Below are positions 1-64,000 of a DNA stretch of 64,000 nucleotides, piece by piece (position 1 is the stretch's first letter; every line of letters begins with the position of its first letter). The notes below the pieces were generated by a model, which saw only the letters and a program-made list of their open reading frames with translations, was not told the origin of the DNA and did no database searches. The position numbers and the translations under genes were made by a program. Origin of the DNA: a virus; IMG/VR virus record IMGVR_UViG_3300015371_000011, positions 1-64,000 of that record, one strand, 5' to 3'.

Positions 1-720
1 AACTAAATTACCTTCAAGCAGTGCCAGCTTGCGTGTCGCCAATATCAGCTCTTCGCGCATTCCATCCGTGTTTCTAACCAATTCCTTAAAATGAAACGCC
101 ATAAAAAGCATGACTGCGCCGATCTCACTGGTAAAAAATTCGGTAGACGAACAGTCTTGCGACTCCATGATCGCATAGGTTGGCAATGGCGTTGGTGGTG
201 CAAATGCGATTGCGGTACGGAAGGCCCTGCTTACGGCAATCAACTGAAATCGGGCCAGAGCCAAAGCTGCGGCTGTCTCAAAAACGAAGTGTCGTCTGCG
301 CGATTGTTTAAGCAATGGAGAAACGGAGAACTGGACGGCATAACGAGAACGCACGGTTTCTGGGGACAGCCTGAATGGAACTCTTGGAACAGCGCAAAGG
401 GCCGATGCTATAGACCAACCGATATATCGTACAAAGACTACGGTGCCAGAGGCGTCCGCATGTGCAGCCGATGGCGCAATAGTTTTCCTGCCTTTATCGA
501 AGATATGGGGCCAATGCCGCCCCGTCCACCACGATATACCCTCGACCGCAAAGACAATGACGGCCATTATAGCTGCGGCAAGTGCGAAGAATGCGAAACT
601 AATCAATGGCCGATGAATTGCCGCTGGGCCACCTATAAAGAGCAAGCCAATAATCGCAGGAAGCGAAGATACTGGCGCGGTAGACCTGTTAAAGTTAAAG
701 AAACTCATAGGTAATGTCAT
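1..720 (-). CDS. Putative antisense bridge ORF over the HNH gene (at least 240 codons, runs off the window)
   Basis: ATG 720-718 overlaps the TGA (717-719) of the upstream gene. No stop in this frame down to position 1 (read by hand). Confidence 0.45.
   Translation of the reverse strand, partial: MTLPMSFFNFNRSTAPVSSLPAIIGLLFIGGPAAIHRPLISFAFFALAAAIMAVIVFAVEGISWWTGRHWPHIFDKGRKTIAPSAAHADASGTVVFVRYIGWSIASALCAVPRVPFRLSPETVRSRYAVQFSVSPLLKQSRRRHFVFETAAALALARFQLIAVSRAFRTAIAFAPPTPLPTYAIMESQDCSSTEFFTSEIGAVMLFMAFHFKELVRNTDGMREELILATRKLALLEGNLV
91..714 (+). CDS. HNH homing endonuclease with N-terminal Zn-ribbon, antisense to the operon
   Basis: DLTGKKFGR..WWCKCDCG..SCGC, YGARGV, TLDRKDNDGHY..NCRWAT..EQANNRR. 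Confidence 0.88.
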   Translation: MKRHKKHDCADLTGKKFGRRTVLRLHDRIGWQWRWWCKCDCGTEGPAYGNQLKSGQSQSCGCLKNEVSSARLFKQWRNGELDGITRTHGFWGQPEWNSWNSAKGRCYRPTDISYKDYGARGVRMCSRWRNSFPAFIEDMGPMPPRPPRYTLDRKDNDGHYSCGKCEECETNQWPMNCRWATYKEQANNRRKRRYWRGRPVKVKETHR

Positions 721-1022
721 CTAACTGTCTGATCTCGCTCGTAAAGGAAGCGCGGCACGCACTCGAATGTGTCTATCGGCATCCGTTTCCAATCAATCGG
801 TTTATCTATCGGTTGAGTCTGCATATACAGCGTGAGCTTCAGCTGGCACGCAATAACGTCATGTTCCTTGCTCCGTTCGATATGCTCATAAATTGTCAAT
901 CCGCCTAACGCCAGCATCACAATCAGCAGCGCAATACCGAGGGCGTCCTTCCCTGCCATCGAAAGCGTGCCGAGCTTTGTAGCAAGGCTAACCGTGCTCT
1001 TGTCGCCATCGCCGTCCGCCAT
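717..1022 (-). CDS. Small membrane protein (one TM helix)
   Basis: ALGIALLIVMLALGGLTIY; ATG at 1022 overlaps the upstream TAA. Confidence 0.7.
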   Translation of the reverse strand: MADGDGDKSTVSLATKLGTLSMAGKDALGIALLIVMLALGGLTIYEHIERSKEHDVIACQLKLTLYMQTQPIDKPIDWKRMPIDTFECVPRFLYERDQTVR

Positions 1023-1234
1023 TATACATTCACCGTCGCCGCAAAATCTTTTAGCCACTTAGGCTCATGCTTGTCGTGCTTCGCCTTCTGCATCTTCTCG
1101 ATCATTGCCGGGTCGATATTGCGCACCTTGCACACGCACCGCCTGCACAATCCTGTCGCGTTCTCCTCGCCCAGCGCGTGCTTGCACAGGCGGCATTTCA
1201 ACCAGACAGTATGGTGGCAATGCGGACACTTCAT
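1022..1234 (-). CDS. Cys-rich zinc-finger protein
   Basis: MKCPHC..CRLC..CRRC; ATGA overlap at 1231-1234. Confidence 0.65.
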   Translation of the reverse strand: MKCPHCHHTVWLKCRLCKHALGEENATGLCRRCVCKVRNIDPAMIEKMQKAKHDKHEPKWLKDFAATVNV

Positions 1235-1524
1235 TGGCACTTCTTGCCCTTGCCATGACACGACGGCGGTGGCGACGGCAGCGGTATCTGCGCCGTGTTG
1301 CTATAGGCGCTCGTCCCGTCACTGTTAAACGCATTCACACGGTAGCAGTCGCCCGGCTGCGACAAATCGTCCGTCCATGACGTCACGTCCACGCCCACCT
1401 GTAAGACTTCGTAAAAGCCGTCTGTGCAGTTACCCGAAATCGTTTTCTCTATGTTGAAACCCAATTCGTCATAGGAGTTGTCCTGCCATATCAGCGTTAT
1501 CGCCAATAAGAAAATTGCAAACAT
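1231..1524 (-). CDS. Small FN3-like protein with hydrophobic N-terminus
   Basis: LIWQDNSYDELGFNIEK..CYRVNAFNSDGTSAYSN. Confidence 0.75.
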   Translation of the reverse strand: MFAIFLLAITLIWQDNSYDELGFNIEKTISGNCTDGFYEVLQVGVDVTSWTDDLSQPGDCYRVNAFNSDGTSAYSNTAQIPLPSPPPSCHGKGKKCQ

Positions 1525-1526
1525 GG

Positions 1527-3461
1527 CTAATTCCCCCTTTTGCGCAGCGTGGCCGCGCCTATCTTCAACTCCGTGGCAGGCGCCACCTTGATGTAGTTGG
1601 CCGAGCCTGCCGGGGTGTCACGGTCCACGGCAATTTCCGCCGCCGTGCGCGCGCCGCTCCAGATGCGCAGGTCGTCTATCAGGCCAGTGAAGTGCTCATT
1701 ATAGATGCTCGACCCTATAATTATGCTGTCCTCTGCCCCGCTCACTGAGCTGCTGGGTACGGCACTACTCACAAGACTACCGTCGCGATAAAATTTAACA
1801 TCCGTGCCATCATAAGTAACGGCTATATGTGCCCATACATCCTGCGCCAATTGCGAGGTATCGCAGGCATAATAGTTTGGCCCCGCATCGGACGTGAAAC
1901 CGCCCACCGGCTCACTCCCCGCGCATAGATACGTCATCGTGGATGAGAACAGCCAATAACGTCCACTGTTGCCGTGCGACACGATAGAGACGAATGTATC
2001 GTTTGGCGTAATCGTCGGCTTAACCCACGCCTCTATCGTAAACTGAGACAGCGACAATGACGCCGATGCATTCACGGTCAAGCCGCCCGCCCCTGTGAAA
2101 GTCATGCAGTTACCATACTTGCATCCTGACGTGGTATGCGTGATCCCCGTGCCAACAGTAGTAACGTGATTGCCGTTACCGCTGGTATCCTGCGGATTGC
2201 CTGCGGCCTCGTTGAAGCCGTACTGCGCCACTAGCGTTGTGCCCACGGGCGGTGCGGTTCCCAAATACTCATAGGCCCCGATGTCCCATGCACCGCCCAC
2301 GGGCTGCGGCCTCGCGGTGTTGATTATATCGTGACTGTAATTGAAGCCGAGATCGGTGCCCTGATTTACCGCAGGAGAGTTGGACGGAATTTTCAGAAAA
2401 TCCGCGCTGGCTGAATTAGTAGAGATAAAACTCGGATTGCCCCCATACTGACAGCCTGTGCCGACCGACGTGCACAGATTATTAGATGCCGTATAGGATG
2501 GACCGCTCGAAACGACAAAATCCTGACCGCTATTGTTGTATGAAATGTTGTTCTTTATGACTGCGCCAGTGCTCGATTGAATTAAAATGCCCTGGCCGTT
2601 GTTGTAGATCGTATTCTGAACCACGACATTGTTGTTGCTGTTGCTACCCGCATAGCTGATAGCGATGCCACCTGTAGTGTCATAAACCAGGTTGTTATAA
2701 ACGTAGCTTTGTTGCGCGACTCTACCCAGGCCATCAGCATATGCACTTAGAACGATACCGCCGCAGTTGTGCACCCGATTGTTTCTAATGATGTTCCCGG
2801 TTGCATTGCCGTACTGAATTTGAATGCAGTAGCCTGCACTGTCTGTCGGCTTGCTTGCCTGTGAAAATTCGTTATCCTCGATAATCCCGTCCGGCGAACT
2901 CCAGTAAATGCCGTGGTCGTCACCTGCCGCTCCGCAGTCGTGGATATAGTTACCCCGCAAAGCGTTGGCATTGTTTGTTCCTAACGTCGCTTCCGGCCTG
3001 CCGCTATAAACACACGATATGCTGGAACCGGAAATTTCTCCGTTGTTAAACTCGATATGATTCGCGCCATCAACAATATCCACCAGCCCCGGCGTTACCA
3101 CCAAACCATCAAAGATGACGTGGTGGTCGGGGCCGAACACGTACAGATCGCCCGTGATTGTTGCGCCTTTATTGTTCTGTGCCCGAATGGTCGTATATCC
3201 GCCCGCGCTACCGCTAACCCATGTAATATATCCAGGCGAAGCGTAACTCCCATTAGTCAGAATCAGCGTATCACCCGCGGAAAGACAACCCACGCCCTGC
3301 GCAATGGTGCGGCTCGTATTAGCGCTACTCGGTTGACTTGCGCTATTCACGCAGTGCTGATTGCCATCGTTTCCGCTTGGCGATACCCAGTACGTAGCCG
3401 CTTGTGCCCGTACAGTAATCAAGAGAACTAAAATCAACAGTAGCAGCTTAATCTTAGTCAA
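1527..3461 (-). CDS. Signal-peptide protein: right-handed beta-helix (pectin-lyase-like) + choice-of-anchor-Q-like segment + LamG domain
   Basis: MTKIKLLLLILVLLITVRAQA; IIRNNRVHN/YNNLVY/QNTIYNN repeats; SPAVNQG..DIGAYEY; FTIEAWVK..WAHIAVTYDG..GLIDDLRIW. Confidence 0.85.
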   Translation of the reverse strand: MTKIKLLLLILVLLITVRAQAATYWVSPSGNDGNQHCVNSASQPSSANTSRTIAQGVGCLSAGDTLILTNGSYASPGYITWVSGSAGGYTTIRAQNNKGATITGDLYVFGPDHHVIFDGLVVTPGLVDIVDGANHIEFNNGEISGSSISCVYSGRPEATLGTNNANALRGNYIHDCGAAGDDHGIYWSSPDGIIEDNEFSQASKPTDSAGYCIQIQYGNATGNIIRNNRVHNCGGIVLSAYADGLGRVAQQSYVYNNLVYDTTGGIAISYAGSNSNNNVVVQNTIYNNGQGILIQSSTGAVIKNNISYNNSGQDFVVSSGPSYTASNNLCTSVGTGCQYGGNPSFISTNSASADFLKIPSNSPAVNQGTDLGFNYSHDIINTARPQPVGGAWDIGAYEYLGTAPPVGTTLVAQYGFNEAAGNPQDTSGNGNHVTTVGTGITHTTSGCKYGNCMTFTGAGGLTVNASASLSLSQFTIEAWVKPTITPNDTFVSIVSHGNSGRYWLFSSTMTYLCAGSEPVGGFTSDAGPNYYACDTSQLAQDVWAHIAVTYDGTDVKFYRDGSLVSSAVPSSSVSGAEDSIIIGSSIYNEHFTGLIDDLRIWSGARTAAEIAVDRDTPAGSANYIKVAPATELKIGAATLRKRGN

Positions 3462-4095
3462 TGGTCACAACCCTCTTACGTACCACACCCGCTGCCGATG
3501 CGGTTTGAAAGTTGTCGGCTTTGCAATAGTTCAAATCATCGTTCGCGTAGCAGCTGATGCCTATGCGGTTCCCTGAGAGCGGACTGGCGCTGTCGTCGTA
3601 AGTGGCGAGCGAAGTGCTGCCGTTCTTTAACAGCTCGATCACATGTGTCGTGGCGTTGTAGGTGCAAGTGAGAACATCGCCGGCGGCGAACACGTCACTT
3701 CCGTCCACGAGCCGCGTGGGGCTTCCGCTCGCGTATTTCCAGATGCTGGAGTTATCGGTTCGCCCGCGGCAGTAGTAAAACGTCTCAGTGGGTGGGGCAC
3801 CGGCGCTGAGCACGACCGCTGCGGCAGCCTTATTTGTGCCGTCAGTGAGCGCCACAATGTCTATACTCGCCTCCTGGTTGCCGCTGTACGTGGACTGGTT
3901 CCAGGTCACGAAGCAAACGGCGTCTAGTGTAGTGGCTTCAAGCACCGTGCTGCTGGCAATAGCGCAGTCGCTACTGTAGCCAACGCTCCAGTTGCTGCCC
4001 AAACTGGCGCGGTTAAAATCATCCAGCAAAACCGCCGCCCAAACCGCTGAGCACACAGCAAATAGAAACGCTATGACTAGAATCAATCGCCTCAT
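3454..4095 (-). CDS. Signal-peptide protein with lectin/beta-sandwich-like domain
   Basis: MRRLILVIAFLFAVCSAVWA; DDFNRA..ADNF. Confidence 0.75.
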   Translation of the reverse strand: MRRLILVIAFLFAVCSAVWAAVLLDDFNRASLGSNWSVGYSSDCAIASSTVLEATTLDAVCFVTWNQSTYSGNQEASIDIVALTDGTNKAAAAVVLSAGAPPTETFYYCRGRTDNSSIWKYASGSPTRLVDGSDVFAAGDVLTCTYNATTHVIELLKNGSTSLATYDDSASPLSGNRIGISCYANDDLNYCKADNFQTASAAGVVRKRVVTID

Positions 4096-4880
4096 GGCAA
4101 CTCGAACTCCAGGCTCACGACCAGCCCCTTGCTGGCCGTAGTCTGCACGGCCGTCACGTCAAAGCGCAAAATCTGCCCATCGGCCACGTCGTCATTGCTC
4201 GTGTCAATCGCTACCGCCGAAGCCGCATCGCTGCTGCTATTCTCGCCGCTGTCGATGCTCACTACGGTCGTTAACATGGACGCCGTGGTGCCGCTGCAGA
4301 TGTTGCCCGACGTTGCCGCCGCACAGCGCGTAATCTGCACTGAGGTCAAGCCTGTAGTGCCCGCCGTTACGACGTTGCTTTTCACGGCCACGAGGTTCAT
4401 ACCCGCAAGGTTTGAAGGCACCCGAAAATAGGCCTTGCCGTTGCCCGTGGTGACGTCGGTGGTGGCATCCACCAACTCCACCTGCACCACCTTACGCGCG
4501 TTGGGCGACGTGGGTACGTATCCTGTGTGGTTGGGGTAATAGAGAGTCTTGGCGCCGGTAACTGCGGAGAAATCTTCGGTCAGGCAATTCGTAGCGCAGT
4601 TGCCGAAGATTGGTGGCTTGTTGAAGTTTAGGTTGGTCGCGTCTTCGGTGAAGGACGGATACGGCCCGATCCATGCCGTGCCGCTCCAGACATAATAAGC
4701 ACCCTGGAGCAGCGTGCCGCCGCTCCCGGTGTTTAGACACGTCGTCCCGTAGGCGACGCCGTTTAGTGTGGTGCAGTCTGGGCGCTGATAGTAACCGACG
4801 TCAGGTGGGCCTGCGGCAATAACAAACCGTGGACAAAGTATGGCCAGTAAAATAAAGCATACTAGGCTAAGACGTTTCAT
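4092..4880 (-). CDS. Signal-peptide protein with tail-fibre-like C-terminal domain
   Basis: MKRLSLVCFILLAIL; TTGNGKAYFRVP..GQILRFDVTAV..KGLVVSLEF. Confidence 0.72.
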   Translation of the reverse strand: MKRLSLVCFILLAILCPRFVIAAGPPDVGYYQRPDCTTLNGVAYGTTCLNTGSGGTLLQGAYYVWSGTAWIGPYPSFTEDATNLNFNKPPIFGNCATNCLTEDFSAVTGAKTLYYPNHTGYVPTSPNARKVVQVELVDATTDVTTGNGKAYFRVPSNLAGMNLVAVKSNVVTAGTTGLTSVQITRCAAATSGNICSGTTASMLTTVVSIDSGENSSSDAASAVAIDTSNDDVADGQILRFDVTAVQTTASKGLVVSLEFELP

Positions 4881-4901
4881 GTCGCACAAAAACAATCCCG
4901 C

Positions 4902-5261
4902 TCATGTGGACGTGAGGGTTATTGTAAATTCTATGCGATCCGCATTCTGAAGTGCGATGGTCGAAAAATCTCCCTTAATCAGCAGCGTGCCGCTGTTGTT
5001 GTGGTACAGCCCCGCATTGGTCACGCTGTTAGGGCCGCTAGGGCCGCAGGTATTGGTCGCCACCCACTGGCGCGTATTGAATGCGGTGATGCTGTTGGCC
5101 GCTAACTGGCGCGAGCCGGCTTCAGTGAATAGCGTGGTATCGGCTTTAGCCGCGGTTCCTGCGCCGCTGCCCCAGCCTATGAAGAACGTGGTGACAGTTA
5201 TCGTCGCATTCATCAGCTGCGTGAGCCACGCGGTGCCACAATCGCAAAAGACGGTTGCCAT
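4902..5261 (-). CDS. Putative virion structural protein (tail-collar/fibre N-terminal-like)
   Basis: IGWGSGAGTAAKADTTLFTE..VTNAGLY..DRIEFTITL; SD AAAGGAG. Confidence 0.72.
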   Translation of the reverse strand: MATVFCDCGTAWLTQLMNATITVTTFFIGWGSGAGTAAKADTTLFTEAGSRQLAANSITAFNTRQWVATNTCGPSGPNSVTNAGLYHNNSGTLLIKGDFSTIALQNADRIEFTITLTST

Positions 5262-5400
5262 AAATTATTTCTCCTTTATCGTTAACGTCGTACCAGCGGC
5301 CGGTTTTGGCACGGTAGACTCTCATCTTGATTTCTACTGCGGCTTTGCTTTCTCCTGGGTCCATGCTTAATCTCTTTTTAATCGTGTAGATTGTGGCCAT
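5146..5400 (-). CDS. Hypothetical protein
   Basis: ATG just after the GT stop; overlaps the next gene by 116 nt. Confidence 0.45.
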   Translation of the reverse strand: MATIYTIKKRLSMDPGESKAAVEIKMRVYRAKTGRWYDVNDKGEIIYGNRLLRLWHRVAHAADECDDNCHHVLHRLGQRRRNRG

Positions 5401-5401
5401 C

Positions 5402-8400
5402 TCATGCCACGTACGGTCCCTCAAACGGCTGAAACTTCGCCTTCAATAACTTGCTTATCAGTCTGTTCGCCTCGGCCTCATCGGTCGCCCGAAATCTCTG
5501 CGTGCCGTTTAGCTGTGCGCCTTGCGGCCGCACATCGAGCGAGCAGCACACCTCTAAGCCGATGCCCAGAAACGCCAGCGCCTCGCTATAATAGTTAAGC
5601 GCGTCCTGCGTTAAGAATGGATAATCGTCCGACATGAAAAACTTGCGAAATGTCTCTACGACTATAGTCAAGTGCTTGCGCACCTCTGGCGTCACACGTT
5701 GGCCGTTTTGCTCAAGCGCATATTTGGCCAGATGCATGTTGTCACGTATCTCATAAAGGAATATGCCGAGCGTGCGGTCGGGATATGCGAGCCTGTCGCA
5801 TTCAAGCAGCTTGAAGTTGCGCCAGAAGCGGGCACGGCGGATTGTCTCGGTTAAGTATCCGTCGTGGTGAATATGAATATCGGGTATCAGCATGCAACCG
5901 ATGCCGACGCCTTTGTTGATGCCTAGCTCAGCGTGCTCATGCACCTTGCCATAGAACGAAATGCCTGCGCGGTTTCTAAAGAGCCGCACGGGTATGTCCT
6001 CTTTCAGTATCCCCGCTGGATCGACGGCAATATGATGCTGTCTCACCGCGTAGCCGAGCATCATGTTAGGACGCAGGTACTTCCACAGATTGCGCCATTC
6101 GAGCAATTGCTCGTCGCTATCAATCCACAGAATCCAATCGGCCCAGGTATTCTCGATTGACTCATTGCGCGGCGTCTCGAATCCCGCCATGTCGCATGTA
6201 CCCGGTATAATCTGATCGGGCGAATGTTGCCCTAGATGTGCATAACAGAAAAATGGACTAGTGCCCGCGCGCACATCCTCGGTGTACTCGGCCGCCACAT
6301 CCACGGTGCGGTCAGTTGACGGCCCGTTGTCCAATACTACAATTTGGTCGGCAATCTTGTGGATGCTCCGCATGCTACGGTGCAGCACGTCCTCAACGTT
6401 ATTGGCGATATAGCAAACGGCCAACGTCTCGCGCGGCGCCTGTAAGAAAAACTTGCGCTCCCAATCAATCTGCCCTACCTGCTGCCCGTCGTTCCGATAC
6501 ATCACCATGTGCCAGCCGTAAAACGTGCGGTCCAATTCAAGCTCGCGGCAATCCGAGATAGTCGTGATTTCAAAGTCCTTGCGATGCCCCAGAATGTCGC
6601 GCAAGTCGTGCATATCGAACGCGCGCACATGCACGGGCGGAATGCCCTTCATGACAAATTCGCTGCGCTCGTTATGCCCGACAGGCACGGTTAGAATCAT
6701 CCAGCCGCCCGGCTTACAGTGGCGCTCCAGTTTGGCAATGACTTCTTCGCTGTTAGGCAAATGCTCAAGCAATTCCATGCACACTACGGCATCGAATTGC
6801 TGCACTTCACCCTTATAGTTGGCAATCGGCGCATCCTCATCGCCTACCACAAACTCCACATTCTCAGGGTGCAGAAATGCAGGCGAGCCGTCGGGCATGT
6901 GCGATGCCTTCAACTCATTGCAGCAGCGAATCAAACTGGGAGATACGTCCAAACCAACCACGGTAGCAGCAGGTAAGTGATTGGACAGAGAACGGACGTA
7001 TCCCCCATGCGCGCAGCCGAAGTCCAGTATGCTTTTAATATCTGGATGCTGGTCAATAAACTCCAGCGCCGCCTTTAGCCGTGGCTCGGTATCGGCCCAG
7101 AATGCCGTACGGTAATCAGCCGCTTCACCGCCTGAACGCTCTTCGTAGAAACGCACAATGGCCTGATGCTGCTCGTCAGCGTCCTTTATCCGCATGAACG
7201 GCATGAATCGGTCGCAGTATTTGTCCACTGCCTTATTCAGCACTGGGTCGTTATGTTTCTCGGCATACTTCTGCGCGGCCACCACGTCGCTGTTAAAGAT
7301 AAAGTGCTTCATCATGCGCTTGGTGTCGCTGGACTTCTTGCCGATAATATCGTGAAACAAATCCGTCCACTCTTCGGCCACAGGCCGCCACTGCCATTGC
7401 TCTGCACGATTGCGCGCCTGTTTGCTTAGCGCCTCCCAACGCTGATCGTTGTGCATCAAGTCAATTGTTTGGTCCACAAATGCTTTCACGAATTGCGGTG
7501 TGACAGGCTTGAAGCCAGGATCTATCGGGTCACCTACAGCGCCGAGTGATCCGTCATCGCGTATCAGTACATGAGCGCCCGCGCACGTTTCAGGGCATGC
7601 TGCCTTCCACGGCCCAATCATTACCGTGCCGCAGCCGGCCAACTCCATTGACGATATGTGCGATATTTCTTCGAAGACGCTGCTATACAGAAACAACCGC
7701 GATTGTTTGTAGTGGCGATACAAATCCTTTTTGCCTAAGTTGCCAAGATTGACAATCGTGTTGCCGTACTGTGCGGCGACAGCATTCAATTCCTCATATA
7801 GCGGTAGTGTGGTCGGGTCCGAATAACGCGACACGTAGAGGCGGGCGCGCGGCTCGCGCTTGAGGATCTCAGGCCATACCTGCGTTAAAAGTATGTCCAG
7901 CCCTCGCTCAGGCCGCGCGGTGTATAGCAGTTTAAAGCGGTCCCTCGGCTGCTCTGGCACACTGTCAATCAAGTCCAAGTCAATGCCGTTGCGCGTTAAA
8001 TGGTAAAGTGAGTCAGGGCCACCGTGTACCTGCTGGTACTGGCGCTTCATGAATTGCGACAATAAAAAGATGCGGTCGATATTCCACGCCACACCGCCAA
8101 ATTGGCTAGGGCCTGTCTTAGTGGCCAAATCGTGCTGCCAGAGAATGTTGCATTTGGACGGGTAGTCGAATTGAAACAGCATGGGCTGGCGCTGAATCAA
8201 CATAACGTCGCAAGGCGTAGCGCGCGCGTAATCAAAAAAGCCTTTAGGAAATTGTGCCTGCTGGCCTGCCGGCCCTGGCACCCAGCCCATCGGCTTGAAT
8301 ACCACGTCGTCTACTTCGTGCTCGGCTTCGGTATTACAGAATAGATTGACGTTATGGCCCAGGCGGGCCAATTCGCGGGCGGCTTGGAGTGCAGCGGTTT

Positions 8401-8491
8401 CGCTACCGCCGATTGCCTCCCCGCTGGATATAGTGCGGCCCGACATCGGCATGCCAAGGCAGCAAAGCGTAATGTCTAGGTTGTATCTCAC
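5402..8491 (-). CDS. Trifunctional GT4-like glycosyltransferase + class I SAM methyltransferase + GT2-like glycosyltransferase
   Basis: GGSETAA..RNGID..RPERGLD..FEEISHIS (GT-B); ILDFGCAHG..ELLEHL..KPGG (MTase); LDNGPSTDRT..WIDSDE..VHE (GT-A). Start uncertain (GTG 8491 or 8497). Confidence 0.9.
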   Translation of the reverse strand: MRYNLDITLCCLGMPMSGRTISSGEAIGGSETAALQAARELARLGHNVNLFCNTEAEHEVDDVVFKPMGWVPGPAGQQAQFPKGFFDYARATPCDVMLIQRQPMLFQFDYPSKCNILWQHDLATKTGPSQFGGVAWNIDRIFLLSQFMKRQYQQVHGGPDSLYHLTRNGIDLDLIDSVPEQPRDRFKLLYTARPERGLDILLTQVWPEILKREPRARLYVSRYSDPTTLPLYEELNAVAAQYGNTIVNLGNLGKKDLYRHYKQSRLFLYSSVFEEISHISSMELAGCGTVMIGPWKAACPETCAGAHVLIRDDGSLGAVGDPIDPGFKPVTPQFVKAFVDQTIDLMHNDQRWEALSKQARNRAEQWQWRPVAEEWTDLFHDIIGKKSSDTKRMMKHFIFNSDVVAAQKYAEKHNDPVLNKAVDKYCDRFMPFMRIKDADEQHQAIVRFYEERSGGEAADYRTAFWADTEPRLKAALEFIDQHPDIKSILDFGCAHGGYVRSLSNHLPAATVVGLDVSPSLIRCCNELKASHMPDGSPAFLHPENVEFVVGDEDAPIANYKGEVQQFDAVVCMELLEHLPNSEEVIAKLERHCKPGGWMILTVPVGHNERSEFVMKGIPPVHVRAFDMHDLRDILGHRKDFEITTISDCRELELDRTFYGWHMVMYRNDGQQVGQIDWERKFFLQAPRETLAVCYIANNVEDVLHRSMRSIHKIADQIVVLDNGPSTDRTVDVAAEYTEDVRAGTSPFFCYAHLGQHSPDQIIPGTCDMAGFETPRNESIENTWADWILWIDSDEQLLEWRNLWKYLRPNMMLGYAVRQHHIAVDPAGILKEDIPVRLFRNRAGISFYGKVHEHAELGINKGVGIGCMLIPDIHIHHDGYLTETIRRARFWRNFKLLECDRLAYPDRTLGIFLYEIRDNMHLAKYALEQNGQRVTPEVRKHLTIVVETFRKFFMSDDYPFLTQDALNYYSEALAFLGIGLEVCCSLDVRPQGAQLNGTQRFRATDEAEANRLISKLLKAKFQPFEGPYVA

Positions 8492-8525
8492 AAACACTTC
8501 TCTCTGTTTTTTTCTGCAAACACAC

Positions 8526-8855
8526 TTAGAAACCCCGCGGCGCAGTGTCACCTATCAATACGGCCGTGGCTGCGCCTTGGCTTGAGCACGGCGTGAGTGC
8601 TACCTCCACAACCGGGCCGAATAACAATGAATCAAAATTGTTGCCGCCTGAACTGATCGCACTTGTAGACGAAACCGCATAGACACCAGACGTTGCGCCC
8701 GTGCGCACTCTTAGCGTCGCACTGCCAATGACTGAGACAAAACCTGTAAGGCGGGAATAACCTGCTACGGGAAAGACACCGAGGACTACACCATCGCTGC
8801 CCACCACCGAGACTGCGGTGTTATTGAGTAAGGTTCTACGGCGTGCGCGGGCCAC
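8526..8855 (-). CDS. Small beta-rich virion/decoration protein
   Basis: G/S/V/T-rich, downstream of MCP, AAGGA SD. Confidence 0.65.
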   Translation of the reverse strand: MARARRRTLLNNTAVSVVGSDGVVLGVFPVAGYSRLTGFVSVIGSATLRVRTGATSGVYAVSSTSAISSGGNNFDSLLFGPVVEVALTPCSSQGAATAVLIGDTAPRGF

Positions 8856-8864
8856 ATTGTGTCC

Positions 8865-9164
8865 TTATGGGCGCGAGACGACTACCCAGCCAACCGGCAA
8901 ATTGGCTGCTGGTGCTACCGAGCCAGCCATCGAAATGTTGAAACCGCCAGCGCGTATACTCGAAACCATTACACCCTTAACGCTATCGGTTAACGTGCTC
9001 GCATACATTTGCGGCGTTAAGATAACCACGCTGCCACTTTTAACCGATGCCGCGCCGACTGACACGGTTGTCGTGCCTGAGCCGACGGTAGCAACGCCGG
9101 CCATGCCCGCAAGGCCAACCAGGCGCCCAGCCCGTGTGCTTAGAAATCGCTCTTTTCTACGCAT
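8865..9164 (-). CDS. Small beta-rich virion protein
   Basis: GVATVGSGTTTVSV..VGWVVV; resembles 60690..60914. Confidence 0.65.
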   Translation of the reverse strand: MRRKERFLSTRAGRLVGLAGMAGVATVGSGTTTVSVGAASVKSGSVVILTPQMYASTLTDSVKGVMVSSIRAGGFNISMAGSVAPAANLPVGWVVVSRP

Positions 9165-9510
9165 CTTTTTTCTCCTGCCTTAGCGAGACAGACGGCGTTC
9201 CGCCCGCCTTGCGCACATCGCGGTCAAGCCTGCGTACCATGTCCTCTAACTCGCCTATGCGCTTGGCCTGCTCATCACATAGAAGTTTCAACTTGCCGTA
9301 GGCTTGCTTCATGTCACTGGTATTGTGGACGCCAATGACTTTAAGAAATGAATCAGGGTCGCGGAAATCAACCTGCGCCATGCAGTCATTGCCGTACTTC
9401 GACTTGGCGTACTTGCGCCCAAGGCTAGATGAGTGGCGGTCCAATAACGGCTCGCCCGGCATGACGTGAAAGCGCTCAGTCTTGATTTCTTTCGCGTAGA
9501 CCCACTTCAT
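9157..9510 (-). CDS. Hypothetical protein downstream of MCP
   Basis: Coupled ORF with coiled-coil C-terminus. Confidence 0.65.
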   Translation of the reverse strand: MKWVYAKEIKTERFHVMPGEPLLDRHSSSLGRKYAKSKYGNDCMAQVDFRDPDSFLKVIGVHNTSDMKQAYGKLKLLCDEQAKRIGELEDMVRRLDRDVRKAGGTPSVSLRQEKKDA

Positions 9511-9511
9511 A

Positions 9512-10510
9512 TCAAGCACAACCTACGATCAGATAACCCAAGTCAGGACCGACCGTCTTTTCGTCCTGAAACATATGGACTTCAACGGATTCGGTTTTCG
9601 GCCTGCGGTTGTCGTATCGCTCCGCGGCCAGTGCGCCAGGGAATCCTGCTGGGGTCCATCTAAAAGTGTAGCCGTGCGATGGCTCAAGCAAACCAGGTGT
9701 CGGGTTGACATACAGCATGACGCAGCTCGTGCTCCAGATGTCGGCATATGTAGCAGTGCCCGCGCCTTCAGCCGTTGTGGTCTTTTGTCCGCGCCCAACT
9801 AGGATGCGGTCAAAGCCGAATACATTGGCCACCTGCGATTCAGTCACGCCGCCGCCGCCCACGTTGTCACCCTTGCCGCGAATGAAGTCGATCACGTCAG
9901 GGTGCTTCATGAAGTTGATCCATGACGGATGCGAGAAAATCACCACATTGGGCATGTAGCCCGATGCGCGTCTGATAGCATTCACGCCTGTGTAAATATC
10001 ATCGACAGGCGTTGAGTTGTCGGCGTCACCCCATGTGGCGGATAGTGCGGTGCTCGACGTCATATTCGTGGTGGTCGTGAGCGTTACCGCTTCACGGTCT
10101 TCCCACGCTAGATTGAGTCCGCTCACTACGCGCCGGGTTGCCGATTCACGGATATTCAAGGATGCGTCGGCGTTTTCCAGGTCTTCGTAGGGTATGTCCA
10201 TTGCGAGGGCGTAATTGCGAATCGAGTATGTGTCACTCGACACATCCATTGCGATTCGGTTCGCCTCCATGCCGCGTGCACGGACAGCGTTATGCACCCT
10301 CATATTTTCCGCTTTAGACCAGACGTAGTAAACGCCCGTCTCTTTATCCACGTTTACCACTGGATAAATGAGCGGTGCGATTAGTCCTTGCGGCTCGTAG
10401 TTGATTGAGATGTTGCTCAGCGGGACGTCGATATGTAAATCACGGCCCGTAGCACCCGCATACGCTCTGGCATCGCCGCGAGATACGTTGCTTGGTAGTA
10501 TTCCGTCCAT
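9512..10510 (-). CDS. Major capsid protein (lambda gpE-like family)
   Basis: HIDVPLSNISINY..IAPLIYPVVNVDK..PSHGYTFRW..GYLI; follows the protease and decoration genes; SD GGAGG. Confidence 0.88.
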   Translation of the reverse strand: MDGILPSNVSRGDARAYAGATGRDLHIDVPLSNISINYEPQGLIAPLIYPVVNVDKETGVYYVWSKAENMRVHNAVRARGMEANRIAMDVSSDTYSIRNYALAMDIPYEDLENADASLNIRESATRRVVSGLNLAWEDREAVTLTTTTNMTSSTALSATWGDADNSTPVDDIYTGVNAIRRASGYMPNVVIFSHPSWINFMKHPDVIDFIRGKGDNVGGGGVTESQVANVFGFDRILVGRGQKTTTAEGAGTATYADIWSTSCVMLYVNPTPGLLEPSHGYTFRWTPAGFPGALAAERYDNRRPKTESVEVHMFQDEKTVGPDLGYLIVGCA

Positions 10511-10539
10511 TGGATTCCTCCGTTTAGCTAATTCGCTAA

Positions 10540-10917
10540 TTAAGCTCCGCCCGCGCGATACGGGTTAATAAACGCTTCGGCAATTAGTCCGCTATCCGCG
10601 CCCGTCACCAGATAGCCATACTTCCACTGCCCACTATTGGTCGCCGTAATGCCCCATCCGCCAGAGCCAGCCGCGATCTCGGTGCCCGCACCCAGCGATG
10701 ACGAAATGTAAAGCTTGGTGTTGCCTTGGTTGACAACAGCCGCATGCTCGGTGTGCTTGGGCTTATTCTGCAACACGCCTTCAGCCTGTCCGCCGCTGGC
10801 AGGTAGGTAAACGTGTATGCCATCGGGTGACTTCGCAACAAACTTGAACTGCAGGCCGGATAAATCGCCGCTGGCCACGCAGCTAATACCGTCTCTTGGT
10901 CCTCTGACTACAGCCAT
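10540..10917 (-). CDS. Capsid decoration/cement protein (DUF2190-like)
   Basis: ASGDLSGLQFKFV..GVLQNKP; between scaffold and MCP; SD AGGAGG. Confidence 0.8.
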   Translation of the reverse strand: MAVVRGPRDGISCVASGDLSGLQFKFVAKSPDGIHVYLPASGGQAEGVLQNKPKHTEHAAVVNQGNTKLYISSSLGAGTEIAAGSGGWGITATNSGQWKYGYLVTGADSGLIAEAFINPYRAGGA

Positions 10918-10948
10918 AGTAGCCTCCTGTTATAAGTTTAACGGCGGT

Positions 10949-11563
10949 TTAATTCCGTGTCGTGTTGTACTTTTGCGCCAATACGGGATTTTTGCGCTGT
11001 GTCTGCCTGAATGCATCGCTGTAAGAAATCGTCTTGCCGTTGGCGGACTGCTCTTCCTGATATTTCTTGGCAAGGCGGTCCAACTCCGCGCCTGGATCGT
11101 CCAGCGGCTCCTCGCGTGACTCTGGATCTTCGCCGCCCTTGCTGAATGTCTTGAATATCGAGTTGCGACTTTCAAATAGCGACTCGAAGATTTTAGCCGG
11201 CGAGTCCTCTGACTCACGCACCTTACCGCTGCCGCTCTCGTACACTTTCACCTTATCGGCCTCGTCGGGTATCCACTCGCGCAGCGCCCGCACGCGACCC
11301 TCTTCGGCCGGGCTGATCTTGCCCGCCTCTTTCATATTTGAAAGCCAGTTCTGGATCTGCTCGCTGCGTTTCTCCAGTGCCAGCTTTCTCACTTCGGCCC
11401 GCAAGGCTTCGGCCTCTTTTTCCTTTTCAAGCTTACCCTCTTCGCGCGCCTTGATGACGCGGTACTCGTACTCTTTCTCTTTTTCCGCCGTCATGGCGTC
11501 CACGCGTTGCTTGATAAGCTCGTCAAGCTCTTCCTGACTCACAGTGATATTCTTGTCGGCCAT
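10949..11563 (-). CDS. Internally initiated in-frame scaffold protein (Mu Z-like)
   Basis: Strong SD AAGGGAGG before the in-frame ATG of MADKNITV. Confidence 0.65.
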   Translation of the reverse strand: MADKNITVSQEELDELIKQRVDAMTAEKEKEYEYRVIKAREEGKLEKEKEAEALRAEVRKLALEKRSEQIQNWLSNMKEAGKISPAEEGRVRALREWIPDEADKVKVYESGSGKVRESEDSPAKIFESLFESRNSIFKTFSKGGEDPESREEPLDDPGAELDRLAKKYQEEQSANGKTISYSDAFRQTQRKNPVLAQKYNTTRN

Positions 11564-12523
11564 ACTGCCTCCCTTGGGGCTATAAGATTTCGATTTTTGT
11601 TTATTAGCTGACTCCGCGGTAGATGACCCGTGACACTCGATCTTGAGGGCATTACAGAACGCACCTGGATCGACACCCTTGCCTTCCATGTGGCCCATGC
11701 AGCGGGTGCGAAACCCACTCGCCTCGCCAAACTTGTCGCACATGCCCTTGATGGTGTTCTCAGGCATGTTCATGGCGAAATGAAACTCGCCCGCCTTGTC
11801 GTAAAACCCGACCTTGACTTCGCTAAGGTTGGCAAACTCCATCCTTTTGGCGCACGACTCGCAAACCTCGCTCATCTCGGCGTGCGTCAGCCACAGTTCG
11901 TCTTTGGGATGATTATGAAAAACGAGACGCTTGCTCCTATCCCAACTAAACACCTCATCATCGGTGCGGGAGACAGTTGGAGGTAGAGTCGCTGGCTTCG
12001 GCTCTATCTCCAACTGGGCAAGGCGTATCTCATTGTTGTTTTCGTCGTAGCGCAAATACGCGCCGCCTTCAGATCGAGAATACAGCAATTCTATTTCTTT
12101 AAGATTGGTGAGTGCGGGAATGTCGGCGCCGAGAAAGGCAATGGACTTGAGCACGCGCGGATATTTCGTGCCGGCGTCGGCGTAGTTCCAGTATATTTCT
12201 GACGATACGCGGCTATAAGCGCCCTTCTTAATCAGGTCAGCAAATCGCCTTGGCACCTTGGTCAGATCGGCTAAGAGTTTCTTGCCGCTACGGTAAATCT
12301 TGGTGGCGTAGCCTAGTGCTGGTGCACCGAATACCTTGCGTGCCTGGTCGGCTAACTCCTGCCCGTCCGCATGGCCTGCCTTGACCGTTGGCTTGAACCC
12401 CACCTGATCAAAAGCAGACACCATAGCGTCAAGGTCGGCTTCGCTGTAAACATCATTGTTGAATGTGCCCGCAGCAAAGATTTCAAGTCCGTTGATGTCT
12501 ATGGTTGGTGTTTCTTCAGGCAT
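10949..12523 (-). CDS. Mu I-like prohead protease/scaffold
   Basis: EIFAAGTFN..VKAGH..PALG..YSRVSSEIY..IAFLGADIPA; coiled-coil C-terminus. Confidence 0.88.
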   Translation of the reverse strand: MPEETPTIDINGLEIFAAGTFNNDVYSEADLDAMVSAFDQVGFKPTVKAGHADGQELADQARKVFGAPALGYATKIYRSGKKLLADLTKVPRRFADLIKKGAYSRVSSEIYWNYADAGTKYPRVLKSIAFLGADIPALTNLKEIELLYSRSEGGAYLRYDENNNEIRLAQLEIEPKPATLPPTVSRTDDEVFSWDRSKRLVFHNHPKDELWLTHAEMSEVCESCAKRMEFANLSEVKVGFYDKAGEFHFAMNMPENTIKGMCDKFGEASGFRTRCMGHMEGKGVDPGAFCNALKIECHGSSTAESANKQKSKSYSPKGGSMADKNITVSQEELDELIKQRVDAMTAEKEKEYEYRVIKAREEGKLEKEKEAEALRAEVRKLALEKRSEQIQNWLSNMKEAGKISPAEEGRVRALREWIPDEADKVKVYESGSGKVRESEDSPAKIFESLFESRNSIFKTFSKGGEDPESREEPLDDPGAELDRLAKKYQEEQSANGKTISYSDAFRQTQRKNPVLAQKYNTTRN

Positions 12524-12526
12524 TAC

Positions 12527-12571
12527 ATAAAACAAAAGGGCGACGGAGAATTAAAATCTCACATCGCCCTT
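12527..12571 (-). terminator. Intrinsic terminator-like hairpin just upstream of the protease gene
   Basis: Minus strand AAGGGCGATG-TGAGA-ttttaat-TCTC-CGTCGCCCTT followed by TTGTTTT. Confidence 0.7.
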
Positions 12572-12665
12572 GCTTTCGACTGATCGCGCCCGCTAAGGCG
12601 GCCAGGATGTAATCGGGTCGTTTTAAGTTATGTGATTGTTACGCCTTAGCAATGCGTTTTGCAAG
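12572..12665 (-). promoter_or_regulatory. Sigma70-like promoter plus structured leader
   Basis: TTGCTA-16-TAACTT (or TTGCAA-18-AACAAT); CGAC..GATT/GATC..GTCG stem enclosing CCGC-CTTA-GCGG. Confidence 0.45.
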
Positions 12666-12671
12666 CACTTT

Positions 12672-13166
12672 CTATCTCCGCTCCAAAAGCGCCCACCCCT
12701 GCCCGCTTTCGCGCGTGACAAAATCATCCACATTCACCTGATCCCGCACCGCATACACAAATATTTTCTCAGCCGCGTTCAAGTCACCATTCACCAGCGG
12801 CAGCACGTCACCGCGCACCACAGCCAAGTCATAGGCGCCTATGCCGTTTTTGTCCGTGCCATAATCGTAGACCTGCGCCACGTCGGCTAGCTTGTGCGTC
12901 TTATAGGCACGCTCGAAATATAAGGCGGCATTTTGTGGCGCGGTATCCCAGCGGCAAATCACTTTAACCTTGCCGTCCAGATTGCGCGCGACCGTGGCCA
13001 GCAAAACTGTGCTGCGGCCGCCTTCGGGCCAGTTGTCCAAGAATGTCGCGCCCTGCCGGCATTGCATGGCTATTGTGTAGAGTTTTAGCGCGGCGTCGGT
13101 GGTGAGAAAGCCAGGATGATTGCCCAACTTGCCGTAGACTATAGGAAAATCAACGAATTTCGCCAT
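12672..13166 (-). CDS. Methyltransferase-like protein (degenerate class I SAM fold)
   Basis: GFLTTDAALKLY..GGRSTVLLA. Confidence 0.55.
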   Translation of the reverse strand: MAKFVDFPIVYGKLGNHPGFLTTDAALKLYTIAMQCRQGATFLDNWPEGGRSTVLLATVARNLDGKVKVICRWDTAPQNAALYFERAYKTHKLADVAQVYDYGTDKNGIGAYDLAVVRGDVLPLVNGDLNAAEKIFVYAVRDQVNVDDFVTRESGQGWALLERR

Positions 13167-13380
13167 CTTCGCTCTTCCCGCCGTAGCGCTGCCTGAGCAA
13201 CTCGTTTCGCGCCATGTCCAGCTTATTCACCTGCGCGTTGAAGCGCCTTAGCGCGCCCGCATCCCAGTTTGGACTCGGCGAGCCAAGGCAATCGTCATAA
13301 TATTCTTTGCAGATGATCGACAATTGCGTGCGGTAACTCTCCTCGATTGCCGCCTTCAGCCGCCCGTCGTCGTAGCTCAT
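13150..13380 (-). CDS. Hypothetical protein
   Basis: Coupled ORF. Confidence 0.6.
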   Translation of the reverse strand: MSYDDGRLKAAIEESYRTQLSIICKEYYDDCLGSPSPNWDAGALRRFNAQVNKLDMARNELLRQRYGGKSEDGEIR

Positions 13381-13631
13381 CGGTTTGGTATGGCGCGCAG
13401 TTTATCGGCTATCTCATTGGCCAGCCACAATTCTGCGGTGTTAATACATGCCTGTTTCATCTCTTCCCGTGCCCGCCTCACCATATCCGCCACCTTGTCA
13501 TCGTCGTAATACACGGCGGTTATCTCATAGGCTATTTCGTCGGCTGATCTCACTTTACACCTGTGATTTGGATTGCACGTCTGATCTATGATTTGCCCAC
13601 AACCTAGACATTTTACTAATAGGCAACTCAT
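13377..13631 (-). CDS. Hypothetical protein
   Basis: ATGA overlaps at both ends. Confidence 0.6.
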   Translation of the reverse strand: MSCLLVKCLGCGQIIDQTCNPNHRCKVRSADEIAYEITAVYYDDDKVADMVRRAREEMKQACINTAELWLANEIADKLRAIPNR

Positions 13632-14272
13632 TTTGATGTCGTCGTACAGCGTGAGTCGCTAAACCCGCCGTTAAACGTGCCGATCTTGGCCCGCACCTCT
13701 ATGCAGTACGCGGTATATCTTTTGCGATTTATCCAGTCATACGTCACCGTGTCCGCTGGCAAGGATGCCACGAGTGCATATTTCTGATTGCCTCTAGCAG
13801 TACGGCCCCACAACTCAAAACCCGTTTCGTCAGGTGTGTCGTCGTAAGTAACCCGTATGCTTGACGATGAGATGGCCGCCAACGTGAGTCCTTGTGGTAC
13901 GGCAACCTGGGGCGGTGCCAGTGCAGGCGAGGTCCAGCACTGCTGCACTGACGGCGTACTTGAGGCAGCGCCGCCCGCCGTACCAATTATGTCCCAACAA
14001 TGATTCACATTGCCCGCATCGGTAAATGTGTTCTGCATCGTGACAGTGGGCGCATTGACCGTGCCGATCACAATTTTGGTCCCGCTCGCGTCGCTGCGCC
14101 TCACCTGAAAGCCCGTGGCGGCCACAATGTTCGTACTAGGTACGCCTGCCGTCCAGCTGAGTGTCACCACGCAGTTCTGTGAGACACCCTGCGTCACTGG
14201 CGTGCAGACCTTCTGCGCCGATGCCACACTCGCCCACATGATGAAGGCTAGCACGAATAGAAGTCGTTTCAT
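13628..14272 (-). CDS. Signal-peptide protein with two FN3-like domains
   Basis: MKRLLFVLAFIMWASVASA; VTLSWT..GFQVRR; PQGLTLAAISSSSIRVTY..YCIEVRA. Confidence 0.8.
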   Translation of the reverse strand: MKRLLFVLAFIMWASVASAQKVCTPVTQGVSQNCVVTLSWTAGVPSTNIVAATGFQVRRSDASGTKIVIGTVNAPTVTMQNTFTDAGNVNHCWDIIGTAGGAASSTPSVQQCWTSPALAPPQVAVPQGLTLAAISSSSIRVTYDDTPDETGFELWGRTARGNQKYALVASLPADTVTYDWINRKRYTAYCIEVRAKIGTFNGGFSDSRCTTTSK

Positions 14273-14281
14273 GGTTGATCC

Positions 14282-14488
14282 CTATGCCGTCTCGATCTTA
14301 ATGGTGCTCACCACTTTGACAATCACATAGCCATCAGACGGCTTGGTGAATATCTGCTGGCGGCAATTGCTATCCGTGCCGCACGATGTGAGCGCACGCC
14401 TGAATTGGCGCTCGATATTGACGCATTGCTCAAGTACGGACGGCCCCGCCTTGGCCTGCGTCTCGTAGTCTAGGCGCACGTTGAGCAT
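14282..14488 (-). CDS. Hypothetical protein
   Basis: ORF abutting the upstream stop. Confidence 0.55.
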   Translation of the reverse strand: MLNVRLDYETQAKAGPSVLEQCVNIERQFRRALTSCGTDSNCRQQIFTKPSDGYVIVKVVSTIKIETA

Positions 14489-14674
14489 CTAGCGGAGTCT
14501 TATCACTGGACCAAACCCGCCGATCATCTGCAGCAGCCACAAAAGCACAAACACAACCACTACGATGTAGCAAATATTCTTAATCCTCGCGTCAATCGGC
14601 AAAAGATTCAGCACGTATAATATGAGACCGATCAATATCAAGAAAACCAAGATACCGACTAGGCTAATCTCCAT
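14489..14674 (-). CDS. Small two-TM membrane protein (Thivi_2564-like; holin candidate)
   Basis: LIGLILYVLNLLPIDARIKNICYIVVVVFVLLWLLQ; SD AAGGAG. Confidence 0.75.
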   Translation of the reverse strand: MEISLVGILVFLILIGLILYVLNLLPIDARIKNICYIVVVVFVLLWLLQMIGGFGPVIRLR

Positions 14675-14675
14675 G

Positions 14676-14900
14676 CTATTCTCCTTGGTAAAGATAGACA
14701 GTACCGCCGCTAAATCTCACCGTGTAATCCTCGCCCTCACGCTCCGCATGATACCGAAACACACCGCCGTCTAATTGCCTGTCGTTATAGAACCCGCATA
14801 CCCACACGCGCGTATGCACCACTTCTTCCTGCGCGAATTGGTTGCGCAAGAATGGCGGTATCCAGCGGCGCGGAAATATCGGGTCTATTTCACTAGGCAT
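14676..14900 (-). CDS. Hypothetical protein
   Basis: ORF in operon. Confidence 0.55.
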   Translation of the reverse strand: MPSEIDPIFPRRWIPPFLRNQFAQEEVVHTRVWVCGFYNDRQLDGGVFRYHAEREGEDYTVRFSGGTVYLYQGE

Positions 14901-14999
14901 TTATAACCGTAATCCTCAGGGTCAGGCTCAATGAATCGGCCACGATAAATACGCCACAATAAATAGGCTATCCAGTACGATTTCTGCAATGACTTGTTC

Positions 15000-15716
15000 T
15001 TAGGATTTGGCACCGTTTATCAGCGGGAGCGCTGTGAGTTTCTTTTCGACGGCAGCCGCGACTTCGCCATCTTCCAATATAAGCCGCTCCAAGTCCTTAA
15101 ATCCTATGTAGCACTCGCCGCTCAATCCCCAGCTATCGGACCAAGAATTGCTGAGTTTGGCCAAGGCACGCTTGGTATCCGCGCCGCGCCATAACAAGCA
15201 GTGCCCACCGACTACCCGCGCACGTGGCGTGATTGAAATGATGCCTTCTTTATCGGGATACGTCATGGACGAGTACCAAGTCACACCAATTACCGTTGGA
15301 CCCATAGTCAGCACCCACTCTACGGCAGGCTGCAACGTGAACGCCCAGACATAGGATTTCAGCCGGCCCATGCCCATGACAGCCTCGGCACCAGCACGCA
15401 CAGACGTACCTAACTGGCGATCCACGTCGGTATCGTTATCTGGCCATTCGTCCAGCAATATGGCCTTATCATAAATCTGCTCCGCCGTCTGAATCGTGGC
15501 CGTGGTCTGAATTGGCGCGCATCTTAAGAAATTGGCCCAGCCCGCACCGACACAAATTCCTTCATTGCCCTGGTCCAGATTCCTAGCCGCAATCTTCCAC
15601 GTCTTGCTCGTAGGCAGCACGACCTTGGCCGGCGATGGTAACAGGCGCCTCATCAGAAAGCCCTTGTCGCGCTCGTCCTTGCTGACGCGCCGTCCGAATG
15701 ATGGTGCTTTAGCCAT
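15000..15716 (-). CDS. Papain-like (C1) cysteine peptidase
   Basis: LDQGNEGICVG..GGHC..NSWSDSWGLSG; TAATG coupling at 15716. Confidence 0.85.
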   Translation of the reverse strand: MAKAPSFGRRVSKDERDKGFLMRRLLPSPAKVVLPTSKTWKIAARNLDQGNEGICVGAGWANFLRCAPIQTTATIQTAEQIYDKAILLDEWPDNDTDVDRQLGTSVRAGAEAVMGMGRLKSYVWAFTLQPAVEWVLTMGPTVIGVTWYSSMTYPDKEGIISITPRARVVGGHCLLWRGADTKRALAKLSNSWSDSWGLSGECYIGFKDLERLILEDGEVAAAVEKKLTALPLINGAKS

Positions 15717-15988
15717 TACGATAATCCGATCTGTTTGCGCCACTCTAATGGGCGCCGTTCGTTGACCCAAAAACTAACCTTGTTATGGACGGTCATTGCA
15801 CACACATTGAATTCATCGGCAATCTTATTCAGGACGTCTTGTTTACGCATAGAGGGAAGGGCGCGGCGCAACTCTAAATAGCGTATTGCGATGTCAATAT
15901 CCCGCATTAGAAGCCGATAGTGAGCATTCTTCGCTTCTGCTTTAGCCGCCGCCTTATATGGACTGAATGGATGTTTTTCACGGCCCAT
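15716..15988 (-). CDS. Small HTH-like protein
   Basis: KIADEFNVCAMTVHNKV. Confidence 0.55.
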   Translation of the reverse strand: MGREKHPFSPYKAAAKAEAKNAHYRLLMRDIDIAIRYLELRRALPSMRKQDVLNKIADEFNVCAMTVHNKVSFWVNERRPLEWRKQIGLS

Positions 15989-15992
15989 ATTT

Positions 15993-16133
15993 CTATTCGA
16001 TTCGCGCCAACATCATTTCTAACTGGCTCTTGCGCCGTGCCAAACCTGCTAGCTTTGCGCTCAAGTCGGCGACCTGCTTGTTTAGCGCGGCCAACTCTTT
16101 CTCCAACTGCTTGCGCTGGTCGCTCTTGGCGAT
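15993..16133 (-). CDS. Coiled-coil protein, apparent ATC start
   Basis: AGGAG-caggt-ATC GCC AAG; heptad pattern. Confidence 0.45.
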   Translation of the reverse strand: MAKSDQRKQLEKELAALNKQVADLSAKLAGLARRKSQLEMMLARIE

Positions 16134-16161
16134 ACCTGCTCCTATACCGAGAAAGCCGCCG

Positions 16162-16371
16162 CTACTTCTTCGCTTTCTTGATCGCATCAAGCCGCGCCTG
16201 CTGCCCTTGCAGCCGCTCAATCTTGGCCAGCATGTCGTCTATCGTGGTCATCAATGCCGCGGCAGTCGCCTCGTCTGGCGGCGGGTCGGCGGCCAGCTGC
16301 TCCTGACAGTGCAGAATCTGCTCCTCCGCCTTGGCAATCATCTTGTTTAGTTGATCTGTTTTTGGTGCCAT
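16162..16371 (-). CDS. Small helical-hairpin protein
   Basis: SD AAGGAG; MAPKTD..TIDDMLAKIERL. Confidence 0.65.
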   Translation of the reverse strand: MAPKTDQLNKMIAKAEEQILHCQEQLAADPPPDEATAAALMTTIDDMLAKIERLQGQQARLDAIKKAKK

Positions 16372-16446
16372 ATACATCTCCTTGTTTGAGTTGATAATTT
16401 CTATCCTGTGCTTGTCGAACCAGAAATAAAAGTCACCCGCCGTCAT

Positions 16447-18963
16447 TCATTTAAACTCTGGCTGGATAAGCCTGACAACGGCGTCCAAATCCTCTTCGCT
16501 TGTCCACTCCACATCGTCATCAGAGGTGACGAAAGTGTCGATGCTACGGCAATTAAAATGCAATGGCGGCGTCAACTTAATGGCCCTTGGGTCATCTTTC
16601 TTGAATGTAATACCATCGGCTAACTGGCACACCTCGGTCGTGCGGTCATCCAGTATGCTCGAATGCTCGAAGCCCACAACGAAATCGGCTGCGGCATCAG
16701 CTACCGCCGCGCGCCCCTGTGCTATGGCCGTGGTGCTCTCTGTGCGTATGATGTTTTCTAATCGGTAAGGTTTCAGCACGTCGGCTTCGGTCTGGCTTAT
16801 GCCCGACGGCTCAATCTTGGTCGGGTCGCCAATCCACGGCTCGAATATTGAGCGCAAATCGCCCATCGCCTCATTCATGGTGCGCCCGCCCTTGAGCGTT
16901 TCAAAGATTGAAAACTTGGCGTCGCGGGTTAGCTCGTCATCAACAATGCCCTTGATAAGCAATGCGCGGTTGTGAAAATAGTTGCCCGCTATGTCGGGAC
17001 GGAAGGCGACGGCGTAGGATTTTAGGTTTTCAAGTTTGGCCACAGGCAATGGCAAATAAACTACAATGTAATCGTCAATTTGCTCGTGAATCTTAATCTC
17101 TCTTATGGGTTTTAGCATGTCAGTCGTAGACGCGAGTTTCATGAAATCACCTTCGCGCCTACTATAGACTTGCGCTTTCACCAACCATTCAGGTTTAATT
17201 TGCGCAACAGTCCAACTCCCAGGGGTACGTTTATCATTTGCAATAGTTTCTGATTTAGGGATATGGACTTCAACAATAGCAAATTCAGGCTCACCCTTAA
17301 CTTGCGCGGCCAACTCGCCAAACTTATACGCTGTTGCTGGATTTTGTGCGATGAAAACCTCATGCTCTAATTCGCCAATTCTTGTGTAGCCTTCCCAATT
17401 CTTGAATTTGCCGGTAACTACGCCTTCCTTAATAATATCGGGTAAGCGACTCGCTAACGTACCATGCCAGCCTGTGAGATATGGCTTGCTGCTACTGCCA
17501 CCTTCGCCCCTTGGCTGACTCCCACCAACTTGCCCTGGCCTGCCTTCATGGTCAGGAAATGAATACCGCTTCATGCCCTGCAACTTGACACGCAATTTTT
17601 CTGGCAACTCGGCTATGGCCGCGTCACGGTTACGCCGCCACACGTCCATCAAGTACGCCTCCACGGCATTCTGAAACTCGTGGCCCGTATTGACGCGTAC
17701 CGATTGCGCAAACTCGGCGCTGAGCGGCCCTTGCTGCGCCTGTCTTTCTACGAGTTGCGTGAGCGCATCGCGCGCCGCCGTGATGTAGGTACGCAGCGCT
17801 ATGCTCAGGCGCACGGCGTCCTTGTTGTAGATGTCCTTGATTTGCTGGAAGTCGGTGCGGGATTCGGCGGCGGAGAATTGTTGTTTAGAATGCCGCGGCG
17901 GTGCTTTGATTCGTGGCTGCGGGTCATAGCCCCATTCATGGATTGAATCGCCGTTTGTAAATATGTCACGCGCACTAACGCGCTTCATCAAGATTCTATA
18001 CTTGCCATCAAACTGCGAATCTCCATGCTCCTTGGCGTACTCCCTATTGATCGTCACCCAATCGCCAGGATTGATAGCTATTTTCTGTTTCTCCTGTATC
18101 GGCAATGCCTTGAGCCTGTCCATTTCTTTAGAGATAAAATCGTAGTGTGCGCTGCTATTCTTACCGACTTGCTGCACGCCTGGCGGCACCTTGCCATGCT
18201 TCAGGATATACGCCTTTTGCTTTTCGTAGTCCGTTATCAATTCTTCATTGGTTAGATTTTTCGGCACGGCGCGATAAATGGCTACCGTGGCGTTAGGCTT
18301 GCCATGCATGCTCTGGATAATCGCAATGGATTGTCTATCCATCGGATTACCGCCGCCGTAGTGGCCGTAATATTCAGCGGCCTTTGGCCCATAAATATCT
18401 TCAGGATATGTGTTGGCTAAATCGTGCAGCGGCGAGCCACTATCGCGCATTGGCGCGGTATGTAACCCGCGATAATCTTCGCCTTCTTTACCTTTGCCCG
18501 GCTCGCCCGTTGGTGAGCATGAATTGTCTATGCCACCACCCTCGCCCGTCGGGCAAAACGCATAGCCCTTAACTTCGCGGTACTTGTCATACAACCTCAG
18601 CCCCACGCTGCCCGGCGTCATGTCCAGCGCGCCTAGCCACGGGTCGAGGGCGTCCATGTACGCCTTGCCTTGATTGTGCGCCGCAAACTCCCAGCTGTGC
18701 TCAAGCCGCATGGCCTCGCTGTAAGCCGTCTGTGCATCCACGCCCTGTTGCTCCAGCCACCACTGAAACTTGCGCCGCTTCTCTTCTAGGTTCGTGAAGT
18801 CAAAGCCCATCAGCGCCATGCGGTAGCCGTAGCCCTTGGCCGCGGTGGCGTAGGCGAAGCGCTCAGGCTTCTTCGGCACCGCACGCAGTGGACGCTCCCG
18901 CTCAAGGCGCAACTGGCTAAGCTGAATCAGGCGGCTTAGAAATTGATTGCTGTCAGTCTGCAC
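16447..18963 (-). CDS. MuF (SPP1 gp7-like) head morphogenesis protein with two inserted ADP-ribosyltransferase-like domains
   Basis: RLENIIRTE..LDDRTTEVC..PPLHFNCRS; inserts IYRAVP..GDWVT..EWGY and WHGT..EG..VF. Confidence 0.85.
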   Translation of the reverse strand: MQTDSNQFLSRLIQLSQLRLERERPLRAVPKKPERFAYATAAKGYGYRMALMGFDFTNLEEKRRKFQWWLEQQGVDAQTAYSEAMRLEHSWEFAAHNQGKAYMDALDPWLGALDMTPGSVGLRLYDKYREVKGYAFCPTGEGGGIDNSCSPTGEPGKGKEGEDYRGLHTAPMRDSGSPLHDLANTYPEDIYGPKAAEYYGHYGGGNPMDRQSIAIIQSMHGKPNATVAIYRAVPKNLTNEELITDYEKQKAYILKHGKVPPGVQQVGKNSSAHYDFISKEMDRLKALPIQEKQKIAINPGDWVTINREYAKEHGDSQFDGKYRILMKRVSARDIFTNGDSIHEWGYDPQPRIKAPPRHSKQQFSAAESRTDFQQIKDIYNKDAVRLSIALRTYITAARDALTQLVERQAQQGPLSAEFAQSVRVNTGHEFQNAVEAYLMDVWRRNRDAAIAELPEKLRVKLQGMKRYSFPDHEGRPGQVGGSQPRGEGGSSSKPYLTGWHGTLASRLPDIIKEGVVTGKFKNWEGYTRIGELEHEVFIAQNPATAYKFGELAAQVKGEPEFAIVEVHIPKSETIANDKRTPGSWTVAQIKPEWLVKAQVYSRREGDFMKLASTTDMLKPIREIKIHEQIDDYIVVYLPLPVAKLENLKSYAVAFRPDIAGNYFHNRALLIKGIVDDELTRDAKFSIFETLKGGRTMNEAMGDLRSIFEPWIGDPTKIEPSGISQTEADVLKPYRLENIIRTESTTAIAQGRAAVADAAADFVVGFEHSSILDDRTTEVCQLADGITFKKDDPRAIKLTPPLHFNCRSIDTFVTSDDDVEWTSEEDLDAVVRLIQPEFK

Positions 18964-19165
18964 GTTTACTGAATTCTTCTTGCGGTATGATTTCCCGATA
19001 GCCTGCTATCGCCTGCTCATCATCATCTCTCAGCCATACCCTATCATGTCCTTCATCAAATCCGTGATAGGCGGGAAATACGCCAAACGTCACACCAGAC
19101 CAATAATCGTCAGGGTCAAATGTCACACGCACAAAACACTTGCACGTGTGACAAATAACCAGCAT
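18953..19165 (-). CDS. Hypothetical protein
   Basis: CxxC; coupled. Confidence 0.55.
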   Translation of the reverse strand: MLVICHTCKCFVRVTFDPDDYWSGVTFGVFPAYHGFDEGHDRVWLRDDDEQAIAGYREIIPQEEFSKRAD

Positions 19166-19166
19166 G

Positions 19167-19390
19167 TCACGCCGTGGGCGTCACGTTGTGCTTATCGCTT
19201 AGCCGCTGCAGATTGGCCGTCATGTCGGCGATTGTCTGCGTGGCGTCGGCCTTCTCCTCGTCCGTGCTGGCCGGGTCGTCCAGTACCGCCTGAGCCGAGA
19301 CTATAACAGCCTGAAAATGATTAGCCTGTTTTTGCCACTGCGCCCCTGCCTTACCGTGTCCTGCTGGTCATCCATGTCATACGGGTTCAC
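19167..19390 (-). pseudogene. Frameshifted small helical protein, paralog of 16162..16371
   Basis: GTGA-coupled start; 224 nt (1 nt short); a -1 shift at CAG GGG gives ..TIADMTANLQRL.. Confidence 0.6.
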
Positions 19391-19566
19391 GGTTTAATCG
19401 TCGTCGAAGTCCCAATCACCTTTGCCGCTTTTCTTGCCGCTGCTCTTCTTATCGCTCTTGGACGAAGGCTTCTCTCGCCTTTCTTCTTTCTCCTCATCTT
19501 CTTCTTCCTCTCGTCGGGGTGTTGTGCCATAAAATCCTCCGGGTTAATGGTTATTATTCTGCGCAT
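19387..19566 (-). CDS. Highly basic small protein
   Basis: RKKKMRRKKKG..RRAAARKAAK. Confidence 0.55.
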   Translation of the reverse strand: MRRIITINPEDFMAQHPDERKKKMRRKKKGERSLRPRAIRRAAARKAAKVIGTSTTIKP

Positions 19567-19570
19567 CACG

Positions 19571-19870
19571 CTACCACCCATGCTTTTCTATTTTCTCTTT
19601 TACTTCCAATGCCGTGCCTTCAATGATGATCGGTTTGCCCTTATCCACGGTAATCGTGAGTTTTACGCGGTCGGTATGCCAAATTGGCGGAACTAAATCA
19701 TGCGGTGCCACTTGAAACACCGTACCCGAATACGGCGATGTATACGTCTTGCCCTTTATTTTGTAAGTGGACCACACTTCGCGTGACGGCCAATATTCCG
19801 CACGCATCTTTGTCTTGTGCTGCGGCGTGACTTGCACAATCTGCGACACAAGCCGTTTCGGTTTAGCCAC
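19571..19870 (-). CDS. Hypothetical protein
   Basis: Coupled to the portal stop. Confidence 0.6.
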   Translation of the reverse strand: MAKPKRLVSQIVQVTPQHKTKMRAEYWPSREVWSTYKIKGKTYTSPYSGTVFQVAPHDLVPPIWHTDRVKLTITVDKGKPIIIEGTALEVKEKIEKHGW

Positions 19871-21425
19871 GCAAACTCTCCACGTACTCTATCAACTGCG
19901 CCTCTTGCTCCGCACTAAATGATTGCTTATCCGCCGTGGGCTTAGGCGGCTGATTGCCGTTGCCATTGCCGCTAGCCTTGGGCACCTGTGGCCCTGCACC
20001 ATTACCATTAGCCGTGGGCTGTCCGAGTGCCATTGGCCCGCCAGCCTTGGCCATCTCTAACTCGTTGTCCATGTTGGCCTGGTCTATCTCTGCCTGCTGG
20101 TCGGTAATCTCTTGCGGTAGCGGCTCGAAATTAATCAAATCGCGCAGCTTGCCCTCGTCCTCTGGGCCCTTGGTGAGCGCGCCGGCCGATAGGCCCATCA
20201 AGAATAACTCGAATTGGCGCTGGCGTGCCTCTTCTGTGACTTCCTTGAATTTAAACAGCGGGTACATGCCGTGCTCAATGTCATAATTGAAATCGAGTAG
20301 CGGCTTGACTAGCTGCTCGTTGATGACGGTCTCTATATCACGCCGCAGTTGATTCAAGATCCACAGAAACGCGTCAAACTCCTTTACCGCACGCGCGAAA
20401 CTACCCGTCTGTTGCTCGCCGCTTAAACCCATCAATCCAGGCATCATTATGGCCACGCGTATGAGCTGGTCATAATAGTCCAGCGCGGGCATGAAGGCTT
20501 CGCCCGCACGCTGTGGCGGTTGTAATAGCTGCAGCACTATGGCTTCGGGCAGGATGATGCCGCTACGCGTTTGCAAGTTTTTCAAGAATTGCTCCAGGTC
20601 GTAGCGCTGATCGTCGTCAATTATGCCTTTGTATGTGGCTGTGGCTATCGGCTCGGCGTAGCGCTCTAATGCAATCGGCAGCATGCGCATCACGTTATCC
20701 TTGCACCAGTAGGCGCGGTATGCGGCCCTTAAGTCTGATTCGCCGTAATAATTGCCAAATGTGCCGTTATGACTGTAGATGATAAACTTCCAGGCCGGCA
20801 TCTTAACCATGTTTTGCCAGACGCCGTTTTGGGTCAGGTCGCCTGCGCTATCCATCTCGAATTCAATGTCGTCAGGCGGACGCGTCTTTAGATCCTTAAC
20901 GCCCCACATACCCTCAAACGGGCCATAGTCTATCTTCCAATAGACTTGCTCCGTGACCGAGTAGCCGTAGACCATAGCCGTCATGATGTCTAATAGCTTC
21001 GATTCGAAACTACCCTTCATCTCATTAAGGTTGAATTCGGCAAAGTCGGTATATTCATCCACCGCCTTGTCAGTCTCCTGGTCAGGCAACTCAGGCTTGC
21101 GTATCTCATAGCCCGTGCTTAGCACCGCATATTTCTTGGCGTTGAGCGCGGCTTTGACCTGCTCATCTTCAAGGTACATTTTGCGATATATGCGGATGCC
21201 CTTGCGGTTGGCCAGCTCATCGGGATTGTACGGCGTGGGCGTGAAACTGTTGCGCATGCCGCCGAGCACCGACACGCCGAAGTAACTCCCCGCGCTCGAT
21301 ACCACGCCCGCCTTGGGCACCGCAGGCTGTGTTGACTGGTACGTGGCTGGCACAGGCGGCGATTTTTGCCGTTTTTGGCCTGATTTTGCTATTACTTTAG
21401 GCTTTGGTTTAGCTCTTTTTGCCAT
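19863..21425 (-). CDS. Portal protein (Mu gp29/DUF935-like)
   Basis: AMVYGYSVTEQVY..YGESDLRAAY..LERYAEP..GSFARA..INEQLVKPL..PLFKF. Confidence 0.9.
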   Translation of the reverse strand: MAKRAKPKPKVIAKSGQKRQKSPPVPATYQSTQPAVPKAGVVSSAGSYFGVSVLGGMRNSFTPTPYNPDELANRKGIRIYRKMYLEDEQVKAALNAKKYAVLSTGYEIRKPELPDQETDKAVDEYTDFAEFNLNEMKGSFESKLLDIMTAMVYGYSVTEQVYWKIDYGPFEGMWGVKDLKTRPPDDIEFEMDSAGDLTQNGVWQNMVKMPAWKFIIYSHNGTFGNYYGESDLRAAYRAYWCKDNVMRMLPIALERYAEPIATATYKGIIDDDQRYDLEQFLKNLQTRSGIILPEAIVLQLLQPPQRAGEAFMPALDYYDQLIRVAIMMPGLMGLSGEQQTGSFARAVKEFDAFLWILNQLRRDIETVINEQLVKPLLDFNYDIEHGMYPLFKFKEVTEEARQRQFELFLMGLSAGALTKGPEDEGKLRDLINFEPLPQEITDQQAEIDQANMDNELEMAKAGGPMALGQPTANGNGAGPQVPKASGNGNGNQPPKPTADKQSFSAEQEAQLIEYVESLRG

Positions 21426-21442
21426 TTGCGGCTATTTACCTA

Positions 21443-21478
21443 TTGAAACGTGACTTTTGGGTTGTGTATAAGTATAAA
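21443..21478 (+). promoter_or_regulatory. Sigma70-like promoter on the plus strand
   Basis: TTGAAA-18-TATAAG with extended TG; alternatively GTGACT-17-TATAAA. Confidence 0.45.
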
Positions 21479-21481
21479 TTA

Positions 21482-21590
21482 GGGTTGCGAACCCAAGGCG
21501 GAGCGGTCAGCGGGAGACAGGGGCCGGGCGAACGATAAGCGCCGATTAAATACAGGCCGTCTCATAGGACACTTTGGCCGCTCCGCCTTT
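21482..21590 (+). ncRNA. Candidate structured small RNA
   Basis: 16-bp closing stem 21495-21510/21574-21589 (two G-U pairs), nested GAGAC/GTCTC, GGCC/GGCC and GGCG/CGCC stems. Confidence 0.5.
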
Positions 21591-21793
21591 CACATCCACT
21601 TCTCCTGCCTTTGCATGAACGCATCCTCACTGCCGCATAGCATGATATACTCATCCGCCTCTTGTGAAAACATGAATTTTGCCACCTGCTTGTCCACGCC
21701 GTAGATATTGCCGTTCTCGTCGGGCATCGTGCGGTCAATATAGTCCAGCGCGGATTCAATAAAGCGAAATGAAAAACAGGATCGGGTCAGCAT
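21590..21793 (-). CDS. Hypothetical protein
   Basis: Coupled ORF. Confidence 0.55.
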   Translation of the reverse strand: MLTRSCFSFRFIESALDYIDRTMPDENGNIYGVDKQVAKFMFSQEADEYIMLCGSEDAFMQRQEKWM

Positions 21794-22110
21794 GGCAATC
21801 CTCTACTCACAAGCCACTGCCGTGCTTCGGTGTGCCGTTTCAACTGCACATCTTTATAACGCTTAGGTGCACACGCATTTAGCATCTCATATGCTTGCCT
21901 AACGACCTCGCGCTCGATTATTTCAAACTCGCTGCCATTAAAGTATTTGGCCAATTCATTACGGTCACGAAACCGATAGAGCATCTTTTGTGCTAGTTGC
22001 CGTATGCGTTCGCTTGTTACGCCGAATTGCTGCCCCACTTCGTCCAGACCGTGACCTTCTAAATAAACCATGCGTAAAATGACTAAGCTGCGAGCAAAGA
22101 ATAAATCCAC
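21787..22110 (-). CDS. Sigma70 region-4-like HTH protein
   Basis: LDEVGQQFGVTSERIRQL. Confidence 0.75.
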   Translation of the reverse strand: MDLFFARSLVILRMVYLEGHGLDEVGQQFGVTSERIRQLAQKMLYRFRDRNELAKYFNGSEFEIIEREVVRQAYEMLNACAPKRYKDVQLKRHTEARQWLVSRGLPC

Positions 22111-22114
22111 CTGA

Positions 22115-24580
22115 TTACCAATCCGGCCGTAGCCGCTCGCCTACCATGAATATGGCCTTAGTGTTTATTGGCGGCACGCCAGTCAGCTCGTTGAAGGCGC
22201 CCGTGCAGGCGTCTACGATGTCGTCATGGCCGCCGCCTGGAAATAACTGAAACTCATCCAGCGCGTCTTTATTCCAGTGCGCAGCGAGCATATGGACATT
22301 GCCCGCTTCCGCCTGTGACGCTAGTGCGTTGGCTCTGATCTCTTTCGGCCCTGTCACCTTATCACCCTTGAAATCGTAGCCGGCGAGAAATGACGTATAG
22401 TCCGCAATCACCTTAACGCCGCTGTTATGGACAGCAAAATCTTTAACGGTAAAACTATGGCCACCGTCCACCGTTAAACATCGACACGGAAGCGTTTCTC
22501 CCTGTTTAACGATTTCAATGATCGGATCGGCTATATGATTCTCAAAAAATCGCTCCCTAGTTTGTGCATGATCCAATAGCAATCCAGCCTTCTTGCCGTA
22601 AACAGGGATTTGTTCGCAGAATCGAGCCTGCCCATCATTGCTCTTTCGTATTTCTAAGCGGTACATCGTCTGACGACGTTCTCTAAATTGTTTGTCTCGA
22701 TAAACCCGCTCTCGAATCACAGATGGAATCCCAAATCTCAACAACAAATGACGGACACCGTGAAGCAATGCATAGCTTGTCCCATAAAACTCAATGCTCA
22801 GCCCATTGCCATAATAAATTGAGCCATCGGTAGCGAAATATGCTCCTAAAAAATGCGCTACTAAATCATTCGGCGCATTGAACACCCATTGCGGGACGAC
22901 CTTTGTTTCTGTGCGCTTGCCAGCTAAGTCTACATTGCGCAACCAATCACGCACTCCACCTGATAACTTGCAATGCCAATGTTGTGAGCCAGCCCATCTT
23001 GTTTTAAACCCAAGCACTTCAGCACAATGATTTATGTCTTCTTTAAGAATCATATCTGAGCAGGTAATCATCGCGTGAATAGATGAGCCGTCAGCTACAT
23101 AAGTGCAGCATCCGTCGCCAACAAAATATCCAGCTAAGCGAAACTCCTCGGCGATACGAGATGATACACCCTGAATTTCTGGCCGTGACGTTAATCCAAG
23201 ACTCTGTCCGACTTTTAACAATCCCGCTTTGATCCAGCCGGTTGGCGTAAGAAATGGATGCTCCAATGCTGCCGTCACCGAGCGACCACTTTCTGTCTTA
23301 ATGGTGACAACAGTTAATTCGCCCTGTTCATGCACTTTGGAGACAATTCGCCTCTGACCGTACCCATCAATGATAGAATCATTAACGCGAATTTCTTTTA
23401 ACGGCTTGATTGAGCCGTCCGCCATTAAAACTTCCTCTTCTTCCCAAATAGGCGAACCCGGTTCTTGCTCCATGCGGATAGCCACATTACCGTAATTCTG
23501 TCGGTCAGTCTGCGCCGTCTGCATAATGAGTTGATCGACTTTATGCGGGCTGATTCTTTGGCGCTGAATGTCGGCTATGAAATACTCCCTGCCATACTGG
23601 CCCACAAGCGCACCCACGGTATAGTCAGGGTCGTTACCTTCTTTCGGCTCCGTTGCGGCACAATCCCAATACCGTACGAATCGCACGCCTTGGACGGGCA
23701 GCACCTGCGCAATCTTAAACCAATGGCGCATAAACTTACCCGCCGCCTGTGCCTCCCAGTCGCCATTCATCACTTGCGCACGCAGTATCGGGTCAAGGTG
23801 GCTCAGGCTGGATTCATACTCTGCAACATTAGCGGTGGGATTGTCGCGGATGCTGGCGGGAATAAATACTGGCGCGTTAGGATCGCCACGACGGTACGGA
23901 TCAACGAAATGCTCTTTGGTCCACAGCCGTCCTTCGCCTATTGGGTTTGATGCCGAGCGCACACGGAGCGGTAGCGGATTGCCTTCGCTTTTACGTAGCC
24001 AACCAAACGGGAATTCATATTGCTGCTTTTTGAACTGAGTAACCTCATCAAACGCTACGTATGTCCAGTTGACGCCCGTATACTGATATTTGTCTCTATC
24101 AGTATCCATAAAACCAAACGTCACCGTGGCACCACTGGGAAACTCATAGCGATTCTTTTCATCTTTCCACTTGGCGTCGGTATCGCTCAGCCACTTATGT
24201 GCAAGGTCCAGTATGGCTTCAGGCTTATTTAACTCCTTGAATGTGCGCCGAATGATAAGCGCGTTGTAATTCGGCTGGTCAGCAAACTGTAACGCAGCCG
24301 CGAGCAGCGCCCAGCTTTTGCCCCCGAATCCTGCCCCGCCATAGAAGGCTTCCTTACAATCGAGCTTTAGAAACTCTTCCTGCTTAGGAAACGGCGTCAT
24401 CTTGATGTACTTATTCAACCGCGGCTTCAGTTGGCCATCTGCCGTCAATATGCACGTCGGCGGGATGAGCGGCAGCCATGGCTCTAGCACCGCCTTCTTG
24501 GCATCCTCTGCGCTCTTGAAGCGTGCAGCAAAGTCGCGGCTTACTGCGGCCCAGTCTATTTGCTCAGCGGTCAAACCCAT
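22115..24580 (-). CDS. terL: Terminase large subunit containing an intein
   Basis: YGGAGFGGKS, FDEVTQF, RSASNP, RYWDCAAT, HDDIVDA. Confidence 0.93.
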   Translation of the reverse strand: MGLTAEQIDWAAVSRDFAARFKSAEDAKKAVLEPWLPLIPPTCILTADGQLKPRLNKYIKMTPFPKQEEFLKLDCKEAFYGGAGFGGKSWALLAAALQFADQPNYNALIIRRTFKELNKPEAILDLAHKWLSDTDAKWKDEKNRYEFPSGATVTFGFMDTDRDKYQYTGVNWTYVAFDEVTQFKKQQYEFPFGWLRKSEGNPLPLRVRSASNPIGEGRLWTKEHFVDPYRRGDPNAPVFIPASIRDNPTANVAEYESSLSHLDPILRAQVMNGDWEAQAAGKFMRHWFKIAQVLPVQGVRFVRYWDCAATEPKEGNDPDYTVGALVGQYGREYFIADIQRQRISPHKVDQLIMQTAQTDRQNYGNVAIRMEQEPGSPIWEEEEVLMADGSIKPLKEIRVNDSIIDGYGQRRIVSKVHEQGELTVVTIKTESGRSVTAALEHPFLTPTGWIKAGLLKVGQSLGLTSRPEIQGVSSRIAEEFRLAGYFVGDGCCTYVADGSSIHAMITCSDMILKEDINHCAEVLGFKTRWAGSQHWHCKLSGGVRDWLRNVDLAGKRTETKVVPQWVFNAPNDLVAHFLGAYFATDGSIYYGNGLSIEFYGTSYALLHGVRHLLLRFGIPSVIRERVYRDKQFRERRQTMYRLEIRKSNDGQARFCEQIPVYGKKAGLLLDHAQTRERFFENHIADPIIEIVKQGETLPCRCLTVDGGHSFTVKDFAVHNSGVKVIADYTSFLAGYDFKGDKVTGPKEIRANALASQAEAGNVHMLAAHWNKDALDEFQLFPGGGHDDIVDACTGAFNELTGVPPINTKAIFMVGERLRPDW
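22424..23452 (-). mobile_element. Intein (343 aa) with LAGLIDADG endonuclease, Pro at position 1
   Basis: EQEPGS|PIWEEEEVLMADGS..EHPFL..W..LAGYFVGDG..FLGAYFATDG..CRCLTV..AVHN|SGVK. Confidence 0.88.
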
Positions 24581-24961
24581 GCGCACAACTCAAATACTGC
24601 AATAGATCAGCAATGTTATGCTTGCCTGACTCGCAAAAATGACAGGATACCTGCGCTTCCAAGTCATCTGATAACGTCAAAATCTTACCATCCTTAACCG
24701 AGCCCTCTTTATTGACCTCACCAAAAATCAACCCTACACCCTTGAAATCACCCGTACACCGACACGCCTCATATGCACGCATACCGTTATAAGCCACTCT
24801 CATGTGTCCTAACTCTTTGCCGAAACATTGCGTTACGGTCCAGAAAATACCATCGCGCCCGCCGTCCGGCTTCCAAAACTGAAACAATGTATTTCGTGGA
24901 GCGATGTGCTGGTTTTTAATCGCAGCATCTAAAATCCCACCATTTATTTGCTCAGCGGTCA
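24557..24961. repeat. 17-bp direct repeat TATTTGCTCAGCGGTCA at 24557-24573 and 24945-24961
   Basis: Exact match read from the sequence. Confidence 0.85.
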
Positions 24962-24968
24962 GAGTCAT
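24564..24968 (-). CDS. Hypothetical protein flanked by 17-bp direct repeats
   Basis: TGATG coupling; begins MTLTAEQI like TerL. Confidence 0.6.
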   Translation of the reverse strand: MTLTAEQINGGILDAAIKNQHIAPRNTLFQFWKPDGGRDGIFWTVTQCFGKELGHMRVAYNGMRAYEACRCTGDFKGVGLIFGEVNKEGSVKDGKILTLSDDLEAQVSCHFCESGKHNIADLLQYLSCAHGFDR

Positions 24969-26314
24969 CAGTCGGCCCATGCTAATAGCGGCGCATCGTC
25001 ATAGCAGCGTTTGTAAGCCATCTGGCAATACTCGATTTTAAGTTCTAGCCCAATACCAAACCGCCCCAGCTTATCCGCTACTAGCGCCGTGGTGCCCGCG
25101 CCGGAGAATGGGTCGAGCACTATGCAGGGCGTTATTGGCGCGTCGTGCGTGCATGTGGGCTGCCAGCCGAGGGTCGTGGATTGATATGCAATATTTCTTT
25201 GCATGTCTGAATAATTCCCATGTGCCGACCCGTTAGGATTAAACGGCGTAGTAGAACGCCGGCCGTCATATGTTGTCTGTTGACGCTCCGTCACCCTCTC
25301 CCACGGCGCACCGCACACGCTACACGCGCCCTTCTCGCTCGTGCCCGCCTTGATGCAGCGCTCGGCTATGGCCTCGGGAAATGTGGCAAAGTGCGCTTCG
25401 GGATAGGGCTGCGTGGCTATTTCCCAGACGGTTCTAATATTTCTGCCTGCTTCATTCGGTAACGGATAAGGACCACGATGGTTATTACCTTGATGTATTC
25501 GGCGGGCTTCTGATTCTGCGTGATTTATATTTGCCATCGTGCCGCCATTATTTTCGTCCCACAACCTAGCATGCGGCTCCCGTACCGCATCCTGATCGAA
25601 GTAATATCTTTCATTTTTAGTGAGCAGGAAAATGTATTCGTGCGCCTTGGTGGGCCTGTCCGTCACGCTCTCCGGCATGGGATTGGGCTTTGACCAGATA
25701 ATATCGCTGCGCAGATACCATCCATCGGCTTGCAGGGCGAAGGCAACGCGCCAGGGGATGCCAACGAGATCCTTGGGCTTGAGGCTCCAATTTTCAAATG
25801 ATTGCTGTACCACCGTATTGCCAATGTGAGATTTGCGGCTTTCTAATTTAGTACCGACGAAGCCGTTATGTGGCTGCGTGACATTACGCGGTTTTCCTTG
25901 TCGGGTAAAATGATGTGTCGCCATTGAATCGCCTAGGTTGCACCACACCGTACCATCGTCGCGCAGCACACGCTTCACTTCCCGAAATACCGCCACCATG
26001 CGCTCGACGTATTCTTCAGGCGATTTTTCCAATCCCAACTGGCGGTCGATGCGCGTTGCGCCGCATGAACAAACAGCCGCTGGTAAATCCCTTGGGAAAG
26101 CGTTCTCAGTTTGCTTGCCGGGTGCACCTGATCCACCGCGCCCATTACGATGGGCAACGCGGTCGTGCGCGTGAGTTTCATCGCCGCCCGACCATGACGC
26201 CGTACCGTAATCCCTCAGCCCCCAGTACGGCGGGCTCGTCACCACGCACTGAACGCTGTTGTCCTTGAGCGGTAGCGGATTAGTGACATCAGCCTGTAAT
26301 ATTTGCCAACTCAT
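24968..26314 (-). CDS. DNA methyltransferase (N4-mC/N6-mA, beta class)
   Basis: VTSPPY..HFATFP..LDPFSGAGTT. Confidence 0.92.
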   Translation of the reverse strand: MSWQILQADVTNPLPLKDNSVQCVVTSPPYWGLRDYGTASWSGGDETHAHDRVAHRNGRGGSGAPGKQTENAFPRDLPAAVCSCGATRIDRQLGLEKSPEEYVERMVAVFREVKRVLRDDGTVWCNLGDSMATHHFTRQGKPRNVTQPHNGFVGTKLESRKSHIGNTVVQQSFENWSLKPKDLVGIPWRVAFALQADGWYLRSDIIWSKPNPMPESVTDRPTKAHEYIFLLTKNERYYFDQDAVREPHARLWDENNGGTMANINHAESEARRIHQGNNHRGPYPLPNEAGRNIRTVWEIATQPYPEAHFATFPEAIAERCIKAGTSEKGACSVCGAPWERVTERQQTTYDGRRSTTPFNPNGSAHGNYSDMQRNIAYQSTTLGWQPTCTHDAPITPCIVLDPFSGAGTTALVADKLGRFGIGLELKIEYCQMAYKRCYDDAPLLAWAD

Positions 26315-26811
26315 TCGTCATCGTCCTCAACCACATGCCCATTACCCTGCGTCACTGCGTATTGCTGAAACATCTCGGCAGGCACGATGCCCGCTGCTAC
26401 CATCGCCTTGAATGCCGTCACAACCTGCTCGTAGTTTGTCGGCTCGTTTTGCTGCACCACGGTTTGCTGATTGACAATGACTTGCGGCATGTCATTCATG
26501 GACACAGGACGGCCGCAGGTATACTCCAAGGCTAACTTCACATACTCAGGCTCGCCGCGTAGCGCCCGTGCCCATATCATGCCCGCCAGCGTGCGCTCGT
26601 TAGTCCACCCTGCACTGTAGCCAACCATTTGTATCAGCCACTTGCGCTCTTTCGGCTCCAGCCCCTTAGTCTTATTCTCACCTATATCCTTGAGCCATGT
26701 GCGTACCGAGAATTCTTTACGCGGACGTCCAGCAGGGTTAGGTGACTGTCCGCCCTTAATCCATGCTGGATTACCGCCCTTGTTGACAACTTGTTTTTCA
26801 AACCCGTCCAT
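26311..26811 (-). CDS. Probable terminase small subunit (DUF5681-like)
   Basis: GQSPNPAGRP motif upstream of TerL. Confidence 0.7.
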   Translation of the reverse strand: MDGFEKQVVNKGGNPAWIKGGQSPNPAGRPRKEFSVRTWLKDIGENKTKGLEPKERKWLIQMVGYSAGWTNERTLAGMIWARALRGEPEYVKLALEYTCGRPVSMNDMPQVIVNQQTVVQQNEPTNYEQVVTAFKAMVAAGIVPAEMFQQYAVTQGNGHVVEDDDE

Positions 26812-26816
26812 CGCCG

Positions 26817-27155
26817 CTATATTAATCCCTTAGCCTTGATTTCCCGCATACTTACCTGCTTGGGCTTTACCGCCTTGTAAACTTCAACCAACGGTTTATC
26901 TAAATCCTTGCTAGTTATCTTTTTGTCTACCAATCCAATAAATACTAAATCCTGGGTCCGTCGCACTAAAGCATTGAGCCAACTGACACCATCATCTCTG
27001 GTACAATCCACATCGGTAGCCCACCTGCGCTTTCTATCCATCACGATTTCAATCGTCTCGACTCCCAATTGATCGTTGTAGCTATACCGCTCGACGTATC
27101 CACGCTTGATACCCCAAGACTGCATAATGGCGGTAAGCGGTATGTCTTTTCTCAT
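26817..27155 (-). CDS. Hypothetical protein
   Basis: ATGA coupling. Confidence 0.6.
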   Translation of the reverse strand: MRKDIPLTAIMQSWGIKRGYVERYSYNDQLGVETIEIVMDRKRRWATDVDCTRDDGVSWLNALVRRTQDLVFIGLVDKKITSKDLDKPLVEVYKAVKPKQVSMREIKAKGLI

Positions 27156-27379
27156 ATGTTGGGATCCCATACTGGCGGCGGGGGAGCTGGAGGCGGCGGC
27201 TTACGCTGTACTACTTCGCCGTCTACGGTAAGAGCTAATGTGTGATTATCGCAGTATATCTGATCGCCAAGCATCACCCAGCCATCGGGCACGCTCGGCG
27301 TATGCCTATACCATTGGCGCTTGAAACCGCACTTGTCGCAGATATAAGTCGAGCCTGGCTGAAACCCCATTTGCGCCAC
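27152..27379 (-). CDS. Zn-ribbon protein
   Basis: CDKCG..YCDNH. Confidence 0.6.
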   Translation of the reverse strand: MAQMGFQPGSTYICDKCGFKRQWYRHTPSVPDGWVMLGDQIYCDNHTLALTVDGEVVQRKPPPPAPPPPVWDPNI

Positions 27380-28888
27380 TCATATCACGTTTGCACTAGT
27401 AATAGTATTCTCCAACAACCGCCTCTTCAAATCGTGGCCGAGCATAAAGCCAATCTCCATGATTGCCCGCGGCCCAAACTTGCCTAACACATAGGCGCGA
27501 TACGACTCGTCACTAAAATACCGCTTGAATGCATAATCCCTAAACGCCAGTACTTCTTCTGGCAGCAGGTACTTGGTCCCTAACGGCTCGTGCTCGTAAC
27601 TGTGAAACGACCAGGCCAGCCAGTCTTTCGGTGGTGTCCAGCCTTGCTTGATTTTGTCATTCCAGAGTTGGCTACCAGGGAAGGCCACGGTGCAATACAT
27701 ATTCACGTATTCTGTCTTTAATTCGAGCGCAAGCTGCAGCGTGTCATTCATGGATTCTAGTGTGTCGTTAGGCAGGCCAAACATATAATTGGCAATGATA
27801 TTTATGCCGTGCTGCTTAATGCGATTCACGGTGTCGATAATATCGTCACGACCATAGTCGCCCTTGTCTACACCGTCGCGTACCTCATCGGACACGGATT
27901 CAATTCCCAGACACAGCCACTTGAATCCGGCTTGCCGCATTTTATCCAGGAATCTGTCTTTGGTCTGATCAACACGGCCGTAACACCACAGGTTGAGCCT
28001 GTCACCGTAACGCTCTCTAATCCCGTCGCAAATGGATTCCACATGGTGCGGTTGCAGCACGAACATCTCATCATTAATTCGTATATTGGTAACGCCATAA
28101 GTCTCCACCAGTATGTCTAGCTCACGCATGACGGACGGCGCCGACCACATGCGATACATATTCACGCCGTCACGCCTAGTCGCTAGCTTGTTGCCTTCGC
28201 TAAATGGCGAATTAATCATGCAAAATGAGCACGCAAACGGGCAGCCGAGTGACGTGTAGATCGATGCGTATGGCGTGCGCTCGAAGTTATTCGTCCAGGC
28301 GTGGTGCGCGTAGGAGCGATAGCGGGCCATCGGCAGCAAATCCCAGCAATCGCCGGGCATGTCGTGGTCGAGGTCTTGGACGTTAGGAGCGTGTTGCGGT
28401 GATTCACTCGGCACCACGCCGCGCACCGTACCTGCCAAACCTTTCAGCTTGCACACCATATCAAACACGCTAATCGGCCCTTCGCCCGTACAAACATAAT
28501 CCGCACCCGTTTCACGCAAACTTTGATAAGGCAATGCCGCTGGATGACCGCCTATCAGCATTATAGGCATATCTGGCATGACAGCCTTAAGCGCTTTAAC
28601 CGTGGCCGCAGCCGCTGGCATTTTCTGCGTGCTGGCCGATGGCTGTGTACCGTGCACTATCACGCATACGAGCTTCGGTTGGAGGTGGCTTGCTAGCCTA
28701 GCCACAGTCTCGGCGTCATAGCCCATCGCCTCGGCGTCCAATATCATCACACTGATGTTTTTACGGCGCAGATATGACGCGATCAGGCGGCAGTGGATAG
28801 GCGGCTCGATGGCCGTTAAGCCTGCGCCCGTCAAGCCTTGAAAGACTTTATGCGGCTCGCCTGGATTGATGAGGATAACGTCAGCCAT
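27380..28888 (-). CDS. B12-binding radical SAM enzyme (class B methyltransferase-like)
   Basis: IGGHPAALP..GEG; TSLGCPFACSFC; LGIES; FGLPNDT. Confidence 0.92.
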   Translation of the reverse strand: MADVILINPGEPHKVFQGLTGAGLTAIEPPIHCRLIASYLRRKNISVMILDAEAMGYDAETVARLASHLQPKLVCVIVHGTQPSASTQKMPAAAATVKALKAVMPDMPIMLIGGHPAALPYQSLRETGADYVCTGEGPISVFDMVCKLKGLAGTVRGVVPSESPQHAPNVQDLDHDMPGDCWDLLPMARYRSYAHHAWTNNFERTPYASIYTSLGCPFACSFCMINSPFSEGNKLATRRDGVNMYRMWSAPSVMRELDILVETYGVTNIRINDEMFVLQPHHVESICDGIRERYGDRLNLWCYGRVDQTKDRFLDKMRQAGFKWLCLGIESVSDEVRDGVDKGDYGRDDIIDTVNRIKQHGINIIANYMFGLPNDTLESMNDTLQLALELKTEYVNMYCTVAFPGSQLWNDKIKQGWTPPKDWLAWSFHSYEHEPLGTKYLLPEEVLAFRDYAFKRYFSDESYRAYVLGKFGPRAIMEIGFMLGHDLKRRLLENTITSANVI

Positions 28889-29786
28889 GCCGCTCTGCCC
28901 ATTTCAGAAAATAGCCCGTCGGGTCACGAAAGAATTTCTGCACCACATTGACAAAATACTGCCGCGCATTGCGTGAATCACTAGTCGGCTCAATGTGCAA
29001 TATGCGCTCAAACTCGTTATGCATCTCCCAATCCGTCGCCCTAGTTGATACCTGATAGATAAAGTCCAACGGCTCGTCATCTTCGGCCAATATCGGCGAG
29101 TCCGCAATCACAATCGGCACACGGCCAAACGCGCACGCCTCATACAGCCGTGCCGTATGGTGGCCCGCACCACCTGGACACAGGCAAAACGCGTTATCAA
29201 GCATGCCCTGAATGTAACTTGCCGCAATCTCGTGCTGCGGCGGCACCACCGCGCCCCAGAATTGATTCGTCTTGATCTCGGCAGGCAGCCCCTTACATGC
29301 GTCAATCATACGCTGGCGCAGGCCGTTCGGCTCAGGCTGGCCATTGAAATACAGGCGCCTGAGTGGCGGCGATGTCCATTCGGGTGCGCCATCGTCTACG
29401 AGTTGCATGAGTAGTCGGCTACACGGCGGACGTGCCATAAAGCGCCAGCCTTGCTGCACTTTCCCTGCGCGGCTGTAGGCATTCATGACGATGAGCGTTG
29501 CAGGCTTCAGCCATTCGGGCCATTCAATGCACCACCAATCACCCTCTAAATCAAAAATGTGCTTGCGCTCACGACCTTTATAGTGCTCAAAACGATTCGG
29601 GTGCAGCAAGAACGCCACGTTATTGTGGTAGCGGCCGCACCAAAACCAATCCGCGGCGCCAGGGTCGGTTGTCACGGCAAAGTGCGCGTCCACGTCGGCC
29701 TGATTAGCAAATGGCCAGCGCTCGAATCCCTGCGTGGGATACTTGTCAACGAGGGCGTCAGGGTAAATGAATAGCTTAGGCTTCAA
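28881..29786 (-). CDS. Exostosin-family (GT47-like) glycosyltransferase
   Basis: FCLCPGGAG..RLYEACAFGRVPIVIAD. Confidence 0.8.
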   Translation of the reverse strand: MKPKLFIYPDALVDKYPTQGFERWPFANQADVDAHFAVTTDPGAADWFWCGRYHNNVAFLLHPNRFEHYKGRERKHIFDLEGDWWCIEWPEWLKPATLIVMNAYSRAGKVQQGWRFMARPPCSRLLMQLVDDGAPEWTSPPLRRLYFNGQPEPNGLRQRMIDACKGLPAEIKTNQFWGAVVPPQHEIAASYIQGMLDNAFCLCPGGAGHHTARLYEACAFGRVPIVIADSPILAEDDEPLDFIYQVSTRATDWEMHNEFERILHIEPTSDSRNARQYFVNVVQKFFRDPTGYFLKWAERHG

Positions 29787-29974
29787 TTTTTACGTCGCCA
29801 CGTTTCTCCACACACATTACAGCGCCAGTATTCAGCGTGGTTAGGATCGCCTATGTCCTTTAACAAAGCTACCAAACAACTTGTAAATGCATCGCACTTT
29901 GGACAGAACTGCTCTTCAGGTAAACCAAATGGATTGTCACGCTCTGCCTTTAGGGCTTCACTTTTCTTTCTCAT
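29783..29974 (-). CDS. Zn-ribbon protein
   Basis: CPKC..CNVCG. Confidence 0.6.
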   Translation of the reverse strand: MRKKSEALKAERDNPFGLPEEQFCPKCDAFTSCLVALLKDIGDPNHAEYWRCNVCGETWRRKN

Positions 29975-30173
29975 ACGGCGCCAGCGCCCGCTCCGACATC
30001 ACTTCTTCTATAAACTCGCCATCACGCAGCGCTTTGATTGCGCACAGATAACAGGCATACACCATATTACGCGCATCACGGTAACGGATACGCCAGCACG
30101 CGGGTTTGGCCCCGCATATTTCACAGACAAGACGCGTGTCACCTCCACTATAAGAAAACGCTGCGGTATTCAT
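29958..30173 (-). CDS. Zn-finger protein
   Basis: CEICG..CYLC. Confidence 0.55.
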   Translation of the reverse strand: MNTAAFSYSGGDTRLVCEICGAKPACWRIRYRDARNMVYACYLCAIKALRDGEFIEEVMSERALAPYEKEK

Positions 30174-30182
30174 TCATCCCTT

Positions 30183-31061
30183 TCATTCCCATGCCCCCCA
30201 CGGCGACGGCGTGCGCACCGATTCACGCCCCTCTCGTATTGCCGCTATGCGCTCCACAAACATGCGGTGGTTATCCTCGGCGCTTCGCTGCCACGGCTTG
30301 ACAATCGAGTGCGCCAACCGCGGCAGGCCATAAACGCCAATCTTGTAGTTGCACGTCGGCAACAAGCAAAATTTCCAACCTACCATCTCCGCCCTGATAC
30401 CAATATGAATATCCTGTGACGCATAGCCGCCGTCAAATCTCTCATCCCAGCCATTGATTTCCTTCAGCACGGCTAGCGGTATCGAATCATTAAGGCTCGC
30501 ATACCATTTATCGCCCGGCATGCGAAACATTTCAGTCTCGCCTATGCGCTCGCCCTGCATGCCGCCTTTGCGCTCGCGATAAACAGGCTCGACACAATCA
30601 AAGTAATGCCGCGCACGCTCGGCGGTAAACTCATCGGTAAACGACGTCCACCAGACATCTTCAATCTCTTTCGAGTCATTCATCGCCGGCCACGGATAGC
30701 GGTCCAAATAACCGCTGGCCGAGTAACCAGACAGATTCTTGTAGATATTCCAATGATCACGCAGGTAATACGGGTAGGCCCAGATATAATCGTTGAGAAA
30801 ACAAATCAGCTCGCCCTCGGCATGGCGCAGGCCAGTATTCCAGCCTGCACAGTGGTCTATGTAATCGTGTGGCGTTGGCGGGACGTGCCTAAATGCAGGA
30901 ATGAAATAATCATCTACAAACCTTTTGCGCGCTTCATGCCATTCATCGACATAAATCACTTCGAACTGTGGCGCATCTACCTGTGCTTTCATCGAATTGA
31001 TAAGCATGTCCAAGCCGCCGAGCGAGATTGTGGTGGTGATGACAGAGATGCTCATTGCCAA
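30183..31061 (-). CDS. GT2-family glycosyltransferase
   Basis: ISVITTT..FEVIYVDE..NTGLRHAEGELICFLND..INGWDERF. Confidence 0.85.
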   Translation of the reverse strand: MAMSISVITTTISLGGLDMLINSMKAQVDAPQFEVIYVDEWHEARKRFVDDYFIPAFRHVPPTPHDYIDHCAGWNTGLRHAEGELICFLNDYIWAYPYYLRDHWNIYKNLSGYSASGYLDRYPWPAMNDSKEIEDVWWTSFTDEFTAERARHYFDCVEPVYRERKGGMQGERIGETEMFRMPGDKWYASLNDSIPLAVLKEINGWDERFDGGYASQDIHIGIRAEMVGWKFCLLPTCNYKIGVYGLPRLAHSIVKPWQRSAEDNHRMFVERIAAIREGRESVRTPSPWGAWE

Positions 31062-32023
31062 TCTTCGCCTAGATAATCCTTGATGCGCTTCACCACGCCA
31101 TCAACGGTAAGTCCGTACTTTTTGTGCGCCTCGTCCCTACCCCACGGCTCAAAGTGATACACGTCAGGTATGCCGACGCGCAGTAACGAATTAAGGTTGT
31201 CGGCATCATGCAGGACTTCGCTCACAATCGAGCCAAGGCCACCGCTCAAGAAATGTTCTTCTAGTGTGATGATATTTTTCTGGCCTACGTGCGCTAGAAA
31301 TTCATCTTTATCAAAAGGCCATACCCGCGCCACATCGACTACGCCAAATTCTAATTTCTCCTTTAGAAAAAATTCGCTCACCTTCAATGCCGTGTGCGTC
31401 ATGATGCCTGACGAGACGATCCATGCATCACACTCGGACTTGCGCCAATTAGGATACAAAAACGTCAACGGCTTAAAGTCGTATTCGTCGGCCTTGTAGA
31501 TATTCGGTATGCCTGCCCGATCAAATCTAATATATTTCGGCGTTAGCCGCTCATAGCTGAGTTTCGCCAATGCAGCGCCACAGACTGAATCGGCTGGCGA
31601 GTATATCTCCAAGCCACAGCATGTGCGCATGATCGAAATGTCGTCCGCCGTATGATGCGACGGACCCATCTCCGCATAAGCATAGCCTGCACCCACACCA
31701 AGAATCGTAATAGGCAATTTCGAAGCACACACATCTAGCTTCACAAACTCATGGACATGACTGGTCGCAAACGGGGCGATGCAGTACGTCCATACGCGTT
31801 TGCCTTCCTGCGCTAATCCAGATGCCATACCAATCATGTTTTGCTCGGCTATGCCTACCTGAATAAACTGGCGTGGCGTCTGCTCGACAAACTGATCGAG
31901 ACTCGGTGCGCCATTGTCGGCGGTTATCAGAATGCAATTCGAGTCAGCTTTGAAAATATCGAATAGCGCATTGAAAAAGGCGTCGCGCTGGCCAATGATT
32001 CGCGGCGTTGCTTCGTAGCTCAT
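31052..32023 (-). CDS. Transketolase-like C-terminal subunit
   Basis: VGIAEQNMIGMASGLA..GPSHH..TLEEH..GGLG. Confidence 0.92.
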   Translation of the reverse strand: MSYEATPRIIGQRDAFFNALFDIFKADSNCILITADNGAPSLDQFVEQTPRQFIQVGIAEQNMIGMASGLAQEGKRVWTYCIAPFATSHVHEFVKLDVCASKLPITILGVGAGYAYAEMGPSHHTADDISIMRTCCGLEIYSPADSVCGAALAKLSYERLTPKYIRFDRAGIPNIYKADEYDFKPLTFLYPNWRKSECDAWIVSSGIMTHTALKVSEFFLKEKLEFGVVDVARVWPFDKDEFLAHVGQKNIITLEEHFLSGGLGSIVSEVLHDADNLNSLLRVGIPDVYHFEPWGRDEAHKKYGLTVDGVVKRIKDYLGEDWQ

Positions 32024-32886
32024 TCCATGCCCAACTCTTTCTTGCTTTGCTCTAAGTCCGCGCCTAGGGGCGCTCTATAATGCCAGAGCCGCACATCTTG
32101 CATTACGCTTGCCCCGTGGCCCTTGTCCGTATGCGCGATAACGCATAGCGGTTTGGTAATCAACGGCCAGTCACGAAAGCCTTCTAGCGACTTGAATATA
32201 TCGTTGAAGTCATGCCCGTCACATTCTCTAATCTCACACCCAAATGCCGCTAGCTTATTTGCCAACGGGTCAAGGCCAGGCCCATCGGACGCATAGAGCA
32301 ATTCATCGTGCATACCGATTGTCGCTTGCTTGTTGTTATCTACAATCAGAATCAGGTGGCCATACGCCCCTACCGCCGACGACTCGTTGTATCGTCCACC
32401 CGCCGTGAATAGCGCCTCCCAATTGCTGCCCTCGTAAAGCTCGCCGTCACCGAGCAAGCAAAATATGAAATGCTTTTTGTTGGCAAGCCGTGCGGCGTGC
32501 GCCATGCCCAGGGCTATCGGCAAGCCATGCCCTAGCGATCCTGTCAGGACTTCAATCCCAGGCACGTTGTATTCAGCATGCACGCCGAGAATGCCACCAG
32601 GGGATGCGAAGCGGTCTATCTCTTCTTCGCTGAAAAAACCCAAATCGGCTAGGATTGGATATAAGCCGAGTCCACCCTGCCCCTTTGAGAGAATGAATCT
32701 GTCACGCCCATCCCATTTCGGATTCTTCGGGTCTACGTTTAGAAGCCCACCGTAATAGAGCGCCACGGTCAACTCCATTTGCGAGAAGGCCGTGCTCACA
32801 TGGCCCGACTCTTTTCTAACCGCCATCTCCAAAACCTGGCGCCGCATCTGGAGCGCCTTGCCTGCCAGAAACTCAACATCAATCAC
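32020..32886 (-). CDS. Transketolase-like N-terminal (TPP-binding) subunit
   Basis: RDRFILSKG..TGSLGHGL..GDGELYEGSNWEA. Confidence 0.92.
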   Translation of the reverse strand: MIDVEFLAGKALQMRRQVLEMAVRKESGHVSTAFSQMELTVALYYGGLLNVDPKNPKWDGRDRFILSKGQGGLGLYPILADLGFFSEEEIDRFASPGGILGVHAEYNVPGIEVLTGSLGHGLPIALGMAHAARLANKKHFIFCLLGDGELYEGSNWEALFTAGGRYNESSAVGAYGHLILIVDNNKQATIGMHDELLYASDGPGLDPLANKLAAFGCEIRECDGHDFNDIFKSLEGFRDWPLITKPLCVIAHTDKGHGASVMQDVRLWHYRAPLGADLEQSKKELGME

Positions 32887-33823
32887 GATTCACCGCCTTT
32901 AATTCATCCACCAGCCATTCAAGGCTTTCAGTCAAACCAATCTTTGCCGTCCAGCCCGTCTCGATGCAAAACTTATCGCAATCGGGCACTGCGTAGAAAA
33001 CATCCGTCGGCCGGCGCAGCGTCTCTTTCTCGTGCCACTCGGCATACACGGGCACAATGCGCCTTAGCTCGTCGGCTATGCGCTGGATGCTGCACGGCTC
33101 CTCGCTACCGATATTGTAAACGCCCGGCCCGCATTTCGTGGCCGCGAGATAGTACGCCTTCACAATATCCCTCACATCACAAAACGTACGCACGGGCGAC
33201 AAATCGCCATGCTCAATCACATCCGTGTCGCCGCGTGAGAACTGCACGAGCTGATAGGCTAGCGACGTAGCCACCAGGTCGGGACGGCGCGGATTGATAT
33301 AACCAAAGGCGCGCGTAATCACCAGCGGGAATCCTGCCATCATCGAATAGCAATTGGCGTAGTGCTCCTGACACGATTTCGTCACCGCATACGGGCTGCA
33401 CGGATTGTGCGGCTGCTCTTCACGAATCGGGTTTTCTATCTGCGGCACATTGCCGTAAATCTCGGATGATGACGCCAACACTACCTTCGGCTTTAACCCG
33501 CTTTCGGCTATGGCGTGAAAGAGGTTAAGAGTACCGCCGACATTATTGGCTAGAAACAATTCAGGCTCAGCGAAACACCGCTTCACGTTGGCAATACCCG
33601 CCAAATGAATAATCACTTCGGGATTAGCGTTTTTTAAAGCACGAGCAATCTTTTCATTATCCGTTGCTAGATTTATTGGATGTGAATAAACGTCAAGATA
33701 CTTCGCCACTTCACCAGCTACAGGCTTGCGGCCGATGCCATACACCGTCTCGCCTGCCTCTTTTAGAAACTTGGCCTGATAGTAGCCAACCGCGCCCGTG
33801 GCGCCGACGATAAGAAACCTCAC
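32879..33823 (-). CDS. NDP-sugar dehydratase/reductase (Gmd/Rmd-like extended SDR)
   Basis: GATGAVG..SSSEIYG..SPYAVTK..RTFCDVRD. Confidence 0.88.
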   Translation of the reverse strand: MRFLIVGATGAVGYYQAKFLKEAGETVYGIGRKPVAGEVAKYLDVYSHPINLATDNEKIARALKNANPEVIIHLAGIANVKRCFAEPELFLANNVGGTLNLFHAIAESGLKPKVVLASSSEIYGNVPQIENPIREEQPHNPCSPYAVTKSCQEHYANCYSMMAGFPLVITRAFGYINPRRPDLVATSLAYQLVQFSRGDTDVIEHGDLSPVRTFCDVRDIVKAYYLAATKCGPGVYNIGSEEPCSIQRIADELRRIVPVYAEWHEKETLRRPTDVFYAVPDCDKFCIETGWTAKIGLTESLEWLVDELKAVNRD

Positions 33824-34791
33824 TTGCGCGCCACTCCCTGATTCTTTCTATACCAATCCACCGTCAACTTGAGTCCGTGATGCAGGCTGGTGCGCGCCTC
33901 GAATCCCATATCACGCTTTGCCTTGCTCACGTCGAAACACCGCCGCGCCTGCCCGTTAGGCATGGTGTGGTCCCATGTAATGCGGCCCTTAAAGCCTGTG
34001 ATTTTCGCCAGCATCTTCACCACTTCGGCTATACTGTGCTCCTTGCCGCTCGATAGATTCACAATCTGCGGCTCGTCATAGACTTCGGCAGCTTTCAATA
34101 TCCCTTCGCAGACATCAGGCGCATAAATAAAATCGCGCGTAGCCGTGCCGTGGCCCCATAGGCTTAATACATCGGCGTTATTGTCCACAGCCTCAACGAA
34201 TCGACGCACCAATGCGGGTATGACGTGGCCCTGCTCCAGGTTAAACCAGTCGTGCGGCCCTTACAGATTGCCAGGTATCACCACCACGCTAGGCAGACCG
34301 TACTGCGTATAAACGGCCTTGGCCTGCACGATTTGCATCCTTTTGGCTAACGAATACGGCGCGCTCTCTGGCTGCGGCAAGCCATTCCAGTAATCCTCTT
34401 CTTTGGTCGGTATAGGCGCATGCTCAGGATAGCCGCAGCCCGCCGATACTAGCACGGCTTTCTTGATGCCGTAGTCGTGCGCGTAATAGAGCAGGTGGGC
34501 GCTCATGGTCAGATTATCGTAAAAGAAATCCGCTGGCCGCTGCATGTTAGCGTTGATGCCGCCTACCAGGCCCGCCATGTGCACGAGCACCGTCGGCACC
34601 CGCTTAGTGTGGTGGTTGATATACAATTCTTCAACCTGATTCGCGTCTCTCAAGTCGTAAGCCTCGTGGCTAGGCCCAACGATATACGCTTTGCGGTGCA
34701 GGCAGCGCATGGTGCGCTGAAAGTTTCTTCCAAGAAACCCTGCGGACCCTGTTAATAAAGTTTGGTGCTCGTCCCAGTTAAACATGGCCAC
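33820..34791 (-). pseudogene. fcl: GDP-L-fucose synthase-like epimerase/reductase interrupted by an in-frame TAA at 34261-34263
   Basis: AGLVGGINAN..YSLAKR..GNL*GPHD..HVIPALVRRF..WGHGTATRDF. Confidence 0.85.
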
Positions 34792-34826
34792 CTAACCGAA
34801 ACGGCGCGCCTTCGACGCCGACGCGC

Positions 34827-35015
34827 CTAGCCTCGGTGAATTTTCTCGGCTTCCTCCTTTGTGTTTATTTTCTTCTCTGACACACCCGACATCTGAGCGC
34901 GTAGCCAATTGTCGTAGACTTCAAGCAGCATCACCTCGACGCCATTCGGCCATATCCCCTTTTGCGCACAGTGCTCCAGAAAGGCTTGCAGGCGGTCGCT
35001 AAAGCGTTGGCTCAT
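34827..35015 (-). CDS. Hypothetical protein
   Basis: ORF in operon. Confidence 0.55.
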   Translation of the reverse strand: MSQRFSDRLQAFLEHCAQKGIWPNGVEVMLLEVYDNWLRAQMSGVSEKKINTKEEAEKIHRG

Positions 35016-35017
35016 GA

Positions 35018-35395
35018 TTAAAACCTCTTGCCGCCTGCAAAGTTTAAAGGGATTTTGTGCTTAACGCTTTTCCATGCAACCAAGCGGTCGGGTGCCCATG
35101 AGTACCAGATATAAACTTCAAGAATGTTATTCTGCTCAAGCAAGTCGAAAGTCCGCGCCTGATTCGGAGAAACGCTATCGTTTGGTCCTTTGACTTCAAC
35201 GCCAATCGTCTTGCCGTTAAACCGCACTAAAAAATCAGGCCAGCTAGGACGATGGACCACCGTCCAATTATGGATATGCGCACGCTTGACAAAATCTTGC
35301 TCAGCAGGCACTAGCCGTTCAGGTATAACTTTAAAATTCTTTGCCTTTTTGATTTCCTTAGCGATGAATTTTCGCAAGCTAGGACTCAGGCTCAT
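35018..35395 (-). CDS. VRR-NUC-like nuclease
   Basis: WPDFLV..GVEVKG..SPNQ. Confidence 0.75.
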   Translation of the reverse strand: MSLSPSLRKFIAKEIKKAKNFKVIPERLVPAEQDFVKRAHIHNWTVVHRPSWPDFLVRFNGKTIGVEVKGPNDSVSPNQARTFDLLEQNNILEVYIWYSWAPDRLVAWKSVKHKIPLNFAGGKRF

Positions 35396-35628
35396 TGATT
35401 CTCTCCGTTCTTAACAAGCCGCCCCATTACGCGATGAAACTCAAGACTCCACTTGCCATATTCTTTTACCCGCGAATAAACCTCGTCCGCTAGTTTCTCG
35501 GCACGCGGTATTAGGCTATTGCGCCAGTCGATATAGTCACAGTTATGGACGTGCAAATCATTGCGCAGAACGGGTTGACCGTTGCGATATTCAATCTTGC
35601 CCTCGGCACAGCTACAAAACACAGTCAT
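35392..35628 (-). CDS. Hypothetical protein
   Basis: Coupled ORF. Confidence 0.6.
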   Translation of the reverse strand: MTVFCSCAEGKIEYRNGQPVLRNDLHVHNCDYIDWRNSLIPRAEKLADEVYSRVKEYGKWSLEFHRVMGRLVKNGENQ

Positions 35629-36613
35629 TGGTAATAGCTTTCTCCGTCATCACAATCCTTGTCCCCTCTTTATGCACATCCCAGCGGTTAAACCGCATGC
35701 CATAGTGAAAATGATCGACATACGGTATCTCGTATTGCGGCGGCGACTCCACGCGTATCGACAGGCCAGCCGTGTACTGATCCTTGATCATAGCCCGTAT
35801 CCCGCTGTTGTCGCCCACGTATGGCGGGCCGTAATCGCCGTCAGCCAGAATGAATGCCATATCGCGCCTATCGGCATCGTCAAACTTGACGCTGCGCTCA
35901 TTGAGCACCTTATAGCCCGCCGCCTTTAATAGCGTGGACATCGACTCCCACGTAAAATTGCACTTATGCGCGAAATAGAAGGCGTCGCTCCAGTTTATAA
36001 TTTGAAACGCGTGCGGCACCTCTAGGTAAACAATACCCTTCGGCTTCAGTATGGACTTCAAGCCGCGCATGACGGCGAGCGGGTCGCGGCAATGCTCTAG
36101 GACGTGCGACATGACGACTAGGTTGAAATCCAGCAGCCGCTCTTCACATAACTGCTCGATAGTTGTGCCATCGCCCATCGGCTCCACGCCGCACACGTCC
36201 AGATAGCCCGCCTCCTTAAACGCGTCCACGCCCTCATAGCTAGCCGCGCCAACGTCAAGAATATGGGCATTATGCTTCACGTATGGTGCCACCATCTCGG
36301 CGCGTTTACGGTAGGCGGCAAACCTAGCCGCGCTATACGGCCGCTTATACGGCGGCTGCAATTCGGCCATGCGGGTAAACCAATCGTCGGTAGGCGATAA
36401 CGCGCGCCAGCTAAACGTGCATTGCTTGCAAATCACCGTCTGGTGCACGCATAAACGGCCGATATAGACACTTGCCGCCTCATCGAAGGCACTCACACCG
36501 CATATCGCGCACGAGCCGCGAAACACCAAATCGGCGTGCGCAATCGGATAGCGCGTTACTGGCTCGGCGGCGATGGCGGCTAAGCGGGCATCTTTGAAGT
36601 CGTGGGTTAACAT
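35612..36613 (-). CDS. Class I SAM methyltransferase with N-terminal Zn-ribbon
   Basis: CAICG..CKQC; ILDVGA; SHVLEH..LKPKG..LEVP. Confidence 0.88.
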   Translation of the reverse strand: MLTHDFKDARLAAIAAEPVTRYPIAHADLVFRGSCAICGVSAFDEAASVYIGRLCVHQTVICKQCTFSWRALSPTDDWFTRMAELQPPYKRPYSAARFAAYRKRAEMVAPYVKHNAHILDVGAASYEGVDAFKEAGYLDVCGVEPMGDGTTIEQLCEERLLDFNLVVMSHVLEHCRDPLAVMRGLKSILKPKGIVYLEVPHAFQIINWSDAFYFAHKCNFTWESMSTLLKAAGYKVLNERSVKFDDADRRDMAFILADGDYGPPYVGDNSGIRAMIKDQYTAGLSIRVESPPQYEIPYVDHFHYGMRFNRWDVHKEGTRIVMTEKAITNDCVL

Positions 36614-36747
36614 TTTTTCATATACACGAATCGGCTGGCCTTGGAGCAGTAGCCTTTATAGCCGCGCTTGGTCATAAAACTTCTATCCACACGGCGGCGC
36701 ATATCACGCCTGATTATCTCGCCGCACTTTGGACACAATAACTTCAC
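36607..36747 (-). CDS. Small Zn-ribbon protein (46 aa)
   Basis: GTGA-coupled start MKLLCPKCG; fills the gap exactly. Confidence 0.55.
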   Translation of the reverse strand: MKLLCPKCGEIIRRDMRRRVDRSFMTKRGYKGYCSKASRFVYMKKC

Positions 36748-37727
36748 GCCAACCCCGCAATCCGAAACATGCCCTTCCAGAATTGCCGCCCGTCAAATAT
36801 CTCTTTGGCCTTTTTCGCGCCTGCCTCGGCTATCCTTGCCGCCTCATTTTGCCCTGGCCCTAAATAGTATTTGAGTCTATCCACCAGCGTTGATGCGCCC
36901 TCGAAGCCAATGGCACCATTAGCCAGCAAGTGAAACGGCTCGCTGAATTTTACGTAATGCTTGAATTCATCTAATAGGCGCGGCGTCTCGTCGTTCGCGC
37001 TCTCCATCAACATTGCGCCGCATAAAGTCGCCTCAGACGTCCTGCCATTTAGGTGCTGAAACGTGACGGCACTGGTGAAATTTAGCGTAATCTTGGATCG
37101 GCGCAGCAACCACGCATAGGCGTCGATGCTATCCACTTTCTGCCCGACGATGCCGCCGCCGCGAGTCACGGCTATGCCCATACCATCAAGCCAGCCGAGA
37201 TTGAGCGCACGGTCGAGACGGCCCGACGTACTGCCGATAAAGCTCAGCGGTATGTCGCGCTCGCCAAACGGCGCAGAATAGAATATGCGCGGGTCTTTCG
37301 GCTCAGGCAGCCAAAACGTCTTGTCGGCAAACGACGTGAATTGTTTCCAGTGCTCGGCGGTATCGACAAACACATTGGCCGTGACGTGTGGCGCATACAT
37401 ATCGGCGTGCAGCACCACATTCGGCGCGCTCTCTAGCCACAGGCCAATGACGGGTATCTTGTAGCGGTCGCGCAGAAAGCGAAACAACTCAGGCTCGATA
37501 TTGCCCGCAAAATTCACTAGCGGCGTTGCCACAATCAAGTCTGGATTCCAACCGCTGGCATACGCGGCCAGCGCCTTGTGGCCGTCCTCACTCACGTCAA
37601 ACCAGTAGCGCTTAATATCAAATCCCAGCGCCTCGGCTGCACCGATTGAGCAATACTCGTGCGGTGATTGGCGTAAGTCGCTCTCATAGCCGTGCATCGT
37701 TTTGTGCGTGGCGAATAGGATTTTCAT
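36744..37727 (-). CDS. GT-B glycosyltransferase (CgeB/YkvP-like)
   Basis: DIPLSFIG..LRRSKITLNF..GRTSEATLCGAMLM. Confidence 0.82.
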   Translation of the reverse strand: MKILFATHKTMHGYESDLRQSPHEYCSIGAAEALGFDIKRYWFDVSEDGHKALAAYASGWNPDLIVATPLVNFAGNIEPELFRFLRDRYKIPVIGLWLESAPNVVLHADMYAPHVTANVFVDTAEHWKQFTSFADKTFWLPEPKDPRIFYSAPFGERDIPLSFIGSTSGRLDRALNLGWLDGMGIAVTRGGGIVGQKVDSIDAYAWLLRRSKITLNFTSAVTFQHLNGRTSEATLCGAMLMESANDETPRLLDEFKHYVKFSEPFHLLANGAIGFEGASTLVDRLKYYLGPGQNEAARIAEAGAKKAKEIFDGRQFWKGMFRIAGLA

Positions 37728-38374
37728 GCGAATTTTAGGACTTCTTGCGCCATGCGTTTGGCAGCTATCTCGCAATATTTCTCTTCTATCTCGATACCAA
37801 TAGCCTTGCGGCCCAAGTCCTTAGCGGCTCGCAATGTGGTTCCGCTGCCCATGAAGGGGTCAAGAATGGTTTCATCCTGCTGACAATAATTCGTCAAACA
37901 CCAATTCATCAATTTTAATGGCTTCTGCGTCGGATGGTCTCGTAGTGTCTCTTTGCCTAACAAACCATTCCATTCAATTGTTATTTTTTTTACAGACTTA
38001 CGATTGAATGAAGTCCAAGCTAATTCACAATCGCCAAAAGTTGGCATGGTGTTTAATTTATCCCAACTAATCCAATGGGTAGAGCGTGGCAACAAATCAG
38101 CAAAAAAATTACCGCCCCAAATAATAGCGTTTGATGCCATGTCTAAAATCATCAAAAAAATCTCTTGGCTAGGCCGTTCTGCGTCCCACGCATCAATGTA
38201 CTGGCGTCGCCTAATAGGCGTGCCAAAGCCGCCAAAGCCGTCAAAGCCGTGTGACATACTCACACCATACGGCGGATCAGTCAGCACTAAATCCACCGGC
38301 TCAAGCTGCAGCAGTATTTCTCTACAATCCCCATGAAATATCGTCACCGCATCGTCCTGGTAATAGGGTTTCAT
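37724..38374 (-). CDS. DNA methyltransferase (N6-mA, beta class)
   Basis: LTDPPY..HPTQKP..LDPFMGSGTT. Confidence 0.92.
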   Translation of the reverse strand: MKPYYQDDAVTIFHGDCREILLQLEPVDLVLTDPPYGVSMSHGFDGFGGFGTPIRRRQYIDAWDAERPSQEIFLMILDMASNAIIWGGNFFADLLPRSTHWISWDKLNTMPTFGDCELAWTSFNRKSVKKITIEWNGLLGKETLRDHPTQKPLKLMNWCLTNYCQQDETILDPFMGSGTTLRAAKDLGRKAIGIEIEEKYCEIAAKRMAQEVLKFA

Positions 38375-41355
38375 AGCAATAATATCTGCCCCGACTTGCG
38401 CCCGTAGAGCACGACTTCACGCGCAAACTTCTTCTTATCGCCGCCGTAATGCCACGGCGTGGGTATGCGCCACATCTGGTTTTCAATCACAGTGTCGTCG
38501 TACAGAAGCCCGCCCGTCTCGTCGTAGAATCCCGCCAAGTCATCGGCTGCCCTGAAAAATGTGGCCTCCTCTGGCCCCCAGTAAACCTCGCCGTACTCAG
38601 GCATGAGCGCCGCTATCGGCTCGCCACGCTCAAGCACGCCGTCAAGAATCTTATTGTACTCGGCCATCTCGTTGCGCCAGAAAGCGCCGTTGCTGTACAT
38701 AATCGCTTCGATGAATGTGCTCGGCATAATACCCTTGGTAAGCAAGTCCTGCAGGATAAAAATACCCAACTTTAGCCCGTGCAGCGCCATAAAAATCCAT
38801 GAAAAAATATTCATGCGCCGCCACTTGACTATGTCCATACTGCTCGTCTCGACAACCAAATCCTCATACTCGGCCAGATAACCATCGGCCCGTACCGTGC
38901 CGTGAATCTCGGCTAACTCTATACGCCGTGTGCGGATACCAAACTGCGCCTGATAGTCGGGCCGGCCCATCTCGGTATTAGGCAAGGCCATCAGCGGGTA
39001 GATAAACACCTGCCCACTCATGCCAGCCGCCACGATCTCGTCCAGCCCCTGCTTCCACGTCTCGTATGTCTCACCCGGCAGCCCGACAATAAATTCGCTA
39101 TATGTCGGCACGCCTTCGGCGTTGAAACGCTCCTGCAGCTTCTCGTAGGTAGACATTTTGATATTGCTGCGCTTGATATTCTGCAGCACCGTGGCGTTGT
39201 TGCTTTGGCGTGCGAGCGTGACGCTTTTAGACATGCCTGCGTCGGCTAGCATCTTGCCTACGGCGTAAACCTTGTCGTCGGTGTTCTTGCCGTAATTGAC
39301 GCGAAACCGCTGCGGATAGCCGTATTTCTCTTTGGTGGCTATCAGGTACTCGGCTATTTCACGGTCGCGTGCGAGCATGCCAAAATTCGACGCGCTCCCA
39401 AGTGCATACGGGATTTTATTACGCCCCAACCATTCAATCTCCGCAAATACTCGGTCTAGTCCATAGTAGCTCATCTTGTGTTGCCCAAGTCCATATTCGC
39501 AGAATGAACAATTTTCACAGAGCAACCCGTTAGCAAAAAAATTATGATTCGGCGTAGCTTCAACAATATCATAAACTCGCCGATGCTCGCTTGGCGAAAT
39601 CTCTTCTACTGCACACCAAGAAACCTTTGCAGTCGTTGCACCATCGCTTCGTTCAACTTGTCGTCGTTCCAAATCACAAAAATCTCCCAACCGAAATATT
39701 GATAATCTGCCGCTTCCATTTCCACGTCCTTTTCCTCTTGGTGCCAATAACGACCATGAGCGAGAATCGCTTTTCTTACTCCCTTTTTGCAGTGGATAAA
39801 ATCTGGATTGCGACAACCTCCCGATACTCCCGGCCCCAACCAAAATGTCCTGTCGCCAGTATATTTGAATGGCAGTTGATACTGTTGAAAAAATTTTATC
39901 AGCTTGCTCTCGAAACCATTCGGCGGCTCGCCAGCCTTTAAAAAATGAGCGGCATGCCATTGCGGATCGTTCCAATATTGCCGCATCTTTTGCTTCCACG
40001 ATTCGATCATTTGCTTGTGCTTGATTGGATCTAACCGTCGCATCGGATTGTTGTCGCCAGTTTGCCATGCGTAACCGAGCCTCTTGCTTGTTTCCACCCC
40101 TTTCCTCGCATGTGCTAGTCGTTGTTCTCGACTCATTCGCCGCATTGGACTGTTGTCGCCAGTGAATTTCAGGTAGTGCCCCATTGCTCGTTGCGTTGCT
40201 ACCACCTTCGCTACGTGTTCTGGCGATTTCTTTATTCCCTTGTTCATACCCGGATGTCTGTAGAGACCCGCTGCTGCTGCCCTCTTTATCCCCTCTATTC
40301 GCCGCTCTTCGCCTCCGCTTTGCTTCCGACTTGCTGCAGCTTTGATTCCCCGGAGTCTTTGCACTTCCAACGGAGTCGTTAATACTCTCTGTCTCAAGTG
40401 CGGCAGATAGCACCCCATCGAACAATACATCCTCTCTTTTGGCCGATGATCTATCGACGTTCCACAACCCTTGCAAAATCTTGTCGCCGACTTTAAGGTC
40501 GCCTGCTGTAACCCATCCCCTGTCGGTGTAAAAAGGATGATCTCTAGTTGCTCCAATTTCAGAACCTCCCGCTACTATCTTGATGGTTTCCTTAATGCCG
40601 CTACAAATCGAAAATGCGACTCTATTCCACGCAAGGCATTCGTCTTTCTCATTCCAACCTAAAATATAATCACCGGACTGCACTGCTTCTATATTTTTTT
40701 GCCCTGTTTGAGTAACTACCACCGTTCCTTCCGCGAGACACATAAATGGGCATCCGCGATCCTGCTCCAAGACGTAGCTATACTCTATTGGCTCTGGATG
40801 CTGCTCCAATAACCCGTCAAATAAGCCGGTCAACGCGGGCGACGGCAATTCATTCAACTCTTTCTGAAACGGATAATCCTGAGCGCAGTAGTGCACATCA
40901 TTGTCTCGATACGTTATCTGCGGGATACCTTCAAAGTCCGTGCTGTGAGTTTCCGCCCAACGCTTTAATACGGCAGTAAACGCCTGCTCACCCGCGCGTC
41001 TGACAGCTACGTCGATAAATGGATGCTTGGATAAATACTCAATGGCGTTATCGGGCACCTGCAATCCACCAAACACAATCAGGCACTCAGGCCAACGGCG
41101 TTTCACTTCGGCGGCTACTGCCAGGTTTAATTGCTCATTCCACACCGCCACAGAGAAAGCCGCCACGTCCACACGGTTGTCATAGTGCTTGAGAATATTG
41201 GCCGGCTTATCCACGCAGTAAAGAAAATCGCCAAACTCGTAATTGGCCTTGATGTCGTCATTCTGCTCGGCATAGGCGCGCAGCAATCCCGTAGCCAGCG
41301 GCAAGTAGCAGTTGCGGCCGAGCCTGATGTTATATTCGTTTAGGACTACGCGCAT
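38371..41355 (-). CDS. B12-binding radical SAM enzyme with an intein inside the CxxxCxxC motif
   Basis: RGCPFM|intein|CSFC; IVGLPGETYETW. Confidence 0.88.
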   Translation of the reverse strand: MRVVLNEYNIRLGRNCYLPLATGLLRAYAEQNDDIKANYEFGDFLYCVDKPANILKHYDNRVDVAAFSVAVWNEQLNLAVAAEVKRRWPECLIVFGGLQVPDNAIEYLSKHPFIDVAVRRAGEQAFTAVLKRWAETHSTDFEGIPQITYRDNDVHYCAQDYPFQKELNELPSPALTGLFDGLLEQHPEPIEYSYVLEQDRGCPFMCLAEGTVVVTQTGQKNIEAVQSGDYILGWNEKDECLAWNRVAFSICSGIKETIKIVAGGSEIGATRDHPFYTDRGWVTAGDLKVGDKILQGLWNVDRSSAKREDVLFDGVLSAALETESINDSVGSAKTPGNQSCSKSEAKRRRRAANRGDKEGSSSGSLQTSGYEQGNKEIARTRSEGGSNATSNGALPEIHWRQQSNAANESRTTTSTCEERGGNKQEARLRMANWRQQSDATVRSNQAQANDRIVEAKDAAILERSAMACRSFFKGWRAAEWFREQADKIFSTVSTAIQIYWRQDILVGAGSIGRLSQSRFYPLQKGSKKSDSRSWSLLAPRGKGRGNGSGRLSIFRLGDFCDLERRQVERSDGATTAKVSWCAVEEISPSEHRRVYDIVEATPNHNFFANGLLCENCSFCEYGLGQHKMSYYGLDRVFAEIEWLGRNKIPYALGSASNFGMLARDREIAEYLIATKEKYGYPQRFRVNYGKNTDDKVYAVGKMLADAGMSKSVTLARQSNNATVLQNIKRSNIKMSTYEKLQERFNAEGVPTYSEFIVGLPGETYETWKQGLDEIVAAGMSGQVFIYPLMALPNTEMGRPDYQAQFGIRTRRIELAEIHGTVRADGYLAEYEDLVVETSSMDIVKWRRMNIFSWIFMALHGLKLGIFILQDLLTKGIMPSTFIEAIMYSNGAFWRNEMAEYNKILDGVLERGEPIAALMPEYGEVYWGPEEATFFRAADDLAGFYDETGGLLYDDTVIENQMWRIPTPWHYGGDKKKFAREVVLYGRKSGQILLL
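39511..40740 (-). mobile_element. Intein (410 aa)
   Basis: CLAEGTVV..TRDHPFY..GW..LKVGD..VYDI..HNFFANGLLCEN|C. Confidence 0.88.
39606..40556 (-). CDS. Out-of-frame endonuclease nested in the intein (Zn-finger, NUMOD3-like repeats, Vsr/DUF559-like nuclease); true start uncertain
   Basis: CKGCG..YCSMGC; NKGIKKSPEH; TGDNSPMRR/TGDNNPMRR; PNGFE..FKYTG..NPDFI..HGRYWH..IWNDD. Confidence 0.8.
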   Translation of the reverse strand: MEQLEIILFTPTGDGLQQATLKSATRFCKGCGTSIDHRPKERMYCSMGCYLPHLRQRVLTTPLEVQRLRGIKAAASRKQSGGEERRIEGIKRAAAAGLYRHPGMNKGIKKSPEHVAKVVATQRAMGHYLKFTGDNSPMRRMSREQRLAHARKGVETSKRLGYAWQTGDNNPMRRLDPIKHKQMIESWKQKMRQYWNDPQWHAAHFLKAGEPPNGFESKLIKFFQQYQLPFKYTGDRTFWLGPGVSGGCRNPDFIHCKKGVRKAILAHGRYWHQEEKDVEMEAADYQYFGWEIFVIWNDDKLNEAMVQRLQRFLGVQ

Positions 41356-42713
41356 GACGACACACCCGTTATCATTGCATCCATCTGTACTCGCACAATC
41401 CGCGACACAGGCTTGACCGCCTTCTTCAGCACTTCGAAAATATACCGCATGTGCTCTTCGTTAAGCCCAGGATGCACGCCAACGAAAAAGCCGCCATGCA
41501 TGATTCTGTCCGTATTTGCCAAGGTGCCGTGCACACGGTGCGTAATGCCGCTAAACGCGGGTTGGCGTAGCAGGTTGCCCGCGAATATCGGCCGCGTCTC
41601 AATCTTAGCGGCCTCTAACGCCGCTATGATTTCACGCGTAGGCACGCCGCTGTTATTGATTAGCGGGTAAGCATACGGCGACGGGTCGGCGCGTGAATCC
41701 CACTTTGACAATATGAAATAGTCAGCCAACTCGGCGCGGCACATGGCGTGCAGCGTGTTGAAGTTTTCTTGCCGCTTGCCGATGATCGTGCCTAGTTTAT
41801 CAAACTGAGCACACAGCACCGCCGCCTGCATATCGGTTGCCTGCATATTGTAGCCGATATTTGAATACTGATATTTGTGATCGGTCCCTGGCGGCAATCC
41901 TGGCGTGTCCCATTCAAACCGCTTGCCGCAGGTATTTTCTTTGCCTGGCGCGCAGTAGCACGACCGACCCCATTGCGAGATTGAGCGTGCTGCTATTTTC
42001 AATTTAGGGTTATTGACGATGACGCTGCCCGCCTCGCCGCAAGTCGTATGGTGCGCAGGGTAGTGGCTCAGAGATGCCATGTCGCCGAAGGTGCCAGTCA
42101 GCATGCCGTCAAACCTAGAGCCTAGCGCATCGCAATTGTCCTCTAAGAACAACAAGCCATTCTTGGCACAGAAATATTTCACCGCGGCGCAATCAAACGG
42201 CAGGCCCATCGGGTGCGGTAGCATGACGGCGCGCGTCCTTGGCCCAACTGCACTAACAATGTCCGTGAATGTCGGGTTATAGGTGCCAAGACCCACGTCC
42301 ACGAATACAGGCACAAGCCGATTTTGAATAATCGGCGCTAGCGTAGTCGGGAATCCCGCCGCCACGGTTATAACTTCATCGCCATCCTGCAGCGGCCTAA
42401 GTCCGTATTGCGCAATGTCCTTGCTGCATACCGTGGCAAGCATGAGCAGGTTGGCCGATGAGCCGCTATTGACGAGCAAGACGTCGCGCGCGCCAAAATA
42501 CTTGATCATGGACGTCTCGAATTGCTCCGTCCACTTGCCCGCCGTCATCCATTGCGACAATGCCACGTCTATCAGGTTGAGCGTTTCCTGTTCGTCAAAG
42601 AAATGCTTGCTGTAGTGGATCTTTGTCTGGCCTGGGATGAAGTCCTGCGGCGTGTGCAACGCCTGCACGAATTTCTTAGCCAAGTCCCAGATCAACTCAA
42701 CGGTGGCGTCCAT
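41346..42713 (-). CDS. rfbH: CDP-4-keto-6-deoxyglucose 3-dehydratase (E1, RfbH/DdhC-like)
   Basis: VNSGSSANL; EDNCDALG; YPAHH (His in place of Lys); GRSCYC..NTC Fe-S motif; DHKY. Confidence 0.85.
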   Translation of the reverse strand: MDATVELIWDLAKKFVQALHTPQDFIPGQTKIHYSKHFFDEQETLNLIDVALSQWMTAGKWTEQFETSMIKYFGARDVLLVNSGSSANLLMLATVCSKDIAQYGLRPLQDGDEVITVAAGFPTTLAPIIQNRLVPVFVDVGLGTYNPTFTDIVSAVGPRTRAVMLPHPMGLPFDCAAVKYFCAKNGLLFLEDNCDALGSRFDGMLTGTFGDMASLSHYPAHHTTCGEAGSVIVNNPKLKIAARSISQWGRSCYCAPGKENTCGKRFEWDTPGLPPGTDHKYQYSNIGYNMQATDMQAAVLCAQFDKLGTIIGKRQENFNTLHAMCRAELADYFILSKWDSRADPSPYAYPLINNSGVPTREIIAALEAAKIETRPIFAGNLLRQPAFSGITHRVHGTLANTDRIMHGGFFVGVHPGLNEEHMRYIFEVLKKAVKPVSRIVRVQMDAMITGVSSCA

Positions 42714-42738
42714 TATCGCCGCCCGCCCATGACCTTGC

Positions 42739-42981
42739 TCATTTACCAACCTCATTGAGCCATTCGGTCGCTTTTTCGAGCACGGTGAGGAATCCACCTT
42801 CATAAACTCGGTCGCCATATTTAACGGTGCAGGACGGTGATAGATCAGCAAATGTGCGCACCGTTATATTCACCGCTAACGGCCATTTATAACCCTTACC
42901 CGAAAGTGCGCTGTCAGATTGCCGTGTCGTCACAACACATAGCGCCGCCAAGAATTCATCGACAACCTTACTCATTTTCAA
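42739..42981 (-). CDS. Hypothetical protein
   Basis: Coupled start. Confidence 0.5.
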   Translation of the reverse strand: MKMSKVVDEFLAALCVVTTRQSDSALSGKGYKWPLAVNITVRTFADLSPSCTVKYGDRVYEGGFLTVLEKATEWLNEVGK

Positions 42982-44009
42982 TCCTTCTCATTACAATAAT
43001 ACTCGTACGTCCGTCGCAGCCCATCATCCAGCGACACGGCTGGCGGCGGCGCTAACTTCAATATCTTGCTGGTATCGGGCCGCCTGCGGCTCGGCGCATC
43101 GCTTAACCGCTCCTGATTGTCCACATGCTTCATTTCGAGTTTCGGGAATAGCGCCTGCGCCGTCCAGCCAAAGGCGTTGATCGACACCTCGCTATTGCCG
43201 TCGCCCACGTTATAGGCTTCACCATTCTCACCGTCGAGCAGCACGGCCATGAATTGCAGCACGGCATCGCTGATATAAACGAATGAGCGCGTAGCACGGC
43301 CGTCGCCGTAAATGGTTAGCGGCGTCTCCGTCATTAGCGCCTGCATGAGCTGAGGCACTAGGCGACCATCGTCTACGGCTTCGCCCGGCCCGTAGATATT
43401 AAACGGTCGCACCACCTTTACGGGCACGCCATGCATCTTGTGGTAAATCTGGCATAGTGTCTCGCTTAACCGCTTGCTTTCGTCATACGGGCTTGATGGC
43501 CCCGTAAACGAGCAATTGCCCCAATACGTTTCTGGCGTGGGTATAAACAGCGCAAACGGATCGCCGTAAACCTGCACGCTTGAAAAATGCAGCACCGCCT
43601 TGGAGCGTGACTCCAGCGCCAACCCCAGAATCACCTTAGTCAAGTCCACGTTAGCTTCAATCGTCTCTAACGGCTTTTCTAAGTACATTTTGGCCGACGC
43701 TATGGACGCTAGGTGAATGTAATAATCGGCCCCCGCCGCGCCCATATAGGCCAGCGGCGCCTCACACTGGAGCAGCTTGACGTCCGTACCCCGCACGACG
43801 CGACTAGGGGCAATCATCGTGTCATAGCCCGTAACCTTGACGGACTTCTTGAAATATGTCTCGTTGGCGTAGGCAACCAGGCCCATCAGGTAGCTGCCGA
43901 CAAACCCCGCGGCGCCAGTAATAAATACCTTGGCCCCCGCTAAATCCTTGAAAGTAGGCGTGATGGCATCGAGGATGCTGTCATAGTCGGATTGTAAGAC
44001 GGGATTCAT
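42978..44009 (-). CDS. NAD-dependent epimerase/dehydratase (UDP-glucuronate decarboxylase-like)
   Basis: TGAAGFVG..YDESKR..RPFNIYGP..GDGRATRSFVY. Confidence 0.9.
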   Translation of the reverse strand: MNPVLQSDYDSILDAITPTFKDLAGAKVFITGAAGFVGSYLMGLVAYANETYFKKSVKVTGYDTMIAPSRVVRGTDVKLLQCEAPLAYMGAAGADYYIHLASIASAKMYLEKPLETIEANVDLTKVILGLALESRSKAVLHFSSVQVYGDPFALFIPTPETYWGNCSFTGPSSPYDESKRLSETLCQIYHKMHGVPVKVVRPFNIYGPGEAVDDGRLVPQLMQALMTETPLTIYGDGRATRSFVYISDAVLQFMAVLLDGENGEAYNVGDGNSEVSINAFGWTAQALFPKLEMKHVDNQERLSDAPSRRRPDTSKILKLAPPPAVSLDDGLRRTYEYYCNEKD

Positions 44010-44116
44010 TCACCATCCAAATATAACTGAAAACACCGCAGACCAGACCACAGCTATAATAAATGCCAAAATCAACCATCTCATGTCTTTATCACGCTTC
44101 AGCTTGCTTGTGTGAC

Positions 44117-44458
44117 TTATTTTAGGGCTGTTTTGCCCTCTCTGGCTGGACGAGTCATAATCGCCCACAGCATGTCAAAGTTGGATGGCCTGATGGTAAA
44201 CACGTAAACCTCAGCATCGGTGTAGTGAAACACCTTGCGCCACGCGTGCAGCCATTCATGCTGTTTTTCGCTCACTTTGCCCTTTTCGCTTTTAAGCTCG
44301 CACACTATCATCCTGTGCTTTTCTGGATGGATCATTACGCAATCGGGGAAACCTTCAGGCGAGCGGTAAGCGTTAAAGGTGTGGTAATACAAGTAACCGT
44401 TTAGCAACGCGGCTTGACGCACCTTCTCCTGCAATAGCTTCTCGGTAATAACGGGCAT
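44117..44458 (-). CDS. VRR-NUC nuclease (resolvase-like)
   Basis: GFPDCV..ELKSEKGKVSEKQHEW. Confidence 0.82.
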   Translation of the reverse strand: MPVITEKLLQEKVRQAALLNGYLYYHTFNAYRSPEGFPDCVMIHPEKHRMIVCELKSEKGKVSEKQHEWLHAWRKVFHYTDAEVYVFTIRPSNFDMLWAIMTRPAREGKTALK

Positions 44459-44483
44459 GCCGTCCTTGCCAACGGCTCTAGCC

Positions 44484-44693
44484 CTATAATTTCTCATTGC
44501 GTGCGTCCTGGGGCATTTCTACGGGGTTTAAACGGCATTCTGGGCGGGATCGCCAATGCAGGTTGTGACACTGGCAGCATATGTAGCAATCCGAGGTGCC
44601 CGTCCCGACCGACAACTCGCGACAGTCGGCGCACTCGGCGTGCCTAGCCTTGCACGTTTTCTTGACTGGCATAGGCTCCTGACGCTTGATCAT
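44484..44693 (-). CDS. Cys-rich hypothetical protein
   Basis: Coupled ORF. Confidence 0.5.
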   Translation of the reverse strand: MIKRQEPMPVKKTCKARHAECADCRELSVGTGTSDCYICCQCHNLHWRSRPECRLNPVEMPQDARNEKL

Positions 44694-44926
44694 GCCTTTT
44701 CTCTATACAAAGCGCACACCTGCGCCCAGTGTCGCTCGTACTCATCCATTGTCATCTTGCCTTCATACACGGCCAGCACCAGCCGCATGCCTTCGCGCTG
44801 AAGCTCGCGGTTTCTAACGATTTTGCCGTGTGTCCTTTCGTATTTCTCGTCCGCCAAACGTAGATCTTGCAAACTCGGCTTCGGCTTCTTTTCTGGCGTT
44901 GTGCTCGGCTTCCGACGTGCGGGCAT
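44690..44926 (-). CDS. Hypothetical protein
   Basis: GGAGG/AAGGAG SD; overlaps the upstream ORF by 113 nt. Confidence 0.5.
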   Translation of the reverse strand: MPARRKPSTTPEKKPKPSLQDLRLADEKYERTHGKIVRNRELQREGMRLVLAVYEGKMTMDEYERHWAQVCALYREKA

Positions 44927-45143
44927 TGCTCCTTGCCTCCACTTTGTCCAGTATTCTGTCCAGGTAGGGCCACCAGTCATTTGACACCTCGCGGGCCAAT
45001 GGCTCAAACGCTTTTAGCGTGGCCACTATGATTTCAGGTTTGTAAGTGCGCTCGGCGGCAGTTATCCACCTAACAAGCCGTCGAAATTTCGCCTTATCTA
45101 TGGCGTAGATACGATCACTGACAATTTTTATTGCGGGATTCAT
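44814..45143 (-). CDS. Hypothetical protein, possibly replication-related
   Basis: Helical, WWPYLDRIL. Confidence 0.55.
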   Translation of the reverse strand: MNPAIKIVSDRIYAIDKAKFRRLVRWITAAERTYKPEIIVATLKAFEPLAREVSNDWWPYLDRILDKVEARSNARTSEAEHNARKEAEAEFARSTFGGREIRKDTRQNR

Positions 45144-45153
45144 AAGATTTAAC

Positions 45154-45356
45154 TTGACACGTCATTTTTGGATGACATATATAAATGCTTCAATAACCCG
45201 CCACTGTTAAAGGGTGACTCTCCGAAATACCTTTCGTAAGAAAGGTGCAACCTTCTTAGGTTGCGGCGCTTCGCCGATCTTAATTTCAACGTAAGCATTA
45301 TAAGTTTCTTCTCATGTCTGCCGCCTCATGTTTAGAAGCGGCAGAGTGAAAAGAAA
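45154..45356 (+). other. Hairpin-rich intergenic region with a plus-strand TTGACA promoter candidate (sRNA or origin)
   Basis: ACCTTTC-GTAA-GAAAGGT, GCAACCT-TCTT-AGGTTGC and GGCG-CTT-CGCC abut; long stem 45305-45356. Confidence 0.5.
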
Positions 45357-45363
45357 TTCCCAT

Positions 45364-45903
45364 TTACCCGACAGCTTCCTCTTTCAAACCCACTAGCACG
45401 CGTTTTGCTTTACGCGCTAGATATGCAAAATCGTCGGCAAGCTCCTCCATCCTAGCCCTGTGTTTTACTGAGCGCTCATTATTCGCACAAGCAGTCCATG
45501 CCGCCGAGCTGTTTTGCGATTGCTGTAAAACACGCTGTACGGTTGATACACTACCGTTGCGAGCATTATCACGATTCTCGCTCGTGAGAACATAACTGCC
45601 ATCTTTCTCTGTGGTCACAGCGAAAAACCGATGGCTGTCCTCGGCTCCGGGCCGCCCCGTTTTCACCAACGGGACGGTCCAGCCATACTCCGCGCAATGC
45701 TTCCGCAAGTGGTACAAAGCCTGAACGACACTGGCAACGCTCACGTTCTTGTTCTCATGGCGCACCTTGCGGAGCAATTTGGTTATGTCCACAGTAGTCC
45801 GACACCCGCCATTATCGACAAGCACGTCAAACAAGTCATCAAGAAGAATGTCCACTCTGGGGCGTTTCTTTGATGGCTTCTCGAATGAAATTACCTTACC
45901 CAT
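45364..45903 (-). CDS. Hypothetical protein
   Basis: SD AAGGAGG before MGKVISF. Confidence 0.7.
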   Translation of the reverse strand: MGKVISFEKPSKKRPRVDILLDDLFDVLVDNGGCRTTVDITKLLRKVRHENKNVSVASVVQALYHLRKHCAEYGWTVPLVKTGRPGAEDSHRFFAVTTEKDGSYVLTSENRDNARNGSVSTVQRVLQQSQNSSAAWTACANNERSVKHRARMEELADDFAYLARKAKRVLVGLKEEAVG

Positions 45904-45922
45904 GATTTTTTTCCCTCCTTCC

Positions 45923-46747
45923 TTATCGCACAACCGACAAGCGGTCGCGTTTCTTGGTTCCACCGGCTATCTCGATTGCTTCGTGAACCGCGTTGGAAAC
46001 CTCCAGTAAATCCTCTGTCACGGAATCTAACGTCTTTTCGGACATTAGATGGCGGTGCGTCTTTAACTCCTTAAGACACTTCTGCATTTGAGAATTTGCA
46101 TCAGCGGCATAGGCGGCTACTTGGAGACCGACAACCAACGAATCCGCCTCATCATCATTCGGGACTTCTCGCTTCTTTGGCGGCACTCGTTTTATGACTG
46201 CTTCAGCCTCTGTTCTTTGTTCGCGGGCTTCTTCGAGCGCCTTTTCCGCCGCCTTGCGCGAGCGTTCATCTTCGGCATCCTTGAGCCTCATCTTGGCTTC
46301 GCGTTCCTTTGCAGCGGCTTTCTCCATATCAACGCGAGCACGCGCTTGTGCTTTTTCACGCTCGATTTCCTGTTCGCGTCGGAATTGACTCATAAAGTCT
46401 TCGGCCCAAATCTGCGAGAACGATTTGCCTTTAGCTGCCTTCAGCATCGTGGCAAGCATTTCTGGAGTACGAGCTACTTTATGGACGCCCCACGCTACGG
46501 ACTTGCCCCGCGTTCGCGGGGGAAAATTGTAAGCAATTTTACGCAGTTCCGCTAAGTGACCTGTTGAATACTCCTGCCCATTCTCAAACAAATATTCAGC
46601 CGCCCGTTCAATTTCCGCGTAACTCCCGTCTTTAACTTCCGATGGGTCTCCGACTTCGGCAAGCAACGCATCGCCGATTTCCCACTGTGACCCGTCCCGC
46701 CTTTGCGCTGCCGCAAGTGTACGGGGAAACGTCTTTCTTGTAGTCAT
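45923..46747 (-). CDS. Hypothetical coiled-coil protein
   Basis: SD AGGAGG; QWEIGDALL. Confidence 0.7.
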   Translation of the reverse strand: MTTRKTFPRTLAAAQRRDGSQWEIGDALLAEVGDPSEVKDGSYAEIERAAEYLFENGQEYSTGHLAELRKIAYNFPPRTRGKSVAWGVHKVARTPEMLATMLKAAKGKSFSQIWAEDFMSQFRREQEIEREKAQARARVDMEKAAAKEREAKMRLKDAEDERSRKAAEKALEEAREQRTEAEAVIKRVPPKKREVPNDDEADSLVVGLQVAAYAADANSQMQKCLKELKTHRHLMSEKTLDSVTEDLLEVSNAVHEAIEIAGGTKKRDRLSVVR

Positions 46748-46782
46748 TGCAATCCTCCTATAATTGAATTTAAGGTCCGGCT

Positions 46783-47004
46783 TCATTCCGGGTTAGGCTT
46801 TGACGTCAAATGCCACCATCCACAATTCGGACACTGATAAACTTGTTGCTCACGCCGATAGAAATTCCCTAATTCCCGACCTTTCATTGCCTCTCGAAGT
46901 CTGTCTCGTGCCGCACGCTGGGAAAACTTGACTTTGCGGCATGGCTCATTTCTAACCGTCAATCCGTCGGGAAATCTCAGTGGGTTGAAAATCATTGGTT
47001 CCAT
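46783..47004 (-). CDS. Zn-ribbon protein
   Basis: VYQCPNCGWWHLTS. Confidence 0.7.
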   Translation of the reverse strand: MEPMIFNPLRFPDGLTVRNEPCRKVKFSQRAARDRLREAMKGRELGNFYRREQQVYQCPNCGWWHLTSKPNPE

Positions 47005-47041
47005 ATCTGTAACCTAGTGCTGCCACGTAAAACAAATTTTT

Positions 47042-47212
47042 TTAGGCTCCGTCCGTTATGTGCTCCACCGCCAGCGCTATAGCTTTCGGTATCTTCTTGG
47101 CCCCTGTCTCGTAGCGGGTCATCGTTACGCGGTGGACCCCTAGCCGTTTAGCCAATTCGCCCTGGGTCATTCCTGCCCGTTCCCGCCTGCGCTTCAATTC
47201 TTCCTTTGTCAT
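47042..47212 (-). CDS. XRE/Cro-like HTH regulator (56 aa)
   Basis: RRERAGMTQGELAKRLGVHRVTMTRYETG. Confidence 0.85.
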   Translation of the reverse strand: MTKEELKRRRERAGMTQGELAKRLGVHRVTMTRYETGAKKIPKAIALAVEHITDGA

Positions 47213-47220
47213 ACGCGCCT

Positions 47221-47249
47221 AATGTAGTAATCGGCTACTACCGTGTCAA
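47221..47249 (-). promoter_or_regulatory. Sigma70 promoter with palindromic operator, near-leaderless
   Basis: TTGACA-17-TACATT; GTAGTA-gccgat-TACTAC; ATG 8 nt after the -10. Confidence 0.7.
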
Positions 47250-47578
47250 GTCCTAACTATTAGCTGATACTCAAACAGCCCATTTTCACGCTCACCACGA
47301 GCGCGGCGCTGCACTTCGTAGCCGCCAAACTTCTCCTTGCGCAAATCGCGTAGCCGCGCCGATATGCTCGCCTGCGGGTCGCCCGTGGCGGCCTCAATCT
47401 CGGCCAGTGTGCGCCAGCGGCCATCGGACATGGCGGTAAACACGCGCAGGCATTGGCCGGTGAGCCGCGCCTTGTCGTGTGCGCGCTCGTAGGTGGCGCC
47501 GTCGAAGTCGGGCTTACGCTGCTCTAGGTGCGCGGCGAAATCGAAATAGAGGTCTTGCTCTGGTCTATTCATTGCCAT
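47246..47578 (-). CDS. Winged-helix protein
   Basis: WRTLAEI..ASISARLRDLRK. Confidence 0.75.
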   Translation of the reverse strand: MAMNRPEQDLYFDFAAHLEQRKPDFDGATYERAHDKARLTGQCLRVFTAMSDGRWRTLAEIEAATGDPQASISARLRDLRKEKFGGYEVQRRARGERENGLFEYQLIVRT

Positions 47579-48261
47579 ATTCCAGCCCTTTCAAGCTGTT
47601 TTTTATACTTGGCCATTGGTTTTTCCATAATCCACAGAAACGAATGATTCTTGCGGGCATGAAACTGTGTTTTCCACCGCTTGTGGCTTGTCTGCGATGA
47701 CGGCACGAGAATGAATAAATCCCGCGCAAATAAACCCTGAGACAATGCCGCATCGTAAATCTCGATATGTGACCACCGCTGCACACCGCTCTCCACTTCG
47801 TCTTTGCATTTGATCCACAACTGCCCGCCCTCTGGCTTTAGCACTCGGCCTGCCTCTTTCATTCCTAGTTTGTACAACTCAATAATGTCTCGGTGATACA
47901 TGCCCTTAATGGTGCGCGATAGACGGTAACGATTGTCGGTGACATGCTCGCCAGGATTGTGCGTATATGGTGGATCAAATACGACAATATCCATGCACTC
48001 GTCTTTGTAAGGCAATGCGCAAAAGTCGGCTTTAACCATCATACCGTGCTTGGGAGAAAAGAAATCGGCATTTTTATCAGGCGGTATCGTATGCAGGTCG
48101 GTCATAAATAAGTTGATATGACTACAGTTAATCTTTCGCCAGAAAACACCCAAGCCATAAGTCATATCCAGCACGTTGCTGTCTTTCGGTAGGTATAATC
48201 TTGCGACGGCTGCCAAAAGGTCGGCATTATTGCCAGCATGAGTTGTAACAACAGCCGTCAT
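47569..48261 (-). CDS. DNA methyltransferase-like protein
   Basis: LDMTYGLGVFW..VFDPPY..RVLKP. Confidence 0.8.
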   Translation of the reverse strand: MTAVVTTHAGNNADLLAAVARLYLPKDSNVLDMTYGLGVFWRKINCSHINLFMTDLHTIPPDKNADFFSPKHGMMVKADFCALPYKDECMDIVVFDPPYTHNPGEHVTDNRYRLSRTIKGMYHRDIIELYKLGMKEAGRVLKPEGGQLWIKCKDEVESGVQRWSHIEIYDAALSQGLFARDLFILVPSSQTSHKRWKTQFHARKNHSFLWIMEKPMAKYKKQLERAGIWQ

Positions 48262-48767
48262 TGCATCGCTGCTAGCGAGTACGGCATATGACGTGCCGTT
48301 CCTTTTAGGTATTTGACTAATCCATTTGCTAAAACATTCATGGTGTCAGGTACTGAGGGTGAGGCAAAAAAATCAAAGGCCGATTGCTTGTGGATCAATG
48401 CCAAAAATCTATTGATAGTTGCCGCACTGGCGTCATCTTTTTCTTGTCTCGTAAACTCAATCCATAGGCACGATGGAAACCATTGTTTAAAAATTCTCGC
48501 ATCACGATCATCTACTTTCCAGCGTTCCCGTAATGACCGTTTGCTGCCTCCACAAACAACCATCAATCCATCATTTCTGCGAATAACGTGGTCCGGCTTT
48601 ATAGACACGGTGCCACTGCAAAACTTTTGCGCATTTTCAATATGAAACATATTGTCTAATGAATGGCGTTCTAAACAAGTCACTAACCATAAATGCATAT
48701 CTTTTTGAAATCTGGTGCCACCTTTACTTTTATCACTTTGTCCCTCTCTGTTAGTTCTAGGCGGCAT
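48258..48767 (-). CDS. Putative type II restriction endonuclease (PD-(D/E)XK)
   Basis: IKPDHVI..SKRSLRERWK; sits between two MTases. Confidence 0.6.
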   Translation of the reverse strand: MPPRTNREGQSDKSKGGTRFQKDMHLWLVTCLERHSLDNMFHIENAQKFCSGTVSIKPDHVIRRNDGLMVVCGGSKRSLRERWKVDDRDARIFKQWFPSCLWIEFTRQEKDDASAATINRFLALIHKQSAFDFFASPSVPDTMNVLANGLVKYLKGTARHMPYSLAAMQ

Positions 48768-49515
48768 CTTGCTCTAATCCTTTTTCTAATCCCATACGCC
48801 AGTATTTTTTCTGAATCTCTGCTCCAACAAATTGTCGGTCTAGTTCTCGCGCTGCTATGCCCGCTGTTCCACTACCAGCATAAGGGTCACATACTAATTC
48901 GCCCGGTTTGGACCATGCCAAAATAACTCCTTTAGCCAGCTCAATCGGGAATGGGCAAGCATGGCCATTGCCTCTATGCCGAGTAATGGCCCAAACATCT
49001 GAGCGATAAGGCAATGCCTTTGTATTCTGAAAGCGATATTTGCCATCGGTACGGCGAAACACATAAAGGCGCTCGGTATGTGGCCAGATAACCCTGTCGC
49101 CGTGGTTATGAGTTGACTTGCGGTCCCAGATAATTTCTTCCATTAGGGTCAAGCGGCTTCGCACTTCGGGCCGTAAAAACCATTCTGCCGGATGAATCAT
49201 CGCTCCATTACGACGGCGTGGTTTATGGTTGTAAACAACCGTGCCGTTTACAGTCAAATGATCGGCGGCCCAAACCAGAAATTTTGCCTGCTGGTCCTGA
49301 TATTCGGTTTCGGGCAAGCTGTCTGGATAGTCACGGATGGCACCATAGGATTTAGGGTCGTATGTACCTAGCCGACGATTACGAAGGCCAGTCTTTGCGG
49401 GTGATTCGCTACCAATATTGTATGGCGGTGATGTGAAAATTAAATCCGCCTTTACCGAATTCAACACATCGGCATAATTACCGTGATGTATAATTATTTT
49501 TCTGTTCTCGTTCAT
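48757..49515 (-). CDS. DNA methyltransferase (N4-mC-like, beta class)
   Basis: FTSPPYN..HACPFP..DPYAGSGT. Confidence 0.9.
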   Translation of the reverse strand: MNENRKIIIHHGNYADVLNSVKADLIFTSPPYNIGSESPAKTGLRNRRLGTYDPKSYGAIRDYPDSLPETEYQDQQAKFLVWAADHLTVNGTVVYNHKPRRRNGAMIHPAEWFLRPEVRSRLTLMEEIIWDRKSTHNHGDRVIWPHTERLYVFRRTDGKYRFQNTKALPYRSDVWAITRHRGNGHACPFPIELAKGVILAWSKPGELVCDPYAGSGTAGIAARELDRQFVGAEIQKKYWRMGLEKGLEQDAA

Positions 49516-49667
49516 TTCGCCCCTCTAATCCCCCACACAGCCCGCTCCAGCTCCAGCTTGAGCGACGCGTTATCAAGCATGCTCAAGTCCTTTGTCACGC
49601 CGTAAATGCGTAGCAGGCGCACAATCATCTCGCGCATTGCCTGCTGGTGCGCGTAATCAATCTTCAT
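49512..49667 (-). CDS. Hypothetical protein (51 aa)
   Basis: ATGA-coupled at both ends. Confidence 0.55.
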   Translation of the reverse strand: MKIDYAHQQAMREMIVRLLRIYGVTKDLSMLDNASLKLELERAVWGIRGAK

Positions 49668-49909
49668 GGCTCCACGTCGTTACTAAGCCTGACAATCTCA
49701 GCCTTGAGCCTGTTTATTTCCAATGCCGCCTGTAGTGCCAGTTCGTCTCTCTCGGCCTGACAGAGTTCGCTGTGACGCGCCTGGGCCTCCCGCAGCGCGG
49801 CGGCAATACGCTCGGTTAAAGCATGATGGTAACTGCTACCGATCAGGCTCAATGGCAAACAAAGCGCCACAATCTCCTCGGCTTGATTCTCCGCATCGTC
49901 ATCGCTCAT
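49664..49909 (-). CDS. Hypothetical protein, paralog of 49906..50172
   Basis: MSDDDAE..IAAALRE. Confidence 0.6.
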   Translation of the reverse strand: MSDDDAENQAEEIVALCLPLSLIGSSYHHALTERIAAALREAQARHSELCQAERDELALQAALEINRLKAEIVRLSNDVEP

Positions 49910-50172
49910 TTCTTCCCCTCGGCTTGGGCGACTATGGCCTCTACACGCTTTTGAAAATGTTTAGCAACGCAATCATCCTCAGTGCAATCCCTATGGTCCG
50001 GTAAAAAAAACAACGCTTCTCGAAGCACCGTGGTGAGTTCCCGCAGCGCGGCGGCAATGGCGTTGACGCTCGCCTCATAGTCGGCCTTACACTCAGGCCT
50101 CCAATCGGGCATCGAGCAGTAACGGCAATGATCGGCCAACTCACGCGCCTTTTTTTCCGCATCATCGCTCAT
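49906..50172 (-). CDS. Hypothetical protein
   Basis: MSDDAE..IAAALRE. Confidence 0.6.
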   Translation of the reverse strand: MSDDAEKKARELADHCRYCSMPDWRPECKADYEASVNAIAAALRELTTVLREALFFLPDHRDCTEDDCVAKHFQKRVEAIVAQAEGKK

Positions 50173-50378
50173 AATCCCGCCTTGGCCGGCGTATCGGCCA
50201 GCTCCGCGTCCACGGCGGCATCCACTTCGTCAATAATGCGCATGGCATGGGCAATAGCAGCTGCATCGCTCCAAACTGGGGTGCCACCTATAAGTGCTGC
50301 CGCCAGCTGCGCTACTTTGGTCTTGTACGCCGCGATGTCAGGTGAGTCGGTTTTGAGTTTTTTCATGTCATTAACCAC
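50169..50378 (-). CDS. Hypothetical protein
   Basis: Coupled ORF. Confidence 0.55.
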   Translation of the reverse strand: MVNDMKKLKTDSPDIAAYKTKVAQLAAALIGGTPVWSDAAAIAHAMRIIDEVDAAVDAELADTPAKAGL

Positions 50379-50430
50379 AATACCGTCATAAAAAAACCCA
50401 CGCCGAGCGCAAAACTGAGCACTATATTTC

Positions 50431-51126
50431 TCACGGCACCCTCCCGTCGTGCATCAGCTCGCCGCTAGGTAGCCAATGGCCCGTGTCGTCGCTGAAATAC
50501 CAACCATCCACAAATTTTCTCTCCGTCAATTCTGGGTCGTTATAATAACCCTCGGCCATATAAGGCGACTTGACAACGATCTGTTTAGCTACGAGCGATA
50601 CCTCAACACCCGCAACCGGCTGACCCACCGGCAAGCGACCCTCTCCTATCGGCTGATCGCCTGTCACGATCTTGCGGCAAATTATATTCGCTTCACTGCA
50701 CGCATAGCGATTAACGAACACCGCATTGGGGCACACACGCCGGCCTAGCTCCACGTCGCCCCAGTCAACCATCTCACCGCCCACTTCCAAGACCTCGACG
50801 CTAGGGTATTGGTAAATGCCCTGCGCCACCCACCTAAACGTCGTAGCCAATAGACTCAAATGCGTGATCTGCTCCTGATTGATCCATGTGCGGAGACTTA
50901 TTGTCTCGTGCCCCGGATAGATCGCCAGACGCGCACCCGACGCACGTGCCCAATACAGTTTTCTAAACCCGCCCATGCTCCAGCGATCGATGTTGATGAT
51001 TGATTTGTGGTTGATATTGAGGTCGGCGGCGTCCACCTTGCCCATTTCGATGAACGCCGCCTCACTGCATAGGACACGCTTCGGTTTCCCGGTCGTGCCC
51101 GAAGTCTCGAAGATAAAGTCAATCAT
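50431..51126 (-). CDS. Truncated AMP-binding (ANL-superfamily adenylation) enzyme
   Basis: TSGTTGKPK, GGE, YACSE, VGQP, GYYNDPELT..W..DDTG. Confidence 0.82.
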   Translation of the reverse strand: MIDFIFETSGTTGKPKRVLCSEAAFIEMGKVDAADLNINHKSIINIDRWSMGGFRKLYWARASGARLAIYPGHETISLRTWINQEQITHLSLLATTFRWVAQGIYQYPSVEVLEVGGEMVDWGDVELGRRVCPNAVFVNRYACSEANIICRKIVTGDQPIGEGRLPVGQPVAGVEVSLVAKQIVVKSPYMAEGYYNDPELTERKFVDGWYFSDDTGHWLPSGELMHDGRVP

Positions 51127-51458
51127 CTCATTAACGGATCGTCGGTGCCGGCCACGCCCACCTTGAATTTATCGTAAGCGGGATTCTGCAATATCCGCTT
51201 ATCCACAGCATCATTGACGGCCACCTTTGCCTTAGCCGCGTCCTCCGACGTACCGCTGGCAAGCGCCCTAGCCGCAATGCCACGGATCTCGCTCCATGTT
51301 AGCGCGAACGCCTCCTGCTCCTGCGCCGTGCCCTCAAGCCGCAGATTGTGGCTAATCATAGTTGCCTGTGCGAGCTTGACGGCCTGCAAGATCGCAAACA
51401 GATAATCGTTGGCCGCAGCAATCTCCTGACTCGGCGGTGGACTCGCTATATAACCCAT
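51123..51458 (-). CDS. Hypothetical protein
   Basis: SD AAGGAGG. Confidence 0.65.
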   Translation of the reverse strand: MGYIASPPPSQEIAAANDYLFAILQAVKLAQATMISHNLRLEGTAQEQEAFALTWSEIRGIAARALASGTSEDAAKAKVAVNDAVDKRILQNPAYDKFKVGVAGTDDPLMR

Positions 51459-51488
51459 CGGATACCTCCTTGTTAATGGTTGATAATT

Positions 51489-51520
51489 TGGCGGGTCGGG
51501 TGTTGACGCACTCGGCCCGT
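51489..51520. other. 13-bp GC-rich hairpin (terminator-like)
   Basis: GGCGGGTCGGGTG-ttgacg-CACTCGGCCCGTC; three G-U pairs form only on the plus strand. Confidence 0.5.
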
Positions 51521-51524
51521 CGGC

Positions 51525-52274
51525 TTATTTAGCTAGCTTCAATTCCTTTAACCGCTTGTATGCCTCAAACGCACCGAGAAACCCACTAAAATCCTTATCC
51601 AAGTCGCCAAACTCTTGCGGCTCAAATACTCCGTCATCCTTACCAAGCCGCACAATCCAACGCGTATATTGCAAACCGCTTTCTTCGCGCCTAGCCGCTT
51701 CGTATGCGGCCGTCTGAAACCGCATCTCAGGATATATAGCGTTACCTGTCTTGAAGTCGATAATAGCCAGTTTGCCGTCAACCAAACCCTCGGCGTCCAG
51801 CGTGCCTGCGTACCGATACCGCCTTGAATAAATCTTGCGCTCCGATTCGGTAAACTTGACGTCATGCTCTTTAACCCAATTCAGAAAGGCGTCGGTGCCA
51901 TTACGCATCTTTTTATTCACAGGCGGCGGCGGATTCTTGCCCTTGATATGATCTTCACACCAAGCATGGATAAGTGTACCAATGTCAGCTGCTGCGTCTC
52001 GTTTAATGTTGTGTGCGCGTTTAGCCTGTGCGAGCAAATCTTTAAGCTGGATTTCATCAAGAGCTACACCAGGCTTTAACTGCTCAGTCATAAACGCCAC
52101 GCACATATTAACGCCCCATTGCAGAAGCGCGGGCTTATTGAGTACGCCGAGTATGCCCGTGCAGCCGTCCACCTGCCCTAGCGATTCACGCCGACTGTCA
52201 TAGACGAAATACTGGTGCTTTGTCGGGTTAAACTGTAATTCAATCTCGCCGTTATAAAGCAGATAGGTTTCCAT
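51525..52274 (-). CDS. PD-(D/E)XK exonuclease (phage recombination, Cas4-like)
   Basis: GTLIHAW..YAGTLD..IIDFKTG..QTAAY. Confidence 0.85.
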   Translation of the reverse strand: METYLLYNGEIELQFNPTKHQYFVYDSRRESLGQVDGCTGILGVLNKPALLQWGVNMCVAFMTEQLKPGVALDEIQLKDLLAQAKRAHNIKRDAAADIGTLIHAWCEDHIKGKNPPPPVNKKMRNGTDAFLNWVKEHDVKFTESERKIYSRRYRYAGTLDAEGLVDGKLAIIDFKTGNAIYPEMRFQTAAYEAARREESGLQYTRWIVRLGKDDGVFEPQEFGDLDKDFSGFLGAFEAYKRLKELKLAK

Positions 52275-52711
52275 CAGAATGGGATTTTTAAATCTTCAAT
52301 TAGAATCTTGGAGTCCTTACCAAATACCGCAATCATCGCGGTATTAACCAAGGCCGCCCGTGCACGGCTACGGTCAATGGCAACAATATTATGCTCCACG
52401 TCTGCAACCGTATCAGGCTCCAACTCCTCAGCCACCTTGTGAGCCATCTTCATATAACTCTCATAAATCGACCAGTTGATAATCAGCTTTGGATCTTCGT
52501 CTAATCCATTGCCTTTATTGTCTGGCTGAGTCTCTAGCAATCGTGCATCGTACCAGCCTTGATACTTGGATGGCTTAATCTCCACTTTTTTATTTGCATA
52601 CTCAGGATGGTGCTCAAAAATGTTATGCCAGACGCCATTGGCGTATAAGCCAGTTTTAGGTTTCCCGTTTTTGGTTTCCCCGACATTGACTCTCTCGACA
52701 AAGATTTCCAT
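52274..52711 (-). CDS. Putative ssDNA-binding protein
   Basis: Next to the exonuclease; C-terminal IPF. Confidence 0.55.
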   Translation of the reverse strand: MEIFVERVNVGETKNGKPKTGLYANGVWHNIFEHHPEYANKKVEIKPSKYQGWYDARLLETQPDNKGNGLDEDPKLIINWSIYESYMKMAHKVAEELEPDTVADVEHNIVAIDRSRARAALVNTAMIAVFGKDSKILIEDLKIPF

Positions 52712-52720
52712 TTTTCCCCC

Positions 52721-53068
52721 TTAGTCCAATAATCGCTTAACACGGTCAATCGCACGCTCAAGCCATTTGCGATAAAAAGATTCGAAGTCCTCTGGCTCGC
52801 CCTGTTGCTTCCACCAGACATAGAGCGTTGCGCGCAGTCGCTGCGATGGTGTTTTCTGCTCGTCGGTAGGCGCATCTTCTTCTGGTACGTCGCTTTGCTT
52901 GAATTGGTTTTCAGAAAATAAAATCCATCCAAATTTCTGATGAAAACCCATTGCGGTGACTTTCTCCTCGGTCGTTAATTCATTGGTGTGAAAGTTGAGC
53001 CGCAATCCACCGTCGGCGGTACTGCCCACGCTAGTCAATGTAGCTGGCGCTTGAAAAACTTTTGTCAT
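52721..53068 (-). CDS. Conserved phage protein
   Basis: KTPSQRLRATLYVWW..FESFY. Confidence 0.7.
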   Translation of the reverse strand: MTKVFQAPATLTSVGSTADGGLRLNFHTNELTTEEKVTAMGFHQKFGWILFSENQFKQSDVPEEDAPTDEQKTPSQRLRATLYVWWKQQGEPEDFESFYRKWLERAIDRVKRLLD

Positions 53069-53262
53069 TACCTACCGCAATCGCTACAACGCTCTAAATC
53101 ACCGATACGCTCAAACCTGTCGCTCCCGCATTCAGGACACAATTGCCCCGCACAATACACGCAGTCATCCCCACAATCGCCGTCCTTGTGCCGCTGTATC
53201 TCGGCGTCAAGGCGCTTCTCGTTTTCATCGGCAAACTGAGACCAATAATCGTCTCTACTCAT
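53068..53262 (-). CDS. Zn-ribbon protein
   Basis: CPECGS..CSDCG. Confidence 0.6.
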   Translation of the reverse strand: MSRDDYWSQFADENEKRLDAEIQRHKDGDCGDDCVYCAGQLCPECGSDRFERIGDLERCSDCGR

Positions 53263-53273
53263 AATTGTCCCCT

Positions 53274-53480
53274 TCAAAACAACTGTGTGTGACAAAACGG
53301 GCATTTTTTATGACGTATGCTGACACTCTCATTGAACGCCGTGTGACACTTGACGCATGACAATTTCAGCCATCCTTCAACTTTGTCATATTGTCCTAAA
53401 TTTGGTGGTTCTATGCGCTCACGTTTTTCTGCGTCTTTAATTCTTCTGTAGTCATCTTTTATATAAAGGTATCTGGGCAT
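53274..53480 (-). CDS. Zn-ribbon protein
   Basis: CVKC..CPFC. Confidence 0.55.
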   Translation of the reverse strand: MPRYLYIKDDYRRIKDAEKRERIEPPNLGQYDKVEGWLKLSCVKCHTAFNESVSIRHKKCPFCHTQLF

Positions 53481-53487
53481 GACTTTT

Positions 53488-53745
53488 TTATTGCAGCACC
53501 AAGGTTGTCGGCCCCAAAAACACATCGGCCACAACACTACCAAAGTTAGGCGAGCGGCGATCAATCTCCTCGATAAAATGCGCCGCGCCTTTGGGATACT
53601 TTTCGCGGCACTCGTAGCAGTAGCAGGCTATCTTCCAGCATGTGAGCAAGTCGCGCTCCTCGTGGCCGTTACCGATGCCATGCTCGTCACTGTAGCGGGC
53701 ATTGGTTAACTTGACGTAGAATTCTAAAAGGCTGATTGATTTCAT
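53488..53745 (-). CDS. Hypothetical protein
   Basis: Coupled ORF. Confidence 0.55.
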   Translation of the reverse strand: MKSISLLEFYVKLTNARYSDEHGIGNGHEERDLLTCWKIACYCYECREKYPKGAAHFIEEIDRRSPNFGSVVADVFLGPTTLVLQ

Positions 53746-53885
53746 TTGCCTTCACCTCTTAGCCAATCTTCGATGGCGTCCTGAATCACCTGCGCCAACT
53801 CGTCAATCGCGGTTTCGGGTATCGGGTCGTAATGGTCGTCCAGAAACTCTATCGCTAAGTCGCGGCATTTGCGGTCGTAGCTCAT
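53742..53885 (-). CDS. Small acidic protein
   Basis: SD GGAGG; DELAQVIQDAIEDWL. Confidence 0.65.
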   Translation of the reverse strand: MSYDRKCRDLAIEFLDDHYDPIPETAIDELAQVIQDAIEDWLRGEGK

Positions 53886-53988
53886 TTCGCCCTCCGTATC
53901 TCCAATAGGATTTTGGATTTGCGTGGCCACTCGGCCCACAGTTTTTTCATCGGGAATAGCCAGGAGAGTATGCGCTGGATGATTTTCA

Positions 53989-54234
53989 TCACTTCACTTC
54001 CATCCTGACGTAACCCTTGCTCTCCATGCATTGGTGCTCAATCATGTCCGACGCTATCGACGCACTGATGCTGCCGACGTTGCGGCTAGCCTGCTGAAAG
54101 TGATTATCGGCGTCACGCTTACACTCGTAAATATCTTTGGCATAAGTGCCTTGAGCGCCCTGTGTCTTGACGTATTGGTACGTAGAGCATCCTGAAAGCA
54201 GGATGGCGAGAATTATGGCGTGTGTGGTTTTCAT
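53989..54234 (-). CDS. Small lipoprotein
   Basis: Lipobox LLSGC; DIYEC..QCMESKGY. Confidence 0.75.
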   Translation of the reverse strand: MKTTHAIILAILLSGCSTYQYVKTQGAQGTYAKDIYECKRDADNHFQQASRNVGSISASIASDMIEHQCMESKGYVRMEVK

Positions 54235-54455
54235 TGGACCCTCTGAATAAAATCCCATGCCCAATGCGTCGGGATAGGATTGATTTGATATTGAATCACG
54301 TCACCGTTAAACCAGATTCGCGCATGCACTGAACGGCCTTCTCTCCATACTTCGCGATGCATATAGCCTTCACCGATAATCCAAGTTCCATACTCACCCT
54401 TGGCGGCAAGCAGGGTATAAGGCCGCTTTTGATGAAATGCTGTTTGTGGTTTCAT
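54231..54455 (-). CDS. Hypothetical protein
   Basis: SD AAGGAGG; coupled. Confidence 0.6.
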   Translation of the reverse strand: MKPQTAFHQKRPYTLLAAKGEYGTWIIGEGYMHREVWREGRSVHARIWFNGDVIQYQINPIPTHWAWDFIQRVQ

Positions 54456-54778
54456 AACCGTGCCTCCTTTGGCTTGCGCTTGGCCTCGGCCAAGGCGTCT
54501 AGAGTTTTATAGGCCGGTCCTCGCAATGTGTTGCACCGTATACAAACCGGCTCGACTTTTAATGGCTCAAAATAATCTCGATGGTCGTAGCTTTCCGCTT
54601 CTTCTCCGCAGTCAACACATTTCGGAATCTCGTGTTTTTCCAGACATGCGTTAGCATTCCGACCAAGGCGAAATAATATGCCCTGTGAAAAGGCACGCAT
54701 TAATTGTCTCGCCGCTAACCTCTGCATGGTTCTATATTCGTCTACTACAGCGCTGTCGTATTGAATCAATAACTTCAT
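54452..54778 (-). CDS. HNH-like Zn-finger nuclease
   Basis: CVDCG..YDHRDY..VEPVCIRCN. Confidence 0.7.
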   Translation of the reverse strand: MKLLIQYDSAVVDEYRTMQRLAARQLMRAFSQGILFRLGRNANACLEKHEIPKCVDCGEEAESYDHRDYFEPLKVEPVCIRCNTLRGPAYKTLDALAEAKRKPKEARL

Positions 54779-54954
54779 GACCGCGCCTCGTGTTGCGGCG
54801 GTTTCTTTGGCATCTGCGCTAGTGCGCGCCTAATAAGAAAAAGCGCTTGTTTGCCAATGGAACGATTTTCATCGGCTGCCTGTCTTTCCACTTCCTGTTT
54901 GATGGACAACGGTAGCCGAATAAGGATGGTGGACGTTTTTGATTTCGATTGCAT
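54775..54954 (-). CDS. Arc-like ribbon-helix-helix regulator
   Basis: ILIRLPLSIKQEVERQAADENRSI. Confidence 0.8.
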   Translation of the reverse strand: MQSKSKTSTILIRLPLSIKQEVERQAADENRSIGKQALFLIRRALAQMPKKPPQHEARS

Positions 54955-54960
54955 GACATA

Positions 54961-54989
54961 CTTATACACACGGTATCAAAGTGTGTCAA
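54961..54989 (-). promoter_or_regulatory. Sigma70 early promoter with palindromic operator, leaderless
   Basis: TTGACA-17-TATAAG with TG extension; ACACAC..GTGTGT; ATG 6 nt after the -10. Confidence 0.8.
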
Positions 54990-55037
54990 CGCTATTTATC
55001 GGGCAAACGTGATTTATTATATGGCGAAAATGCCCGA

Positions 55038-58000
55038 CTAGCGGGAATAGATGGTGGCGTTGTAGTGAAGGTTGACGAGGTTGACGCTGGTAACGGTATT
55101 GCCGAATTCGGTAAAATATATGGTCATCGGCGCATAGGTCGTCACTAGGGTCTTGGCAAGCGTATAGCTCTTTTTCTGTGCGTTTCCTACGGATATGGAA
55201 TCCATAAAAAGGCGGTTGGTGTAGTCCGTTAGATAATCTCCCCACAGTAGGCCAAATCCCGCTGGAGAGTTTATGACGCTCAGGCTATTGGCAATAAATA
55301 CAGGTTCCAGTGCGAGCTGTGGGCCACCGTTACGGGCAAAATCCATAGTGGCTTGCAGAAATACGGTTGCGCCTGATTTGTTAATTGTGATTGCCGCATA
55401 ACTGTGCGGGTATAATCCAGGCGATACAAACGATGGCTCTAATAGCTGCATTGAATCCGCATGCTCGTAAAACAGATAATCAACGGTCTGCCCTGTTGAT
55501 ACGAATGTACCGCTGAAACTGATCGTGACTTCCCAATCGCCCAAATAATTACGCACGCCGCGCGTGTTAAAGGGCACGACTTTGTACTGCATGTCGGCCT
55601 GTAGCGAGTCGATCATTACCGTTTCTTCGTAGTGCGTGCCTAAGATAGGCGCGACAAAGCTATAATCCGCCGACGCCTCAATAGTGCGTCGATACAGATC
55701 AAACCCATCAAAGAAGCCGCCGCGGTGTAGCAGCGTATAACGGTCGCCTGAGTTTGGTGGATACGGTGGAAAGCCCACAATGGCAGACTGAAATCCAGGC
55801 GCGTAAAAGGCTTGGTGATCCGAGCCTGTCCAATAATTAATGGTACGGACTGCGCCTTCATTGCCCTTTGCACCTGGCCCAGGGCCGGCCGAGCCGGTAT
55901 TCATGCGAAACATATCGCCGTTGAGCGAATAACGCACAGGGCAATGCGAACCGCTGAGCACTACGTAGGATGACGCCACGGTGCCGAGCTGCCCGCCTTC
56001 TTCTAGCGGTGCCGGCACGACGTCTACATTGAGCAGCGCCGCCACGGTGCCATCCGCCGCTATATTATAAGTAATGCCGCCCTTGACACTTAACGGCTGC
56101 GCTGGCGGTGCGTTCATATCCCAGAATGTAATCGTGCTCACCAGCGTCGGCGTGATCGGCACAGTGGGCACGTACTCCTGCACGACTAATGAATGCTTAG
56201 CCGTTTGCGGGTCGAAATTGATTCGCTTGACGAAACACGTTCTGAGGTCTTCTGACGTGATACCGATGGCCCAGCGGTCGCCGTTTTGCGGTTGAATATT
56301 GAATGGATTGCTAGGGCTAACGGTAATCGTGATAATGCTCGGCGCGCCCGCTGGAGGTGTCGTCGCCACGGTGCGTACTTCGGGCGAGTCGCTTTGGGTG
56401 TGCCATAAATAAAACTCATAAGTGTAGCCGCTATTAACCGTTACCTCGCGGTCGAGCACGACATTGAATAGATCGCCCTCAAGCACGCGCCCACCATAAC
56501 CCATCTCAAAGCCAGTAGTGACGATACCCACTTTGCACATATCGCCAGGCTCAACGGCTAGCGCCTCGATGCCCGTGGCGAATTGCATCTCGCGTACACT
56601 TTGACGGCGCCGTTGCAATTGATAATAGCCCTCGCGTACGGCCTCGGACTCGCGCGTGACGCCGATCAAACTTAAGTCCACATCCTTGATCGGCTCGTTG
56701 CGGCCATAGATGCTGGCCGAGTCCTGCACGAAAATCGTGTCCATGTTGAAATCGGCCATGCGGTTGGGGAATGACAGATTGACTTGATTCGGCGGTGTGG
56801 GATCGGTGGCGCCTATCGTCAATTGAAACGTGCCGGGTAGAATATTGCCCGCATGAAAAATCTGTCGCACGGGCAAGTCGCCGCGGTCGGTTATGATCTT
56901 AAATTTACCTTGACTATAAATAAGCGCTGATCGGTAAAGCCCCAGCATGTCGTTTACCCACTGGATATGCGGCTTCTTCTTGTCCATCACAATGTCTAAA
57001 CAGTGCTGCGGCTCCAAACCGCCTGCGCCGTTGGAGACTTGCGAATCGCATAGCGTGGCAAAATCAATAAAGGACTGAATATTTATGGCCGACGTCGGGA
57101 TAAACGGCCCCATGCCGTAGACCGAATTCGTCATGTAATCCAGAATGCCCCAGGCTGGATTTCTCGTCCATGTGGTCACATAGGTTGTCGTATTGTAGTA
57201 CGCGCGCACGTTACGCCCGCGCAGGACGGCGCTAATCGTAGGTGGTCCGCCCTGAAGTTGATTGGTTGCGATAGCCTTGACGGACAGAAGCGCCGTGCCT
57301 GAATACGTCTCCACCTGCGCATCTGACATTTCGGTAACATTGCGCAGCCAGATATGAGCAAAATCGGCATCGCCTTTGGCTAGGTCGCTGCGCTCATGCT
57401 GAGCTTCGCCTATCCACGTAAGACGAAAATCCCATGCGGCACGACTGGGAAGATTGTAAACTGGCGCATCCCATATCTCGCCCTTGTCCGCACCTGAAAA
57501 TGCACGGTCTTCAGCCGTCGTATAGGTGCCAGCCCCCTGCGGACTATACTCAACGCGATAATAGACAGTCTGCGTCTGCATGCGCGGATTAGTGCCACCA
57601 CGAAAAATCCCCAATCCTTGCAGCGCTGCCACCTGCAACTGCACTCGACTAACCTGATTGCCCTGTGTCGGATAGGTAATGGCCAGACTTGAAATCTCAC
57701 GGCCATCGGCAAATGTGTTGCGCGATAATTCAAAGCCAGGTATGGCCGATTGACTCGAAGCGCCTGTGCGCCAGTCCCATGAGATGTTGAGCGGGTCGTT
57801 CGTGCATAACTCGGAATGCCATATCGCTCCCTCATATTGCCCATATGAAAGATAATGGTCGTAGGCACCCGCAGGCGAAGAGCCGTACCACGGGTCAGCC
57901 GCTACGTCGGGACGGTCGATCCAATATCTATCGGCCGCTGCCTGGCAGATAGCGGACTGCGGTAGTGGATTATTGAAATTAGAAAAGGAGATCCCATTGA

Positions 58001-58538
58001 CCTTGATGCAGTCCACATTGGTAATGGTGCCGCAGCCCTCGCCTAATAGCATGCTTAAAACCTGCTGATTGGGATTGGCCGGGTTGACGTCAATGGCAAG
58101 GCTTAGCAGTTGTCCGCCTGAGGCATGCTCGCCGTACACTACAGGTATCGGCCCGCCCGGTGCATAACTCGTTTTTAATCCGTCCCAACTGTATGTCGTT
58201 GTCTCTTTCGGTGTTTCGAGTTTCGTCGGCTTGGGCCGCATGACCATGCTGACGATGGTGCTGATAAGAGAAATGACGAGCATAATGACTTGGATAACTG
58301 CCAACACAGGGCCGCGTGGCGCAATGTCTATCTCCACCGAGTCGGTCTGCCGTAAAGTCGTGGCTTGCCATTGATCAATTTTAATGCTGTTGACCTTTAC
58401 CTGTGCGACGCACGGCTTGATGCGCTTTAATTCTTCGCGCTGATCGAATAGATAGCCTAGCGTAATGTCGGCAGGCGGTGCTTGCGTGTGCGCAATGTGT
58501 ACCTTGCCGTCGATAATATCGCGCACTTCAATAATCAC
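55038..58538 (-). CDS. Tail tip/host-specificity protein (lambda J-like, with N-terminal gpI-like part)
   Basis: PIPVVYGE..YSGTALL..WTRNPAWGILDYMTN..YGMG..VEPGD. Confidence 0.9.
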   Translation of the reverse strand: MIIEVRDIIDGKVHIAHTQAPPADITLGYLFDQREELKRIKPCVAQVKVNSIKIDQWQATTLRQTDSVEIDIAPRGPVLAVIQVIMLVISLISTIVSMVMRPKPTKLETPKETTTYSWDGLKTSYAPGGPIPVVYGEHASGGQLLSLAIDVNPANPNQQVLSMLLGEGCGTITNVDCIKVNGISFSNFNNPLPQSAICQAAADRYWIDRPDVAADPWYGSSPAGAYDHYLSYGQYEGAIWHSELCTNDPLNISWDWRTGASSQSAIPGFELSRNTFADGREISSLAITYPTQGNQVSRVQLQVAALQGLGIFRGGTNPRMQTQTVYYRVEYSPQGAGTYTTAEDRAFSGADKGEIWDAPVYNLPSRAAWDFRLTWIGEAQHERSDLAKGDADFAHIWLRNVTEMSDAQVETYSGTALLSVKAIATNQLQGGPPTISAVLRGRNVRAYYNTTTYVTTWTRNPAWGILDYMTNSVYGMGPFIPTSAINIQSFIDFATLCDSQVSNGAGGLEPQHCLDIVMDKKKPHIQWVNDMLGLYRSALIYSQGKFKIITDRGDLPVRQIFHAGNILPGTFQLTIGATDPTPPNQVNLSFPNRMADFNMDTIFVQDSASIYGRNEPIKDVDLSLIGVTRESEAVREGYYQLQRRRQSVREMQFATGIEALAVEPGDMCKVGIVTTGFEMGYGGRVLEGDLFNVVLDREVTVNSGYTYEFYLWHTQSDSPEVRTVATTPPAGAPSIITITVSPSNPFNIQPQNGDRWAIGITSEDLRTCFVKRINFDPQTAKHSLVVQEYVPTVPITPTLVSTITFWDMNAPPAQPLSVKGGITYNIAADGTVAALLNVDVVPAPLEEGGQLGTVASSYVVLSGSHCPVRYSLNGDMFRMNTGSAGPGPGAKGNEGAVRTINYWTGSDHQAFYAPGFQSAIVGFPPYPPNSGDRYTLLHRGGFFDGFDLYRRTIEASADYSFVAPILGTHYEETVMIDSLQADMQYKVVPFNTRGVRNYLGDWEVTISFSGTFVSTGQTVDYLFYEHADSMQLLEPSFVSPGLYPHSYAAITINKSGATVFLQATMDFARNGGPQLALEPVFIANSLSVINSPAGFGLLWGDYLTDYTNRLFMDSISVGNAQKKSYTLAKTLVTTYAPMTIYFTEFGNTVTSVNLVNLHYNATIYSR

Positions 58539-58894
58539 AGTGGACGCCCCACGCCGACAATCCTGTGCTCGTATTTGATTAACGGCTCACAAACCACGCC
58601 GCCAAACATCGCACCGCAGTGAAGAAAGTCAGAACCGTTGTTACAAACGATGCCAATATGATTGATGATACCCGGCAGGATTTCGGCAAACATAACAACA
58701 TCGTAAGGCTCAAGTTTGGCTGGCGGCGGTTTGTAGATTTTCACATAGCGCGGCCACGCGATGGCCGATGGCGGCGACTCTGGCAGATCCATACCGCGTT
58801 CTTTGTTGAGCACATAGCGTACAAGTGAATAGCAGTCGAAAGATTGCGGCCCGATGGCTTTCTCTGCGTATGGCGTGCCGACGAGTTCAAGCAT
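58535..58894 (-). CDS. NlpC/P60 tail assembly protein (lambda K-like)
   Basis: GTPY..FDCYSLV..HIGIV..FLH. Confidence 0.88.
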   Translation of the reverse strand: MLELVGTPYAEKAIGPQSFDCYSLVRYVLNKERGMDLPESPPSAIAWPRYVKIYKPPPAKLEPYDVVMFAEILPGIINHIGIVCNNGSDFLHCGAMFGGVVCEPLIKYEHRIVGVGRPL

Positions 58895-59391
58895 TAGAAG
58901 ACAAAGAATTTTGAAGCATTGTACGGAATGGAAGGAAAGTCTTTTCTATTATAATTTCTGCGGGGTCCCTCGCTGTCATAATCAAAATTAAATCCTAGAT
59001 TGAACCTCGCCACTTCGTCAGTGAACACCACGTTTTTTACCTGCATCCTTATTAAGTCTTCCTGCCCCGATGTTGTGAGCGACGGATTCACGAGCCGTAT
59101 CGTCACGTCGTTAAGCGCTAAGTCATTGTCCTTGGCGAAGCGCAGCGCCATGCCTTGAAAGTTAGACACGTCCACCGTCATCTGCGGCAGCGAGCCGTCG
59201 CCGCTTTGCTCTGAGACGCCGACGAGAAAAGGCACTGCAGCGTAAATCTGGCCATTAAAAGTGAGTGTGTCGGGTAGGTTAGTAAACCGCGCAGTGGTGT
59301 TTGGGTTAATTGTTAAGTCTACACAATGGCACCAAGTTGTCTCTTCCATGGCGTTCTTCAATGCGATCAGGGAACTCGAAAATGACTTCAA
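58894..59391 (-). CDS. Minor tail protein (lambda L/DUF1833-like)
   Basis: RFTN..LTFNGQIYAAVPF..LPQMTVDVSN; TTG start, SD AAAGGA. Confidence 0.8.
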   Translation of the reverse strand: MKSFSSSLIALKNAMEETTWCHCVDLTINPNTTARFTNLPDTLTFNGQIYAAVPFLVGVSEQSGDGSLPQMTVDVSNFQGMALRFAKDNDLALNDVTIRLVNPSLTTSGQEDLIRMQVKNVVFTDEVARFNLGFNFDYDSEGPRRNYNRKDFPSIPYNASKFFVF

Positions 59392-59435
59392 TTGAATAAT
59401 CCTTTGACTAAATAATCGTTGTTATATAAATTCAC
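59388..59435 (-). CDS. 15-aa coupling mini-ORF
   Basis: GTG overlaps the TGA at 59432; its own TGA overlaps the TTG start at 59391. Confidence 0.4.
   Translation of the reverse strand: MNLYNNDYLVKGLFN
59404..59432 (+). promoter_or_regulatory. Sigma70-like promoter for the HNH gene, near-leaderless
   Basis: TTGACT-17-TAAATT; ATG 8 nt downstream. Confidence 0.55.
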
Positions 59436-60133
59436 CCCATATGCCATTTGCTAAAGGTCTTTACCGCACACCCATAGAAGAACGATTCAAACGTTTCTGG
59501 GATAAGATGGAAAAACCTGATGATGGCTGTTGGATTTGGCCTGGAAGCAAAGCTGCTGGCTACGGTACTATTTTTGTTGAATATAGAACTAAACATGCCA
59601 CGATGATGAAGGCACACAGATTGTCTTACATGATTCATGTCGGAGCGATTCCACCCGATAAAGAAATTTGCCACAGTTGCGATACCCCACCATGCATACG
59701 TCCTTCCCATCTTTTTCTTGGTACTCATCAAGACAATATTGCGGATGCCAAGCGGAAAGGTCGCATGGCTCATATCGGTCAAAATTCTCCACGTGGCGAG
59801 AATCATCCAACGAGCAAATTGACACAAAATGCCATCAAAGAAATTCGTGCTACTTATGCCGCTGGTGATACTAGCATGAGTACTCTCGGTCAACGATTTG
59901 GTGTTTCCGCTTCTCTTATTTATCACATTGTACGAAACCATCGTTGGAAAGATGTTATCGCTACCGATGCGAGAATGGTTAATCGCGCTAGAAGAACCTC
60001 CGTAGATATAATGAAAGAAATTCAAGAAAGATATTTGGCTGGCGAAACACCTACCCAATTGGGTAAGATTTATAACCTTACTCGTGGCCGTGTTTGGGGT
60101 ATTGGGCATGGCAGATTTAAAAGTTAGCTTCAT
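59432..60133 (-). CDS. Putative antisense bridge ORF (233 aa) over the HNH gene
   Basis: ATGA overlap with the upstream tail gene; codon-aligned with the HNH gene and stop-free. Confidence 0.45.
   Translation of the reverse strand: MKLTFKSAMPNTPNTATSKVINLTQLGRCFASQISFLNFFHYIYGGSSSAINHSRIGSDNIFPTMVSYNVINKRSGNTKSLTESTHASITSGISSTNFFDGILCQFARWMILATWRILTDMSHATFPLGIRNIVLMSTKKKMGRTYAWWGIATVANFFIGWNRSDMNHVRQSVCLHHRGMFSSIFNKNSTVASSFASRPNPTAIIRFFHLIPETFESFFYGCAVKTFSKWHMG
59441..60127 (+). CDS. HNH homing endonuclease with C-terminal HTH domains, antisense to the operon
   Basis: CWIWPG..GYG..AHRLSY..CHSCDTPPCIRPSHLFLGTHQDN..KLTQ; AT-rich. Confidence 0.92.
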   Translation: MPFAKGLYRTPIEERFKRFWDKMEKPDDGCWIWPGSKAAGYGTIFVEYRTKHATMMKAHRLSYMIHVGAIPPDKEICHSCDTPPCIRPSHLFLGTHQDNIADAKRKGRMAHIGQNSPRGENHPTSKLTQNAIKEIRATYAAGDTSMSTLGQRFGVSASLIYHIVRNHRWKDVIATDARMVNRARRTSVDIMKEIQERYLAGETPTQLGKIYNLTRGRVWGIGHGRFKS

Positions 60134-60693
60134 GGCACCAGCGCATTCTCCGTCAACGTGAATTGCGTCTTGTAAACATTACGCGCAATTTGCTCCATCT
60201 TCAGTCCATTCGGATCAAAATTGACAAGATAATTGCACGCCCACTTGGCATATATCTCCTGCCCCGATGACGGTGCCGTACCGAAATCCACCTGCCCCCA
60301 GGTGCGCAGCGTATAGTCGGTGGTAATGGATGTGACGCCCGTATCGGTTGTGAGCATGCGTGCCGAGAAAGAGCTGGCATTCAGGTTTCTATTCGGTAGG
60401 TAGTATGCCGTTGAGCGGCCATCGGCCACGCCAATCAGGCAGTAATTCTCTACCGCGCCAAACTCGCCGCCGTTCCAGTAAAATGGCGTTGCGCCTTGAT
60501 GATAGGCATGCAGCCCTTGCAACTCCTGCATGTGGCTGCGGCTAATGGCGTCGTAGGTAAGCGTGAATCTATACATCGGCCTGCGTGCGCGATTACTGAG
60601 TTGAAACGCCGTCACGTAGTCGGTAAGCACCGAGAATGTCATGGCTTCGCGCGTAAGCGCGTTTGGCGTGAATGAAAGCGTGAGCGGTATCAT
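60130..60693 (-). CDS. Distal tail protein-like (DUF2460-like), paralog 3
   Basis: RPMYRFTLTY..HQGATPFYWNGG..ADG..YYLPNRN..FGTAPSSG. Confidence 0.75.
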   Translation of the reverse strand: MIPLTLSFTPNALTREAMTFSVLTDYVTAFQLSNRARRPMYRFTLTYDAISRSHMQELQGLHAYHQGATPFYWNGGEFGAVENYCLIGVADGRSTAYYLPNRNLNASSFSARMLTTDTGVTSITTDYTLRTWGQVDFGTAPSSGQEIYAKWACNYLVNFDPNGLKMEQIARNVYKTQFTLTENALVP

Positions 60694-60914
60694 GGAGCGT
60701 CCACCCGCCAATCATAGCGGCCGCCGCCGCTGTCAATCTGTGTGCTGAATCGTATCGTCACGGCATTTGTTGACTTGCTGTACACCCATACCGTCGTATT
60801 CCAGCTAGGCGAAATGCCCGTCACGGCCACGCTGTTAGACGCCAGCGCGTGCGAGAATGAGCTGATGCTGGTGCCACTGCCGCAGCTTACCGTGCCGAAT
60901 ACCGTGGTTGTCAT
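60690..60914 (-). CDS. Small beta-rich tail-associated protein
   Basis: Resembles the C-terminus of 60911..62068 (WNTT.W..SK..F.T..GG..DW). Confidence 0.65.
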   Translation of the reverse strand: MTTTVFGTVSCGSGTSISSFSHALASNSVAVTGISPSWNTTVWVYSKSTNAVTIRFSTQIDSGGGRYDWRVDAP

Positions 60915-62068
60915 GACCCCACGATGCTCCAGTCAAAGTAACTGCCGCCGCTATTGGCAGGCGTGGCGAATGTCACCACGTTGAGCGATGCGCTGCGGCT
61001 ACTGATCCACCATGTCGTATTCCAATACGGGACGCCGGTTATAAATTGGCTTGTTGTCGTCATGTTAACCGTGGTCGTGCTGGCCGAGCCTGCCACCACG
61101 TTTGTACCAAAGGACGTTACGCCCGTGACTGCGGACGATGTAATAACGCGGCTTATCCCTGGCACTGCGCGTGTCCGTGCGGCTAGTGTCTTGTGCCATA
61201 GCGGTACGTGCTCGGTGATGCTCGGCGTCTCTTTGGCTTGCGCACGCAAGGCCATGCGCTGTATTGGCGCATGCGCGGTCAGTTGCAGTGCGGTGCGCAA
61301 TCCTACCGCCATGCTTACCCGCACTGTGGTAGCTGGCAAGGTTATAAATGGACTGACATTGGAGACTTCCGCAACATGCGCCCTTAGTGCCATGCGCTGA
61401 ATCGGTGCGTGCTCCGTCATGCGTGCCGAGATTTGCGCCCCTGCGTTCAAGGTAATTTGATACCAAGTCGGCCGGCCCACCGGGTCCACAATCGCGCCAG
61501 GATTCTCGATTAACTGTATTTGTGCGTTGTAAAGGCCAGGGCGAAATTGATCGAGCTTTAGCCCTTCTGGCGGAAAGAATACGCGATAGCGACAGCAGTA
61601 CGCCGCGCGTATGTGGTCGCCGCTGTAAGGCACGGTATCGAATGTCAGCACGCCGCTGGCCGAGGTGAGCGATGCAATGGCGTGCGTCCATGTAGAGTCG
61701 GTATATGAGCCGCCTGAGTAGCGGCGCGTCTTGACGGTATAGCTGGCCGCGTCGATCCAGCGGTTGGGCAAAAAATAGGTTTTGCGCACACCGTCTGCCT
61801 GCGCGATAAAGCATTCGTCTATGAGTCCATATTGCCCGCCATCCCAGTAAAAGGATCGTCCGCCTTGGACATACGCGAATAGCGCAGACAACGATTCGGC
61901 CTCGTGGCGGAGCAGAGGCCCAATGTCCATACTGAAGCGGTAGCTTGGCCGCGGTGAATAATTGAATGCGTGGAAAAACCCCGGCAGGCCCGCTACCGTC
62001 GTGCGCGTTACAGCTTCGCGTGTGACCGTGGGAGAAGGCGAAAAAGTTAAGGTGCGGGGTAGAGCCAT
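60911..62068 (-). CDS. DUF2460-like tail protein, paralog 2, with repeat-containing extension
   Basis: RPSYRF..QGGRSFYWDGGQYG..ADGVRKTYFLPNR; HAPIQRMALRA twice. Confidence 0.75.
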   Translation of the reverse strand: MALPRTLTFSPSPTVTREAVTRTTVAGLPGFFHAFNYSPRPSYRFSMDIGPLLRHEAESLSALFAYVQGGRSFYWDGGQYGLIDECFIAQADGVRKTYFLPNRWIDAASYTVKTRRYSGGSYTDSTWTHAIASLTSASGVLTFDTVPYSGDHIRAAYCCRYRVFFPPEGLKLDQFRPGLYNAQIQLIENPGAIVDPVGRPTWYQITLNAGAQISARMTEHAPIQRMALRAHVAEVSNVSPFITLPATTVRVSMAVGLRTALQLTAHAPIQRMALRAQAKETPSITEHVPLWHKTLAARTRAVPGISRVITSSAVTGVTSFGTNVVAGSASTTTVNMTTTSQFITGVPYWNTTWWISSRSASLNVVTFATPANSGGSYFDWSIVGS

Positions 62069-62224
62069 TCATTCGGGACTTTTTTGTGTCTGTATGCGCG
62101 TGACAATATTTTCCAATGCCGCTTTTTCTTCCTTTAGCTGCTCCACCTGTGCGGCCAGTGCCATGTTTTCCATCATCAATGCGCCGAGCATCTCGCGCAC
62201 GCGTTCGTCAATACTCTTAGCCAT
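62069..62224 (-). CDS. Small coiled-coil protein (51 aa)
   Basis: MAKSIDERVREMLGALMMEN..; fills the gap. Confidence 0.6.
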   Translation of the reverse strand: MAKSIDERVREMLGALMMENMALAAQVEQLKEEKAALENIVTRIQTQKSPE

Positions 62225-62227
62225 TTT

Positions 62228-63187
62228 TCAATTTGGCACGCGCAACGAACGAAACCCCGTTCCACCCGTATCGGCGCCACCGACAAAAACCTGCTGCGCC
62301 ACAACACCACCACCACCATTGTAAGCTACACGCATGGCTGTATAACCCGACGTCGGGTCAGCCGCATCGACTACGAACACATTGTTAGTCGCCGTCGCAT
62401 TGAAGCACTCAATAAGAGTACCGCTTGGATTGGTGTCCGTCTGACGGTAAATAAAAAGTGTTCGCCCCGTATCAGCCGGTTGTTTCAATTGCAGCACTCC
62501 GTCGCCGTCCAGCTTAAAAGCAGACTGCCCGCCGCTTGTAACAATATTGATATAGTTTCCCCACGGCCCTGTCAGTCTCAATCCATCGGCATTACCGCCC
62601 ACGCCGGCCAGGCGTATTGCATAATAGCCCATTGTAATATTATTAGGCGCGACAACACCTACCTGAACATCTATCTGATCCACTGCGGCGCTTAGTGAAT
62701 TGAATTGCGTGGTAACGCCTTCAAGGATACAGTAAAAATAACTGCTCGGTTGATACCCAGCCACGTTTATATCAAACGCGCTGGCGTCGCCCTTTAATCC
62801 TTGGCGCACGTAGATGTTTCCTGCCGTAACCTGCCCTTCGATGTTGGACGTCTCGTAATTGATTTTCTGCGCTGACAGAAAAAGTGTTGCATCCATTGCA
62901 TTGGGACCATTACTGCCTGAGCCTGTAGCGCGGTGCGTAATGCCTAGTGCCGCACGCGACTGCCAGCCGTGGCTGCCTGGGTCATCAACGCCGCTAAAAT
63001 ACACCCGTGTGACGGTATTGGATGTAGGCGAACCGACGGCATCCATGCTCAAAAGTGAGTCTGTGCGAGTATAGATACTGAGCGGCGATTTAACCGTGCC
63101 GCAGGCTGTAAGAGTTACGCCCAAATAATCATTAAGCACCTCGCCCCAGGTATTACCATCGCCAAAGACGGTCGGTAGTCTACTCAT
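62228..63187 (-). CDS. Tail fibre/receptor-binding-like protein
   Basis: RLPTVFGDGNTWGEVLNDYL; beta-rich; ends GGTGFRSLRVPN. Confidence 0.7.
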   Translation of the reverse strand: MSRLPTVFGDGNTWGEVLNDYLGVTLTACGTVKSPLSIYTRTDSLLSMDAVGSPTSNTVTRVYFSGVDDPGSHGWQSRAALGITHRATGSGSNGPNAMDATLFLSAQKINYETSNIEGQVTAGNIYVRQGLKGDASAFDINVAGYQPSSYFYCILEGVTTQFNSLSAAVDQIDVQVGVVAPNNITMGYYAIRLAGVGGNADGLRLTGPWGNYINIVTSGGQSAFKLDGDGVLQLKQPADTGRTLFIYRQTDTNPSGTLIECFNATATNNVFVVDAADPTSGYTAMRVAYNGGGGVVAQQVFVGGADTGGTGFRSLRVPN

Positions 63188-63966
63188 TTCGAATACAACC
63201 CATCACCAAAGAGTCCGCTGCTATAAGTATCACCGCCGCTAGCTGTAATCGTTGTTATCGTAGGCACCTCGCGCACCGTAGCCCTGAGTGCTATAGGCCA
63301 TAGCGGTCTGCGCTCCACGATACGCGGCCACGCCGCCACCTGGGCCGCCAACACCACCTGATAGAAAGTCGTGCGTGCCGCTTCGCTGGCAACTAGTGTC
63401 GGGTGCTCGGTTAAAACCAGCTGCGCGTTGTATAGCCCTGGCCCGAATTGCTCCAGCTGTATGCCGTTGGTCGGGAATTTGACGCGATACATGCAGCCGT
63501 ACTTGGCGCGCACGAAATCCCCACTGTAAGGCGCACTGCCGAACGTGACCACACCCGACGCGCCGCGCAGCGTGTAGGCGCCTGCCTGCCACGTCGATGC
63601 CGTCTGTGTGGTTGGTCTGTACGTCTGTACCGAGAATGAGCTTTGCCCGATATTGCGGTTGGGTAAAAAGTAATCGCGCCTCACGCCATCGGCCAGCGCC
63701 ACAAAGTCGTAGTCCGTCATGCTGCCGAACTGCGCGCCGTCCCATAGAAATGTCTTGCCGCCCTGATGATAGGCGTGCTGCGCCGATAGGTTCTCCGCTT
63801 CGCCGCGCGTGAGCGGCCCCATATCCAAGGTGAATTGATAGAGCGGCCGATTGGTCGGATTGAATAAGTGCTGAAAGCCCTGCTGCCCCGCGCCCTCGGT
63901 AGCGCTGATATTCTCGCGCACCACCGTAGGCGCTGGGCTGAAACTGATTGTGCGGGAAACGGACAT
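63184..63966 (-). CDS. DUF2460-like tail protein, paralog 1
   Basis: RPLYQF..HQGGKTFLWDG..ADGVRRDYFLPNRN..FGSAPYSGD. Confidence 0.75.
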   Translation of the reverse strand: MSVSRTISFSPAPTVVRENISATEGAGQQGFQHLFNPTNRPLYQFTLDMGPLTRGEAENLSAQHAYHQGGKTFLWDGAQFGSMTDYDFVALADGVRRDYFLPNRNIGQSSFSVQTYRPTTQTASTWQAGAYTLRGASGVVTFGSAPYSGDFVRAKYGCMYRVKFPTNGIQLEQFGPGLYNAQLVLTEHPTLVASEAARTTFYQVVLAAQVAAWPRIVERRPLWPIALRATVREVPTITTITASGGDTYSSGLFGDGLYSK

Positions 63967-64000
63967 TCATGTTTACCTGTTGCGCTTAAGCACGTTGACC

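Follow-up and report, generated by a model that had tools for sequence, protein, structure and literature searches.

A stop-free mirror frame over an HNH endonuclease gene inserted backwards in a phage tail-tip operon, a candidate translated bridge that recurs over backward HNH genes elsewhere

Results and Discussion

A backward HNH gene with an open opposite strand

We found that a free-standing HNH homing endonuclease gene, here called HNH2, lies antisense between the gpM-like and gpL-like tail genes of a soil phage, and that the codon-aligned reverse frame is free of stops over the whole of this gene. Our preferred reading, which we hold to be probable, is that a backward HNH gene was inserted at an ATGA stop/start overlap and has been kept free of TTA, CTA and TCA codons, so that ribosomes cross the tail-operon mRNA by way of a bridge ORF. 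For tailed phages at large, we lean towards the view that such mirror-frame coding is a widespread adaptation that has evolved repeatedly in homing endonuclease genes with backward orientation, and that it would provide a translated spacer ORF between the neighbouring genes.

The window analysed here, 64,000 nucleotides in length, comprises bases 1-64000 of an 81,479-bp IMG/VR virus record with a 123-bp terminal repeat and 52.7% GC; the DNA of this phage was found in rhizosphere metagenomes. In the ORF list, all substantial ORFs lie on the minus strand with the exception of three endonuclease genes, namely HNH1, HNH2 (Table 1) and a LAGLIDADG gene at genome positions 69628..70479. The minus-strand genes around the HNH2 insert form a lambda-like tail-tip set. 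In lambda-type tail tips, the genes M-L-K-I-J are translationally coupled. The order is alike here, with M-like, L-like, K-like (NlpC/P60) and J-like genes and 4-nt overlaps, and in a close relative, L001, the M-like and L-like genes are joined by an ATGA. In the phage studied here, by contrast, the coupling is broken by a backward insert of 742 nt.

Table 1. Features of the window at the HNH2 locus, in the surrounding tail-tip operon and at the HNH1 locus (copy 1).
Feature	Position	Strand	Evidence or remark
Copy 1 bridge ORF	1..720	-	ATG 720 overlaps TGA of gene 717..1058
HNH1 (copy 1), backward gene	91..714	+	phrog_374, a family different from that of HNH2; no TTA, CTA or TCA
J-like fibre gene	55038..58538	-	tail-tip set
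NlpC/P60 gpK-like gene	58535..58894	-	tail-tip set
gpL-like baseplate hub / minor tail gene (hub gene)	58894..59391	-	Pfam Phage_phiJL001_Gp84_N, 32.8 bits (cut-off 26); phrog_396
TGAAG, right direct-repeat copy	59386..59390	-	inside TTGAAG; contains the TGA that closes the 15-codon ORF
15-codon ORF, GTG...TGA	59388..59435	-	joins bridge stop (GTGA) to hub start (TTGA)
Shine-Dalgarno-like AAGGA	59400..59404	-	read from sequence; 8 nt upstream of hub TTG
Promoter-like site for HNH2, TTGACT-17-TAAATT	59404..59432	+	one sigma-70-like match, 9/12
Bridge ORF, 233 codons	59432..60133	-	codon-aligned antisense of HNH2; no family match
HNH2 (copy 2), free-standing HNH homing endonuclease gene	59441..60127	+	Pfam HNH_3, 35.6 bits (cut-off 24.8); phrog_59, E 3e-29
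TGAAG, left direct-repeat copy (5 nt) flanking the 742-nt insert	60128..60132	-	sequence, comparison with L001
ATGA stop/start overlap	60130..60133	-	ATG 60133-60131 over TGA of gpM-like gene
gpM-like tail-tip gene (DUF2460)	60130..60711	-	Pfam DUF2460, E 4.8e-6, below gathering score

The HNH2 gene has a GC content of 43%, against 53% for the genome, and encodes a product of 228 aa in which the invariant H/C/D/N columns of the HNH alignment are present. Its 10 leucine and 12 serine codons, out of 228, include no TTA, CTA or TCA, exactly as an earlier note on this DNA had stated. The site in front of HNH2 is a single consensus match, and the count of promoter-like matches is not above shuffled expectation. 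This site ends 8 nt upstream of the HNH2 ATG with no Shine-Dalgarno sequence in between; the HNH2 mRNA would be nearly leaderless.

Contigs from three rhizosphere metagenome runs cross both insert junctions at 100% identity, and the arrangement is therefore not an assembly artefact. No joint skipping HNH2 was seen in reads from four DNA runs, in which the contigs were short. The identical HNH2 protein is also carried by three other contigs, and all of its relatives found in the GenBank phage collection are below 60% identity. When the same collection was searched at the DNA and protein levels, neither the junction region nor the gpM-like gene had a match.

The bridge ORF is linked to both neighbours by stop/start overlaps

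The bridge ORF runs in the register of the HNH2 codons (60131-59441 = 690 = 3x230). Because it shares the triplets of HNH2, the only stops it could contain are the reverse complements of TTA, CTA and TCA. On its upstream side, the gpM-like gene terminates in CCA-TGA (stop at 60132-60130), within the ATGA overlap listed in Table 1. At the other end, the bridge stop TGA (59434-59432) is overlapped by a GTG (59435-59433; GTGA at 59435-59432), which begins a 15-codon ORF whose own TGA (59390-59388) is overlapped by the TTG of the hub gene (TTGA at 59391-59388). ATGA, GTGA and TTGA are thus all present, and inspection of the sequence confirmed the three 4-nt stop/start overlaps and the 233-codon stop-free antisense ORF that had been reported before. 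The bridge is fused to neither neighbour, being frame-shifted at the ATGA and ending 41 nt before the hub start.

The earlier note had taken the 15-aa leg for a meaningful step of a translational relay, a reading that did not survive randomization: a 15-codon relay that reaches the hub start was obtained in 10% of shuffled spacers with strict overlap and in 17% when small gaps were allowed, which is the level of chance. The hub gene itself (165 aa, TTG start at 59391-59389) has a Shine-Dalgarno-like AAGGA of its own and may therefore initiate independently, besides any coupling, so that coupling is possibly not needed.

The bridge ORF matched no family in Pfam or PHROG, and positions 59200-60400 gave no Rfam match at E values up to 0.1 and no intron-like RNA. 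An intein or a group I intron was rejected on these grounds, as neither a splicing domain in the bridge nor an Rfam RNA match was found.

A close relative has the empty site

The contig L001 from IMG/VR encodes a gpM-like protein that is 95% identical and flanking proteins that are about 95% identical to those of the phage studied here, and it has no HNH gene. The 742-nt insert is absent from L001, that is, it is present or absent at one site between close relatives. The L001 junction reads ...GGTGCCATGAAAACG..., and the hub gene starts at the ATG of the ATGA. Since the tail genes of L001 are joined by this ATGA, the bridge did not gain a new ATG but took over the one at which the hub gene ancestrally began. 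The present hub start, TTGAAG, is the counterpart of the ancestral ATGAAA, and the insert is flanked by two direct-repeat copies of TGAAG (Table 1). Seen against L001, the three successive overlaps put forward earlier are all there, but two of them are inherited pieces of the duplicated ancestral ATGA junction.

The hub gene has the same length in both phages. Its nucleotides 1-33 are only 39% identical to those of L001, compared with 64-87% in later parts of the gene; from this alignment, the divergence would appear to be of the kind expected beside a homing site.

The open mirror frames in this genome exceed chance

TTA, CTA and TCA together make up 3.3% of the codons in the genome, and not one of its 77 ordinary genes of at least 100 aa is without them. 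Given the HNH2 protein, the probability of an open mirror frame is 0.0039 under the synonymous usage of the phage. If the third-position composition of HNH2 itself is used, the expectation is about 5.2 antisense stops, and none is observed (P = 6e-4). The A-ending codons in the other codon families of HNH2 are normal in number (14 of 73 four-fold codons). The stop-free mirror frame of HNH2 is not due to chance.

A second instance is found at the beginning of the window. HNH1 (copy 1) is open in the mirror frame with P = 0.0087 under its own composition, and its geometry matches that of HNH2: an ATGA, followed after one codon by the HNH stop in reverse complement. When the record is read as a circle with the 123-nt terminal repeat removed, the copy 1 bridge is 261 codons long and reaches 14 nt into the next gene. 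This second backward gene, unrelated to HNH2, also speaks for the bridge reading. No relative of the gene upstream of copy 1 was found, and no empty site for copy 1.

The LAGLIDADG gene, which is also backward, behaves differently from the two HNH genes in that it has 5 antisense stops in the aligned frame, against 13.3 expected. It is unbridged, and the majority of backward HNH genes in other contigs also have stops in this frame (see below); the proposal of a general strategy of endonuclease genes thus had to be abandoned. As for the "dual-frame intein" that the earlier note had counted as a further example, the intein is real, but the ORF in the alternative frame matched no family.

Mirror frames are open more often over backward than over forward HNH genes

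We surveyed 268 HNH genes of two families in other phage contigs. HNH_3-family loci were collected with 3-kb flanks from IMG/VR and metagenome contigs, and the HNH ORF was located by profile; after removal of duplicates, the HNH_3 set consisted of 188 genes, all but two of which were less than 70% identical to one another. Orientation was called from the nearest ORFs of at least 70 aa within 400 nt, a gene being backward when both neighbours lay on the opposite strand and forward when both lay on the same strand. This longest-ORF rule is crude, and a family match confirmed only a few of the neighbour genes; because the PHROG annotation of the neighbour ORFs is mostly blank, orientation rests on their length (275-948 aa).

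With orientation called in this way, the aligned antisense frame was fully open in 13/32 backward against 8/89 forward HNH_3 genes (P = 1.7e-4). The difference was significant in each class of GC content of the HNH gene: 3/10 backward and 0/27 forward genes were open below 0.45 (P 0.015), 7/17 and 3/44 at 0.45 to 0.56 (P 0.003), and 9/19 and 6/35 above 0.56 (P 0.02). The ratio of observed to expected antisense stops was 0.48 in backward and 0.82 in forward HNH_3 genes. Accordingly fewer of the susceptible codons were used, with TTA and CTA making up a share of 0.142 of the leucine codons in backward genes versus 0.262 in forward genes, and TCA a share of 0.089 versus 0.157 of the serine codons. 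Backward and forward genes showed no difference in GC, in leucine and serine content, in other A-ending codons and in the two other antisense frames. Since only the usage of TTA/CTA and TCA differs by orientation, the effect is synonymous and codon-specific.

The HNH1-type family replicates this result, with 4/16 backward and 0/31 forward genes open (P = 0.010). When both families were pooled, 17 of the 48 backward genes were open, compared with 8 of the 120 forward ones (P = 1e-5), and according to nulls calibrated on the forward genes just 3.1-3.8 of the backward genes would be open. The HNH tree shows 36 changes of orientation, from which it follows that the cases are independent events; a test of phylogenetically independent pairs comprised 3 supported pairs only and was underpowered. 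Homologs thus do have open antisense frames, a lack of which the earlier note had named as evidence against its proposal, and they have them in 35-41% of backward and 7-9% of forward genes overall. Conversely, in about 60-65% of the backward HNH genes elsewhere the frame contains stops; the device can thus be dispensed with. What stands of the idea that backward endonuclease genes overprint an open frame is a stop-free, orientation-dependent and codon-specific pattern in two HNH families; its generality does not stand.

These data bear on the simplest alternative, that composition and chance are sufficient, the aligned frame being the easiest one to keep open and the 22 leucine and serine codons of HNH2 merely happening to be without TTA, CTA and TCA. 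HNH2 is indeed low in both amino acids, in any gene the aligned frame is open more often than the others, as illustrated by the open forward genes of the pooled set, and the pattern was picked after it had been seen. We nevertheless consider this explanation hardly credible, given P values of 6e-4 to 4e-3 for HNH2 and of about 9e-3 for copy 1 and the absence of any open ordinary gene in the genome. It also cannot explain a depletion that depends on orientation and is codon-specific in two HNH families.

The survey likewise weighs on the possibility that the bridge ORF encodes a functional protein, for example a modulator of the endonuclease or of the tail. In favour of this, the ORF is full-length, begins with a good ATG and belongs to a translated operon. 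Its sequence, however, is dictated by the HNH codons and resembles no Pfam or PHROG family, and one protein cannot be common to bridges over two unrelated HNH families and over HNH genes nearly all of which are below 70% identity, which makes a functional product unlikely. For the reverse ORF of narnaviruses, a polymorphism analysis also speaks against a functional product (PMC8155312). Taken together, we judge a functional bridge protein to be highly improbable.

Bridge ends at other loci often coincide with gene junctions

In the open backward loci, the start of the bridge ORF often sits on the stop of the upstream gene, as in L063, L199, L075, L213 and L134. The bridge stop lies -8 to +10 nt from the start of the next gene in 10/17 open backward loci, and the same measure gave 4/17 and 0/17 in the two other frames. 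At locus L091, the bridge opens with a diverged copy of the first seven codons of the next gene. The final part of the bridge at locus L040 is an in-frame copy of the C-terminus of the previous gene (the last 20 or so codons), and the bridge stop is located 3 nt before the next ATG. With such junction copies at the bridge ends, ribosomes would arrive at a duplicate of the ancestral junction, in keeping with a translational hand-over. Intergenic gaps are of similar size beside open and non-open backward genes, and the gap test therefore has no power to separate coupling from other benefits.

Some of these features would also be expected from a filter on insertion, resembling the published same-strand case (PMC11855218), in which only mirror-open, in-frame insertions near gene ends survive, since the protein of the host gene is read through them, and the bridge is an inert remnant. 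In agreement with such a filter, the HNH2 insert directly follows the ancestral start codon, and the L091 and L040 bridges carry copies of neighbouring genes. On the other hand, the bridge over HNH2 is fused to neither neighbour, owing to the frame shift at the ATGA and the stop before the hub gene. A functionless frame would, moreover, soon gain stops at the 22 susceptible codons, yet the depletion holds across divergent HNH genes. The clustering of bridge stops at the downstream start and the maintenance of the frame would both be left unexplained, and we therefore regard a pure insertion filter as unlikely.

A model for translation across the insert

Our working model, built from the comparisons above, is that an HNH gene with its own promoter-like site landed backwards exactly in the ATGA overlap of the gpM-like and gpL-like genes. 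The insertion would have left the old start codon upstream and a second copy of the junction (TTGAAG) downstream. Synonymous codon choice would then keep HNH2 without TTA, CTA and TCA, and a 233-codon mirror ORF would extend from the old start. Ribosomes ending the gpM-like gene would be able to re-initiate at the retained ATG and make a meaningless polypeptide over the 0.7-kb insert. They would stop translating a few nucleotides short of the hub gene, to which they might be handed on via the 15-codon ORF, via the hub AAGGA, or via both. In this way, the bridge would deliver ribosomes to the downstream tail genes. An operon mRNA covered by ribosomes would have no long bare stretch open to Rho, provided that the host has Rho polarity, and the same cover may block pairing of the operon mRNA with the endonuclease mRNA.

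The anatomy of the locus, the empty site and the codon depletion with its link to orientation across phages are observations, from which we infer both the translation of the bridge and its benefit. Selection against antisense stops is meaningful only if the frame is translated, and a translated bridge is thus the most economical reading. The benefit may consist in relief from Rho polarity, in translational coupling or in RNA protection.

A variant of this model would be that the frame is translated but that the benefit lies with the endonuclease gene or at the RNA level, for example if ribosome traffic kept sense and antisense RNA from pairing and being cleaved by RNase III, or tuned the expression of the endonuclease. 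The HNH promoter-like site faces the operon, so that complementary transcripts are expected, and the hub gene, with its own Shine-Dalgarno-like site, could fit such a scenario. We think it quite improbable, as it leaves unexplained why bridge stops coincide with the start of the next gene and why both ends have retained the context of the ancestral junction.

Relation to known systems

A review of T4 states that homing endonuclease genes must minimise their impact on neighbours, and that those of T4 are all sense-oriented except segD (PMC2988022). HNH2 resembles the T4 seg and mob genes in being intergenic, in having a candidate promoter of its own, in being present or absent in close relatives and in adjoining a diverged target; it differs from them in that neither a stop-free mirror frame nor a bridging ORF is described for these genes in the review (PMC2988022).

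A same-strand analogue is provided by the ShiLan-type HNH insertions in methylase genes of actinophages, where the host frame runs stop-free through the insert and no intein or intron features are found (Arsenault, Gosselin, Gogarten 2025; PMC11855218). Here as there, the HNH insertion would be transparent to the host's ribosomes. In the ShiLan type, however, the HNH gene lies on the same strand, out of frame, inside a gene, and the insert is read as part of the host protein (PMC11855218). HNH2 occupies a junction between genes, on the opposite strand, and is crossed by a separate bridge ORF, and it has neither of the two defining features of the ShiLan type. The words antisense, reverse and opposite do not occur in the ShiLan paper (PMC11855218).

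An open codon-aligned reverse frame over a whole gene is also known from ambigrammatic narnaviruses, for which it is reported that the translation of the reverse ORF, and not its product, matters (PMC6884476 / 10.1101/761890; PMC8316113). The difference is that narnaviruses are RNA viruses of eukaryotes with the reverse ORF over their own polymerase gene, whereas the frame described here belongs to the operon of a DNA phage and lies over a foreign backward gene. T4 gene 60 bypassing together with mobA offers another parallel, in that a mobile cassette linked to an endonuclease offsets its own interruption at the level of translation; ribosomes hop over 50 nt there, but here they would translate about 700 nt (10.1101/2022.08.31.505936).

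Our literature search brought up no account of stop-free mirror frames above phage endonuclease genes inserted backwards. Relative to same-strand ShiLan insertions and ambigrammatic narnaviruses, which are known, the antisense case in phages thus appears to be new. If the model is true, it would constitute a third route, besides introns and inteins, by which a selfish gene can sit harmlessly in an essential operon, and it would imply selection on the opposite strand of a gene purely to keep ribosomes moving. It would also suggest a design rule for placing backward cargo in engineered operons. Loci of this kind offer natural settings for testing how polarity and translational coupling act in phage operons. 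They matter for annotation as well, since gene callers may prefer the meaningless bridge ORF to the endonuclease gene or annotate the two as genes that overlap.

Other homing endonuclease genes and the bridge ORFs

A third homing endonuclease gene lies backward outside the window, with a minus-strand gene on either side, and its product contains LAGLIDADG_3 and HTH domains (phrog_4645). Its aligned antisense frame holds 5 stops, well under the 13.3 expected from the gene's own composition; because of these 5 stops, the gene is not bridged. Most of it is covered by two long, overlapping minus-strand ORFs of 150 and 146 aa.

The bridge ORF of copy 1, the stop-free antisense frame aligned with the backward gene HNH1, extends 52 codons beyond the HNH1 start. 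This extension is charged and helix-like; it may be what is left of a small host gene that has become fused to the bridge. The bridge ORF ends 14 nt into the following gene, which has AAGGAG ahead of a TTG start and a lipoprotein-like N-terminus.

In two other phages, diverged duplications of host coding sequence flank the backward HNH cassette: ~70 nt from the 3' end of the upstream gene in L040 and ~20 nt from the 5' end of the downstream gene in L091. The bridge ORF is in frame with the duplicated host sequence in both.

At HNH2, the backward gene between the gpM-like and gpL-like tail genes, a promoter-like -10 element ends 8 nt 5' of the ATG, with no Shine-Dalgarno sequence in the interval. 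The message for the endonuclease may thus have little or no leader.

Overlapping frames elsewhere

The earlier note had referred to a dual-frame intein. The intein itself was borne out in a B12-binding radical-SAM protein (aa 213-614; Pfam Intein_splicing and PT-HINT), while the second-frame nuclease is unconfirmed, since the 316-aa alternative-frame ORF on the same DNA has no match among Pfam or PHROG families. Long same-strand ORFs are paired in differing frames at two sites of the GC-rich tail region; one of them, 385 aa long, encodes a product with weak similarity to the DUF2460-like phrog_2913.

Coordinates of the features described
Feature	Location	Strand	Size
LAGLIDADG gene	L003:5628-6479 = genome 69628-70479		
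Copy 1 bridge extension	window 1-90 + genome 81291-81356		
HNH cassette with duplication	L040:2671-3701		
HNH cassette with duplication	L091:2824-3464		
HNH2 promoter-like site through ATG	window 59404-59443	+	
Radical-SAM protein with intein	window 38371-41355	-	
Alternative-frame ORF	window 39606-40556	-	
Paired ORFs	window 60911-62072	-	385 + 335 aa
Paired ORFs	window 63184-63970	-	260 + 243 aa
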